This document shows positions 1-64,000 of a stretch of 64,000 nucleotides of DNA, piece after piece. The stretch covers positions 28,274,001 to 28,338,000 of the forward strand of contig CM059432.1 in assembly GCA_030390025.1 (NCBI GenBank), in the 5' to 3' direction. The notes below the pieces were generated by a model. That model was not told where the DNA came from. It saw nothing but the letters and a program-made list of their open reading frames with translations, and did not search any database. Each line of letters opens with the position of its first letter. The stretch's first letter is position 1. A program made the translations under genes and the position numbers. The stretch is from Squalus acanthias. Taxonomy: Eukaryota.

Positions 1-1417
1 CCATATATAACGTAAGACCCAGTCCAGCGACTCTCCCCTACATAATGTAGAATCCAGTCCAGACATCGCTCCTATATAATGTAGGACCCAGTCCAGGGGC
101 TCATCCCTATATAATGTAGGATCCAGTCCAGGGGCTCTCCCCTATATAATGTAGGATCCAGTCCAGGGGCTCTCCTCTTTATAATGTAGGACCCAGTCCA
201 GGGGCTCTCCCCTATATAATGTAGAATCCTGTCCAGAGATCTCTCCTATATAATGTAGGAACCAGACCAGGGGCTCTCCCCTATATAATGTAGAACTAAG
301 TCCAGGGGCACTTCCCTATATAATGTAGGATCCAGTCCAGGGGCTCTCCCCTATATAATGTAGAACTAAGTCCAGGGGCACTTCCCTATATAATGTAGGA
401 CCCAGACCAGGGGCACTTCCCTATATAATGTATGACCCAGTCCAGGGGCTCTCCTATATAATGTAGAATCCAGTCCAGAGATCTCTCCTATATAATGTCG
501 GAACCAGACCAGGGGCTCTTTCCAATATAATGTAGGACCCAGTCCAGAGATCCTTCCTATATAATGTAGGAACCCAGTCTTGGGGCTCTCTCCTATATAA
601 TGTCGGATCCATTCCAGGGGCTCTCCCCTATATAATGTAGGACCCCTGTCTCGGAGCTCTCCCCTATATAATGTAGGACCCAGTCAGTGATCTCGCCTGT
701 ATAATGTAGGACCCAGTCCAGAGATCTCTCCCCTATATAATGTAGGTCCCAGTCCACGTGCTCTCCCCTATATAATGTAGGATCCAGTCTAGGGGCTCTC
801 CCCTATATAATGTAGGACCTAGTCAAGGGGCTCTCTCCTATATAATGTAGGACCAATTCCAGGGGCTCTCCCGTATATAATGTAGGACCCAGTCCAAAAA
901 GCACTCCTCTATATAATGTAATACCCAGTACAGATGCTCTTTTCTATATACAGGAAACTTTCGTTTATCCGGCATCAACGGGACCGGCGTGGTGCCGGTT
1001 TATCGAAAGTACCGGATAACGGAGAGATATATCTACCGAGGCTATTTTTAACAAAGAGACTCCAGGCAGCACGGGAGAATCAACTCCTGCTACTGTAGTG
1101 TTTCGGAATTCTGACAGCGCCAGGAGGCCGAGTAGTGGCACTTTTGAAAAGTACCCCTACTGACTAAATCGGCGTTCGTGGACTCGGACTCGGACTCGGG
1201 ATCGGCAACATTGCCGGTTATTTGAGAGGAGTTTTCGGAGCACTCGGCGTTCGCGGAGACTCGACTGCGACTCGGCAACATTGCCGGTTATTTGAGAGGA
1301 GTTTTCGGAGGATGATTTTTGCCGGTTAAGCGAGAATTCCGGATATTTGGGTGCCGGATAAACGAAAGTTTCCTGTAATGTATTATCCAGTCCAGGTGTT
1401 CTCCCCTATATAATGTA
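1..1417. repeat. ~35-bp minisatellite (ctatataatgtaggacccagtccaggggctctccc), interrupted by a MITE
   Basis: About 27 degenerate tandem units over 1-950, resuming briefly after 1377. Confidence 0.92.
951..1375. mobile_element. Non-autonomous Tc1/mariner-superfamily (pogo/Tigger-like) MITE
   Basis: Perfect 24-bp TIR caggaaactttcgtttatccggca, TA on both sides, internal ~39-bp direct repeat. Confidence 0.85.
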
Positions 1418-1536
1418 CTACATTACACCAGTGACTGCACCAAATTAAAAAAGTATGAAAAGTGCTTTGGTACGTTTCTGAGGGGTGATGAAGTCCCATA
1501 TAAATGCAAGTCTTTTCTTTTAAAGATTTATTGTAC

Positions 1537-1734
1537 CTCTGTCAATTGTTAAGTGACTCAACACGAAGCCATCACAGCACTGTTCCATGCCACAGGTCTG
1601 TCTGCAGAAATGATGTACATCTGTTAAGCTCGAACCATCTGCGGAAAAAGCCAATGCCTGGTATACGCCTGTAATCACGTTACGAAAATCTGTCCGTACG
1701 AAGGTCTTTTGGAATGAAGTGGTGAATTCATGAC
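1537..1734 (-). CDS. TG: Thyroglobulin exon (~exon 26)
   Basis: tccag|...|gtacaa, 198 bp, phase 1-1: HEFTTSFQKTFVRTDFRNVITGVYQALAFSADGSSLTDVHHFCRQTCGMEQCCDGFVLSHLTIDR (CCDGFVL as in TG). Confidence 0.94.
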
Positions 1735-2182
1735 CTGGAGAAAATTAAGAACATACATAGAATCATAGAATCTTACAGCACAGAAGGACGTTGTTCGGCC
1801 TATCTTGCCTGTGCCGACTCTTTGAAAGAGCTATCCATTTAGACCCACTCCCCTGCTCTTTCCTCATAGCCCTGCAAATTTTCCTTTTCAAGTATTTATC
1901 CAATTCCCTTTTGGAAGTTACTATTGAATCTGCTTCCACCACCCTTTAAGGCAGTGCATTCTAGATCATAACATAAAATGTATAGATTAAGGTAAGATCA
2001 TTTGACCCATTGTACCTGCGCAATCCTGGGCTCTTCATTATCCATTATAGGGGACGCACACTCTAAGGGGAGATACTTCCTGTTCAGTTGTTTATGAAGG
2101 GAAATTATAATCAGGAATATGCTTGCTATCCTTAAGAAATTTTCAAACTCACTGTCTAATGGAGACCCTCCATTTTCTCTTA

Positions 2183-2790
2183 GAATCATAGAATCATAGA
2201 ATGGTTACAGCACAGAAGTAGGACAGTCGGCCCATCGAGCCCGTGACCTTTCTCTGCAAGAGCACTTCAGCTAGTCCCAATCCCCCGCCCTTTCCCCGTA
2301 GCCCTGCAATTCCTTTTCCTTCAGGTACTTATCCAATTCCCTTTGGAAAGCCATGATTGAATCTACCTCCACCACCCTTTCAGGCAGTGTATTCCAGATC
2401 ATAACCACACGCTGCGTAAAAAATATTTTCCTCATGTCGCCTTTGGTTCTTTTGCCAATCACCTTAAATCTGTGTCCTCTGGTTCTCGACCCTTCTGCCA
2501 ATAGGAACAGTTTTTCTCTATCTACTCCGTCGAGACCCCTCATGATTTTGAACACCTCTATCAAATCTCCTCTCAACTTTCTTTGCTCTAAGGAGAACAA
2601 CCCCAGCTTTTCTAGTCTATCCACATAGCTGAGGTCCCTCATCCCGGGAAACATTCTCGTAAATCTTTTCTGCTCCCTCTCTAAGGCCTTCACATCCTTC
2701 CTAAAGTGCGTTGCCCAGAATTGGACACAAAACTCCAGTTGGGGGCGAACCAGTATTTTATAATGGCTCATCATAACTTCCTTGCTTTTG
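2183..2790 (-). mobile_element. CR1-type LINE 3' fragment
   Basis: ORF 2271-2774 LVRPQLEFCVQFW...LGLFSLEQRKLRGDLIEVFKI (CR1 ORF2 C-terminus); ATTCTATG-type tail. Confidence 0.88.
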
Positions 2791-2809
2791 TACTCTATGC
2801 CGCTACTTA

Positions 2810-3295
2810 TGCTATCCTAACCCACACAAAGTCCCATTTACCCATCACCCCTGTGCTCGCTGACCTACATTGGCTCCCGAGTCACCAACGTCTCCATTTT
2901 GAAATTCTCATCCTCGTGTTCAAATCCCTCCATTGCCTTACCCCTCCCTATCTCTGTAACCTCCTCCAGCCCTACAAACCTCCGACAACTCTGCGTTCCT
3001 CCTACTCTGGCCTTTTGTGCTTTCCCCACCTCCTTTGCCCCAGCATTGATGGCCATGCCTTTAGCCGTCTAGGTCCTAAGCTCTGGAATTCCCTCCCTAA
3101 TCCTATTCACCTTTCCACCACTCTCTCATCCTTTAAGATATTCCTTAAAACCTATCTCTTTGACCAAGTGTTTTGTCACCCATCCTAATATCTCCTTCTT
3201 TGGCTCGATGTCAATTTTTGTCTGATTATGATCCTGTGAATCGCCTTGGGATGTTTCACTATATTAAAGGCACTATATAAATGCAAGTTGTTTTT
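2810..3295 (+). mobile_element. L2-type LINE 3' fragment
   Basis: ITPVLADLHWLP...KLWNSLP...FKIFLKTYLF, L2 ORF2 C-terminus and tail. Confidence 0.85.
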
Positions 3296-3419
3296 CCCAG
3301 GTTCTTAAGACTGGAGTTCCTTACTTTCCTGAATTTTCACTTTCTCTAACTACCTGCAGGCTATTAAATCCTGAGCTTAGTGTCACATAATCACCACTAC
3401 CCAATTTACCTCATGTTCT

Positions 3420-3845
3420 CATTCCAGGGACTTGAGCACAAAATCTAGGCTGACACTCCAGTACAGTGCTGAGGGAGTGCTGCACCGTCGGAGGTGCCGT
3501 CTTTCGGATGAGATGTTAAACTGCTCTCTCAGGTGGACATAAAAGATCCCAAGGCACTATTTCGAAGAAGAGCAGGGGAGTTTTCCCCAGTGTCCTGGCC
3601 AATATTTATCCCTCAATCAACATAACAAAAACAGATTATCTGGTCATTATCACATTGATGTTTGTGGGAGTTTGCTCTGCACAAATTGACTGCCACGTTT
3701 CCCACATTACAACAGTGACTACACGCCAAAAGTACTTCATTGGCTGTAAAGCGCTTTGAGACTCTGGTGGTCGTGAAAGGCGCTATATAAATGTAAGTCT
3801 GTCTGTCTGTCTTTCTTTCTTTCTTTCTTTGTCTTTCTTTCTTTC
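3420..3845 (+). mobile_element. SINE (Deu-domain/SacSINE-like); related copies at ~35795-36245(-), 54490-54890, 60800-61950, 62165-62490
   Basis: Shared core cctggccaatatttatccctca...acagattatctggtcatt and L2-like tail; family name from recall. Confidence 0.7.
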
Positions 3846-4513
3846 TACCTTACCCACTACATCTGAGTAAGCCCTGCACTGTGGGCCTTAGTCCTCCACG
3901 TAGGTCTCAATATTTTACAAAAACTTGTTGTGAGCATTCAGCCAAATGCTTGAAAGACATCCTCTGCCAAAAATAACCAGACTATAGAAAGGACACCTCA
4001 GTTAGTTTTTGACTTCACTTTACCCATGTCCATTTATCTGTTTTTAATATAAACATTCCCATCATAACCACGGAGACCTTGCTTCCACTCTGCTTCCTGA
4101 CAAGAATGTGTTTGTTTGTTTGAAGTTGGTAACAAAAAAAAAACATTCCTAAGTTGGGAATGTTGAAGCGGAGAAGCATTTCCCATGATTCAAATGCTAG
4201 TTGTCCCTTTCTTGTTATTCCAACTACTCATGCATAGACAGCATTAACATTTTTTTTATAACTACTTCAGACAAGCAACTAGATTCTTGCCAAGAAGCCA
4301 AGAGAAAGGAAGTTGTCCATAGCTGGGTGCAGGTCACATGCTCACCACAGAGGGGACACAGGTTGGGAAAAGGAGAGGGGAGAAAACATCTACAAAAAAG
4401 GAGCAGTCTCCTCATTCAAAATAACTAAAACCACTTTCACTGTCTGTTGAAGTTATATTTTGCTTCAACAAGATTGAAGACTACAGAATGGAAGTTATTG
4501 TTGGTGAAATTAA

Positions 4514-6177
4514 TGGGTAAATTCTAAGGCGGCGATTTCGCCAGTCCTGGGGAGGCGGGTATGGAGGCGGGACTGCCGGGAAAATGGCAGAATCTGGGGG
4601 CGCGTACCCATCCCGCCCCCAACCCGCCTCCGTGCCATCTTCCCAGGAGGCGGGTACCCAACCCGCACTGGGAGCCACCTCCTCGAGGCAGGAAGGGGAT
4701 TAGTGCCAATTAACTGCCTGTTAACAGGCAGTTTTTTGGCTAATTCCTATTTTGGCACCTAAAGTGTGGGCTTCCCGACGGCTCCGAACCTCGCCAGGGT
4801 CAGCGAGGCGAGCCGTGGGTCTGCGGAGGTTGGAGGGGCCGAGATGGCAGGTGAGTGATGGGTGCATGTGTGCAGAGGTAAGTGTGTGAGGTGAGTGTTG
4901 AGTGTTTTAAAAGCTTTACTTATCTTTGCTTCTTCCTCCAGGCTTCATCCCTTCAGGTCTCGGGAGTCCTTTATCTCACCGGCAGAGAAATTACTGCATT
5001 TGCAATTTCACCACCACCTCAATTCTCAAATGCATCAGCTTTCTGCTCAGGAAGGCTTTCTAATTGAGTCTTGAGTAAGGACTCAACTTCGAAGACAGAT
5101 TGTCAGGGCTGGATTTTGATACTGGGGATGTGATGGAGGCGGGACTCCCACTTTTTGGGTTGTAGTCCCGCCTCCATCGACCTGTGGCCAACCCACTGTA
5201 TTTTCACTTGATTGACCTTGTTGAGCCCGCCCAGCGAGCTCAGCAGGCCAATTAAGGGCTACCCGGCAACAGGTGACGTCACAGATTGACATTTCATCTG
5301 TCAAGAGCTTTTGACAGATGAAATATCAGCGTTTGACAGCTCTGTGAAGCTGTCAAACACTGACAATCTGTCTTCTAACTTGAGTCCTTCCTCTCAAGCT
5401 GAGTTAGAAATCATTCCAGCACAGAAAACAGAGGCTGCAGTTTTTGACAGGACCACGGCCATTGTGCTTTCTGTGCCGGTGAGATTTCTGACTCCCGAGA
5501 CCTGAAGGGCTGACACCTGCAGGAGGAAGTTAAGGTAAGTAAAACTTTTTCCCACACTTTACACTTACCTTACACACTTACCTCTGCACACATGCACTCA
5601 TCACTCACCTGCCCACCGGACATATCGACCCCTCCAACCCCTGCAGACCCACAGTCCGCCTCACTAACTTGGCGTGGTTAGGACCTGTCGGGAAGCCCAC
5701 ATTTCACGAATCAAAATAGGGATTAGGCAAAAAACTGCCTGTTAACTACCTGTTAACAGGCAGTTTATTGCCACTAATCCCCTTCCCGCCTCGGGGAGGC
5801 GGGTTCCAGCACAGGTCGGGTACCCGCCTCCAGCGAAACTGGCTTGGGGGCGGGATGGGTTCGGGACCCCCGAATCTGCAACTTTAACCCCCCACACGCC
5901 TCCAAACCCGCCTCCACAGGTCAATGAAAATCCAGCCCTCAGTGTTTGACAGCTTCACAGAGCTGTCAAACGATGCCAATTCATCTGTCACAAGCTCTTG
6001 ACAGATGAACCATCACTCGCTGACATCACCAGTAACTGACTTTCCCTTAATTGGCCTGCTAAGCCCGCTGGGTGGGCTTAACAAGGTCAATCAAGGGAAA
6101 ATAGCGTGGGTTGGCTGGACGTCGGACTAAAACCCGACAAGCAGCAGTCTCGCCTCCCCATTGGCAAAATCACCCCC
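4514..6177. mobile_element. Harbinger-like MITE hosting a nested copy of a related element
   Basis: TAA flanks, imperfect GGG..ATTT termini, colinear with the element at 48136-48980 once 5106-5938 is removed. Confidence 0.7.
5106..5938. mobile_element. Harbinger-like MITE (nested)
   Basis: 12-bp TIR gggctggatttt, 3-bp TSD TCA. Confidence 0.85.
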
Positions 6178-7284
6178 TAAGTGTTTTTGTATTTACCATT
6201 TTAACAGAGCTATTAACCCAATTTAAACAGGTTAATATCTCCATTAAAGTAGCAAACAAAGATATTTCATGTGAGCTTGTTGATTGTTTGCTCACGAATA
6301 TCACCAAGGGTAATTTCTAGCCTATCGTCCTGTTGAGGCAAAATGTGGTCCTGCCAGCCATAAAAGTGGCTCTAATTATTATTATGAGGCTGAGATTCCT
6401 TTTTAAAGGCATTTTGTCCCTTCCTCTTTTTCCTTCATACCTTTCGCTCTGCACACTTATTGTAGCGAGTATGTAACTTGCAGCTAGGCCTTTGGAAATG
6501 TCATTCTGAAAATGACCACAATATAATGTTTGGGAGGGTGTAATGGCTTTTCCTACAATTTTCCTTGGGTGGGTGTTCAGCATGTGTCCATACCGTCCCA
6601 CGTGCAATCAGACAAGGAGGATTTTACTGTGTTACATTCTGAACATTTTGAGAACAAGCTCACTTGGTTGCCAACAGAGGTAATATCCAAATTATGTCAT
6701 CTGCCCTATGAGCATGGTTTCTGTCTGGCTGACTGCACAGTGAGCCTTTGTGCTCTGATTAGGAAAGAGAAGCAAAAACCTGTCATCAGTGTTCATTCTG
6801 CACTCTATCAGCACACAACTCCTGGACAACGTTTGGGTTTTCTTTCCACCAAGAAAAGCTGAACCCATTTTCAGGAAATTGAATTGGGGGAGAGTTTATT
6901 CCAAGGGTGAACTCAAGAAAATCAGGTTGGAGGAGGGTAGGATGGTGAAGCGTGTGGGTGGTGAAAGATACAAGAAAATGGTCAGATATGGGCTCGTCTG
7001 TGATTCAGACGTTGGAAGTAGAGAGGCCGAGTGAGATAACATGGTTAAGGGGGTGGTCATGAATATGGATAGGAGAGTTTATATGGAGAGAGAGGTTGAT
7101 GAAGGCAGTGAAATCAGAGAAGAAAGGACAGGTAAGTTGAGATGGAGATGGAAATCACGAAGGATGAAGTCACAGTGCAGAGACTGAGGGTGGAATGGAG
7201 GAAGGATAGCTCTATGAGAAACTCGGAGTGGGGCCGGTAGAGAATAAAGATTTTAAAGGAGGCGAGACGGGTGGAAGAGGTAAG

Positions 7285-8109
7285 GGGCTGGATTTTCTCA
7301 ATGGAGATGAGTTGGAGGCGGGACTGCTGCTTGTCGGGTCTATGTCCCGCCTCCATCATCTTCTGGCCAACCAGTGGGATTTTTCCCTGATTGACCTTGT
7401 TAAGCCCGCCCTGCGGGCTCAGCAGGCCAATTAGGGGGAAGTCACTGACAGGGCTATCTGTCAAGACTTCTTGAAAGAAGAAATGTCAGCATTTGACAGC
7501 TCTGTGAAGCTGTCAAACACTGACATTCTCTGTAGTTTGATGAGCCCTTCTGTTCAGGACTCATCAAACCTTTCAACTTTGTAGATTTCAGATGACTGTT
7601 GGTTCGGAGGATCCAACAGCCAGTCTGTGAAATCAACAAGGAAGATGTCGGGACTCCCGATCTAGAGCGGATGAAGGCTGTAGACAGAAACCAAGGTAAG
7701 TGAACATTTTGTAAACTTAACACTCACCTTACATACTTACCACTCCACACTTGCACCCATCACTCACCTCTACATCTTACTTTCAGGTCCCTTCGACCCC
7801 TGCAGACCTCCTACTCGACTCCTCCAACCCGGTGGGGTTCTCCGAGGTCAGGAAGCCTTCACCTAAAAAGGTAAAATGGGACTAATCCTTTTTTCTGCCT
7901 GTTAACTACCTGTTAACAGGCAGTTAAAAGGATTTAATCCCTTTCCCTCCTCCAGGAGACGGGACCCGAAGCAGCACATCTTCTCACCTCCTGGCAAAAG
8001 GGCATGGCGGTGGGATGGGGGCGCTTTTGCCATCCGCCCCCACTTTCTGCTACTTTACCGGCAGTCCCGCCTCCGTACCCGCCTCCTCGGGGCTGAGAAA
8101 ATCCAGCCC
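7285..8109. mobile_element. Harbinger-like MITE inserted in an L2 fragment
   Basis: 16-bp TIR gggctggattttctca; flanks aag/gag; L2 endonuclease-region remnants on both sides (~6890-8200). Confidence 0.82.
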
Positions 8110-8569
8110 GAGGTGTTCGAAGGAAGTGAAAGTACCAGGGAATTAGGGGGAGAGACCAAGATGCGATTTGGTGATAAGAGCCATCCCGCCTCCACAGCAG
8201 GGCCCAGGCTAATTTCTACCAATGGGTCTTTTCGTTCTTGAAAAGAGAAGACTGAGAAGGGGATATGATAGAAGTGTTTAAAATTATGAAAGGTTGGATC
8301 CAAGTAAGCTTTTCTGCCATTTTGAGCATAAGGCGTCATATTTACAAGTTAAGGACAACATAGGAAATGCAGTAGGAACTTTTTTACTAAAAAGTTGGTA
8401 AGTAAGCAGAACAGATTACCAGAATGGGTGGTGGAACAAGAAGCTTTAATGGGTTTCAGGAAGGAACTAGACAGGTTCTTGTCAAAAAATGGGATTCAGG
8501 GTTATTTGAAATACACCAAAGAAATACTGAGGATAGGTGGGCTAAATGCCTGAAACTGTTAGTATGTAA

Positions 8570-9630
8570 TAGGAAAGCAGAGGAGTAGTGATGGACTGGG
8601 GTAGGGATTAGAGGGCAAACTTCCCAAAGGAGGGGTGGGGGAGAAATAAAAGGTGGCATGGCAGCACGGCAGGAAGAGAAGCGAGACAGGAGAGAAGAGC
8701 GCAAGAGGTCAAGATTTTGAAAAAAAGGAAAATAGAAGTAATGGGCTCTGGTCTGGAGTCAGCTTGGACCAATTCAGAGACAGTTGTGGAGGGTGAGTCA
8801 GTCCAGGAGCTGTTCGAGAGGAAGAGTATTGCTGGAGATTGTCTACTGGAAAATGGAGAGCCGAGGAGGTGTGGGGAGTTGAACATGAGCGAGCAAAGGT
8901 TGATCCAGGAGTCCAGCAGAGGTGCGTAGTGGCCTCGGTGATTAGTAATGCACACTTGTAGATTTGGCATGCTCACAGAGGAGCGAGGAGGAGTGGGAGT
9001 GAAACCCAAGGACTGAGAGCAGTGCAGCCCAGGGAGGCAGGGGAGGGTGAAAGGTAAATCCACAGGAACAGTGCAGATGAGAGAGCCGGTCCAAGGATCA
9101 GCTGTGGGAGCATGCAAGTTTTGGGAGGAGCAGTAGGAGCTTGAGGAAGCGGTCCAACGCAGTCCAGCAAAGGGTGACGGAAGAATTCTGAAGGATGAGT
9201 GGAGTCAGCAGCCAAGGGAAGCAAACGGAAAACGTAAAGCAAAGTTCATCGAGCAGAATCCAGAGGAGGATGGGAACCGGCAGGGAAAGATCAGAAATAT
9301 CTCAGCGCAGAGTGAAAATTTCTCAGTAGAGGAGCGGGAAATGGAGGACGCAGGAGCAGGCCAGGTATTTCAGCAGAGAATATTGTCTCCGCAGGAAGCG
9401 ATAATGGAAGTGGAGGAGAAGGTAGATTTCTGTCCAGGACTCAACACAGCAGCAAAGTAAAGCTGAGAAGCCAGCAGTACCCTGAACTACAGTCCTCAAG
9501 CTCCGCAAGTAACAGCAGCAGGTGGGGAATGGGCACTGTAGGCTGGAACAGGTTACCTTAAAACTTGAAGCGACTAAGTAGCAGAGCAGAGTCATGGCAG
9601 CCGAGTCTATCAGTGTAGTCTAGACAGTGA
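8570..9630 (-). mobile_element. L2-type LINE 5' region fragment
   Basis: MPPFISPP...HYSSAFLL similar to the L2 at 15683-16042; 9560-9620 resembles 21178-21241. Confidence 0.6.
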
Positions 9631-9733
9631 TAATGGTAATTTAATATGGCATAATCCAATCACGGAATTTAGAGAACATCATAAACCATGACAGCAAGGC
9701 CAGTTGGAGAAATCGGACAATTCCAGGCAGAAT

Positions 9734-11518
9734 TGTAGGCTTCACAAAATCCCCCAGAAACTCGAACAGAACCCTAAAGGGGGTGATTTTTGGATTTTTC
9801 ATACAAATTTGGGACGATGGGACCTAAGTGAAGTGATTTGAGGTAAAAACCTCAGTTTTGGACATTTTAAAGATCAGGGAAGAAAAACCCTGAGGAAAAT
9901 GACTTTTGGATCTTACTGTTGGGAAAGACACCTTTCACAGACTCAAGACAGGCTGCGGAGGGGTGGGGCAAGGCAGTGGACAGCTTTTGGATATTGGGGC
10001 CCAGTCAAGCTGTCTGGGAATTGTTTGCACTGCAATCCAACCAAGGAGGAAGAGACAAACCCAAAACCTCACATACACATCCAAATATGAATAATCCAAG
10101 ACCCCTTTTGAAATTCCCAGGCCCAAACAGGATACCAGAAGCCTGAAAACAATAAAACATCTAGTACCCCCATTACTTCATCAAAAACCAATCAACCAAG
10201 TATCTACAGGGACAGATTAACAAGCCCGCCAAAAACTGAAGACAAAAGGGACAAGATTTGGCACGTAGATAAGGCCCTGCCTAAATGGGAGACATCGGAA
10301 GTCATCAGGACAATTTAACACAAGTTAAAGTCATCAAAACTTAACGAGCCCGCCAAAACCTAAGACAATGGAATGAACAGGCCTCAACTGAAACCTAAAT
10401 CACTCCAACACGAAACCGATTTAGTAAAGGGGTTTTGGGCGCGAAAAAGACAAAGGGCCTGCACAGTATAATTGAGGGCCTAATCCCCCAAGAAAGTTAG
10501 TTGCAGCAGGTTCCAGCAAGACACTACAAGCCACATGACACGAGCAGGAGGAGGAGAGAAGCAGCAAGGCCACGAGGCAGACCCGAGGCGAGATCGGAGG
10601 CAGGGACAGACAAGGCCAGGCAAGGGCTAGAACTGAGACCACGAGCTGGGAGCGAGTCGGCATCGCTCAACATACCGTCCAGCTCTAGTAGGTACTAGCC
10701 AAGGCCACTGGAAGCTGGGAGCGAGTCAGCATCGCTCAATCCACGGTCCAGCTCCAGGAGGTACCGCCCCAACAGGCCTCCAACGCAACAAACTAACAAC
10801 CAGAGCCACCAAGGGCTCCACGAGGTGAACCGACACTCGAAAGTCCCGCGGAAACCAAGGCCCCGCGCAACCACCAACCACCAGGCAACCACAACCAAGA
10901 ACCAGACCAACACCAGGGAAAAACCGAAGACACGCAAGTTTACACTCTACAAACTATTCCTGACTTACCCCTGGGTAAGATTTTCCCTTAAAAAACTCTA
11001 AACCCTACTTCTAAGGAAGAAAATCGGGTACTCACCTGATAGAATCCAAAATGCACCTTACCGCATCAGCGGACAGACCCAAACTGACCTGGAGTGCAGC
11101 TGAAGTCTTCCACCACGTCCGGGGTACGGCAGGCCCCAACAACCAAAAACCCCAGTGAACCCCGAAATCGCGAAATACCTCAACTGTCAAGAACTGTCAT
11201 TGGTGAGCATTATCCCTGATCCTTTAAAATTGAAACCTAGCTAAACAGTGAGATTGGGAGGGATAAGGGTTTTTGTATATATCACCCTCGCCTGTACCGT
11301 GTGTTCCCCAACCTGTGTTTTAAGCATCTAAGTGTGTTTTAAGTTTGTTACCTTTTTCTTTTAATAAAGTCAAAATTCTTTCATCGGAACCTGTTGTCTA
11401 CTGCAGCTTTCTTCACAACCCCTAAATAAGTCCAAAGTCTAGAACCAGGGGTGTGGGAGCGATTCGAACCGCTCACTGACTCAGAGGTGAAGGCTGACCC
11501 CACACACCACCCCCTACA
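9734..11518 (+). mobile_element. Long solo LTR-like element (1785 bp)
   Basis: TGTAGG...CCTACA termini, 4-bp TSD GAAT (9730-9733/11519-11522), AATAAA at 11363, no convincing ORF. Confidence 0.75.
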
Positions 11519-11794
11519 GAATATTAATGTGACCATTCCTTGACTGTCCATTGCTAAATATGCATTTATATTCCCTGTTGGTTTGATAGATGCCTTGCCC
11601 CCTATATATCCTGGCAGTATAAGATGACTCACACATTGGTAGTGCATTCTTGAACTTGGTTTTTAGTTCGTGATTGTGTAGATTTTAGGATCATTCAAAG
11701 TCAGGCCCAGAAAATAATAAACTTCCAGCCCATGCAATAAAACATGTCCTCATCTACAAATGGCTCAAATCCATCGAATTCTTGTAACACTCAC

Positions 11795-11903
11795 CCTTCT
11801 TCCTGTAGACGCTCAGATTCTCCGCACCGCTACCGCTGATTTTGAGCTGGCAACTGATCCCTTCATATTTGTCTGTAGCTGAATTCCCCAGGAATCCTTG
11901 ATT
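11795..11903 (-). CDS. TG: Thyroglobulin exon (~exon 25)
   Basis: attag|...|gtgagt, 109 bp, phase 0-1: NQGFLGNSATDKYEGISCQLKISGSGAENLSVYRKK. Confidence 0.92.
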
Positions 11904-14900
11904 CTAATAAAGAAAAATATAAGCAGAATAAGATACAAATAGAATAATAAATCATTCTTTGGGTAAATGTAATTTTTATCTGATTACCCTTCAGTGAAGA
12001 GCCTTGTGACGTGTTACTATGTTAAAGCCGCTATATAATTGCAAGTTGCTGTTGTTGGATAATAGATGGTTGGTATGAGTACACAATGGACAATAGACAG
12101 GAGGTAATGAATTATCTAAAGGTTTCAATGAAAGAGTAATCAATCCTGTATATCCCAATGATATACAGGATAATTGGTGACCGACAGTAATTAGCAATGA
12201 CTAATTTACTGCAAAACTAAAGGTAATTTTGTCAACATCAGCAACATCTGGAATCAGAGGCTGAGTTATGAGGGAAAGCTGAAGAAACATGCCTTTATGA
12301 TCTTTGAATGGAGACAACTGAGAGGTGATCTCATAAAGGTGTATAAGATATTAAATAGTATAGAAAAGGTAGATCCAAAACACTACTTTAAAGTAGTGAA
12401 ATGGATTTTTTTAATAAGCATTCTAGGGATGGACAATGCTGGCAAGGCCACATTTATTGCCCATCCCTAATTTCCCTGAGAAGGTGGTGGTGGGTCTTCT
12501 TGTTGAACGAGTGGTGATGGTTTGTATGACAGAATGACTTGCTAGGCCACTGCGAGGGCAGTTAAGCGTCAAGTACATTGGTGTGGGGCTGGAGACACGT
12601 ATAGGTCAGACGGGGAAGGCAAGCTGGTTTCTTTCCCTAAAGGACATCAGTGAACCCATTTAGGGTTGATGTCAGGAGGTTCTTCACAAAAGTGTGATTA
12701 ACACATGGAATTGACTCCAGATGAAGTAGTGAAGGTAAAAGCCTTGGAATCATTTAAGTAGATGCTGTGCCGGCAACACTCTAGGGTTTATCCTGAATGG
12801 ATGAGCTCCGATTGGTTGAAAGACCTTTCTCATCTGTATCTATCTTGTGAAAACCACCAGTCTAAAATGTTGCCTCAACATCACATTTGTATTCGTTCTA
12901 TTATGCAATTCAAACCTTCTTCTGACTAGATAAAGGATCCTTGTGGAGGGAAGAGGACAAGACATCATGGGAGTGTTGTAAATCAAAAGAGAATCCGTGG
13001 GATATGTGTCAAAGACTTCACCTGAGCAAATAATGAGACAAACATCCCACTATGGGGAGACACTGAGTAGAGGCCATGAACTTTCCCATTGGAGTGGAGA
13101 GAAAAATCAGAGAGTGCGTCACCCTGGGCCATTTTCACATACCTCTCAGCATCAGCTGCACAGCACCACTGCTGGAGATTCAGAAGCAGGTCTCCAGCCA
13201 GATAAGGTGCATGACATGGAAAGGAGAAATAAGGAGAAAAAAATAAAAATGCATTTTAAAGAAGAAAGAGTATCCAAGATTATCTACACCTCGATAAATT
13301 AGGAGACTGTTCATTTCCTTTATGAATGGTTCCACCATATAAGTATTGACTGTGCTCATTGGAAATCTATTCCATTTGGTTACAACAACAACAACAATTT
13401 GTATTTATATAGCGCCTTTAACGTAGTAAAACATCCCAAGGCACTTCACAGGAGTATTAAAAGACAAAAAAGTTTGACACCGAGCCACATAAGGAGAAAT
13501 TAGGGTAGGTAACCAAAAGCTTGGTCAAAGAGGTAGGTTTTAAGGAGCATCTTAAAGGAGGAAAGAGAGGTCGTCAGCGTACATGTGGAAACGGACGCTG
13601 TGTTTTCAGATGATGTTGCTAAGGGGCAACATGTAGATGAGAAGTAGGAGGGGGCCAAGGATAGATCCTTGGGGGACACCAGAGGTAACGATGCAGGAGT
13701 GGGAAGAGAAGCCGTTGCAGGTGATTCTCTGGCTACGATAAGATAGATAAGAATGGAACCAGGTGAGTGCAGTCCCACCCAGCTGGACGACAGTGGAGAG
13801 GCATTGGAGAAGTATTGAGTGTTCAACCGTGTAAAAGGCTGCAGACAAGTCAAAAAGGACGAGGAGGGATAGCTTACCTTTGTCACAGTCACAAAGGATA
13901 TCATTTGTGACTTTGATGAGAGCCGTTTCGGTACTGTGGCAAGGGCGGAAACCTGATTGGAGGGATTCAAACATGGAATTGCGGGAAAGATGGGCACGGA
14001 TTTGGGAGGCGACAACACGTTCCAGGATTTTGGAGAGGAAAGGGAGGTTGGAGATGGGGCGGTAGTTTGCAAGGACGGAGGGGTCAAGGGTTGTTTTTTT
14101 GAGGAGAGGGGTGATGACGGCAGATTTGAGGGAGAAGGGGACAGTACCTGAGGAGAGAGAACCATTAACAATGTCAGCTAACATGGGAGCCAGAAAAGGT
14201 GGTCAGCAGTTTGGTGGGAATAGGGTCGAGGGAGCAGGAAGTGGGTCCCATTGACAAGATGAGCGCGGAGAGGTCATGAGGGGAGATCGGAGAGAAACTG
14301 GAGAAAGATGTGAGTTCAGGGCTAGGGCAGGGGGGGAACTTTAGATGAAGTTTCGCCTGGTGGGCTAGGGGTAGGAAGGGAAGTGGCAGAGGCAGTTGAA
14401 TGGATGGTCTCAATTTTAGAGACAAAGAAGTCCATGAGCTCCTCACACTTGTCGGAGGTGAGGGTGGAGGAGACAGGGGAGAGGGGTTTAAGAAGAATAG
14501 GAGCCGGGGTTTATCTTTGCATTCCAGAATGATTCTGGAATAGTGAGAAATTTTGGCAGACGAGAGCAGGACCCGATAATGCTTTATGTGGTCTAGCCAG
14601 ATCTGGCGGTGAATGGCTAAACCAGTTGTCCGCCATATCCGTTCAAGTCTGCGTCCCTTGGACTTAAGGGAGCAGAGATGAGGGCCATACCAGGGGGAGC
14701 AGCCAGGGTGAGAGAGAGTAATTGGTTTAATAGGGACTAGGGCATCAAAGGTGGTGGTGAGGGTGTGGTTGAACAGATCGGTAGCTGCAGAAATGTTATG
14801 GTGAATGGAGGGCCAAAGGCTGGACAGTTGGGTTTTCATAAGTGCAGTTGTAAGAGAGATGGGAGAGTGTTTTTTCCAGGGGCGGACACAGAAGGAAGGA

Positions 14901-16272
14901 GGGTTGGAGGGGTGGGGGGGCGGATGGAAGGGGGATGTGGGTGGAGAGTGATACGAGGAAGTGGTCAGAGATGGCCTTATCTGCGATTGACACAATGGGA
15001 GTAGCAAGGCCATGAGAGATGACAAGGTCGAGGGGGTGGCTGTGAATATGGGTTGGGGAGTTTACATGGAGGGAGAGATTAAGGGAGGATAGGAGACTAG
15101 TGAACTCAGAGGAGAGAGAGCATGATGAATTGAGATGGAGGTTGAAATCACCGAGGATGAGAAGTCGTTCGGTGCAGAGGCTGAGGGAGGAGAGCAGAGA
15201 AGATATCTCAGTAAAAAATGTTTTATGGTACTTGGGTGGGCGGTAGAGAACAAGAATTTTAAATGAGAGGTGAGAGGGGTGGAACAAGGTGAGATGCTCA
15301 AAGGAGGAGAAAGTGCCGGAGGAATAGGGGGACAGACCAAGGTGTGATTTGGTGATGAGGGCCACACCGCCACCACGGCGGTCTGAGCGGGGCAAGTGGT
15401 GGAAGGTATAGCCAGGCGGGGAGGCTTCATTTAAGGGTAAGGTGTCATCACCCCTCAACCAAGTTTCCGTCAGGGCCATGATGTCAATGCAATCATCCAC
15501 GATAAGCTCATGGATGGCCAGGGCCTTGTTCGCAAGTGAACGGACATTCTGGAGGGAGATGCGGAGAGGGTCAGTGATGGCTGCCCCACTGCCAGCATCC
15601 ACAGGGTCAGCGCTGGAGGTATGAGTTGGATGGGGAGGAGATTGGCAAGATTCGCCCCCAGTGGGCCCGCTGGGCAGGAAGGTCATCGAGAGAGTAGGAT
15701 GGGACAGTTGGAGTTGCTGCTCATAAGGCGGCAGCGACGAGTGCCTCGATGGGCCCTTTGTAGGATGCCAAGAGAGGCAGAGAGGGAAGCTGTCGGCTTA
15801 TCTAAGAGGGAGTCGAGCCTGGGACGGTGGCAGGAGAGTAGGAAGGTCGAAGAGTAATGAGGGATTGGGGTAGGGATTTGGAAGGGCAGAGTATCCGAGA
15901 GAGGAGAGATGAAAGGAGGCATGACGACAGGGGAGAGCAGTCCGGGAGGGATAGAGAGAAAGGAAAAGAGGGGGAAAAAGTGGAAAAGTATTGAATGGTT
16001 CAGGTTCGGAGCGTCATCCAGAGTGCGCACGCGAATGGACACGGGAAAAGCTCAGGTTACATAGGCCTGTTTAAATGTAATAATTAATGGAATACATATT
16101 TCCTGGTAGCAGGGAATAGGTTGGAGACAATAGTAGGGAGACCAGGGTCAAAGTCAGAGGTCCTATGGAAGGACAAAGCTGATGTAAGCAGGATGGGGCC
16201 GGTACGGAGCATCGACGAACCGCTGTCCAAAGCAGGTGAGTGAAGTCCAGAAGCTATTTGAAGGGTAGAGAG

Positions 16273-16466
16273 TGTGGTAACACAATACAGCTTCCTGTGA
16301 CTCGAACTTTATTGCATCACTTCCTGTGATTAGTCCAGGATAAATACTGGACTGATCAGTTGGATCCTGGAGAGGCATAGAGTAAGACCTCTTTTGTATG
16401 TAGCACCTTTTTAGTTGATTAAAGCTTACTTTAAGTTCACCACGCGTAAGGCTCATTCTTACGACA
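16273..16466 (+). repeat. 5' LTR (194 bp)
   Basis: Identical by eye to 20547-20740; ATTAAA at 16418-16423. Confidence 0.95.
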
Positions 16467-16544
16467 ATTTAATCAACTTTGGAAAACTTCGCACTCAAAC
16501 TTTTTGGACGAACTCGGAACTAAGGATCCAGGGAATCACCCATC

Positions 16545-19500
16545 ATGGAAAACATCCTTAAACCATCGCGTCTTGACTTGGACCCAAACACCCCAGCAGC
16601 CGGTAAGGTGTGGAAACACTGGTATCGCACGTTTGACAATTTTCTTGAATATTGTAAGGCTGATGATAACTCAAAGTTGCGGATACTCATCAACTGTGTC
16701 ACCCCGAATGTATTTCAGTATGTGGAGAAATGGGACAGTTACGAGGAGGCAATTCGGACGCTTAAGAGACTATATACTAAGACACCGAATGAGGTCTATG
16801 CCAGACATCTACTAGCTACAGCCCAACAAGGGCCGGAGGAATCCATTGATAAATTCCTCCAAGAGCTTCGCAGACTTAGTATGGACTGTAACTTTCGGGC
16901 GGCCTCAGCTGAGCTGTACCATGAAGAAATGATCCATGATGCTTTCATCTGCGGGCTTGCCTCCCCATTTATACGCCAGCGTCTACTGGAAAGTAAGACA
17001 CTTGAGCTTCAGAAAGCTTATGACATGGCTTGCTCTCTAGATCTGGCAAAAAGAAATGCAGACCTTTATACAGTGCCCAGACCTCGGTCTACTGCCTTAA
17101 CTACAGTCAGGCAATTTAAGAGGCCACAGGTGAACTCTATTAGGGAGGTCTTTATCCCTGACGATCAATCTGATGACTTCACTGATGAAGAGGATGATGA
17201 CCCCACTGTGGCAGCCTCTTGGCAATCTAAGAAATGCTTCTTTTGTGGTGATGAGTTCCACCCTCGGAAATTCTGCCCTGCTCGCAATGCGTTTTGCAGT
17301 CATTGCAACAAAAAGGGTCATTTTGCAAAGGTTTGCCTATCAAGAGCCTCTACGAGGGCTTATCAAGCTAAGTCCTACCGAACTGCCCCGGTAAGGGCCT
17401 ATCAAGATGTTCCAGCTAAAATCTATCGTGCTTCTTCTCGAAGAAACACACCTAGAGTTTCAGCCACTCTTTGTGCAACGACACCAATTACAGCTGCTTG
17501 TCCTCAGAACCTATTCCATGCAGCTACAAAAGCATCAATTAATGGACATACTTTAGATGCCTTAATTGACTCAGGTAGCACTGATAGTTTCATTAGGGAA
17601 CAGATTGTTGCAGAGTTAAAGCTACATGTTTTCCCATCGGACCAGGCAGTTGCGATGGCTCAGTCATCACTTAATACCAGAATTTCTGGCTTTTGTATGG
17701 TTGAAATAACACTTAATGGTCGCAGGTATCCCTCCACCCGGCTTTCAGTGCTCAAGGACTTATGTAGTGATCTTATCTTAGGGCTGGATTTTCAAAAGCA
17801 GCATAAGAAGCTCACCATTGAGTTCGGCGGATCCAAACCTGAACTCACTATTTCTAATATACTACCTCGATTACCGTTCTGTGCATTGTCAGCAGCTTCA
17901 CTGGATGAACCCTCACTGTTTTCCAGTATCCCTCCTCGATGCAAACCGATTATAACAAAGTCACGACGTTTCAGTCAGGAAGACCAGACTTTTATTGCGG
18001 CTGAGATTTCTCGGCTTTTAGCAGAGGATATCATCGAGCTTTGTTCGTCGCCATGGCGCGCCCAGGTCGTTATTGTTAAGAACCCTCTACAACCTCACAA
18101 GAAACGGCTGTGCATTGACTATTCACAGACCATCAATCAATATACGGACTTGGACGCATACCCATTGCCACGCATCGATGATATGGTTAATAAATTGGCT
18201 GAGTACACGGTGTTCTCAACATATGATCTGAAAAGTGCCTATCATCAGGTACCCTTGAAGGTCTCAGACAAGCAGTATACGGCCTTTGAAGCCAATGGAC
18301 GGCTGTATCAATTTCGTCGCCTCCCCTTTGGGGTCACTAATGGAGTGGCTGTCTTCCAGCGAGCAATGGATGACCTGGTCAAACAGGAAGACTTGAAGGA
18401 TACGTTTCCTTATGTGGACAATATTACTGTCACAGGTCGCAATCAGTGGGAACATGACGCCAATCTCCAACGATTTTGGGACGCACTCCAGCACCGTAAT
18501 TTGACATTAAATGCGGCTAAATCCATTGAGTCACAACCAACCATCAACATCCTTGGCTATTGTGTGGGCAATGGCATCATTAAACCTGACCCTGAAAGGC
18601 TTCGCCCACTCCAAGAACTCCCGCCACCTAAGAATCCGGCCTCCTTGCGCCGGGCCCTCGGCCTGTTTGCATACTATGCTAAATGGATTCCTAACTTCTC
18701 GGACCGAATCCAACCTCTACTGAAGGCCAGCACATTCCCACTAGACACAACGGCTGTTGCAGCCTTTAACCTCCTGAAAAAACAGTTGGAGAAAGCGACT
18801 CTTCACTCCATCGATGAGAGTCTTCCTTTTGTCGTTGAGTGTGATGCCTCGGAGGTGGCGATCTCGGCCACTCTGAATCAGGAAGGTCGTCCGGTGGCAT
18901 TTTTGTCCAGGACTTTTCAAGGGGCTGAGCTACATTATCCTCCAGTCGAGAAAGAAGCTACAGCCATCATAGAGGCAGTAAGGAAATGGAGTCATCTCCT
19001 AGCTCGCCAGCACTTTACCTTAATCACGGACCAGCGATCGGTCGCCTTCATGCTCGATAATCGAAAACGGACCAAAATTAAAAATAATAAAATCCAGCTT
19101 TGGCGGCTGGAATTGGCCTCTTTTGGTTACACCATCCACTATCGACCTGGCAAGGAGAATGTGGCTCCGGATACCCTCACACGAGCATTCTGCTCCGCCA
19201 TGGCACCCTCTACGCTCGTAGACATCCATGATGGGTTGTGTCATCCGGGCGTTACTCGCATGCTACACTTCGTGCGGTCCCGAATTCTCCCATTCTCTAC
19301 CGGGGATGTAAAGAAGATTTGCTCGGACTGCAGAGTCTGTGCGGAATTGAAACCTCGGTTTTTCCGCCCCTCGGGTGGTATACTCATACATGCGACCCAG
19401 CCAATGCAACGGCTTAGCATCGATTTTAAGGGGCCGTTGCCCTCTTCAACTCGCAACACTTATCTATTGACCATGGTCGATGAGTATTCCCGCTTTCCGT

Positions 19501-20483
19501 TTGCCTTTCCCTGCCCCAATATGCTGACGACCACGGTTATCAGCTGCCTTGAGCAGGTATTTGCTTTCTGTGGCATGGCATCCTATGTTCATTCGGATCG
19601 GGGCCCTTCTTTTATGTCAGGAGAACTCAAGGCCTATCTCTCAGAACGGGGTATTGCTGCCAGCAAAACGACGCCTTATCACCCGGTCGGGAATGGGCAA
19701 GTCGAGCGTTTTAACGCTATCCTCTGGAATGCGGTACGTCTGGCTTTGAGATCTCGGGGCCTACCCAACCAGCAATGGGAAGCAGTACTTCCAGACGCAT
19801 TACACTCCACACGGTCCCTCCTTTCGACCGCCACAAATGCGACGCCTCATGAACGGTTCTTCCGATTTCAGCGTCGCTCATCCTATGGGATATCTCTCCC
19901 GTCGTGGCTGACTACACCGGGACCAGTGCTACTCCGAAGATATGTCCGGGCGTCTAAGAATGACCCCCTGGTAGATGAGGTTGAGCTCACTGACGTCAAC
20001 CCTACCTACGCCTATATTCGGTATCCTGACGGTCGGGAATCTACCGTGTCATTGCGGGATCTGGCTCCCTGCCCGCCGAAACATAGAGGGACACCAGGGG
20101 ATGATATTGTACCAGGCACATCTCTGGGCTCGCCAGGTGCCTCTCATCACGATCTGGATCTGATGCCGGCTGGTACCTCACTCCAGCGTGCCGACCTGGG
20201 GCAGACTGACTATGAGCCCGTCGGGGCTCGCACGCGCAGCCACGATCCACCCCGTACCGTACGCTCGGAAACGGATCTGCCACAGCCCTGCCCGACACCC
20301 GTTCGGGCACCAGTACACAGTCAGGATCGTCCTGACCCCTCACAAAGCGGGCTGGATCACTCGGACTCTGGTCCACGGCCCGCGGCGGGTAAACAGGCTA
20401 GGGGCCCTCTACCGCTACGAGAACCCAAACGGGTGCGGCTCTCCCTCGTCCAGCGGCTACGAAATGGAGGGAGAATGTGGTAA
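16545..20483 (+). CDS. Gag-Pol polyprotein (1312 aa)
   Basis: Two CCHC knuckles, protease LIDSGS, RT (YDLKSAYHQ, LPFG, YVDN), RNase H (CDAS, EKEA, TDQ), integrase HHCC + D(FKG)/D(RG)/E(RFN); no stops or frameshifts. Confidence 0.96.
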   Translation: MENILKPSRLDLDPNTPAAGKVWKHWYRTFDNFLEYCKADDNSKLRILINCVTPNVFQYVEKWDSYEEAIRTLKRLYTKTPNEVYARHLLATAQQGPEESIDKFLQELRRLSMDCNFRAASAELYHEEMIHDAFICGLASPFIRQRLLESKTLELQKAYDMACSLDLAKRNADLYTVPRPRSTALTTVRQFKRPQVNSIREVFIPDDQSDDFTDEEDDDPTVAASWQSKKCFFCGDEFHPRKFCPARNAFCSHCNKKGHFAKVCLSRASTRAYQAKSYRTAPVRAYQDVPAKIYRASSRRNTPRVSATLCATTPITAACPQNLFHAATKASINGHTLDALIDSGSTDSFIREQIVAELKLHVFPSDQAVAMAQSSLNTRISGFCMVEITLNGRRYPSTRLSVLKDLCSDLILGLDFQKQHKKLTIEFGGSKPELTISNILPRLPFCALSAASLDEPSLFSSIPPRCKPIITKSRRFSQEDQTFIAAEISRLLAEDIIELCSSPWRAQVVIVKNPLQPHKKRLCIDYSQTINQYTDLDAYPLPRIDDMVNKLAEYTVFSTYDLKSAYHQVPLKVSDKQYTAFEANGRLYQFRRLPFGVTNGVAVFQRAMDDLVKQEDLKDTFPYVDNITVTGRNQWEHDANLQRFWDALQHRNLTLNAAKSIESQPTINILGYCVGNGIIKPDPERLRPLQELPPPKNPASLRRALGLFAYYAKWIPNFSDRIQPLLKASTFPLDTTAVAAFNLLKKQLEKATLHSIDESLPFVVECDASEVAISATLNQEGRPVAFLSRTFQGAELHYPPVEKEATAIIEAVRKWSHLLARQHFTLITDQRSVAFMLDNRKRTKIKNNKIQLWRLELASFGYTIHYRPGKENVAPDTLTRAFCSAMAPSTLVDIHDGLCHPGVTRMLHFVRSRILPFSTGDVKKICSDCRVCAELKPRFFRPSGGILIHATQPMQRLSIDFKGPLPSSTRNTYLLTMVDEYSRFPFAFPCPNMLTTTVISCLEQVFAFCGMASYVHSDRGPSFMSGELKAYLSERGIAASKTTPYHPVGNGQVERFNAILWNAVRLALRSRGLPNQQWEAVLPDALHSTRSLLSTATNATPHERFFRFQRRSSYGISLPSWLTTPGPVLLRRYVRASKNDPLVDEVELTDVNPTYAYIRYPDGRESTVSLRDLAPCPPKHRGTPGDDIVPGTSLGSPGASHHDLDLMPAGTSLQRADLGQTDYEPVGARTRSHDPPRTVRSETDLPQPCPTPVRAPVHSQDRPDPSQSGLDHSDSGPRPAAGKQARGPLPLREPKRVRLSLVQRLRNGGRMW

Positions 20484-20546
20484 CACAATACAGCTTCCTG
20501 TGACTCGAACTTCATCCCGGCCTCCTAATCTTTTGGGGGGGGAGAA

Positions 20547-20740
20547 TGTGGTAACACAATACAGCTTCCTGTGACTCGAACTTTATTGCATCACTTCCTG
20601 TGATTAGTCCAGGATAAATACTGGACTGATCAGTTGGATCCTGGAGAGGCATAGAGTAAGACCTCTTTTGTATGTAGCACCTTTTTAGTTGATTAAAGCT
20701 TACTTTAAGTTCACCACGCGTAAGGCTCATTCTTACGACA
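20547..20740 (+). repeat. 3' LTR (194 bp)
   Basis: Follows the PPT; identical to the 5' LTR. Confidence 0.95.
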
Positions 20741-22083
20741 GAGAGTTCGAGGATGCAGGTTGTTGCTGTAGGAATGAGAGTCGGTAGCGGTGCAGAAAGA
20801 TGATGGCTAAATTGACGCAAGCTGGAGGTCACCGTAGATCAAAGCGGCTGAGAAAAGGTAAAACCGCAAGCCAGTGACCAGAAAAGCTGAAAACCAGTAG
20901 GACGAGTCACCGGACAGCAAGTGGAGCAGCAGCTGCTACCTACAAGCCAGCAGAGCTGAAAACCCAGTAGAACCAGTTCAGCAGTTTAAAGGTAAAAATC
21001 TTTTAGCAGCAGAGATAGAGACATGGCAAGTAAGTCTTACAGTGAAATCCAGTTTAGTTCCATGTAGTAAAGTGCAGAAACATAGTGTAATCCAGTGTAG
21101 TTCAAAGCAGAAACCTAGTGTAGATGTCCAGAGAAGTCCAGGAGATCAGAAACCAATTTGACAAAGGAATTCCGCAGCTTAAGACTTGAAGTGACTGAAA
21201 AGCAGAGCAGCGCCACAGCCGCTGAGTCAAACCGTATAGTCAATGATGTTCTGTCCGCGAGGAATCCAGTGATAGAGGTCAAGTTTCAGTAGAGTTCCGG
21301 CAGTTGAAAGAGCTCAGTGAGAACAAAGACACCAGGGGATGGGCAGTGGACTCTGCAGGGGGAGCTTTAAACTTGTAATATGAACTTGTAGTTTGGGCTG
21401 AAATGCCTTCACTATCAGAGGCAGCGTATCTTAAGCAATGGACGAAAGGAGATTGGGGGAAGAAAGGGCAAAAGATGGCAATGGATGACCACGGATACAG
21501 AAGGAAAGAGCAGCTCAGGAAGGAGCTGCCAGCCCAGGAGCCATCTAGAACCATTCATAAAGGAAATGAACAGTCTCCTAATTTATCGAGGTGTAGATAA
21601 TCTTGGGCACTCTTCTTTCTACCTGCATCTGCATTGTGTTGAAAGCAAGGCTCACCTCACTGCCTCCTACTTTAATTCTCTCCCAGCTCCTCAAATTGTT
21701 GAACTACATACTCTTCAATCTTCCCTTTCTCCTACAATCTAGAGATTTTTAAAACTCAGGCCTAGCGTCCCCTAACCACTACTTTGTTTATCCTGCACTC
21801 TTTTCCACTCTTTCAAAACTTGGTTTTGCTCTGCACTATTTGCCTTGATTCTTCACCTAGCTTTCTCAGTTTAAAAAAGGGCTTGGTGCCATTACAGGAG
21901 GAAGTTGAACATGGCCTGTATGGGTTCTGAGAATGTACCTGCAGAGTGGGTTTGCTGTGTGGGCATTTTCTCATTTCTACTCTCTAATGATGCTGCATTA
22001 TGGCAGGCACATTAATATCACACAGGGTATCGGCTAGCAATGTCAATAATTTGGATACAAGAGCAATAAAACATCTCCCCTAC

Positions 22084-22199
22084 CTGGCCAAAGGTTTTGC
22101 AGAGCAAGTTGGATTCTGAGCTATTGTAAAGCTCACACTGGAACAGCTCTCCTTTGCTGAATAATGTCAGAAAGTTACACATCTCATTTCCGGAGCATT
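22084..22199 (-). CDS. TG: Thyroglobulin exon (~exon 24), type-3 repeat start
   Basis: tgcag|...|gtaggg, 116 bp, phase 1-0: ECSGNEMCNFLTLFSKGELFQCELYNSSESNLLCKTFGQ. Confidence 0.92.
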
Positions 22200-23469
22200 C
22201 TGCAAAGGGAAACATTTAAGTTTTCTTTATGCGTGACTTCATGGTTTATTTTAAACCTGAATAGAAATATTTTAACAGAAAAGCCATATGGGAAACAAAG
22301 AGGCTCATTTATCTAACTGCGTATGTTCAGCAAGCACCTTTAAAAAAACCTTTGTACTGTGAGGAGTGGGTATTCCAGTGGGTTTGAACAAGGTTCCATC
22401 ACATCTAGAACTTGGAGTCAAATCAAACACAACTGATGTGATAAAAATCTCTCGTCTCTGCTGACTGTAACAGCCTAAAGTGAGCAGAGTTTGCATAGTG
22501 ACCAACGATCCAGAGATGAAGAGAAATGTTTTTACACAGCAAGTTGCTGTGGTCTGGGACGCACTGCCTGAAAGTGTGCTGGAAGCAGATTCAATAGTAA
22601 CTTTCAAAAAGGAATTGGATATATATTTCACCTGATAGAGGTCTTTAAGATTATGAAGGGGTTTAACAGGGCAGATGTAGAGAAGATGTTTCCACTTGTG
22701 GGGGAGTTCAGAACTAGAGGTCATAAATATAAAATAGTCACTAATAAATCCAATAAGGAATTCAGGAGAAACTTCTATGCAAAATTTTTAATTACAGATA
22801 TATACTTCAATGAGGTTGCCATTTAACTAACTTTTTTCTAGACTATGGAGCTTTGACTTATCTCAACTTTCCTCCTCTCTATCTGTTGGTTTGTATCTGC
22901 AATTTAAAAAAAAATTCTGAGTGTGAGCATCACTGGCAAGGACGTCAGTCATTGCCCATCCCTATTTACACTGAGATAATAGTGGTTGGGCGATCTTCTT
23001 GAACCGCTGAAATTCTTTGTTTGATACAACTAAGTGGACCATGTCAGAGGGCATTTAAGAGTCAGCCACGTTGGTGTGGGACTGGAGTCACACACAGGCC
23101 AACTTCTCAAATTGCCATGGTGGGATTTGAACTCACGTTCTCTGGAATATGAGTCTAGGCGTCTGGATTACTAGTATAGTCCTGAATATCATTGAGGAGG
23201 TGTACAAAATGCACTTTGAACCTTTGTCATTACAGACCTTTGATTAGAACAGACTTATTATAGAAAATAAAAGGCTTAATCAATCCTTGTTAAAATTATC
23301 CTTGCCATAATAAACACAATTTAATTGATTCGCTACAAACTTGTAAAAAGGAATGTTCTTGGGATGTGGGATACGTTGGCAAGGCCGTGCTTATTGCCCA
23401 TTCTAGTTGACAGTGAAAAGGTGGTGGCAGGCCTTCTCCTTGAACCCTTGCAGTGCTTGTGGTGATGGT

Positions 23470-25114
23470 GCCCAACGCGTTTCCCGGCCAATTAGAGGAA
23501 GCTGGTCTGGTGACATCATTTCATGATGCGTCATTAGCCGGTTTCCTTAAAGGGACCATGGCCAACTTTCTTTTGACATTTGTGCTGTCAGTGTTCTACA
23601 GAACTGAGGTGCTACAAACACTGACAAGCACTTGCTCAGAGATGCAGGGCTGCACCCAGGCTCTCCCATGACTCCCTCCATTTGCTTATGGAGGGAGTCA
23701 CAGCACGCAGGGAGGTCCTTTTCCCTTCCGAAGGGCGGAAGAGACCTCCCCAGGAGATCAACACAGCCTGGCTGCACATTGCAGAGGAGGGCACAAGCTG
23801 GGACATGGTCAGGAGGACCTGGGTGCAGTGCCGCAAACGTTTCAATGATCTCAGTAGAACACGAAACATGAGTACAAAGCCACACTCAACCTCATCCTCT
23901 GTGCCTCTCATCACATCCCCATCACTCTGCCTTCCCTACCCTACTCGTGCACATCCATACTCACACCAACTTACCATGCACCTCCACCCATCCCTCTCTA
24001 TCTACATTATCACATCCCCATCTGACTAGCCACTCCTCACACTCACCCTCATGCTAATGCAATCATACCAACAACACACAAGGGTAGGCACTTGGGTATT
24101 TTAGCAAATGTTCATATAAAGTTTCTGTTAATGTGCCATCAAACATTGAAACCTTTATTTTCAACACTTTTGGTTCTTGAACAGATTTGTGTGCACCTTT
24201 GGAAGTGACTTAGTGAGTTGCAGCGAATGGTGAGACATAACGGTACCCCCCACAATGGTGATTAGTGAAAAAGGAATGGCTTGGGCATTGTAGGGATGCT
24301 TTATGGTGTTGGTGTGGGGTGGTGCCAACCTGGTGCATCATGTGGCAGCCAGGGTGTACAGCATCAAGTGAAGTAAATCTGGCCATGGTGAGGCCATCCC
24401 TGGCTTCCCAGGCAGCAATGTGGTCAGGTGCTGATGCCCTCTGTCCTGTGCAGCCTCAGGTGATTGCGGAGAAGGTTGGTGTGGTTTTTGATGCTGCTGG
24501 TGTGCCTGGTGATGCTGGTGTTGGGGTTGATCGTGGTGGGATTCTGAGGACCAAGGTGAGAGAGTTTCAAGGGTACCCATACTAATGGAATAGATGACAG
24601 GTGAAGTAGAGATGACAGAAGCGATCTGTCAATGGTGGGAGAGGTAATGAGGTCAGACTAAATGGAAACTTGCGCAAAGACTTGCAGCATCCTGAATCTG
24701 TAGTGGAAATGCAGTTTAGAGCAGCTGGTGGTTAAGGGAACATATCTCAATCAGCTGGGAGCTTTGACTTGACATTTGAAGCTGTCAATTCATCAGCTGA
24801 GTCAATGGCCACTGACCTCCCACCTCAGCTTCACAGACGAGGTCCAAGCACAGCGGGAAACCAGTGGGTGACCTGTCAAACCCAAAAAGCTGGGAAAAAA
24901 TGATTGATAAGTGGCTGTAAATAAGCCACTAATGATTTTAATTGCCTCCCCCGCCGCTGCGTGTCGGGTCTGCTCAGTGCTGACAGACCCAACATTTGGT
25001 AAAGTCGCATGGCAGCAGGTGTACAGTCGGGTCCCGACCCGCTGGGGAAAAAAAACACTTTCCCACCCGACCCGCCACCGATCACGCCCGCTGACCCCCC
25101 GCAAAATCCAATCC
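23470..25114. mobile_element. Truncated PIF/Harbinger transposon with Myb/SANT-like gene remnant (+)
   Basis: LMEGVTARREVLFP...WLHIAEE...TWVQCRKRFNDL (23682-23870); right terminus aaaatccaatcc abuts a CR1 fragment; left end not found. Confidence 0.7.
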
Positions 25115-25710
25115 TTTGTGTCCTCCTCACAGCTTACATTCCCACCTAGCTTTGTATTGTCAGCAAACTTGGATACCGTGCACTCGGTCCCTTCATCTAA
25201 ATCATTAATATAGATAATAAATAGCTGAGGCCCAAGCACTGATCCTTACGGCACCCCACTAGTTGCAGTCTGCCAACTGGAAAATGACCCATATATCACT
25301 ACTCTCTGTTTTCCGCCCGGTAACCAATCTTCTATCCATGCTAATATATTACCCCAACCCCATGAGCCCTTATCTTGCATAGCAACCTTTTATGTGGCAC
25401 CTTATTGAACGCCTTTTGGAAATCCAAATATACTACATCCACTGGTTCCCCTTTATCTACCCTGCTAGTTACATCCTCAAAAAACTCTAATAAATTTGTT
25501 AAACATGATTTCCCTTTCATAAAACCATGTTGACTCTGCCTAATCATATTATGATTTTCTAAGTGCCCTGTTAACACTTCCTTAATAATGAATTCCAGCA
25601 TTTTCCCGATGACTGATGTCAGGCTAACTGGCCTGTGGTTGCCTGTTTTCTCTCTCCCTCCTTTCTTGAATAGCGGAGTTACATTTGCTACCTTCCAATC
25701 CGCTGGGATT
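25115..25710 (-). mobile_element. CR1 LINE RT fragment
   Basis: DWKVANVTPLFKKG, QHGFMKGKSCLTNLLEFF, YLDFQKAF. Confidence 0.9.
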
Positions 25711-25761
25711 CCTGTGAAATGAAATGATGAAACCATCAGAGCAAACATGACCGTGGCTGAC

Positions 25762-25884
25762 CTGTGAGACAATCCAGAAGCTGCCTCTGACGATCAGCGT
25801 GTGCTGTCAAAACTTCAATGATTTCCGTGTCTTCAGAGTTCAGAAGCAGCTGGGATTGACTGATGCTGTCAAACTGTCGGAACA
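25762..25884 (-). CDS. TG: Thyroglobulin exon (~exon 23)
   Basis: tgcag|...|gtcagc, 123 bp, phase 1-1: VFRQFDSISQSQLLLNSEDTEIIEVLTAHADRQRQLLDCLT; keeps frame between neighbouring exons. Confidence 0.85.
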
Positions 25885-27009
25885 CTGCAGGCAGAAAAAT
25901 AAAGAACTGTGTTTTAAAAAACATAAGAAACCGTGGAATGAGAAAACGCCATTCAGTCCGTTAATTGGCACTTGGTGCCTGGTGATCCAAGTTGTGCAAA
26001 TTGAAAGAGATACCAGGCAGAGCATAGAAAGTGCCAATTAATGGAGAGTTTCCATATATTGGCTTTACACAATACCCCAGGCAGAGGCATGAAGACAAGT
26101 AGAATACAAGTAACAAGGGAAACATTATGAAGTACGTTTTAAGAGGTCAAGCAATGTAGCCCTTTTCCCTCTCTATGTCCCTTGATCAGCTTTCACTTCA
26201 TTTTAATATGAGGCAAATGATCCCTTAATACTGCAATCTATTTCTATCATGCCACCCAGCTAAAACTGTTGATCCTGCAGTTACCAAGCAAAATTCCAGA
26301 ATATTCAGCTCTCCTCAAATCTTCACTAATCAACCTTGGATTGCCCTCCTTCACAAACAACACCCTGCCCAATCGGCACCAATGTATCCTGTGAGTTATT
26401 TGATCAGCTCAGTCTACATGTATCACTAAAAACCTCTGATCCCGTTCCCAGATATTTATCCAACTTCATTTCTCTTCCTGTTAATGTTCTTCCCTGAATG
26501 AGAATGTCCAATGACCTGGGACCTTAGAGTGTGCACATAAAGCAGAGTCAACTGATTCCATTTGTGTTGGGAAAGTGCATATTTGAATATATCATGAATT
26601 AACCCTTACCGCACCATGGAGTACACACTTCCAGACACATTACTCTGGGGGCTGCCAAATAATGACTCATTAGTCAGTAGCAACTGTTTCATGTTTTGAT
26701 ACATAAAAACACAGCAGAGAGTGACCTCGTTGAAGCTACAATGTGATCACGTGTGTCATTTTTTGATTGACTAAACAAAAGTAGGCCCAGGACCTGTTTT
26801 GTTGTTGGCTTTTTAAAAAATGTTGCTTCAACCTCCAAAATGGATGGTAGGGGCTGGGAAGAAGAACATCGGCAGTGAAGTTTAGCCTTGAGAAGAATGG
26901 CTCAGCTACCTTCCAACCGATTACACACTTAGTTTGTATAATCTGGGAGACGACACTTTCCAGGGTAGAGTCTCAAAGGTAAATCACAATAGTAGTGACA
27001 GTCAGGAAG

Positions 27010-27552
27010 CCTGGTCTCCTTATTTAAGGAAGGATATAAATGCGTTGGAAGCAGTTCAGAGAAGGTTTACTAGACTAATACCTGGAATGGGCGGGTTGTC
27101 TTATGAGGAAAGGTTGAACAGGCTAGACTTGTATCCGCTGGAGTTTAGAAGAGTAAGAGGTGACTTGATTGAAACATATAAGATCCTGAGGGGTCTTGAC
27201 AGGGTGGATGTGAAGAGGATGTTTCCTCTTGTGGGAGAATCTAGAACTAGGGGTAACTGTTTAAAAACAAGGGGTCGCCTATTTAAGACAGAGATGAGGA
27301 GAAATTTTTTCTCACAGAGGGTTGTGAGTCTTTGGAACTCTCCTTCTCAGAGGGCGGTGGAAGCAGAGTCTTTGAATATTTTTAAGGCAGAGGTAGATAG
27401 ATTCTTGATAAGCAAGAGGGTGAAAGGTTATCGGGGGTAGGCGGGAATGTGGAGTAATCAGATTAGCCATGATCTTATTGAATGGCGGAGCAGGCTCGAG
27501 GGGCCGAGTGGCCTACTCCTGCTCCTAATTCGTATGTTCGTGTGTTCGTATG
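27010..27552 (+). mobile_element. CR1 LINE 3' fragment
   Basis: [25 protein letters not shown]...RGDLIETYKIL. Confidence 0.9.
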
Positions 27553-27688
27553 GACTAACAGATTTCAGGATTATGACTGACAATGTGGAAGCTGTTAATA
27601 TTCACTCAAATGCCAATAAACACACCCATTAATAAATTTTCACTGCAACCCAAAAAGGAATCAAATAACCTAAAATACATCTACTCAC

Positions 27689-27859
27689 CAATACAATCTG
27701 ACTCAGTGAGGGTTCCATTGGTCTCAGTCCAGGCTAATTGCACTCCATTCGCAGTGACGCAGAAAGATTTCTGAGCGCTGGCATCTTGCTGAGTAGCTCT
27801 ATACCGTCCTTGCGGGTCACACTTTGGACCCCAGGGACTGATTTCGCACTCTGTTAAAC
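27689..27859 (-). CDS. TG: Thyroglobulin exon (~exon 22), last type-1 repeat
   Basis: aacag|...|gtgagt, 171 bp: LTECEISPWGPKCDPQGRYRATQQDASAQKSFCVTANGVQLAWTETNGTLTESDCI. Confidence 0.94.
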
Positions 27860-28431
27860 CTGTTAGGGTCAGATAGGTAAATGTATGAAGCATCTGGGAA
27901 CTGGTTAATGGAGCGGAAAAAATTTCTTACCGGGGAATGTTAACTTTCCCCCATTGGCGAGAAGGGAGCAAGGGGGCTCCACTGCCCACTCCGTTTCCGC
28001 CAATCTGCGGTTCTATTGCCACTAGTTTTGATGGCGGAGGAGGCTCCCGTTGGACACTGGCAAGAGCCTCATTAATAAAAGCAAATCGAGGTATCATGAT
28101 GTATGTGGAACCCCGATGGTAGTTTAATACGCTCCTGAGCAGAGCACACACCTTTGCTGTCCTGCGAGGTGAAGTTGTTAGGAACCCAGCGAAGGAAAAT
28201 AATAACTTTCCTTATTGGGGCCCGGAGTAGCAGGAGTGTCAAGGAAAGTCTGAGCCTCTGCTTCCTGGGGGTTCCCACCCCTCCCCCTTTCAACCATGAG
28301 ACCCTCATAACAACCCTCTCCCGGACTTATCTTGCTGCCCACAGCTTCTCCCGATGCCACCAGCTGTCTCTTTCCGCTGGGAACGGCCGAGCAGCTGAGC
28401 GACGGCATTCAAACAAGGCCCTGCAGTTAAT

Positions 28432-29178
28432 GGCCCAGAAATTTGACTCGGAGGCTTGCCGCGGGGGTAAGGATCTTGCGCGATATCGCACTCCGCGCCG
28501 GCCGTTGTATTTTGGGCCCAACGAACTTCATTTCCTGGGCCTCTCCCTGGTGCCGGCGCGCAGTGTGTGCGTGTCCCAGAGGCGCAGTTAGTTCGATGCG
28601 ACCTCTAGGATCATGTGGGCCATGGAGAGCCAATGGCAGCACATCATCTTTCATTCATAGATTTGACAGGAGAACTGTCAAAACTATGAATACAAATTGC
28701 CCCCAAAAGAACAGCTAAACCTCAAATAAATTTTTAAAAAACCCATCACATTAATAAAATAACTATAGTTAAATAAATTAACCACTTTAAACAAAAATTT
28801 AAATTTGTGAAAAAATTTAAATTCTTTTTAAAAGTTATAAAAATAAACTTACCTTTCTTTAAAGTCTCTAAAAAAGATAAACCTGTTGAAAAAAATTTAA
28901 AATAACTATTAATTAAAAGGGGGTCTTACGCCTCCTTTCTTCATGTGTAAAATATTCCATACTTACCTTCGCGTTGAAACCTGAAAAAAAACCTAAGTGT
29001 GCTGCGTGCGCACAGCCTGTAGTGCGCACGCGGTTCACTTAGGAACCGCCCCCTTCACCATACTGGAAGTGCCGGTTTCCCGCGCATGCGCAGTGCATGC
29101 AGGAAACCGGCACTTCGGGACCGAATACGCGAGAGTACACAATTCGTACTCTCCCGTATTCAGCCGAATTTTTGGGCC
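28432..29178. mobile_element. Harbinger-like MITE nested in an older related element (~27920-29253)
   Basis: TIR ggcccagaaattt / ggcccaaaaattc, TSD AAT; a second terminus aaaatcggccc ends at 29253. Confidence 0.75.
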
Positions 29179-29677
29179 AATATCTGACGAGCTTCCGCCT
29201 CAAACTCCCGCACGGAATTGATGTCAGCTCCCGTCGGGAGTTAAAATCGGCCCTTCAGACAAAGTAGGAGACTGTGAGGTGACCTCATTGAAGTTTCTAG
29301 AGAATGTCAATCAGGAAGGACTGTTCATTGTGGCAAAGGGTTCAAACACCAGGACATTAAAAATTAGTAGGTTAGCAGTAAGAATAGAATTGAGTTTGTA
29401 CAAAGGGTAATAAATTAGCGGACTAAGGTATCACCAAGACCAATTTAAGTTTGCAGTATGAATGGATTGAAGAGGCAATTAGATGTAGCTCTGGAGAGAT
29501 TAGGGATCGCGGGATATAGTGAGAAGGCGAGTAGGTGAGGTTGATCTATCAAAAATGAATGAGCTAGATGACCTTTTCCTGTTGCTAAACATGTTTAACC
29601 AAGAAATTATTGTTGGCGGTGGAACACATTTGTATCACAGTCCTCTGTCTGCTTTTTCAGCAGGTGCTTTCATTGAT

Positions 29678-31672
29678 TTAGAATAATGGGCCAGCACCTG
29701 CATTAAAATGTAATAATGTGCATCAACAATATTGTCAACATTAATTTCTAGGTTGTTATGTTCTTAATACTGATCCATTTGGTACATGTGACAGCAATTA
29801 TAAAGGCTGGATGGACTCAGTAGCCAAGCACATATTCTGGGGCTCAGTAGAGATTGATTCAGTATAAGACTGGGCTCTGCTCCTTTTTCTTCTAATTACA
29901 GACTAACAAAACACAGAGGGACCTAATTTTATTCGCGCCCCAAACTGGACGTGATTCCAGTGGCGCCCCGGAACGGAGAGGCCCGAGGACCGAACTAAAT
30001 CTGTCCTCGAGCCTCGTCATAATGATTCAGGCGGGTTACCAAGTTAACCCCATGCCGAGGCCGGGAGGGGTTTGGAGGTGATCGGGAGGGGAGGGGGACA
30101 ACGGGGGGCTGGCAGGAGCCCGCAGTAGCTTTATGGAATCGGGAGGAGCACCCTTGCTCCATCCAGCTCCTCAAATACCACATTGCTGGGAGTTTTGGTA
30201 CCTTTTTTTGAGCGGCCTCCAGCGATCCTGGAAATACCAGTCAAAGCTTACGCATCGCAAGGTCCGTTAGGGCAAGTAAATTTTACAAAACGCATCTGAA
30301 ATGGGCACAGGAGCCTTATTTCAGTATTGAGATGAGGCCTGTGCCCATTTCAGGCAGCTGCCAGGGCCGTCTTAAGAAAAAAAGGCCCTGATCAATTTAG
30401 CAGTTGCCCGAACGCCCGTGCAGATTGGACGCAGGTCTCCACCCGTGTAAATTGGTTATCGTAGCACCTGTTTCAGGCCCATAAAATGTTTAATTTAGAC
30501 CATTGGCCTTCCCGGGGTTGTGAGAGTGAAAAATCAGCCATGGTTCCCGCTCCTGATCGCTATACAGAAAATGCTTGTGTGCATGTTGAGGACAGTTGGC
30601 CGTGGCGCGAGCAGCAGTTGGTATCCTGCCAACACTCAGTGTCCAGGGTCAATCACAAGGAATGGCTTCTTGGGTGAGGCACTGGAGGGCACTTTTGAAA
30701 GGGAAATGACACACGAGTCCTTGCCTTCAGGAGAAGAGGATAGCGAAAAAAACATTCAGGGAAAAAAAATCTTGAAGAGTAAATCAAAGAGTCTACAGTT
30801 GGATGCTGCGTGCTGAATATCCCACATTTCCATTGCTGGGATCAACAACTATTCCAGGAATTCATTATTTCTGTTCTTTGATGGCTAAGGAAGGCGGATT
30901 GCACACTCTGTGTGTGACCACAGACCATAACACCAGATGACTGGTTCCTGCTTCCAATTTTTAAATCATTAGCAACTTTTAACAGTGTCACTCTTGCAAA
31001 CCCTGTGGTCTCAGGTTTTTGAGCCATGGAGCTTGAGAAATGTCAATCAGGCAGCTCAGGCACATGCAATACTCAGAATACACTACTGCTGAGCATTTAT
31101 CCCCCAACTAACACCACCAAAACAGATTATCTGGTCATTTATCTCACTGCTGTTTGTGGGACTTGATGTGTGTATTTGAGGAGTCGGATGGAGCAAGGGT
31201 GCTCCTCCTGATTCCATAAAGCTACTGCGGGCTGCTACCAGCCCCCCTTCATCCCCTTCTCCTCCCGATCGCCTCCAAACCCCTCCCGGCCTCGGCATGG
31301 GGTTAACTTGGTAACCCGCCTGAATCATTATGACGAGGCTCGAGGACAGATTTAGTTCGGTCCTCGGGCATCTACGTCCCAGGGCGCCACTGGAATCACG
31401 TCCAGTTTGGGGTGCGAACAAATTTAGGCCCCGCTGTGTTTTTTTAGTCTGTAATTAGAAGAAAAAGGATCAGAACCCAGTCTTATACTGAATCAATCTC
31501 TACTGAGCCCCAGAATATGTGCTTGGCTACTGAGTCCATCCTGTCTTTATAATTGCTGTCACATGTACCAAATGGATCAGTATTAAGAACATAACAACCT
31601 AGAAATTAATGTTGTCAATATTGTTGATGAACATTATGGCATTTTCATGCAGGTGTTGGCCCATTATTCTAA
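29678..31672. repeat. Inverted duplication, ~501-bp arms (29678-30178 / 31172-31672)
   Basis: Arms are reverse complements with scattered mismatches. Confidence 0.9.
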
Positions 31673-32462
31673 CACCCCACTCCCCGTGAAACTCTTACCC
31701 CACGTAAAACACCACACTGGTGAAACTCCTCTTCCTGTGAACTCTCAATCTCTGAACCCCGCCACCACCCCCCGCCCCCCCACTCCTGTGCAGAGCTGTA
31801 TTTTACATTACAGTGACTACACTTCAACGGTACTTCATTGACTGTGAAGCACTGTGGGACATGAGGATTTGAAAGTTGCTATATGAATGCCTGTTCTTTC
31901 ATTCTTTTCCTTCTTAGCTGGATATGTTCAGTTAAATATGTTTAACATCATAAACATATTCTAGAAGGCCATAGTGGGTGGTGGGGGGCGTAGAGAGATT
32001 GGAGTTGGGGTGGAGAGATCGGGGCGGGGAGCGGGGAGGGGAGAAAGATTGGAGGCCATGGATGGGGAAAGAGACAGGAGACTATAGTGGGGGGGAGAGA
32101 GCGGAGACTATGGTGGCGGAAGAGATCGGAGACTATGGTGGCGGAAGAGATCGGAGACTATGACGGCAGAAGAGATCGGAGGCCGGGAGGGAATGAAATC
32201 GGAGGCCTGGGGTATGGGGGAGAGATCGGAGGCTGCTGGGGAGAGGGAGATCAGAGGCCAGTGGTTGGTGGGGAGGCGGGGGGGAGTAGAGTGGGGAGAG
32301 ATCAGATGCCAGGGACAGGAGAGCGATCAGAGGCAGGGGGTCGGGGAAAGAGATTGTAGGCCGGGGGGGGGTGGGAGGAAAGAGGGCAGAGGGAAATGTT
32401 AGATGGTAAGGCAGGGAACTAGAAAAGAGGAAAATATATTCAATATGGAATCAAATACTTAC

Positions 32463-32612
32463 ACTGATGGGCTGAAAAAGCTCCAGGAGACACCGTCTTT
32501 CTTCCTGCTGGGCATTTGCTACACTTCATGCTTGCTGCGTCCTCCTGATAGAATCCATGGGGGCACAGAATACAGCTGCCACCCTGGGAAAAGCTGCCAG
32601 CTGGGCACACAA
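32463..32612 (-). CDS. TG: Thyroglobulin exon (~exon 21), type-2 repeats
   Basis: tatag|...|gtaagt, 150 bp: VCPAGSFSQGGSCILCPHGFYQEDAASMKCSKCPAGRKTVSPGAFSAHQ. Confidence 0.95.
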
Positions 32613-33237
32613 CTATAAAAGAGAAGGACCACAATTATCCATCTGCTTGCAGAGTAAATAAGGAATCAGCTTCAACATCACACAACTGAAATGCAATATT
32701 AAATTAATCGCCAAAGAGATTTTTTTTATCAGCTTAATTTGTACTCATCCAAGTGAGGAATGTCAGTTTTCACACTTTATGCTCAATAATCACTCACGGG
32801 TCTGATACCCATCAAACCTCCCTCTACAGTATCTCACGGAGCACTCACAGGCCAGGTATGATATGGATCATACACAGAGTAAATGTTCCTCTACACTATC
32901 TCACTGAGCACTCACAGGCCAGGTATAATGCTAATTATATACATAGTGAACAATCCTCTGCAAACTACCTCAAATTCATGATATAATTGAAGAGGCCTCA
33001 ACATGGCCCCTCCTAGGTTGTTTGTGACCTATAGTTATGAAGCATAAAACAAAAAGAAACATTATCTCTACACTCTGGGCCTCTGTACCACATGGTTCAC
33101 ACTCACTCTGTCATTATCTCCCTACTCTCGGGCTGTGTGCTCCATTGTCCACACTCACCCTGTCACTATTTCCATTCTCTTAGCCTGTGTGCTCTATTGT
33201 TCACATTCACCTTGCCACTAACTCCCTACTCAAAGCT

Positions 33238-34566
33238 GTAATTGAAAAACACCTAGAAACTTAAACTATTAAAAAGAGTAGTCAGCATGGTTTTCAAAAG
33301 GGAGGGTTATGCTTGACCAACCTTATTAAATGATTTGAAGAAGTGACAGACAGAGTAGACAAGGGTAATGTAGTAGATGTAATATATTTGGATTTTCAAA
33401 AGGCCTTCAATAAGGTACTGCATAGTAGACTCATGACTAAGGTCAGAGCATATGGAGTCAGAGGACAGGTAGCAGAATGGATAGCACTCTGGCTACAAAA
33501 TAGAAAACAGAGTAGGGGTTAAGGCAGCTACTGAGACTGGTAAAAGGTAGGAAGTGGTGTTCCACAGGGATCAGTGCTGGGACCACTGTTGTTCACAATT
33601 TACATTAACGATTTGGACTCGGGAATTGGAAGTGCAATTTCAAAATTTGCGGACAACACCAAATTGGGGGGTGTAGTTAACACAAAGGAAGAATGTGACA
33701 AAATACAAGAGGACATTAATAAACTTGCAGAATGGGTGTGTAATTGGCAAATGAATTTCAATATAGATAAGAGTGAGGTGGTGCATTTTGGTAGGAAGAA
33801 TAAAGAGGCCACAAACGACTTGTATAATAAGTCTAAATGGGGTACAGGAGCAAAGGGAACTAGGGGTACAGACACTCAAATCACTAAAAGTAGCGATGCA
33901 AGTTAATAAGGCCATTAAAAAAAAGCAAACCAAGCACTGGTGTTCATTTCTAGAGGGATAGAATTGAAAAGCAGAGAAGTTATGTTAAACTTGTATCGAA
34001 CCTTGATTAGACCACACTTGGAGTACTGTGAATAGTTCTGGTCTCCATATTATAAGAAGGATATATAGGCACTGGAGAAGGTGCAAAAAAGATTCACATG
34101 AATGATACCAGAACTGAGAGAATATATTTATCAGGAAAGGCTGAAAAGGCTGGGGCTCTTTTCTCTAGAAAAAAGAAGGCTGAGGGGTGACCTGATAGAG
34201 ATCTTTAGGATAATAAAAGGGTTTGATAGGGTAGACGTAGAGAAGATGTTTCCACTTGTGGGGGAGTCCAAAACTAGAGGTCATAAATATAAGCTCGTCA
34301 CTGATAAATTCAATGGGGAATTCAGGATAAACTTCTTTCCCACAGAGTGGTAAGAATGTGGAGCATGCTACCACAAGGAGTAGTTGAGGAAAATAGCATA
34401 GATGCAATTAAGGGGAATCTAGATAAGCGCATGAGGGAAAAAGAATAGAAGGAGATGCTAATAGGGTTGATGAAGTGGGGTGGGAGGAGGCTCATGTGGA
34501 GCATAAATGTCAGCATAGACTAGTTAGGCCGAATGGCCTGTTTCTCTGCTGTAGACTTGATGTAAC
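33238..34566 (+). mobile_element. CR1 LINE 3' half, decayed
   Basis: LGPLLFTIYINDLD...KFADNTKLG; LGLFSLEKRRLRGDLIE. Confidence 0.9.
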
Positions 34567-34573
34567 TCAATGT

Positions 34574-35686
34574 ACTCTGAGCCTGTGTGCTCCATTGGTC
34601 ACACTCACCCTGTCACTATCTCCATACTCTGAGCCTGTGTGCTCCATTGGTCACACTCACCCTGTCACTATCTCCATACATTGAGCCTGTGTGCTCCATT
34701 GGTCACACTCACCCTGTCACTATCTCCATACATTGAGCCTGTGTGCTCCATTGGTCACACTCACCCTGTCACTATTTCCATACATTGAGCCTGTGTGCTC
34801 CATTGGTCACACTCACCCTGTCACTATCTCCATACTCTGAGCCTGTGTGCTCCATTGGTCACACTCACCCTGTCACTATCTCCATACTCTGAGCCTGTGT
34901 GCTCCATTGGTCACACTCACCCTGTCACTATCTCCATACACTGAGCCTGTGTGCTCCATTGGTCACACTCACCCTGTCACTATCTCCATACACTGAGCCT
35001 GTGTGCTCCATTGGTCACACTCACCCTGTCACTATCTCCATACACTGAGCCTGTGTGCTCCATTGGTCACACTCACCCTGTCACTATCTCCATACATTGA
35101 GCCTGTGTGCTCCATTGGTCACACTCACCCTGTCACTATCTCCATACATTGAGCCTGTGTGCTCCATTGGTCACACTCACCCTGTCACTATTTCCATACA
35201 TTGAGCCTGTGTGCTCCATTGGTCACACTCACCCTGTCACTATCTCCATACTCTGAGCCTGTGTGCTCCATTGGTCACACTCACCCTGTCACTATCTCCA
35301 TACACTGAGCCTGTGTGCTCCATTGGTCACACTCACCCTGTCACTATCTCCATACTCTGAGCCTGTGTGCTCCATTGGTCACACTCACCCTGTCACTATC
35401 TCCATACACTGAGCCTGTGTGCTCCATTGGTCACACTCACCCTGTCACTATCGCCATACACTGAGCCTGTGTGCTCCATTGGTCACACTCACCCTGTCAC
35501 TATTTCCATACATTGAGCCTGTGTGCTCCATTGTTCACACTCACCCTGTCACTATCTCCATACTCTGAGCCTGTGTGCTCCATTGGTCACACTCACCCTG
35601 TCACTATTTCCATACATTGAGCCTGTGTGCTCCATTGTTCACACTCACCCTGTCACTATCTCCATACTCTGAGCCTGTGTGCTCCA
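34574..35686. repeat. 52-bp minisatellite (~21 copies); degenerate copies at 33060-33237
   Basis: Unit gagcctgtgtgctccattggtcacactcaccctgtcactatctccatacact. Confidence 0.95.
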
Positions 35687-37719
35687 AGGTTGACATTCAG
35701 GACCTGTTCAGCCTATCATTATTTTCATTTTATCATCTCTTGGCATTCATACGAGATCCTTTCCACAAAGGAGCAGATCAAATGCAGTTAAAAGAAAGAA
35801 CTTGCATTTATATAGCACATTTCACGACCTTGGGACATCTCAAAGTGCTTAAAGTGAATTAATTAGTTTTGAAATATAGTCACTGTTGTAATGTAGGAAA
35901 CACAACAGCCAATTTGCACACAGCAAAGTCCCACAATCAGCAACGTGATAATGGCCAGATAATCTGTTTTAGTGATGTTGGTTGAGGGATCAATATTGGC
36001 CAGGACACAAGGAGAACTCCTCTGTTCGTTTTTGAAATAGTGCCATTGGATCTTTTATATCCACCTGAGATGGCAGAATGATTTAATGTCTCATCTGACA
36101 GACAGCACCTCCAACACTGCAGCACTCCCTCAGTGCTGCACTGATGTATCAGCCTCGATTGCACGCTCAAGTCTCTGGAGTGGGGCTTGAACCCACAACC
36201 TTGTATCTCCGAGACGAGAGTGCTACCCACTGAGACAGGGCTGACATCTGATGGAATGAAAATCTCCTATGGATGGAAGGGTTTGGGCAGTCTCAATCCA
36301 GTTGCTGGTAGCAATGGGCCTACATCAGAAAACTGGCAGTAGTTGGGAATCAGGATGATATGTGTGGAAAATTGAAACAGCATCAGACTGGTGCAGTAAG
36401 GTGTGCTCTTCTGAGGCTAGGCTGAGGCTTATTGTTGGGGCAGAGTACAAGGAAATTCACTCTGCATCTGGCTGTACCTGATCTGGGAGGACCCAACCCT
36501 GGACACTTGAAATAGGAAGCATACAGGAAAAAAAATCATTTCCTTCTCCCACCCAGCTGATGGATGACCCTCACCCCCCTCCGGTCCCATTCTCCCATAC
36601 TAGACAGTGTACAAATTTGTGTGGCTATCAAGTGAAGGCAGAATCAGGTTTAGCGGTGATGCCCTCACAATCAAATAGGCTACTACATTCAATCAAGGCT
36701 CACATGTGAAAAAGGGCAACGCGGGTAAGATACAGATGGCAGCCAGCACCTGTAGGCCATGAGCCCAGCAAGAGCCCTCCCCTTCAAGAGAGGAGGGGAG
36801 AAAATTGAGAAAATAGGCAAATAATTTGTAATTTATACAACATTTTCTGATAATGCTCCCATCTGAATATTTCTCCTTCCCAAAATACTAGCTCAGAGAA
36901 AATGGTGGAAGGAATTTTATTTTTGATGGGGAGTGTTACACGGAAAAAAGCATTAAGATTCTTAGGCACAACTTTGCAACTGGGATCAGGGAGTGGTTGC
37001 TGTGATCGAGGCCAGCTGCCAACAGACTTACTACTGAGGGGCCATTTGAAAGAGAGAAATTTTTCCTGACTGCCCACGATAATGCGAAAACATTGGAGTC
37101 TCGCAACAAAAGGTGCATTATAGTGACATCGGCTTTGCAAAGGAGGTTTTATTTCTGTGAATTTTTTTTTGTGTGAAAGTTGAGAGTTGTCAGTGAACAT
37201 TTTCCAATTTGAGCATTCATTGTCAGCAGCAAGATCAGTTATAGAAAGATGCAGTGTAAGTTCCAACTACTCTGTCCCAGCCCCAGCTTGAAAAGTGCAT
37301 CCCCTACTGAACCAGTGTGACATTTCTCCCACACCAGCCACCCTGTGGCCAACATAGTGCCAATTAGTACTGATTCAGGGGTGGTTTTGTGTTTCAGAGC
37401 TGGCTGAGTCTGTCCAGACTCCTTGAGACATCAGAGCCAAGAAGTGAGGTTGAAGAGCCTGGGACTGTTTACTCTGGAGAAGAGAAGGCTCTGAGGGAAG
37501 AGGAGCTATTATTCAAGTTTTCAAGATTCTTAAGGGAATAGATAAACTGAACCTTGATAAGAAAGAAAGACGTTTATTTATATAGTGCCTTTCGTGGCCA
37601 ATGAAGTATTCTATGAAGTATAGACATTGTTGTAATGTAGAAAATGTGGTAGCCAATATGCGCACAGCGAGGTCCTACAAACAGTAACAAAATAAATGAC
37701 CAGATAATCTGTTTTACAA

Positions 37720-39508
37720 TTGCATTAGGAAAAAGAGGGTAGTCAGGAGCAATGTTGGCCCCTTAAAAACTGAAAGCGGTGATATTGTCAATGATAATAA
37801 GGAAATGTTGAATAATTATTTGCGTCAGTATTTACAATAGAAGAAGAGGATAGCATGCCGGAAATCCCAAAGAAACTAATATTGAATTGGGGACAGGGAC
37901 TGAATAAAATTAACGTAAGTAAAATCACAGTAATGAAGAAAATAATGGCACTAAAGAGTGACAAATCCCCAGGACCAGATGGTTTCCATCCCAGGGTTTT
38001 AAAGGAAGTAGGTGAGAACATTGCAGATGCCCTAACTATAATCTTCCAAAGTTCTCTCGATTCAGGAACCGTTCCTTTAGATTGGAAAATTGCACATGTC
38101 ACTCCACTATTTAAGAATGGCGAGAGAGGGAAATCAGGGAATTATAGAGCAGTTAGCCTAACATCTGTTGTCGGGAAATTGCTAGGATAAGGTGACTGAA
38201 TAACTCGAAAATTTTCAGTTAATCAGAAAGAGCCAGCATGGATTTGTGAAAGGTAGGTCATGCCTGACAAACCTGATTGAATTTTTTGAAGAGATGACTA
38301 AAGTAGTGGACAGGGGAATGTCTATGGATGTTATTTATATGGACTTCCAAAAGGCATTTGATAAAGTCCCACATAAGAGATTGTTATCTAAGGTAGAAGC
38401 CCACGGAATTGAGGGAAAATTATTGACCTGGTTAGGAAATTGGCTGAGCGGCAGGAGACAGAGAGTAGGGATAATGGGTAGGTACTCAAATTGGCAGGAT
38501 GTGACTAGTGGTGTCCTGCAGGGATCTGTGTTGGGGCCTCAACTATTCACAATATTTATTAACAACTTAGATGATGGGATAGAAAGCAATATATCCAAAT
38601 TTGCCGATGACACAAAGATAGGCGGCATTGTAGGCAGTGTAGATAAAAGCATAAAATTACAAAGGGATATTGATAGATTAAGTGAATGGGAAAAATGTGG
38701 CAAATTGATTTTAATGTAAGCAAATGTGAGGTCATCCACTTTGAACCTAAAAAGGATGGAACAGGGTACTTTCTAAATGGTGAAAAGCTAAAAACAGTGG
38801 ATGTCCAAAGAGACTTGGGGGTTCAGGTACATAGATCATTAAAATGTCATGAACAGGTACAGAAAATAATCAAAAAGGCTAATGGAATGCTGGCCTTTAT
38901 ATCTAGAGGACTAGAATGCAAGGGGGTAGAAGTTATGCTGCAGCTATACAAAACCCTGGTTAGACAATACCCTGGAGTACTGTGAGCAGTTCTGGGCACC
39001 ACACCTTAGGAAGGATATATTGGCCTTGGAGGGAGTGCAGCATAGGTTTACCAGACTAATACCCGGACTTCAAGGGTTAAGTTACGAGGAGAGATTACAC
39101 AAATTAGGGTTGTATTCCCTAGAATTTAGAAGGTTAATTTAGAAGATCTGATCGAAGTTTTCAAGGTATTAAGGGGAACAGATAGGGTAGATAGAGAGAA
39201 ACTATTTCCACTGGTTGGGGATTCTAGTCTAAAAATTAGAGCCAGACCTTTCAGGAGTGAAATTAGGAAACATTTCTACACACAATGGGTGGTAGAAGCT
39301 TGGAACTCTCTTCCGCAAACTGCAATTGATGCAAGATCAATTGTTAATTTTAAATCTGAGATTGATAGCTTTTTGTTAACTAAAGCTATTAAGGGATATA
39401 GGCCAAAGGCGGGTATATGGAGTTAGGTCGCAGATCAGCCATGATCTCATTGAATGGAGGAACAGGCTTGAGGGGCTGAATGGCCTACTCCTGTTCCTAT
39501 GTTCCTAA
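37720..39508 (+). mobile_element. CR1 LINE, 5'-truncated, frameshifted RT
   Basis: KSPGPDGFHPRVLKE, SCLTNLIEFF, KFADDTK, CR1 3' tail. Confidence 0.92.
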
Positions 39509-40596
39509 TGCCACAACTCTAGAACAAGGGGATATGGGTCAAAGCTTAAAAGAAGCAAGGTGCACAGAGAGTTTAGATTTAACTACCTTACATAGTCAGC
39601 TCATCCATTACAAGTGGACCTTCAGGGCAACCCCCTCCTGCCTGTGAACAGGTAAGTTTTTTTTTTAGGTAGAGCAAGGAGTATCAGTGAGGCTGGAGGC
39701 CTTCTGGAGTTGCTTTTCTACAACAGACAGAAGGCCATATAGCTAGTGCAGTCCACTTTACTCAGCCACTTCTCAGGGGCATACCTGGTCTTTGTTAATA
39801 GCATAAACCTACAAGTACTCAGGTTCCCTCAGACGGAGCTCACTGAGGCTATTTTTGCCCCATTTGTGCCTGGAAGGGGGAATAAACTAAACTCTACAGT
39901 ATGCAAAATTTTAGGGGAGAATTGGATACCTATTTGAGGGAGGGGGGTTATTGAGTATCTTTAGTTTTTGGGACCAGCCAAACAGGGCTGCAGATGCGGA
40001 TGCTTTTCCAATGCTGCACTTTCCTATTCCTACACTGCTGGGACTGAATAGGGGAGCAGGCTAGGACTAAATAGCAGAGATGTGAGGACAGATGAATATA
40101 TTTCATTGACTTGGGGGATCAGAAAGATTTTATGGAGAACTTTCTCTCAGATAAAGACCATGACACGGTCAATTGTACTGGACCTGTCAGAGGGCAAGAT
40201 GGTCATTTCTTATTCCATGATTTCATTTGTCATTCCACCAGGGTCCCACACAATTGACAGAGAGAAGAGATTGGGTTGGATCTGAACCCAAGAGCCAAAG
40301 GTAAAAGGAACTCTAGGGAAATCAAGGTATATGGGGATCGGGCGGGAAAGTGGAGTTGAGGTAAAAGATCAGCCATGATTTTATTGAATGACGGAGCAGG
40401 CTCGAAGGGCCGTATGGCCTACTCCTGCTCCTAATTCTTATGTTCTTATGAAAACGTGCAGAGTTCACATGTCACTGTAGAATTAAGAGGCCACCCATTC
40501 CTAAGTTCCTACGTTCCATTCCCCTGTTGAAAATTCCTTACCAACTGGGATATTTAGTTCCTGCAAGGAATTAATTAAAATGCCATTAACACTTAC

Positions 40597-40821
40597 TGCA
40601 CCCACTAGCATCACGACCATCTGTCTGAGTGGCTGAAAACCTTCTGTAGCCGTCACTGCATCCAAGGTGAACAGAGGGCGAGAAGTCGTGGCCTTGGTCC
40701 GTGGGGAAATCGGTGAAGACCTCTGCTGGAAACTGCTTGGAATCCAGAGTGAGGTGGTAGTTTCCACTGTTAATCAGTTCAGTGAAACGCTCAATCAGCC
40801 TCTCCCCCAGCAGAGCATTTT
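40597..40821 (-). CDS. TG: Thyroglobulin exon (~exon 20)
   Basis: tgcag|...|gtaagt, 225 bp, phase 1-1: NALLGERLIERFTELINSGNYHLTLDSKQFPAEVFTDFPTDQGHDFSPSVHLGCSDGYRRFSATQTDGRDASGC. Confidence 0.92.
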
Positions 40822-40872
40822 CTGCAGATTAAAAACAAATGAAATTGTCAATATTTACAAGTCGTTGCAGTT

Positions 40873-41195
40873 ATCATGAAATTATACAGCACAGATGGAG
40901 TCCATTTGTTCCATTGTGCCCGTGCCGCCTCTTTGAAAGAAGTATCCAATTAGTCCCACTACCTGCTTTTTCCCCATAGCCCTGCAAATTTTTCCTTTTT
41001 AAGTATATATCCAATTCCCTTTTCAAAGTTACTATTGAATCTGCTTTCACCACCCTTTTAGGCAGTGCATTCCAGATTATAACAACTCGCTGCGTAAGAA
41101 AATGTCTCCTCATCTCCCCTCTGGTTCTTTTGCCAATGATTTTAAATCTGTGTCCTCTGGTTACTGACCCTCCAGCCAGTGGAAACCGTTTCACT
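40873..41195 (-). mobile_element. CR1 LINE 3' fragment
   Basis: TRGHRFKIIG...TQRVVIIWNALP. Confidence 0.8.
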
Positions 41196-42186
41196 TTTTA
41201 TATTATAGCAAAATGGAGGTAAAAGGGCAGGAGATGCAACACCTGCCACTCCCTTCCCACTGTCCAGGGCCCCAAACACTCCTTCCAGGTGAAACAGCGA
41301 TTTACTTGTACTTCTTGCAATTTAGTATACTGTATTCGCTGCTCACGATGCGGTCTCCTCTACATTGAGGAGACCAAACGCAGATTGGGTGACCGCTTTG
41401 CGGAACACCTCCGTTCAGTCTGTAAGGGTGACCCCGAGCTTCCGGACGCCTGTCACTTTAATTCTCCGCTCCACTCCAACTCTTATCTCTCCATCCTCGG
41501 CCTCTTACACTGTTCCAACGAAGCTCAACATAAGCTCGAGGAACAGCACCTCATCTTTCGATTAGGGACTTTACAGCATTCTGGACTCAACAGCAAGTTC
41601 AACAATTTCAGACTATAACCTCGGCCCCTATGTTTTCTTTTTTCTCTCCCTTGGCAGCTGTTGCTGATTCTGCCATTGCCATTTACACCTCATCTAGAGT
41701 CATCTTTTGTTTCTTTACTTGTCCCATTACCATCTCGTTTTGCCTTGTGCCATCATCCCTTTTGTCTCTTAATCTCTCCTGCCTTCCAGCCTATCACAGA
41801 CCTTCCCTTTGTTCTTTCCTCCCCTCCTCCCTTTCCCTGCCCCACACTTGCTTAAAAATCTGTTACATCTCTAACTTTTTCCAGTTCTGATGAAGGGTCA
41901 TCGACCTGAAATGTTGGCCGCGATTTTATTAATGGAGGCGGGTTGAGGGCGGGCCTGCTGATCGGCAGCTTTTGGACCCGCTCCCGGATGCCGCCGCCCA
42001 GCAGTTACGATTTTACCTTGATTGGCCTCGTTACAGCCGACGTGCGGGTCCCTCCAGGCAACTGCTTGGAGCCTGTCAGATTCTCGCCTCTGATGACGCG
42101 TTGTTTGAGTAAAAATTTAAAGGGGCCATGTCCCCTTTGCAAAAGCAATAGGTTTTTCCTCTTAAAGGTGCTGGCTGCTGCAGGAA

Positions 42187-42417
42187 TGGCAGCCCCAAAA
42201 ACTAAGGCTGCACCCAGGTCCAAGGAGGGCTCCCTCCATGCTCTAGTGGAGGGAGTTAGAGGACTTCAGGAGGTCCTCTTCCCTGGAAACGGAAGGAGGA
42301 GGCCTCCTCAGCAAACCAAGGCAGTTTAGCTGCAAATTGCTGAGGAGGTGAGTTCGAGGTCTGTGTGCAGACACACATGGGTTCAGTGTCGAAAAAGGTT
42401 TAATGATCTGCTGAGAT
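42187..42417 (+). pseudogene. Harbinger Myb/SANT-like DNA-binding protein remnant
   Basis: MAAPKTKAAPR...LVEGV...EVLFP...*LQIAEEV...TWVQCRKRFNDLLR; in-frame stop. Confidence 0.78.
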
Positions 42418-42559
42418 CACCTAAAGTGTGGCCTCTGTGTTCTGGGAAATGGAAGTTCAAGAGTGAGGGCGAATTCCATGTAGAATGTTGGTGGTGACAC
42501 TGAGCGCAAACCATCGTTTATTGGACAGATGATGCCTGGGATTTTGAGAATGTCGGACT

Positions 42560-43780
42560 TATATTCATCTCCATGTGCCTGTGGTTGAAGTGTAAGCTTA
42601 CGCGAATCTGGCATGGATGAGTGCATCCCTTGCCTGACGGCCAGCAATGTGGTCGCCTGCTGCTGGATTGGCCACATCCGGCCCCGCAAAGCGTTGCTCC
42701 CCATCCTCCTCCTCGTTATCCTCCTCATCCTCTTCCTCATCCTCTTCCTTGTCCTCCTCCTCATCCTCTTCCTCATCCTCTTCCTTATCCTCTTCCTCAT
42801 CCGCTTCCTCTTACTCCGAGGAGGCTGTGTGCTGAGCCACTTGTTCATCCGGCAGTACTAAGCCGCGCTGCTGTGCGATGTTGTGCAGTGCATAGCAGAC
42901 CACGACGATTCTGGATACCCTGGCTGGTGCATACTGCAAGGCTCCTCCAGATCTGTCGAGGCATCGGAAGCGCATTTTGAGCAAGCCGATGGTTTGCTCG
43001 ATGATGCTTCAGGTGGATATGTGACTCACATTGTACCGCTCCTCAGCCTCGTTTGATGGCCTCCTCATCGGTGTCATAAGCCACTTTTTCAGGGGATAGC
43101 CCTTGTTGCCAAGAAGCCATCCTGAAAGTTGGTTTGGCGGATGGAAGAGCTGAGGCACAGTAGACTGGCGCAGGATGAAGGAGTCATGGCAACTGCCAGG
43201 GTACTTTGCGCAAAATGCAAGATGATCTTCCTGTGGTTACACACCAGCTGGACGTTCAGGGAGTGGAATCCCTTGCGGTTGACAAATACAGCTGGGTTGT
43301 GATAGGGGGCCCTAATGGCTACATGTGTGTAGTCACTGACGCCCTGCACCATTGGCAAGCCTGCTATATTGGCAAAGCCAACCGCATGCGCCGTCACACT
43401 TGGGCCATCCGTGGAGAAGTGGATGTAATTGTGCGCCTTTGCAAATAGGGCATCGGTAGCCTGCATGATGCAGGCGTGTGTAGCCAACTGGGAGATGCCG
43501 CTGATGTCTGCAGCTGATCCCTGGAAGGAGCCCGAAGCAAAGAAGTTGAGGGCGGTGGTGAATTTGACAGCAACTGGTAAGGAGTGTCCACACGCTTCTC
43601 TGGGCTCCAGGTGTCGGTGCAGCATTGCGCAGATGTCAGCGACTACATCTCTCGAAAGTCTCAGCCTCCTTTGGCACTGCTGCTCAGTCATGCTGAGGAA
43701 GCTGATCCTCTGCCCGCAAACCCTGTGTTGGGGTATCTCCTGCGGTGAGATGCAGCCCTGCGCTGAGGCCCTCCGCCCTA
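42560..43780 (-). pseudogene. Harbinger (HARBI1-like) transposase remnant
   Basis: RRLRLSR, ALNFFASGSFQ, GVSDYTHVAI, NRKGFHSLNVQLVC; frameshifted. Confidence 0.88.
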
Positions 43781-43785
43781 TGCAT

Positions 43786-44223
43786 CATAGAAACATAGAA
43801 ACATAGAATCTAGGAGCAGGAGTAGGCCATTCGGCCCGTCGAGCCTGCTCCACCATTCAATACGATCATGGCTGATCATCCAAATCCAGTACCCTGTCCC
43901 TGCTTTAATCCCCACAATACACATATCCCACCCTACCCCCGTAACCCCACGTATTTAATTCTCCCTAACATATCCCATCCTATCCCCATAACCCCACATA
44001 TTTAATCCCCCCCTAACACTAAGGGTCAATTTATCATAGCCAAATCAACCTAACCCGCACATTTTTGGACTGTGGGAGGAAACCGGAGCACCCGGAGGAA
44101 ACCCACGCAGACACGGGGAGAATGTGCAAACTCCACACAGACAGTCACCCGAGGTCAGATTCGAACCCGGGTCCCTGGCGCTGTGAGGCACCAGTGCTAA
44201 CCACTATGCCACCGTGTTGCCCA
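43786..44223 (-). mobile_element. tRNA-derived V-SINE (HE1-like) inserted in the Harbinger element
   Basis: A box tggcatagtgg, B box ggttcgaatc, V-domain gggtttcctccgggtgctccggtttcctcccaca, CR1-like (tttctatg)n tail. Confidence 0.8.
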
Positions 44224-45479
44224 TATCATCAGGTGGGTGAGGAGGAGGTTGGCGCTCCTGGTGCTGGTGCTGCTGTTGTGGCTGGTTGTGGTGCTGCCGC
44301 GGCTGCTCTTCAAATCTGACGACCAGGATGAGAGGATATAAATGGTTCACATCCCGTTGCTATAGATTTCATTTGAGGCAAGAAGCTTGCAAGCGCAGTC
44401 GAAGTGGCCTGAAATTATTCCAATCAGGTCACAATGCAGCTTGAACAGTCACAAGGTCAGTAGATTTGCAAAATCTTATCCCAAACCTCCAACAACTAAG
44501 TTGTTGTATTTGAATGTCAGCCATGTTACAGGAGTGCTTTTCAAGTGCTGCACCAATGACTACAAATCATGTCCTCCATCAACTCGTCTCCTTGAACCTG
44601 ACCTGTTTCTGACAAGACGGGAAACAGGAGCCAGAAGCATGAAAATGGGAAACCGCTATGAAAATAGGATTAGCAAGGCAGTTAACAGGCTCTTAACTGC
44701 CTTAACTACCTGTCCCACCTGTTCTAGTCGGGTTAGTTTGGGATCGGCTGACCCGACACTCACGAAAATCAGGTGGGGGTGGGATGGAGGCGGGTTGGGT
44801 ATCTGAAGCCATTTTTTCCGATTTTAGTTGCCGACCCGCCTCCAAACCCGCCTCCTCAGGGCTATTACAATCGAGCCCGTTAACTCTGTTTCTCTCTCCA
44901 CGATGCTGCCTGACCTGCTGAGTGTTTCCAGCATTTTCTGTTGTTGTTTCACCTTTTATATTTATTGCTTGATTAACTGGAGTAAGAAGAGAGAGGAAAT
45001 TAAAAGGCACTCATTGTCTTTGGCCTGCCCTGGGACCTCCTTGGACCCGACAGGCAGCAGAGGTCCAGGGCCAAGCCTTAATGCCAGTTTTCATGGAGCA
45101 GGCCCTGTTGAGTCCTGTTGAGAAGCCCCAGGAAACCCCACCAACAAGATTCCTCCTAAATGGAAAGTCTCACTAGCAGGATCCCTGTGATGGTGGGAAT
45201 CTCACCAACAGGATTCCTCCTAAACAGAGAGTCTCACTAGCAGGATCGCTGCCAAAGAGTGAGTAAATGGGATTTCTGCCAAAATTCTGCCAAAGTTACA
45301 TGGTGGAGCAGCAGAAGCCCTGAAGAAATTCACTTTCTATTACTTTACTGACCCTTGGTGTGTTTTCACTTAATAGTGAGGTTGTACATGCAAGCAATAC
45401 ACTACCCAGGAAAAACACCATAAAATAGGACTGGGCAGCACAATGGGTAAAAGAACACTGTCCTACTCAAAAACACTAA

Positions 45480-46115
45480 TGAAATGTTGATCTTTATCTC
45501 AAGGGGGTTGGTATACAAAAGTGAGGAAGTGATGCTTCAGTCGTACCTAGCCTTGGTCAGACCCCCATCTGGAGTACTGTGTCTGAACCACAGGAAAGAT
45601 ATAATGGGCCTTGGAGTGGGTACAGCGCAGATTCACCAGAATGATACCTGGGCACAAAAGGTAAAATTATGAGGACATGTTGCATGAACGTAGCTTGTAA
45701 TCCCTTGAGTTTAGAAGGCTGAGGGGTGATCTAATACAGGTCTTTAAAATGATAAAGGGATTCAATAAGATAGATACAGACAAACTATTTTCCTATAGTG
45801 GGGGAATCCAGAACAAGGGGGCACAATCTTAAAATTAGAGCTCGGCCATCTAGGAGTGAGGGGTGATCTAATCGAGATCCTTAAAATGATGAAAAGATCT
45901 AATAGGGTAGATACAGAAACTATGGGGGTAATTTTAATTTTCAACTATGGTGTAAAACAGATGACATCGGATCAGACGTCCATTACACAAGTCTCCAAAT
46001 TTTCTTTTCCATTGACTGGAAAGGTAAATCATGACTGTTTAATGAGCAGCTAATATCTAATTGAATGACAGAACAGGCTCGATGGGCTGGAAGACCTACT
46101 CCTATGTTTCTATGA
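45480..46115 (+). mobile_element. Decayed CR1 3' fragments
   Basis: FISRGLVYKSEEVMLQ, RGDLIEILK. Confidence 0.7.
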
Positions 46116-48135
46116 TTAGCTTAAAGTTGTGCCACAGATTACTGCCCTCAAGGTCCTGCTTTTAAATTTAGCACCTAGCTCCTGACCTTAGCAGGACCTC
46201 CTCCCTGTTCTTTCCTATCCCACATGGATCATGATAACTGGTTCTTCCCCCTCCCTTTCCAATTTCCTTTCAAACCATTTTGAGATATCCCTTACCTAGG
46301 CAACACACCCTTATGGATGCTCGATCACGACTGCAGAGCAATGTTCCCTCCAGGGAACACGTGCAGCCGGCTTGCCAGCTTTTCAGTACAAAAACCGCAC
46401 ATGCGTGGTATTTTGAATGGTCTGTGCAGCCCCTTAAAGGGGCCGTGCAGGGCCAAACAAAATTAGAGGATAACCGCTATCTCCCTAATTATAGAATCAC
46501 CGTATAAATACAACCTTCTTATTCTGCTCTTTCTATTTGAATGTAACATTTTCTCTCAAGAATTAGATTTTTAAAATAAAATTAAATGGTTCATAATGAT
46601 CTGGGACCGCGATAGTGTGTTTAACATTGATTGCAAGCCAAAATATTTAGATTCACTGATTATCATCAGGAACAAGAAATTACACATCTAATTAAGGAGA
46701 TTGAAATCTTTGATTGAAAACACTCAGCTTTCAGCAGCTGCTTTCCTTTTTGTTTTAAAATTCTTGTCACCTTGCCTCAAGATGTGATCAAAATGAAAAG
46801 CTGATGTGGCATAGCCTACCAGAGTGAATGTGCCAAGTGTCAGGAGGGTCGGTAACCAGAGGACACAGATTTGAGATAATTGACAAAAGAACCAGAGAGG
46901 AGACAGTTGGAGGCACGAGGACTTTTTTTTTTATGCAGCAAGTTATTACCATCTGGGATGCACTGCCTCAAAGGGTGGTAGAAACAGATTCAATAGTAAC
47001 TTTCAAAAGGTGGTACTCCTGTGGTCCCAGATCATTATGAAACATTTTTATTTAAAAAATCTCATTCTTGAGGTGGATCTCTACTTGAAAAGGAAAATTT
47101 TGCAGGGCAACGGGGAAAGAGCAGGGGAGTGGGACTAATTGGTTAGCTCTTTCAAAGAACCGGCAGAGGAATGATGGGCTGAATGGCCTCCTTCTGTGCT
47201 GTAAGATTCTATGATGCGGACTGAGCCGTACAGACAAGGGAAGCGCCAGGATCAATTCCCTGTCTGTGCTGAGTTAACTTGGCAGCAGTAGGGGTGCTTG
47301 GGATAGAAATGTTATCCATTACTGATGGCTATCGGTTGGTCCCTGTTGTAAAGTGCACATGTGTTGACGTTCGGTGAGGTCAGGATTCGGTTCAGGCAGA
47401 AAAGCCTGACAACACTGATTGTCTAGAGTAACACATGAAGAAAGTTTGCTTGGGTACCGTACACCAACATGGCTGAGCACTTACAGAAAACAAGGAAACT
47501 GATAGGGAAGTTAGTCAACATCTGAAAAACAAAGGCAGATCAACTCTTGAGGTATAACTTTTCATGAGAACTGATGAAGAGGCACCTCTGATGAAAGGTC
47601 ACACTCTGCTCCACATGTTCTGTTTTCATTTCAGTTTTCCAGTAATTTGTATTGTTTTTATTTCTTATTTCTCCTTGTCATATTTCCAATTTTAAAATGA
47701 AATGTCACCATTTTGATTCCAATTTATATTAGATAATGTTTGGAATGCACTGACCCAGAAAGACGTAACCTCCAGTCAAAGATACACATCTTGAGTTATT
47801 TTGCACAGCAAGTCCTCAGAGACACTTTTTATTAACATCTCCAGATATGAGACCCCAAACGGATTCAGTTGGTGGTTTCTGCTAATACATGGACTTATTT
47901 CTCTTTCATTTAGTTATTTTTGGTGGTTTAATTAACAAGGGATCTTGGCACCGAGGAATAGAACAGGTTTCTAATTTTGGGATTCTAATGTTAGCATCGA
48001 GTACTTCCAGGCCAGGTATGGCACGAGTGAGATGCAGATCAAAGCTCAGGTACTCCCCCATAATTTACACCCAGGTCCAGTGCAGCATGGGTAAGGTATA
48101 GAAAAAAAATCCTATTCTACCCCATCAAGTACTAT

Positions 48136-48980
48136 GGGCAGAATTTTCATTGACCCGTGGAGGCGGGTTTGGAGGCGTGTGGGGGGTTAAAATTGCAGAT
48201 TCGGGGGTCCCGAACCCATCCCGCCCACAACCCTGCCTCCATGCCAGTTTCACAGGAGGCGGGTACCCGACCTGTGCTGGGACCCGCCTCCCCGAGGCGG
48301 GAAGGGGATTAGTGCCAATTAACTGCCTGTTAACAGGTAGTTAACAGGAAGCTTTTTGCCTAATCCCTATTTTTAGCCCTGAAGTGTGGGCTTCCCGACA
48401 GGGCTGAACCACGCCGATTTAGCGAGGCGGACCTTCGGTCTGGAGGGCTTGGAGGGGTCGAGATGTCCGGTGTGCAGGTGAGTGATGGGTGCATGAGTGC
48501 AGAGGTAAATGTGTTTGGTGTGTGTAAAGTGTTTTAAGAACTTGTACTTACCTTAACTTTGTCCTGCAGGCTTCCTTCCTTCAGGTCTCGGGAGTCCCTC
48601 AGCTCACCGGCACAGAAAGCAGAATGGCCGCAGAGCTGTCAAAAGCTGCAGTCTCTGCTTTCTGTGCTGGATTGATTTCTAACTGAGTCTAAGTACAGGG
48701 ACTCACGTTAGAAATCATATTGTCAGTGTTTGACAGCTTCACAGAGCTGTCAAACGTTGAAATTTCATCTGTCAAAAGCTCTTGACAGATGAAATTTCAA
48801 TGGCTGACGTCACCTGTATCCAAGGGACCCTTGATTGGCCTGCTAAGCCCGCTGGGCGGGCTTAACAAGGTCAATCAAGGGAAAATACAGTGCGTTGGCC
48901 ACAAGTCGATGGAGGCGGGACTACAACCCAAAAAGTGGGAGTCCCGCCTCCATCACGGCCCCATTGACAAAATCCAGCCC
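48136..48980. mobile_element. Harbinger-like MITE, same family as 5106-5938, opposite orientation
   Basis: TSD TAT, termini gggcagaatttt / aaaatccagccc, near-identical internal sequence. Confidence 0.85.
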
Positions 48981-50744
48981 TATAAGTCTGCAAAAGTAAG
49001 GTGTAGAGTTAAGCTCACTCTATTCTACCCCATCAAGTACTCCCAGGCCTGATACAGCATTGTTGGGATATAGAGTAAAGTTGCATCTGATTTTCACCAG
49101 CAACGTGCCTCTATCTCTAACTCAAGTCTCTGTGTGACACTTTCCATTTCCCACACAAGTTCATCATGTGGGGATTCTGAGCACGACTGTCAATTTAGTA
49201 CCAATTAGTGACCAAACCCACAGGAACATAAGTTGTGACTGCTCCAGAGGACTGGTGAATTGTTAAAGTCTGATTCTACAAAAACATTTTGAAAGTACTG
49301 TGAAAGGACTTAGACATATATCGTCGTTCCTTCATCATCGCTGAGTCAAGATCCTGGAATTTGTTACCTAACAGCATTGTGGGCGGTCCTTCTCCACGTG
49401 GACTCCACTGGTTCAAGAAGGCGGCCCACCACCATCATTTCAAGGGCAACTAAGGATGGGCAATAAATGCTGGCCTTGCTAGCGATACCCATATCCCAAG
49501 AAAAATGTCCATTTGTTTATACATGTCTACAAGTTTTATCACTCTGAATCTAGAAACGAACAGTAATTTATTTTATTCTATTGAAAGCATGAAAGAACTT
49601 TAAAATGTGCATGTAACCAATGCCTGCCTCTGTATCAGATAAACAGTCTTCAGCTAGCTATATCTGATTACACAATAGCTGGCTCCCTGCCAATTGACAG
49701 GAAATTGGCAGTCAATTGGCAAGGAGCCAGCTACTGTATAAGCAGATGTTGGTATTAAACAATAAGTAGAGCCAATTAATTCTGCAAATCCATCTTCACA
49801 TCCATTTCTTTATTTGGTCAAACTAATCAACTCAAATAAACTGTAATATCGCCCACCCAACGGGTTCCTCAATCAATCATTTCCAGTACTCTACCCAACC
49901 ATAGGCACTGACTTGAGGAATTAGAGAAAGCGAGAGATCCTCTATGTTAATCTGAACTGACTTTCCCTTTGTTGGCTCTGTCAGCCAGTGGCTACGAGCC
50001 TCCCAGCTACTGTGCTTGTTTCAAATTCCACCCACCACCTTGAATGGCCAATGGGCACTTTGTTGAAGGACCTGATTCAGGAGATCAAGTGGTATCAACC
50101 AGGAGCAGTCAGCATGGAATTGACTGGTCTAATTGAATCATGGAACAGGCTCGAAGGGCTGAATGGCCTACTTCTATTCCTATGACAGTTGGCCCCAGCA
50201 TCGCAAGTGACAAAGTTGTCCACGAGCTTCTCGCACTTGTTGTTGGAGGTAAAGGTGGTGGGGGGCGGGGTGGGGGGCAGAGGAGAGGAGTTTAAGGAGA
50301 TGGTTGGTAGTGGAGAAAAGAAGCCAGAGCTATCTTTTCTCCAAGATGATCCCAAGTAGTGGGTGGCTTTAGCAGAGAGGAGTAAGGCCCAATTGCACTT
50401 GATGTGGCCAGATATGGTGATGGATTGATAAACCAGTTGTGTGCCAGATATGATCCACCCCTTGGACTTGAGAAAGCAAAGAGGTGGGCCATACCAGGGA
50501 ATGACCAGGATGGGAGAGAGTAAATGTTTTACTGGGGACTAGGGTGGAGGTGAGGGCCTGGTTGAGCAGATGAACTGCTGTAGAAGTATCATAACAAATG
50601 GAAAGTCAAAACCCAGACAGTTAGCAGCTTGAATGTGCAATTGCAAGAGTTTTCTTCCTGGGACAGACGTAGAAGGGGTTGGAAGGGATTTTGGGTTATA
50701 GATGCTGAGGAATACAAGGAAGGGGTTGGAGTTGACCTCGTATT

Positions 50745-51640
50745 TTTTATTTTATTTATTCATTCATGGGATGTGGCAAGGCCAGCATTTATTGCCCATC
50801 CCTATTTGCCCTTGAGAAGGTAGTGGTGAGTCGTCTTCTTGAACTGCTGCAGTCCGTGTGGTAAAGGTACTCCCACAGTGCCGATAGGTAGGGAGTTCCA
50901 GGATTTTGACCCAGCAACAATGAAGATACAGTGATATATGTCCAAGTCAGGATGGTGTGTGACTTGGAGGGGAACTTGGAGGTGGTGGTGTTCCCATGCG
51001 CCTGCTACCCTGGTCGTTATAGGTGGTAGAGGTCACGGGTTTGGGAGGTGCTGTCAAAGAAGCTTTGGCAAGTTGCTGCAGTGCATCTTGTAGATGGTGC
51101 ACACTACAGCCATGGTGCACCGGTGGTGAATGGAGTGAATGTTTAAGGTGGTGGATGGGGTGTCGATCAAGCAGACTGTTTTGTCTTGGGTGGTGTTGAG
51201 CTTCTTGAGTGTTGTTGGAGCTGCACTCATCCAGGCAAGTGTAGAATGACTTGACTTGTGCCTTGTAGGTGGTGGAAAGGCTTTGGGGAGTCAGGAGGTG
51301 AGTCACTCGCTGAAGAATACCCAGCCTCTGACCTGCTCTTGTAGCTACAGTATTTATGTGGCTGGCCCAGTTAAGTTTCTGGTCAATGGTGACCCCCAAG
51401 GAGGTTGATGGTGTGAGATTTGATGATGGTAATGCCATTGAATGTCAAGGGAAGATGGTTAGACTCTCTCTTGTTAGTGATGGTCATTGCCTGGCACTTC
51501 TGTGGCACGAATGTTGCTTGCCACTTAACTGCCGAAACCAGGTCTTGCTGCATGCGGGCACGGACTGCTTCATTATTTGAGGAATTGCGAATGGAAATGA
51601 ACACTGTGCAATCATCAGCGAACATCCCCACTTCTGACTC
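50745..51640 (-). mobile_element. Non-LTR retrotransposon RT 3' fragment inserted in a decayed L2 (~50200-52060)
   Basis: MFADDCTVF, LGVTIDQKLNWASHI...RAGQRLGIL; L2 APE remnants on both sides. Confidence 0.75.
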
Positions 51641-52339
51641 TGTGAATGTAAATGTGACTATGGTAGTAAAGAGGCCATAAAAGATGTCAAAGGTGAAGTG
51701 ATGGCCGTGAATATGGGTAGATGAGTTTATATGAAGAGAGAGGTTTAGGGAGGACAGGAGAAAAAGGAGGGAGGATACTTGGTGAGAACTCAGGGTGGGG
51801 CTTGGAGGGAAGAAAAATGTTAAATGAGAGCCAAGAGAGGTGGAACAAGGTGAGATGCTTAAAAGAGGAGAAGGTACCAGAAGAGTAGAGAGAGAGACCA
51901 AGGTGTGATTTGGTGATAAGAGCCACACCACCACCACAACAGCTTTGGCAGGGCTGGTGGTGTAAAGTATAGCCAGGCGGGGAGGCTTCAGTAAGAGGCC
52001 GCACCTGTGAGCCAAGATAGCAATGACATCCCAGGAGTGGGAGTGGATTACCAAGCATAGGAAATGGCCTGCAGTGAAGAAGTTTATTTTACTGTAACTG
52101 CACAGTTATATTTATAATCACAGTGATAGTCATGTAATATCTCCCTTGGAAAGTTAAATAATTCAGTTTCTAAATTGCTAAACCCTCACTTCCTTGGATG
52201 TTCAAAATCATAGCTTAAATAAAATCTTTCTGCAGTTACCAAATGCTTTATGCAAAACAGGTAGCATATTAAAATTGTTCAATGATGTTCACCCAATAAA
52301 TGTGATTATGTGCATAAGTAATGAAGCAGTGTAACTTAC

Positions 52340-52496
52340 CGATGTCATGCAGGTCAGGAAGAGAGGATGCTGGGATATCTGCAAGCTGCGTTTTCCAAGT
52401 AACAGTTACTCCTAAACGGTCCGTGCTCAAACAGCCAACCGACACAGTCAATTCATCACAGACTGGGACCAGCACCGTTTCCCCGGGAACAGCCAC
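52340..52496 (-). CDS. TG: Thyroglobulin exon (~exon 19)
   Basis: ttag|...|gtaagt, 157 bp, phase 0-1: VAVPGETVLVPVCDELTVSVGCLSTDRLGVTVTWKTQLADIPASSLPDLHDI. Confidence 0.94.
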
Positions 52497-53668
52497 CTAA
52501 GAGCAGACAGGAATATTCAGTGTTCCCACTTTTCCTGTTACGTTTACCCTTGTATTCGTTTGATGGTTTTCCTATGTTTTTTGAGAGTTGCGGTAGTTTA
52601 AAAAGATGAAGACTGCCAGCGCTGGAAATGGAATTCTTTTCCATTTTGAGCGGTTCAACCACAGCACAGGTTAAATGCAGAGCAAAGCTTCCTCTACCTT
52701 GCTCCGACAATGTGCCTCAGTGCCAATTTTGGTAGAACATCCTCTACTGCACCATCGTGAGTTTTTCCATTTCCAGTTTTCCTTATAGCCACCCCTGAGG
52801 GTGTTAGTGTTAGTTTGTGTAAAAACTGTGTAAACCTTTTGTTTTGTTTTTCATTCTCAGGACGTGGGGCATCATTGGCAAGGTCCATCCCTAGTTGTCC
52901 TGATGCAACTGAGTGGCTTGCTACTTCAGAGGCCAGTTAAGAGTCAACCATCTTGCTGTGGGACTGGAGTCACATATAAGCCAGACCAGGTAATTAAAGG
53001 ACATTTGTGAACCAGTTGGGTTTTTATGACAATCCAACAACTTCATGGTCACTTTACAATTAAAAAAAAACTGATTTCAAATTCTCAACTGCCATGGCGG
53101 GATTTGAACTCATGTTTTTTTGATTATTAGTCTAGGCTTCCAGACTACTGGTAATATAATCACTACACGACCCACCTATGCACCCATGTTCACTGAGAAC
53201 TGGGTAGGAGGTGAGCAGAATCAAGCTGTACTTTTCTGTACATTGGCAACCTGAACCTATTTTCCCAGGTTCATTAGTCCAGGTGACCTTGAAGGAGATG
53301 GCCTTTGGGGATATCCATTGTTCCATCTGGCCTGGTGGGTGGTGGGACTGGGGTGTACTAGCCCAACTCGTTTATTTGATAGTAAAGCATTTAAAAGTTA
53401 TTAGCTTTGGTCGAGGAAAGGGGGTAAAACAGCTCAGATTCCTGCTGCTGATCATTATCCAGTGACCTGTGCTGGAAAATATAAATGCTCAGGCATTAGG
53501 TGAGGACAGAGCTAAGCTCAGATATGAAATAGTCTGTCAACACTCGGCACTAGGGTTCACATGTGAGGTACCAAAGGGCTGCCAACCCCCGTGTAACCGC
53601 AACCAAAACAACATCTTCAGAAAAAAGGAGAAAATTGGAAAACAAATGGAATATTGTTATATAAGCAC

Positions 53669-53823
53669 CTGAATGTGACAGAATCCTCTAGCCCTCAGAT
53701 CATCTGTGATGAAGGTTTTAAATGCCTTCAGTAATCCCGAATAATCACTGTTACATGCTTTCTCAGAAGGCAAGAGGAGCTGGAACTGTGTCTGGGCCTG
53801 AGCGGCTTGAAATACTTGGATTT
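53669..53823 (-). CDS. TG: Thyroglobulin exon (~exon 18)
   Basis: cacag|...|gtgct, 155 bp, phase 1-0: IQVFQAAQAQTQFQLLLPSEKACNSDYSGLLKAFKTFITDDLRARGFCHIQ, resembles human ...ARGFCQIQ. Confidence 0.93.
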
Positions 53824-55852
53824 CTGTGAGGTAAAACAGATCAAAAATCTTCACAAAGGATGTTTTCTAAAATCACTTTTCTAAATGTCTTTTATCCCTG
53901 TTATTTTTCTCAGTAGAGCATGAGCAAGGAGCAAAGAGCCTTTGCATAAAAACCATACTGAGCTCCCCCTGATCACACATTTTGTAAATGCCGCGCCCAG
54001 TATGGTGCTGAGCCAAGCAGAACAGGAGAGTCCCGGGGTCAATCTCTATTCCATGTTACATTAGCTAAGCTGAGCTAGAGTGTCAGCTGTGTTGCTAAAA
54101 TTGAATTCACTGTTCTTGAGCTAGGGAGGGAAAAATTCATCCATGCACCCAAGCATTTTCAGTCACCCCCTCCGCTGGAAAAGTGTGCATTAGGTGAGGA
54201 CAGGATAAAATTCATCTGTGATGTTCTCCATAGTCTGGTGCAGAATATCTAGTTAATTGAGGTACCAAAGGACTGTCGGCTTCAATGGAACTGTATGCCA
54301 GCAAGAATTCATGCCCTCAAATGAGAAAATAAGAAGAACATTTGAGTGGAAGGTGAAAGACCTGTATCTTATGCACATAGGGGACTGGAGATGTGTGAAC
54401 ACTTGGCCCCAGCACTTATCAGGTCTACATTTTAGATAGGTTGCAGGATTATTTAAGATAAATGGTATGCTTTACATTTCAATGGTAGCAGTCTCGCCTC
54501 TGAGTCAGTAGGTTGTTGGCTCAGGTTCCACTCCAGAGATTTCTGCACATAATCTAGGCTAACCCTGAGGGAGGCGTCGTCCTTTAGATGAGATGTTAAA
54601 CCAAGGCCGAATCTGACATCTTTGGTGGACTAAAAAGATCCAATGGCACAATTTGAAGAAGAGCAGGGGAATCCTCCAGGTGTCCTGGCCAATATTTATC
54701 CCTCACCCAACATCGTTAAAACAGATTATCTGATCTTTTTCACATTGCTGTTTCAGGGACCTTGCTGTGTGCAAATTGGCTGCGGCGTTTGCTACGTTAC
54801 AATAGTGACTACACTTCAAAAGTGCTTAATTGGCTGCAATGCGCTTTGAGACATCCCAAGGTCGTGAAAGGTGCCATATAAATGTAAGTTCCGTTTTCTT
54901 CTATATACTGACAAGATAGACAATGTGACCACCAAGAAACCACTATAGTCATTTGCTTTCAAATCTCACTCATCTGCTACTTAGCTCTCATATGCCAGCT
55001 GTTCTGAGTGAGGAAGAAACTAGTCTCCAATTAGTTACACACCTAGCTACCTGAATAGAAACAGACAGAAGTTGTTCAAAAAATATAGGGGACATGATGA
55101 TCCTTCTGCTACCAAGGATAGTGAGTGAGGGGGGGGGGGAATGTTGTCTCTGGAGGGCAGCAGTTCAAGGTTGAAACATGGAGATGCAATGATTGATGAC
55201 GTATAATTATTCTGCAGATTTGTTTACTTAGTTTTGAAGATTAAGGACTGTTTATGCAAAACCTTCCCAGAGGAGATTAAAGTGATAGAGTCCTTGATAA
55301 GATAGGTTGTAGTTAGTCCATGGAAGGAGTGAGCCTGAGGGACCAAAAGGCTTTTTCTTGTTCATTCATTACATATGTTATCATGACACGGCTAAGACCA
55401 GGAACTTCCTGTTTGTGGAGATCAGAAACTGGTAGCCATTATTAACAAACAAGTAGCCAAAGTGATATTTTAAACTTGCACGTTGGCCGTTATTTGAGTG
55501 AATGCAGTAGTCAATCTTTAAAATAAAACATACGGTAGCCATGACCACCAAAATGGTGGCAAAAATCAGAGCACTGGTAAATGGTCAAAAAATGTAATAA
55601 TACTTCCTAACAATAACAACTTACATTTATATAGCACCTTTAACGTAGTAAAACATCCCAAGACAATTCACAGAAGCGTAATCAGAAAAAAAAATTGACA
55701 CCAAGCCAAAGAAGCAGATATTAGGACAGATGACCAAAGGTCAGAGAGGTAGGTTTTAAGGAGTGTCTTAAAGGAAGACAGAGGGATAGAGAGACAGAGA
55801 GGTTTAGGGAGGGAATGTCAGAGCTGAAGGCATGACCACCAATGGTACTTAC

Positions 55853-56059
55853 TCTGACAGGTCTCTGGATGTGGGAATTCTGCAATCCAGATACCATTCT
55901 GTATGTTGCACACAAATCTTCCCCCATCGAATGCACTGTGATAGCCTTGACGACATATCACCTGGCAATGCTGCAGCGACTGACCACTGGGCACATCATC
56001 ACATAAAACAATGCCATCTGATACAGCAACGGCTTTGAAGGGTAGTGCACACTGTGGGC
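55853..56059 (-). CDS. TG: Thyroglobulin exon (~exon 17)
   Basis: cctag|...|gtaagt, 207 bp, phase 1-1: PQCALPFKAVAVSDGIVLCDDVPSGQSLQHCQVICRQGYHSAFDGGRFVCNIQNGIWIAEFPHPETCQ; Cys spacing like TG; this frame is absent from the ORF track. Confidence 0.92.
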
Positions 56060-56734
56060 CTAGGAAAACAAAACACAGTGTGAGATTGGGAACCCTTTAA
56101 TTAGATCTCTGATAAAAAAGAAATACATACCTATTACAATCAGAGAAGGATGGAGCAGAATTTCTCTGAGGGTTCTCCCCATTTCCTACAATGACTGTGC
56201 TGTTCCACTGGGGTATCTGCTGAAGTTACACCAAGAGATCAGGAGAACCCCTGGAGAATTCTACACAAATATGTTCTGTTTTCATAAACGATGCAAACAC
56301 TGTAATTGGTACAATTCCTTGGATTTAAAGGGTAAGGTAACTCCAGAGTTACTTCCATCACTGCTACGTAATCGCCCACAGATTTCTGTAATAAATATGT
56401 ACTCATAAAGTCCCTGTACTATTACTAATAGATCATGACCCTCAGAGTCCATTACAGACAGCTCTATATCCATAAAGTTCACTGCAGGTAGGTACCTAAC
56501 CATCGCTCCCATGAGGTCGAATCACTGATAGATGCATACAAGTTCATCCAAATATTGTGTGTGGGGCACAAACTTGGTCCAAAAGCTCTTACTTCCATTT
56601 ATCACACGTTTGTGGCGTCACGCTTCTCCATCAGCACTTCCCGGTTAACATTTAACATTGAATTCTCCTATGTCAATGTCATGATTCCTCACAATTCCAC
56701 CATTTGGCCAATAGATGTCTCTCGATGAAACTTA

Positions 56735-57200
56735 CCTGCCTGGCCCCCATGCTAGCTGATATTGTAAATGGTTTCCACAGCTGAGGAACTGTCCGCCTCC
56801 TTTTTAAATCTGCCGTTATCACCCCTCATCAAAATAACACCCATGACACCTCTGTCCTTGCAAACTACCGCTCCATTTCCAACCTCCCTTTCCTCTTCAA
56901 AGTCCTTGAACGTGTTGTCGCCTCCTAAATCTGTGCCTATCTTTCCCGCAAATCCACGTTTGAACCCCTCTAATCAGACTACCACCCCTGCCACAGCATT
57001 GCAACGTCCCTAATCAAAGTCACAAGTGACATCCTATGTGACTGTGACCGTGGTGCACTATCACGCCTCATCTTTCTTGACATGTCTGCAGCCTTTGACA
57101 CGGTTGACCACACCACCCTCCTCCAATGCCTCTGCTTCTTGGCTAGCTGACTGGGACTGCCCTTGCATGGTTTCACTCTTACCTATCCAGTATTAGCCAG
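56735..57200 (+). mobile_element. L2 RT fragment
   Basis: Similar to the reverse complement of 13750-14190. Confidence 0.75.
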
Positions 57201-57819
57201 AGGTTATGCTGCCTCTTGCTACTTGCTCCCCCTGTTTTTTTACTCTGTGCCACTTTAGGCCCCATTGTACATTCTTCCCCACTGTTTTCCTTGCTTTTGG
57301 TACCACAGAATGTTTTTGCCGTGCTCCTGGTCTTGCAAGGCCTACCCAGATTCAGTAAAGATTTTGAGTCCATTTGTGATGTCATTGGCCTCCACCTCCC
57401 TTCCCCAGCCCACCTCTTTAACAGCATTTATGCATCGCTCATGGCCTTGCTAACCTACCTTCTTCTGGGCTTATAGCAAAATTTGGAACCCAGTCCAGGC
57501 CTGCCCAGTCAGGACAGCTTCTGGCCCCACTCCCAACCTTCCCTCTCAGTTTTCTTTTGGTTATTTATTTATTTCTAAATTATACCAATGCCTCTCCTGC
57601 CACAAGTTCCATTCCTGACTGATGGGTAATTCACCACCACTCACCCTTTCCTACCTCCCCATGGCTTTTAACCTCAATCTACCATCCCCTTGGACTCTAA
57701 CTCACCTCTACCTTTCCCCTCCCCACTCACTGTCCCCGTCCCCTCTTCTGCTCCCTTCCCTCTATATTAAATAACAATCCCAACCATTTTTCTATTTGAA
57801 CATTTGTTATTTTGTAGAA

Positions 57820-58248
57820 GCCATCACAGCCTCAATAGACACTCTCCACCACAGTACCATCATAGCCTCATTGGATGCTCTCTATCACAGTACCATCACA
57901 GTCTCATTGGATGCTCTCCATCACAGTACCATCATAGCCTCATTGGATGCTCTCTATCACAGTACCATCACAGTCTCATTGGATGCTCTCCATCACAGTA
58001 CCATCATAGCCTCATTGGATGCTCTCTATCACAGTACCAAAACAGTCTCATTGGATGCTCTCCCCCATGGTACCATCACAGCCTCATTGGATGCTCTCCC
58101 CCATGGTACCATCACAGTCTTATTGGATGCTCTCCATCACAGTACCATCACAGTCTCATTGGATGCTCTCCATCACAGTACCATCACAGCCTCATTGGAT
58201 GCTCTCCATCACAGTACCATCACAGCCTCATTGGATGCTCTCCACCAC
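57820..58248. repeat. 36-bp minisatellite (~12 copies)
   Basis: Unit catcacagtaccatcacagcctcattggatgctctc. Confidence 0.95.
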
Positions 58249-58271
58249 TCCAGAAGCTCCACATAACTTAC

Positions 58272-58481
58272 GTTTGCAGGCAGGTTTAGATCCAGTTGTT
58301 GTGTTGACTTGTGTTTCAGGGATCGCTTCTCCATTTGTAAAGACACACCAACACCTCCCTTCATCCTGATCACACTGTACGGCTGAGAAGGAACCATCAA
58401 ACTCTTCACAAGCTGGGATGTACCCTGTCCCCACTTCCCGGTGTATCACCTGATTATTCAGAATTTCACACCTGCTTGGAC
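58272..58481 (-). CDS. TG: Thyroglobulin exon (~human exon 16), thyroglobulin type-1 repeat
   Basis: AG/GT-bounded 210-bp phase 1-1 exon: (C)PSRCEILNNQVIHREVGTGYIPACEEFDGSFSAVQCDQDEGRCWCVFTNGEAIPETQVNTTTGSKPACK; QC...CWCV Tg type-1 signature. Confidence 0.95.
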
Positions 58482-60389
58482 CTGGTGGTTGGGAAAGGAG
58501 GAGAACATTAGTTTGACAGTTTGCAGTTAGCTCGTTAAAGAGTTCACGAATAGGATTGGTTATGACTATTCAGTAATGGTTTCATTACTTTAAAACGGAC
58601 GTTCTGGACTATCTGCTAACTTGAGCACAGCTGGAGTTTGATTTGATGTGTTATAATGTTGATTTTCAATGGTTGGTTTCTCCTTCTAGTCTAACGCTCT
58701 TGTTGCACTACAAACATTTCATGAGATTGATTCCCCGATTGGGCACTCCCGTTGAGGATCAACACTCGCAGGGCACTGTGATTGGGAAATTGTGGGCCTA
58801 CAGCCCTGATTTTCTGTGTACTTAATTTAAATGGTCAGCATAACAGGGGCTGCGGTACACCTGATGGGGGTGCCAGCCTTTATAGGTCTGATAATTAAAA
58901 AATATAAATAATTCTCAGCTTCCTCCACTGGCCCACCAGACACATGAGAAAGGTCCCCATTTCCATCGACAGCCTATGCTGTCAGCTCATCTCATGGAGA
59001 TGGTAGGCATGCTACAATTGGCCTCAGCACCCCTGAAAAAACATTATGTTCCTGCTCTCGATCTCCAGATAGTGACCTCTGCTGAAAAGTGATGGACAAA
59101 ATCACCTGTCAATTGTCAAGACTCATACCTGTAGAATGGCTAACTGGGTGAGATTCCAGAGAGTACCTGTGGAATATTTTTCCACTGTGAGTTAGTGCCC
59201 TCAATAGAAGAAGGCAGGAAAAATGCAAGGCAAAATTTAATAATCCTTTGCTCCCAGGGAGAGCCACGCTCCAAGACAGCATGGATCGGAGAATCAGCAA
59301 CATTGTGTTGCAACTGAGTATGCAGGATCAGTTCATTTACCCTGCAATTCCCTGCTTGATGCTGTTTCCATAACCTAAGTGTCCTGAAAGTTCAAGCATT
59401 AAATTTACTTGCTTTGCAGTTTTTTGCTCAGGAAAGACACACAATCTCTGGATCCTGAGGAACATAATCATAAATATTTCTGTCATAATTTTGAATCGTT
59501 TCCCTGCCTCACTCTTTCTTTTTCCAATGAAGTAGATGGCATGTCTTCAACCTCAATTATTTAAGACTCTGTTCCATCTGCATTGCCTTTTTTTGAAACC
59601 CTTCCAATGTCTCTGTAACTTTTCTTAAGAACAATGACTAAAACTGGCTGCAATATTCCAAGTGTGGCCGGTCCAATGGTTTTTTGTGCCCATACAACTT
59701 CTTTAGATTTACTGTTACAACCCAAGTTTCTATTTGTCTTGGCAGCTGCTTCCATTCAATTTGGCAGCACTTCCAATGTTTGACTAACTAATAGATCTAA
59801 TAATTTGCATTTGCACTTCATTTAATAATCCACAGAAGCAGAATTATTCATTAATGAGTCAGGGGTCCATTGATGTATGTCTGATTCATGGTAATCCCCT
59901 GAGTCAATGTAAGATGAAAAACAACGACCCCACCCTTAACATTATCACTCCTCACTCCATGGAACATAAAAGTCATGGATAATTCCTCTCTCTCCTTGCC
60001 TCCTCCTCCCAAAAACACTGTTGACTTCCAAATGATTCATCTAGACGTAATCCTATGGAAAAACAAGATTCTATCATGTCAGATATCTGACATACCTGTT
60101 TGACTTTCTAGACTAAGAGTGTCATGAACTTTCATTGACCAATTAGCCACATGGTTGGAGGGAAGAATGATGTTGCACTCGACCCAAATGCATGAGTTAT
60201 TGCTGCAAAATATCATTAATGGACATTTAATTACAGACCAATCACAGCTGAAAAGCTGCTCTAAGGCTATTGCACACAGCAGTCCCTACTGTCTATTACA
60301 GACTTATCGACAGTACTCTGTAGATTGTTGCCTGCTACACTGCACGCATATTCTGAGCAAAATTCTTACTGGCTCTACGAGCTTTCTTC

Positions 60390-60773
60390 TGTACAGGTTG
60401 AAGAGAAACTGAGGGAAAAGAATCCATTCCTAAATCTTACGTTCAACCTGCTGCTATCCTGAGAGTAGAATAAAATACTGCCAATGTGTAAAGTACCAAG
60501 CGAATCTTTTCCCATTACTGGAAAAAACCTCCCTTCATGATGACAGTGGCCATTTTGTAAATAATTAGCCAGCGAGTTAGTTAGCGATGACATGACCAAG
60601 TTTGGTTAAAACAGAAGTCTCCGTGTCTCACCCTTGACCAACCTCACCCCACAACCTCAGCGCTTGGTACTTTACACATTGGTAGTATTTGATTCTACTC
60701 TCAGGATAGCAGCAGGTTGTATGTAAGATTTAGGAATGGATTCTTTTCCCTCAGTTTCTCTTCAACCTGTACA
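60390..60773. repeat. Inverted repeat, 113-bp arms (60390-60502 / 60661-60773)
   Basis: Arms reverse-complementary with few mismatches, 158-bp spacer. Confidence 0.9.
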
Positions 60774-61006
60774 CCAAGAGCAAATTGGCTCATTTATATC
60801 ATCTGTGTCAGTTTGGCTCAGCTAGTTGGAAGGCTATGGTTTCAAGCTCATAACCTAAGTTGACGCTTCAGTGAGGCATCAAGGGATCGCCGCATTGTTG
60901 AAGGTTTCATCCTCCAGATGAAATGCTGTTGATACCTCATCTGCATGTTCAAGTGGATGTTGAAGGTTCCATGGTGTTATTTGAAATAGAGCAGGGAGTT
61001 TTGTTA

Positions 61007-61888
61007 GGGGGAGAAGTTCGATATTGCCCCGTTTGGGGCGCAATTATCGGCCGGGCGCAAAGTTTAGCGCCTGGCGCTAATTATCGCCGCTGACTGCAAA
61101 CTTGGCTTCTATCGCTCCTGGAGGTGATTGGAGCGCTAAATCAGGCACGACACACCTGTCTTAAGGTGCTAACGTCGAGGAGCGAGATGCTACCTCAGAG
61201 CGCTGCTGAAGCTCAGGTGATGTCAGTTAGCAATGGAACACAGACACACTGACGCCGGCCAGTTCTTAAAGGGGAGGGTCGATAGTGCTCTCCATCCACA
61301 CCCTGCTCATTGCAGCCTTGAATCTCGGCCTGGAGAGACCTGTACATCAATTCTGCTGGAAAGAACAATGGAGAGTCCCAGGGAAAGAGCTCAGAGTGCA
61401 GCCCCCACAGTCTCTTCTAAATCGATGCAAGGAAAGTCAAATCAAAATGAACCTGCAAAGTGCTGCTCAGTACCCAAAACTCCTTCACACAGCATTGAAT
61501 CTCTCCAGAAGTCTCTCTCTCTCTCTCTCAGAATACATGGTGCAAAAATGTCACCGATAAAAAAAATAATTTAAATAGCGCTTCTCCCAGACCCTTCCTG
61601 ACTGCAAAACGTTCCCCTCTACCTGTCGTTGCTAGCGGCAGGCGGAAAGGCAGGGGGCGCCACTCAATATCCGGTCCGGGGTGCTACTGGGGCATTGCAC
61701 GCTCGACTGATGTCACGATCTGCGGGCGCAGGAGATTGTGGCGGTAGTGTTTAGCGCCGACGCAAAGTATCTGGTCAATTTCGCAAGCGGCGCAAACATC
61801 GCCGCGTCCGGGCACGAGTTGCTTTGCACCCCGTTAGCGCCCTCTTAGGGCACAAACGGGAGGCACCAAGAAACCGAATTTTTCCCCC
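61007..61888. mobile_element. Harbinger-like MITE inserted in a SINE
   Basis: TSD TTA, TIR gggggagaagttcg / gggggaaaaattcg. Confidence 0.8.
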
Positions 61889-63339
61889 TTAGTGTCTTAG
61901 CCAAAGATCCTCCTGCAGACAATATCATCAAAAACAGATTAACTGTCCAGTTGTCTCATTCCCCTGCTCTCTCCCCAGGTCCTGTATCTGCCTCTGTTTT
62001 AAAGGTGTATCTGCTCTTCATTTAAATGGTGCAATAGTCATTATCTCAACTACTCCCTTGTGGCAAAGCAGTCCATACTCCAGTAACTCTCTGCAGAAAC
62101 GATTACAGCACAAGAACAGGCCACTTGTCTCATCAAGTCTACACCATTCTTTGTTCTCACTACTACTTCAGTGCAGTACTGAGGGTGAGACATTAAACGG
62201 AGACCCCCGTCTGCCCTCTCAGGTGGATGTAAAGATCCCATGGCACTATTCGAAGAAGAGCAGGGGAGTTGTCCCCGGAGTTCTGGCCAATATTTATCTC
62301 TTAATTAACATCACTAAAACAGATTATCTTGTCATTAGCACATTGCTGTTTGTGGGATTCTGCTCTGCGCAAATTGGCTGCCGCTTTTCCCTTCATTACA
62401 ACAGTGACTACACTTCAAAAGTACTTAATTGACTATAAAGCACTTCAGGACGTCCTGAGGTTGTAAAAGGTGCTATATAATTGCAAGCTCTTTCTTTTTC
62501 TACAAGCCACCAAGTCCAATCCCGCTCTCTTGCTCGATCTCCATATCATTTAATATTCCCCTTTTTCTGCCTAATTCTCTTTCAAAATAATTTATGGACC
62601 CTGTTTCAACAAGAATTTGTGGCAGAAAATTACACATTCTAACCACACTATATGTACAGATTTATTTTTCTAAATGCCTCTCAAGGCTCACCCTCTCCAC
62701 CAGACGGTGCAGCCTCATGCACTGCCCTCCCCAATTGTTAATAATTTTTATTGTTAGAGAATGCAACAAATCTGTAGACGGTTTCAGGAATTATTCTGGG
62801 GAATTCCTCCCAACTCCAGATGGCAAATGAAGCAATTTCTGGGAAATCATGGTTTTCCACACTCATCCTGATATGGACCAGTGCCCTCCTCCCCCACAAA
62901 CTTGTCAAGCTCTTTTTTTAAGATTAGGAACAATCCCACGCTTGCCATAAATGTTTTAACTTGCTTGTTATTAAAACTGCATGGAACTATTTCAATATTC
63001 AATTCTAATGCATAGAGTGCGATAAAAGAGGCAGAACGGCCTTGTCTCATTTTTTGACACAAAGGCATTTCTTGACACAATGGGGTAGATTTACAACTTG
63101 CCAATTGACTTGCAGATAGGCTGCCCAATTTTCATTTCTATAACTGACGGCCACTCCGCATGCCCAGTTTTATACCTGGACAGCATGTTGAAAATCTACC
63201 ATAGAATCTTACAGCACAAAAGAGGCCATCTGGCCCATCGTGCCTGTGCCGGCTCTTTGAAAGAGCAACCTAATTAGTCCTATTCCCCTGCTCGTTCCCC
63301 GTAGCCCTGTAAATTTCTCCTTTTCTAGTATATATCCAA

Positions 63340-64000
63340 TTCCCCTTCGACAAGGTTCCACACAAGAGATTGGTGAGCAAAGTTAAAGCACATGGGATTG
63401 GGGGTAATGTGTTGACGTGGATTGAGAACTGGTTGGCACACAGGAAACAAAGAGTAGGAGTAAATGGGTACTTTTCAGAATGGCAGGCAGTGACCAGCGG
63501 GGTACCGCAGGGTTCGGTGCTGGGACCCCAGCTGTTTACATTATATATTAATGATTTGGACGAAGGGATTAAATGTAATATCTCCAAATTTGCGGATGAC
63601 ACTAAATTGGGAGGCAGTGTGAACAATGAGGAGGATGCTAGGAGGCTACAGAGTGACTTGGACAGGTTGGGTGAATGGGCAAATGTATGGCAGATGAAGT
63701 ACAATGTGGATAAATGTGAGGTTATCCACTTCGGTGGTAAAAATAGAGAGGCGGACTATTACCTGAATGGTGGCAGATTAGGGAAAGGGGACGTGCAACG
63801 AGACCTGGGCGTCATGGTACATCAGTCACTGAAGGTGGGAATGCAAGTGCAGCAGGCAGTCAAGAAAGCAAACGGAATGATGGCCTTCATAGCAAGGGGA
63901 TTTGAGTACAGGAGTAGGGAGGTGATGCTACAGTTGTACAGGGCCTTGGTGAGGCCACACCTGGAGTATTGTGCGCAGTTTTGGTCTCCTAACTTAAGGA
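63340..64000 (+). mobile_element. CR1 LINE RT, runs off the window
   Basis: GVPQGSVLGPQLFTLYINDLD...KFADDTKLG...LVRPHLEYC readable on the + strand. Confidence 0.9.

What the first reader, a model, noticed from the sequence alone, without database searches (positions are those of the whole stretch)
16413..16478. Gypsy element appears to prime itself: PBS is an 11-nt complement of its own LTR and covers the polyA signal
Seen: after the 5' LTR there is no TGG-starting tRNA PBS. Instead TTTAATCAACT (16468-16478) is the exact reverse complement of AGTTGATTAAA (16413-16423) inside the LTR, which starts at an initiator-like TTAGTT and contains the only ATTAAA/AATAAA in the LTR. A CGTAAG/CTTACG stem (16445-16463) lies between the two. 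Known: S. pombe Tf1 self-primes through an 11-nt duplex between the RNA 5' end and the PBS. Inference: the transcript starts near 16413 and folds back to prime reverse transcription. The same duplex would mask the polyA signal at the 5' LTR only, coupling priming to suppression of premature polyadenylation. The protein has two CCHC knuckles, YVDN and no evident chromodomain, so it may not belong to the Tf1/sushi group.
Basis: partly seen in the sequence, partly recalled or inferred. Interest (0 to 1): 0.8.

Follow-up and report, generated by a model that had tools for sequence, protein, structure and literature searches.

The report
Self-priming Gypsy retrotransposon clade in animals
This young, abundant jumping gene and its relatives from many other animals carry, where a host tRNA normally binds, an exact mirror copy of a short stretch of their own end-repeat, so they likely start copying themselves with a piece of their own RNA, a trick demonstrated so far mainly in yeast Tf1, which likely belongs to a different lineage.

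Summary
In an unbroken 4.47-kb Gypsy element (1,953 LTR-PBS junctions in the genome), PBS 16468-16478 is the exact complement of LTR 16413-16423.

It is a trait of the whole clade. In 26 families the PBS pairs with its own LTR at 10.7 of 11 bp, against 7.8 with other families' LTRs, through compensatory changes. None has a TGG start, while other Gypsy clades from the same sources do.

A host tRNA-Thr D-arm matches 14 of 15 bases here, but no junction carries the tRNA-templated PBS, so self-priming is favoured (about 0.8).

Two inferences are weaker. A start at 16413 is untested and doubtful: pairing runs 2 or more bp further upstream in 21 of 26 families, and TATA-like boxes lie 74 and 92 nt upstream in the two families of this genome. 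PolyA masking is plausible but not universal (canonical hexamer in 17 of 26) and untested.

By markers the element is not a chromovirus; it matches GyDB Cigr-1/Circe. No tree with named references was possible. My searches of open literature found no description. This scan had already noted the same clade repeatedly on other DNA.

The parts
16268..16272 (.). 5' target-site duplication GAGAG
   Evidence: same 5-mer at 20741-20745
16273..16466 (+). 5' LTR, 194 nt, TG...CA, identical to the 3' LTR
16339..16346 (+). TATA-like box GATAAATA, 74 nt upstream of the paired arm, downstream of two ETS-like CTTCC motifs (16291, 16320); function inferred
   Evidence: the second family in this genome has TATAAA 92 nt upstream of its arm
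16356..16361 (+). initiator-like TCAGTT, another candidate start site (untested)
   Evidence: sequence; kept in the sibling subfamily L169
16413..16423 (+). LTR arm complementary to the PBS: predicted self-primer (or its 3' part); predicted cut after 16423
16418..16423 (+). ATTAAA, the only canonical polyA hexamer of the LTR; it forms the 3' end of the paired arm; use as polyA signal untested
   Evidence: the retrocopy search found nothing
16445..16463 (+). U5 hairpin CGTAAG/CTTACG (7 bp with a G-U pair) inside the loop
   Evidence: a 9-bp counterpart in family L113
16468..16478 (+). PBS TTTAATCAACT, one base after the LTR's terminal CA; no TGG
   Evidence: exact in 98 of the 100 listed of 1,953 junctions
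16545..20483 (+). single Gag-PR-RT-RNase H-IN ORF, 1,312 aa; no chromodomain, no GPY/F, no env
17235..17336 (+). two CCHC zinc knuckles
18411..18422 (+). RT motif YVDN (the clade mostly has YLDN, some YLDD)
20466..20515 (+). extra purine tract plus a 40-nt copy of the LTR start, upstream of the true PPT
   Evidence: shared by 2 of 8 other loci of the family
20535..20546 (+). polypurine tract
20547..20740 (+). 3' LTR
20741..20745 (.). 3' target-site duplication GAGAG

Best explanation
This is a young Gypsy LTR retrotransposon whose PBS is the exact complement of a stretch of its own LTR ending in the ATTAAA hexamer, a pairing kept by matched changes across an animal-wide clade, and it likely primes reverse transcription with its own RNA. 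Shown: the duplex, its position one base after the LTR end, its covariation, and the absence of a TGG PBS. Inferred by analogy with Tf1: the genomic RNA folds back (11 bp here, mostly 13-19 bp in relatives), RT-RNase H cuts after the terminal AAA (16423/16424), and that 3'-OH primes minus-strand DNA over U5 and the short stretch between the cut and the polyA site, which would then act as the R homology for strand transfer. Inferred: copying the retained primer into the plus strand would keep PBS and LTR complementary. [quoted passage not shown]
For: Exact 11-bp complement, 3 of 5,000 shuffles. 26 families, with RT 47-79% identical to the window where RT was recovered: own-LTR pairing 10.7 of 11, perfect in 19 and at least 10 in 25, against 7.8 and 2.6% perfect for foreign LTRs; 0 of 100,000 permutations reach it. 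Compensatory changes between near sisters: L026/L030, L023/L025, L023/L027, window/L021. CA + 1 nt + PBS and no TGG in 26 of 26. Controls: 11 elements of other Gypsy clades with delimited LTR ends have TGG within 4 nt and at most 8 nt of self-complement; 5 of 6 old Mag-like elements of this genome have TGG. On an RT tree the 22 self-complementary elements are one side of a branch at 99% SH-aLRT. RT, RNase H and integrase motifs are present and the family is very young. Tf1 precedent: passages in PMC7175516 and PMC10085805.
Against: No experiment and no read data on the RNA's 5' end, the cut or strong-stop DNA. The permutation ignores relatedness among families, and the arm was chosen as the best match upstream of each PBS (shuffle controls). 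The window's arm resembles host tRNA-Thr (14 of 15), and L049's PBS pairs 11 of 11 with it. Only tRNA-Thr, -Lys, -Cys and -His genes were retrieved and only tRNA-Thr(AGT) was scored, so internal matches to other tRNAs were not excluded. A conserved hairpin at the predicted cut site was not above shuffles (4.0 vs 3.6 bp). A Tf1-type three-duplex 'pretzel' was not found consistently. The longer leader 16369-16500 still forms the duplex but is not unusually stable overall (z = -0.66).
Confidence: 0.8

Rival explanations
1. A 5' fragment of host tRNA-Thr (nt 1 to about 24, ending in the D-arm) primes at this PBS, as half-tRNAs do for some Copia lineages; the LTR match would be a by-product.
For: Host tRNA-Thr(AGT) nt 12-26 match window 16411-16425 at 14 of 15. 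The PBS can pair with tRNA nt 14-24 by 10 Watson-Crick pairs plus one G-U. L049's PBS pairs 11 of 11. Half-tRNA priming is described for Copia lineages (PMC6317226).
Against: Primer copying should convert the PBS to the tRNA's complement, yet 0 junctions carry that form, against 1,953 junctions of this family and 884 of the second family. Across 26 families PBS pairing averages 8.5 with this host's tRNA-Thr and 10.7 with the own LTR, and own-LTR pairing runs on for 2.85 bp more on average. The relatives' hosts' own tRNAs were not available.
Confidence: 0.06
2. The duplex is mainly a polyA-occlusion or RNA-circularisation device (PBS pairing with the 5' or the 3' LTR copy), and priming happens another way, for example from the 3'-LTR copy of the same arm or in trans from a second RNA.
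For: The arm ends in AAA or a near variant and holds AATAAA/ATTAAA in 17 of 26 families (19 by the PBS). Pairing upstream of the AG is available to the 3'-LTR copy whatever the start site. Retroelements must suppress 5'-LTR polyadenylation (PMC3694450 section 3).
Against: The PBS sits at exactly CA + 1 nt in 26 of 26 families while the loop varies from 24 to 66 nt; priming needs that register, masking alone does not. Seven families have no canonical hexamer in either arm. No other primer site was seen.
Confidence: 0.12
3. Chance or a DNA-level palindrome with no role in priming.
For: The arms are A+T-rich and partly constrained by the hexamer.
Against: (shuffles, permutation, covariation); fixed position at the PBS; absent from control clades.
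Confidence: 0.02

Closest known systems
Tf1/Tf2 of Schizosaccharomyces pombe, Tj1, Tosmo/Tcry and the Tf1/sushi chromovirus group
   Same: Ty3/Gypsy order PR-RT-RH-IN; PBS right after the LTR complementary to an 11-nt LTR segment; no tRNA primer. In Tf1, RNase H cuts between nt 11 and 12 (passages of PMC7175516, PMC10085805, PMC4600332, PMC5341516).
   Different: No chromodomain, no GPY/F, two CCHC knuckles, YxDN. The arm ends in the polyA hexamer. The duplex is usually 13-19 bp in relatives. No consistent 'pretzel'. The arm may not be the RNA's 5' end. Hosts are cnidarians, arthropods, nematodes, echinoderms, tunicates and cartilaginous fishes.
GyDB Cigr-1 clade (Ciona intestinalis; also reported in molluscs and annelids)
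   Same: Marker set: 2 CCHC, xxNG-type protease flap, ILG, IN after RH, GPY/F lost, no chromodomain, no env (PMC2774666 supplement 3; window). A single ORF of about 1,200 aa and short LTRs also fit Cigr-1 as I recall it (recalled, no call).
   Different: No Cigr-1 sequence was available, so identity is untested. Circe (Osvaldo clade) has the same marker set. The papers I could read give no priming mechanism for Cigr-1.
Mag lineage (A, B, C clades)
   Same: Two CCHC knuckles, short LTRs, no chromodomain.
   Different: Mag-like elements of this genome ('Mag-like' is my label from recalled features) are 24-35% identical in RT, have TGG PBSs and form a separate branch.
TAR lineage of plant Ty1/Copia (Houba, Osr-1)
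   Same: Self-priming predicted from LTR/PBS complementarity outside chromoviruses (PMC6317226), so the trait has arisen more than once.
   Different: Copia superfamily, plants.
5'-LTR polyA suppression in HIV-1, foamy viruses, RSV/MMTV/HTLV-1, MoMLV
   Same: The same problem of identical LTRs with opposite jobs (PMC3694450 section 3).
   Different: Those use U1 snRNP, a U3-located signal or weak sites; masking by the PBS itself is not among the mechanisms listed there.

Membership tests
Ty3/Gypsy LTR retrotransposon (Metaviridae) | LTRs TG...CA, TSD, PPT | tested here: met
Ty3/Gypsy LTR retrotransposon (Metaviridae) | domain order PR-RT-RH-IN | tested here: met
Tf1/sushi group (chromovirus) | chromodomain at the integrase C-terminus | tested here: not met
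   no Chromo hit in the window protein, its C-terminal 212 aa or 12 relatives; none in the Pfam columns
Tf1/sushi group (chromovirus) | GPY/F module (usual; lost in some members) | tested here: not met
   0 of 60 proteins with GP[YF] in the last 200 aa; no SH3_Tf2-1 hit; reference states
Tf1/sushi group (chromovirus) | PBS complementary to own LTR instead of a tRNA | tested here: met
Tf1/sushi group (chromovirus) | [quoted passage not shown] | not testable with these tools
   no raw reads; indirect evidence is mixed
Tf1/sushi group (chromovirus) | three-duplex 'pretzel' structure | tested here: inconclusive
   family folds vary; cut-site hairpin not above shuffles
Tf1/sushi group (chromovirus) | RT groups with Tf1, sushi, Maggy | not testable with these tools
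   no named or chromodomain-bearing reference could be fetched
Cigr-1 clade (GyDB) | marker set 2 CCHC / GANG-type flap / ILG / GPY/F lost / no chromodomain / no env | tested here: met
   not unique, Circe shares it
Cigr-1 clade (GyDB) | RT groups with Cigr-1 | not testable with these tools
   no Cigr-1 sequence available; the original paper is not held
Mag lineage | RT groups with Mag-like elements | tested here: inconclusive
   separate 99% branch, sister to Mag-like rows at only 88% with midpoint root; references unnamed
tRNA-primed LTR elements | PBS starting TGG, complementary to a tRNA 3' end | tested here: not met
   0 of 26 families

The most novel reading that the evidence does not exclude
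An animal-wide, non-chromovirus Gypsy clade invented self-priming independently and differently from Tf1. The primer is an internal LTR segment of an RNA that starts further upstream, cut exactly at the end of the polyA hexamer. One duplex would then supply the primer, set the length of the strand-transfer repeat and silence the 5'-LTR polyA signal. The segment may descend from a captured tRNA-Thr D-arm primer.
Probability: 0.25. Interest if true: 0.75.

Novelty: new variant of a known kind. Interest (0 to 1): 0.55.

Why it matters
Self-priming is treated as the mark of the Tf1/sushi chromoviruses, with a predicted case in plant Copia. A large second Gypsy lineage spread from cnidarians to sharks would show repeated loss of tRNA priming, which bears on whether hairpin priming is ancestral or derived (raised in PMC3601003). 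Such elements would also escape silencing aimed at a tRNA-type PBS (inference). It explains why PBS-finding tools report no PBS for this clade and gives a simple diagnostic for classifying it. With nearly 2,000 young copies in a vertebrate genome, the start site, the cut site and the primer can be read directly from host RNA.

Tried and rejected
Start and polyA sites from reads: the one raw-read run laid 0 reads; the contig runs cannot show ends and showed no polyA loose end. Genomic retrocopies with a polyA tail after the hexamer: 0, so the polyA site is unmapped.

A conserved hairpin right after the predicted cut looked striking by eye but was not above shuffles in 30 loci, so it was rejected as a clade feature.

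Chromovirus references: no long chromodomain ORF in this genome, no DUF4939, and two chromodomain hits in a contaminated MAG had no RT nearby. IMG/VR gave no relatives. The ESM Atlas gave only unnamed Gag clusters. PDB gave Ty3 as best hit, which does not place the clade. Motif searches in the supplements of the mollusc and annelid papers found no sequences; some files there were not searched. One pattern search had a miscounted gap and returned nothing.

Loci dropped before counting: L029, L032, L093 and L109 (no usable sequence upstream of Gag) and L034 (98 nt upstream, no LTR). L024 and L103 were re-anchored by hand on the LTR-end junction. Of 43 loci scored, 30 representatives were folded, and 26 were counted after removing near-duplicates L169, L030, L043 and L107. 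The careful tree did not finish; both trees are quick trees.

Full report
1. Observation. The finding lies at the 5' LTR/PBS junction of a Gypsy element spanning 16273-20740. It has identical 194-nt LTRs, a 5-bp TSD, a PPT at 20535-20546 and one 1,312-aa ORF with protease, RT, RNase H and integrase in Gypsy order. PBS 16468-16478 is the exact reverse complement of 16413-16423, and the duplex stops at 11 bp on both sides. Three of 5,000 shuffled LTRs gave as long a complement, and 16413-16480 folds at z = -4.15. ATTAAA at 16418 is the LTR's only canonical hexamer, and the CGTAAG/CTTACG stem is as described.

2. The family. The genome is 3.7 Gb; that the host is a cartilaginous fish is my inference from its size and its LINEs. 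All 40 scored matches to 16274-16560 were 100% identical. A pattern that left both arms free found 1,953 junctions. In the 100 listed, I read the LTR arm as exact in 100 and the PBS in 98. A second family (RT 79% identical) has the same 11-mer, a 13-bp duplex and 884 junctions. YVDN is a variant of this copy; the family and 41 of 60 clade proteins have YLDN.

3. Relatives. Protein searches found 1,101 homologues among 8,000 scored candidates, with named hosts among cnidarians, crustaceans, an aphid, nematodes, echinoderms, tunicates and cartilaginous fishes. DNA came from 80 metagenome loci and 12 MAG-contaminant loci. After the exclusions listed under Tried and rejected, 26 families were counted. 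In all 26 the PBS begins one base after the LTR's CA and has no TGG, while the loop varies from 24 to 66 nt. Own-LTR pairing over 11 positions averages 10.7 (19 perfect, 25 at least 10), against 7.8 for foreign LTRs, and 0 of 100,000 permutations reach it. That test ignores relatedness, but near sisters show clean compensatory changes: L026/L030 differ at one pair, L023/L025 at one, window/L021 at one, and L023/L027 at several.

4. Controls. Of 22 loci of other elements from contaminated MAGs, 11 had delimited LTR ends. All 11 show TGG within 4 nt (one, L199, as a variant), and at most 8 nt of self-complement. Five of six old Mag-like elements of this genome show TGG; the sixth is deleted at the junction. 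On a quick RT tree the 22 self-complementary rows form one side of a 99% branch against 14 TGG rows.

5. The tRNA rival. A mature tRNA 3' end cannot pair here, since the PBS starts TTT. But host tRNA-Thr(AGT) nt 12-26 match 16411-16425 at 14 of 15, and the PBS could pair with it by 10 Watson-Crick pairs plus one G-U. If that tRNA primed and were copied into the plus strand, as in retroviruses (established knowledge), PBSs would convert to its complement. None of the junctions of either family has that form. Across families the PBS follows the own LTR (10.7) better than this tRNA (8.5). Only tRNA-Thr was scored; the full host set was not available. The resemblance may be chance, given the constraints of an initiator-like motif and a hexamer, or a relic of an ancestral primer; this is unresolved.

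6. Where the RNA starts. No read data could answer this. For 16413: the duplex is exactly 11 bp and starts at T|A, 19 of 26 arms begin AG, the sibling subfamily with an extra A has a 12-bp duplex, and Tf1's primer is 11 nt. Against it: pairing continues upstream of the 11-mer by 2.85 bp on average, against 0.64 for foreign pairs (at least 2 bp in 21 of 26; 0 of 100,000 permutations), so in most relatives the pairing RNA includes upstream bases. Both families of this genome also have ETS-like motifs and a TATA-like box 74 and 92 nt upstream of the arm, which would put a start some 45-60 nt upstream (motif labels recalled). Most other families show no TATA-like motif in that range. Either the primer length varies by family, or the primer is the 3' part of a longer leader.

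7. PolyA masking. A canonical hexamer lies in the LTR arm in 17 of 26 families (19 by the PBS). Four have one in the loop, outside the duplex; two of these also have one in the arm. At the 3' LTR the hexamer is predicted to sit in a weak local hairpin too. No retrocopy mapped the polyA site. If the RNA starts at 16413, the hexamer would be 5 nt from the cap and masking might be unneeded (inference). A simpler reason for the overlap is that the cut must lie upstream of the polyA site to leave a repeat for strand transfer (inference).

8. Mechanism. Most likely the RNA folds back, RT-RNase H cuts after 16423, and the 3'-OH primes minus-strand synthesis; the segment from 16424 to the polyA site serves for strand transfer. 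The duplex and its conservation are shown; cleavage, priming and masking are inferred. Confidence in self-priming is 0.8.

9. Comparison. It likely works like Tf1 but fails the chromovirus markers: no chromodomain, no GPY/F, two knuckles (reference states). Its marker set equals GyDB's Cigr-1 and Circe. Cigr-1 is reported in molluscs and annelids. No named reference sequence could be fetched, so clade identity and independent origin are not shown by a tree.

10. Literature. Nine searches of the open library were run. Their listings showed self-priming for Tf1/sushi-type elements and, as a prediction, plant TAR Copia, and no title or passage I read described it for this clade. I saw passages of PMC6934838, PMC6317226, PMC3601003, PMC4600332, PMC13524379, PMC3587641, PMC10085805, PMC7175516, PMC6238403, PMC3670739, PMC8556966 and PMC5341516; passages and supplement rows of PMC2774666; and section 3 plus passages of PMC3694450. 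Levin 1995, Lin and Levin 1997, Atwood-Moore 2006, Esnault and Levin 2015 and Simmen and Bird 2000 were not held. I did not look up Butler 2001, Repbase or the GyDB pages; any of these may already note the feature. This scan had noted the same clade before: 2 notes and 8 shown of 58 fitting notes in this genome, all agreeing. They are not independent evidence.

11. Verdict. A real, clade-wide feature and a new variant of a known mechanism. Interest 0.55; the most novel reading has probability 0.25 and interest 0.75.

Noticed in passing
window 16411-16425; L119:1486-1559: The LTR arm and its flanks match the D-arm of host tRNA-Thr(AGT) at 14 of 15 bases; many relatives' arms are near it (mean 8.5 of 11 pairs with their PBS). 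Chance or relic of an ancestral primer.
   Followed up: yes
window 20466-20515: A second purine tract followed by 40 nt of LTR start lies upstream of the real PPT and 3' LTR; 2 of 8 other family loci share it, so it was propagated by transposition.
   Followed up: partly
window 18411-18422: The clade's RT motif is mostly YLDN instead of YxDD, in a family that is plainly recently mobile.
   Followed up: partly
L173 (G000:C1:566000-575500): Tandem array of the element sharing LTRs (period 4,247 nt).
   Followed up: no
window 16545-20483 vs P0001, P0014, P0032, L021: The element's RT is closer to cnidarian and crustacean elements (67-75% identity) than to other shark and ray elements of the clade (59-60%), which may reflect horizontal transfer or old paralogy.
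   Followed up: no
L169, L170, L172: Sibling subfamily with a 183-nt LTR (85% identical) but nearly unchanged R-U5-PBS; its duplex is 12 bp, with further pairing predicted after a bulge.
   Followed up: partly
window 13500-16272 and from 20746: The element appears to be inserted into a decayed LINE on the minus strand (endonuclease- and RT-like frames at 13606-15797); CR1-like RT fragments lie at 25341-27440. Labels recalled, not scanned.
   Followed up: no
G004, G005, G007 (L104-L111, L189-L204): These bacterial MAGs hold many animal Gypsy elements, so they are heavily contaminated with eukaryotic DNA.
   Followed up: partly
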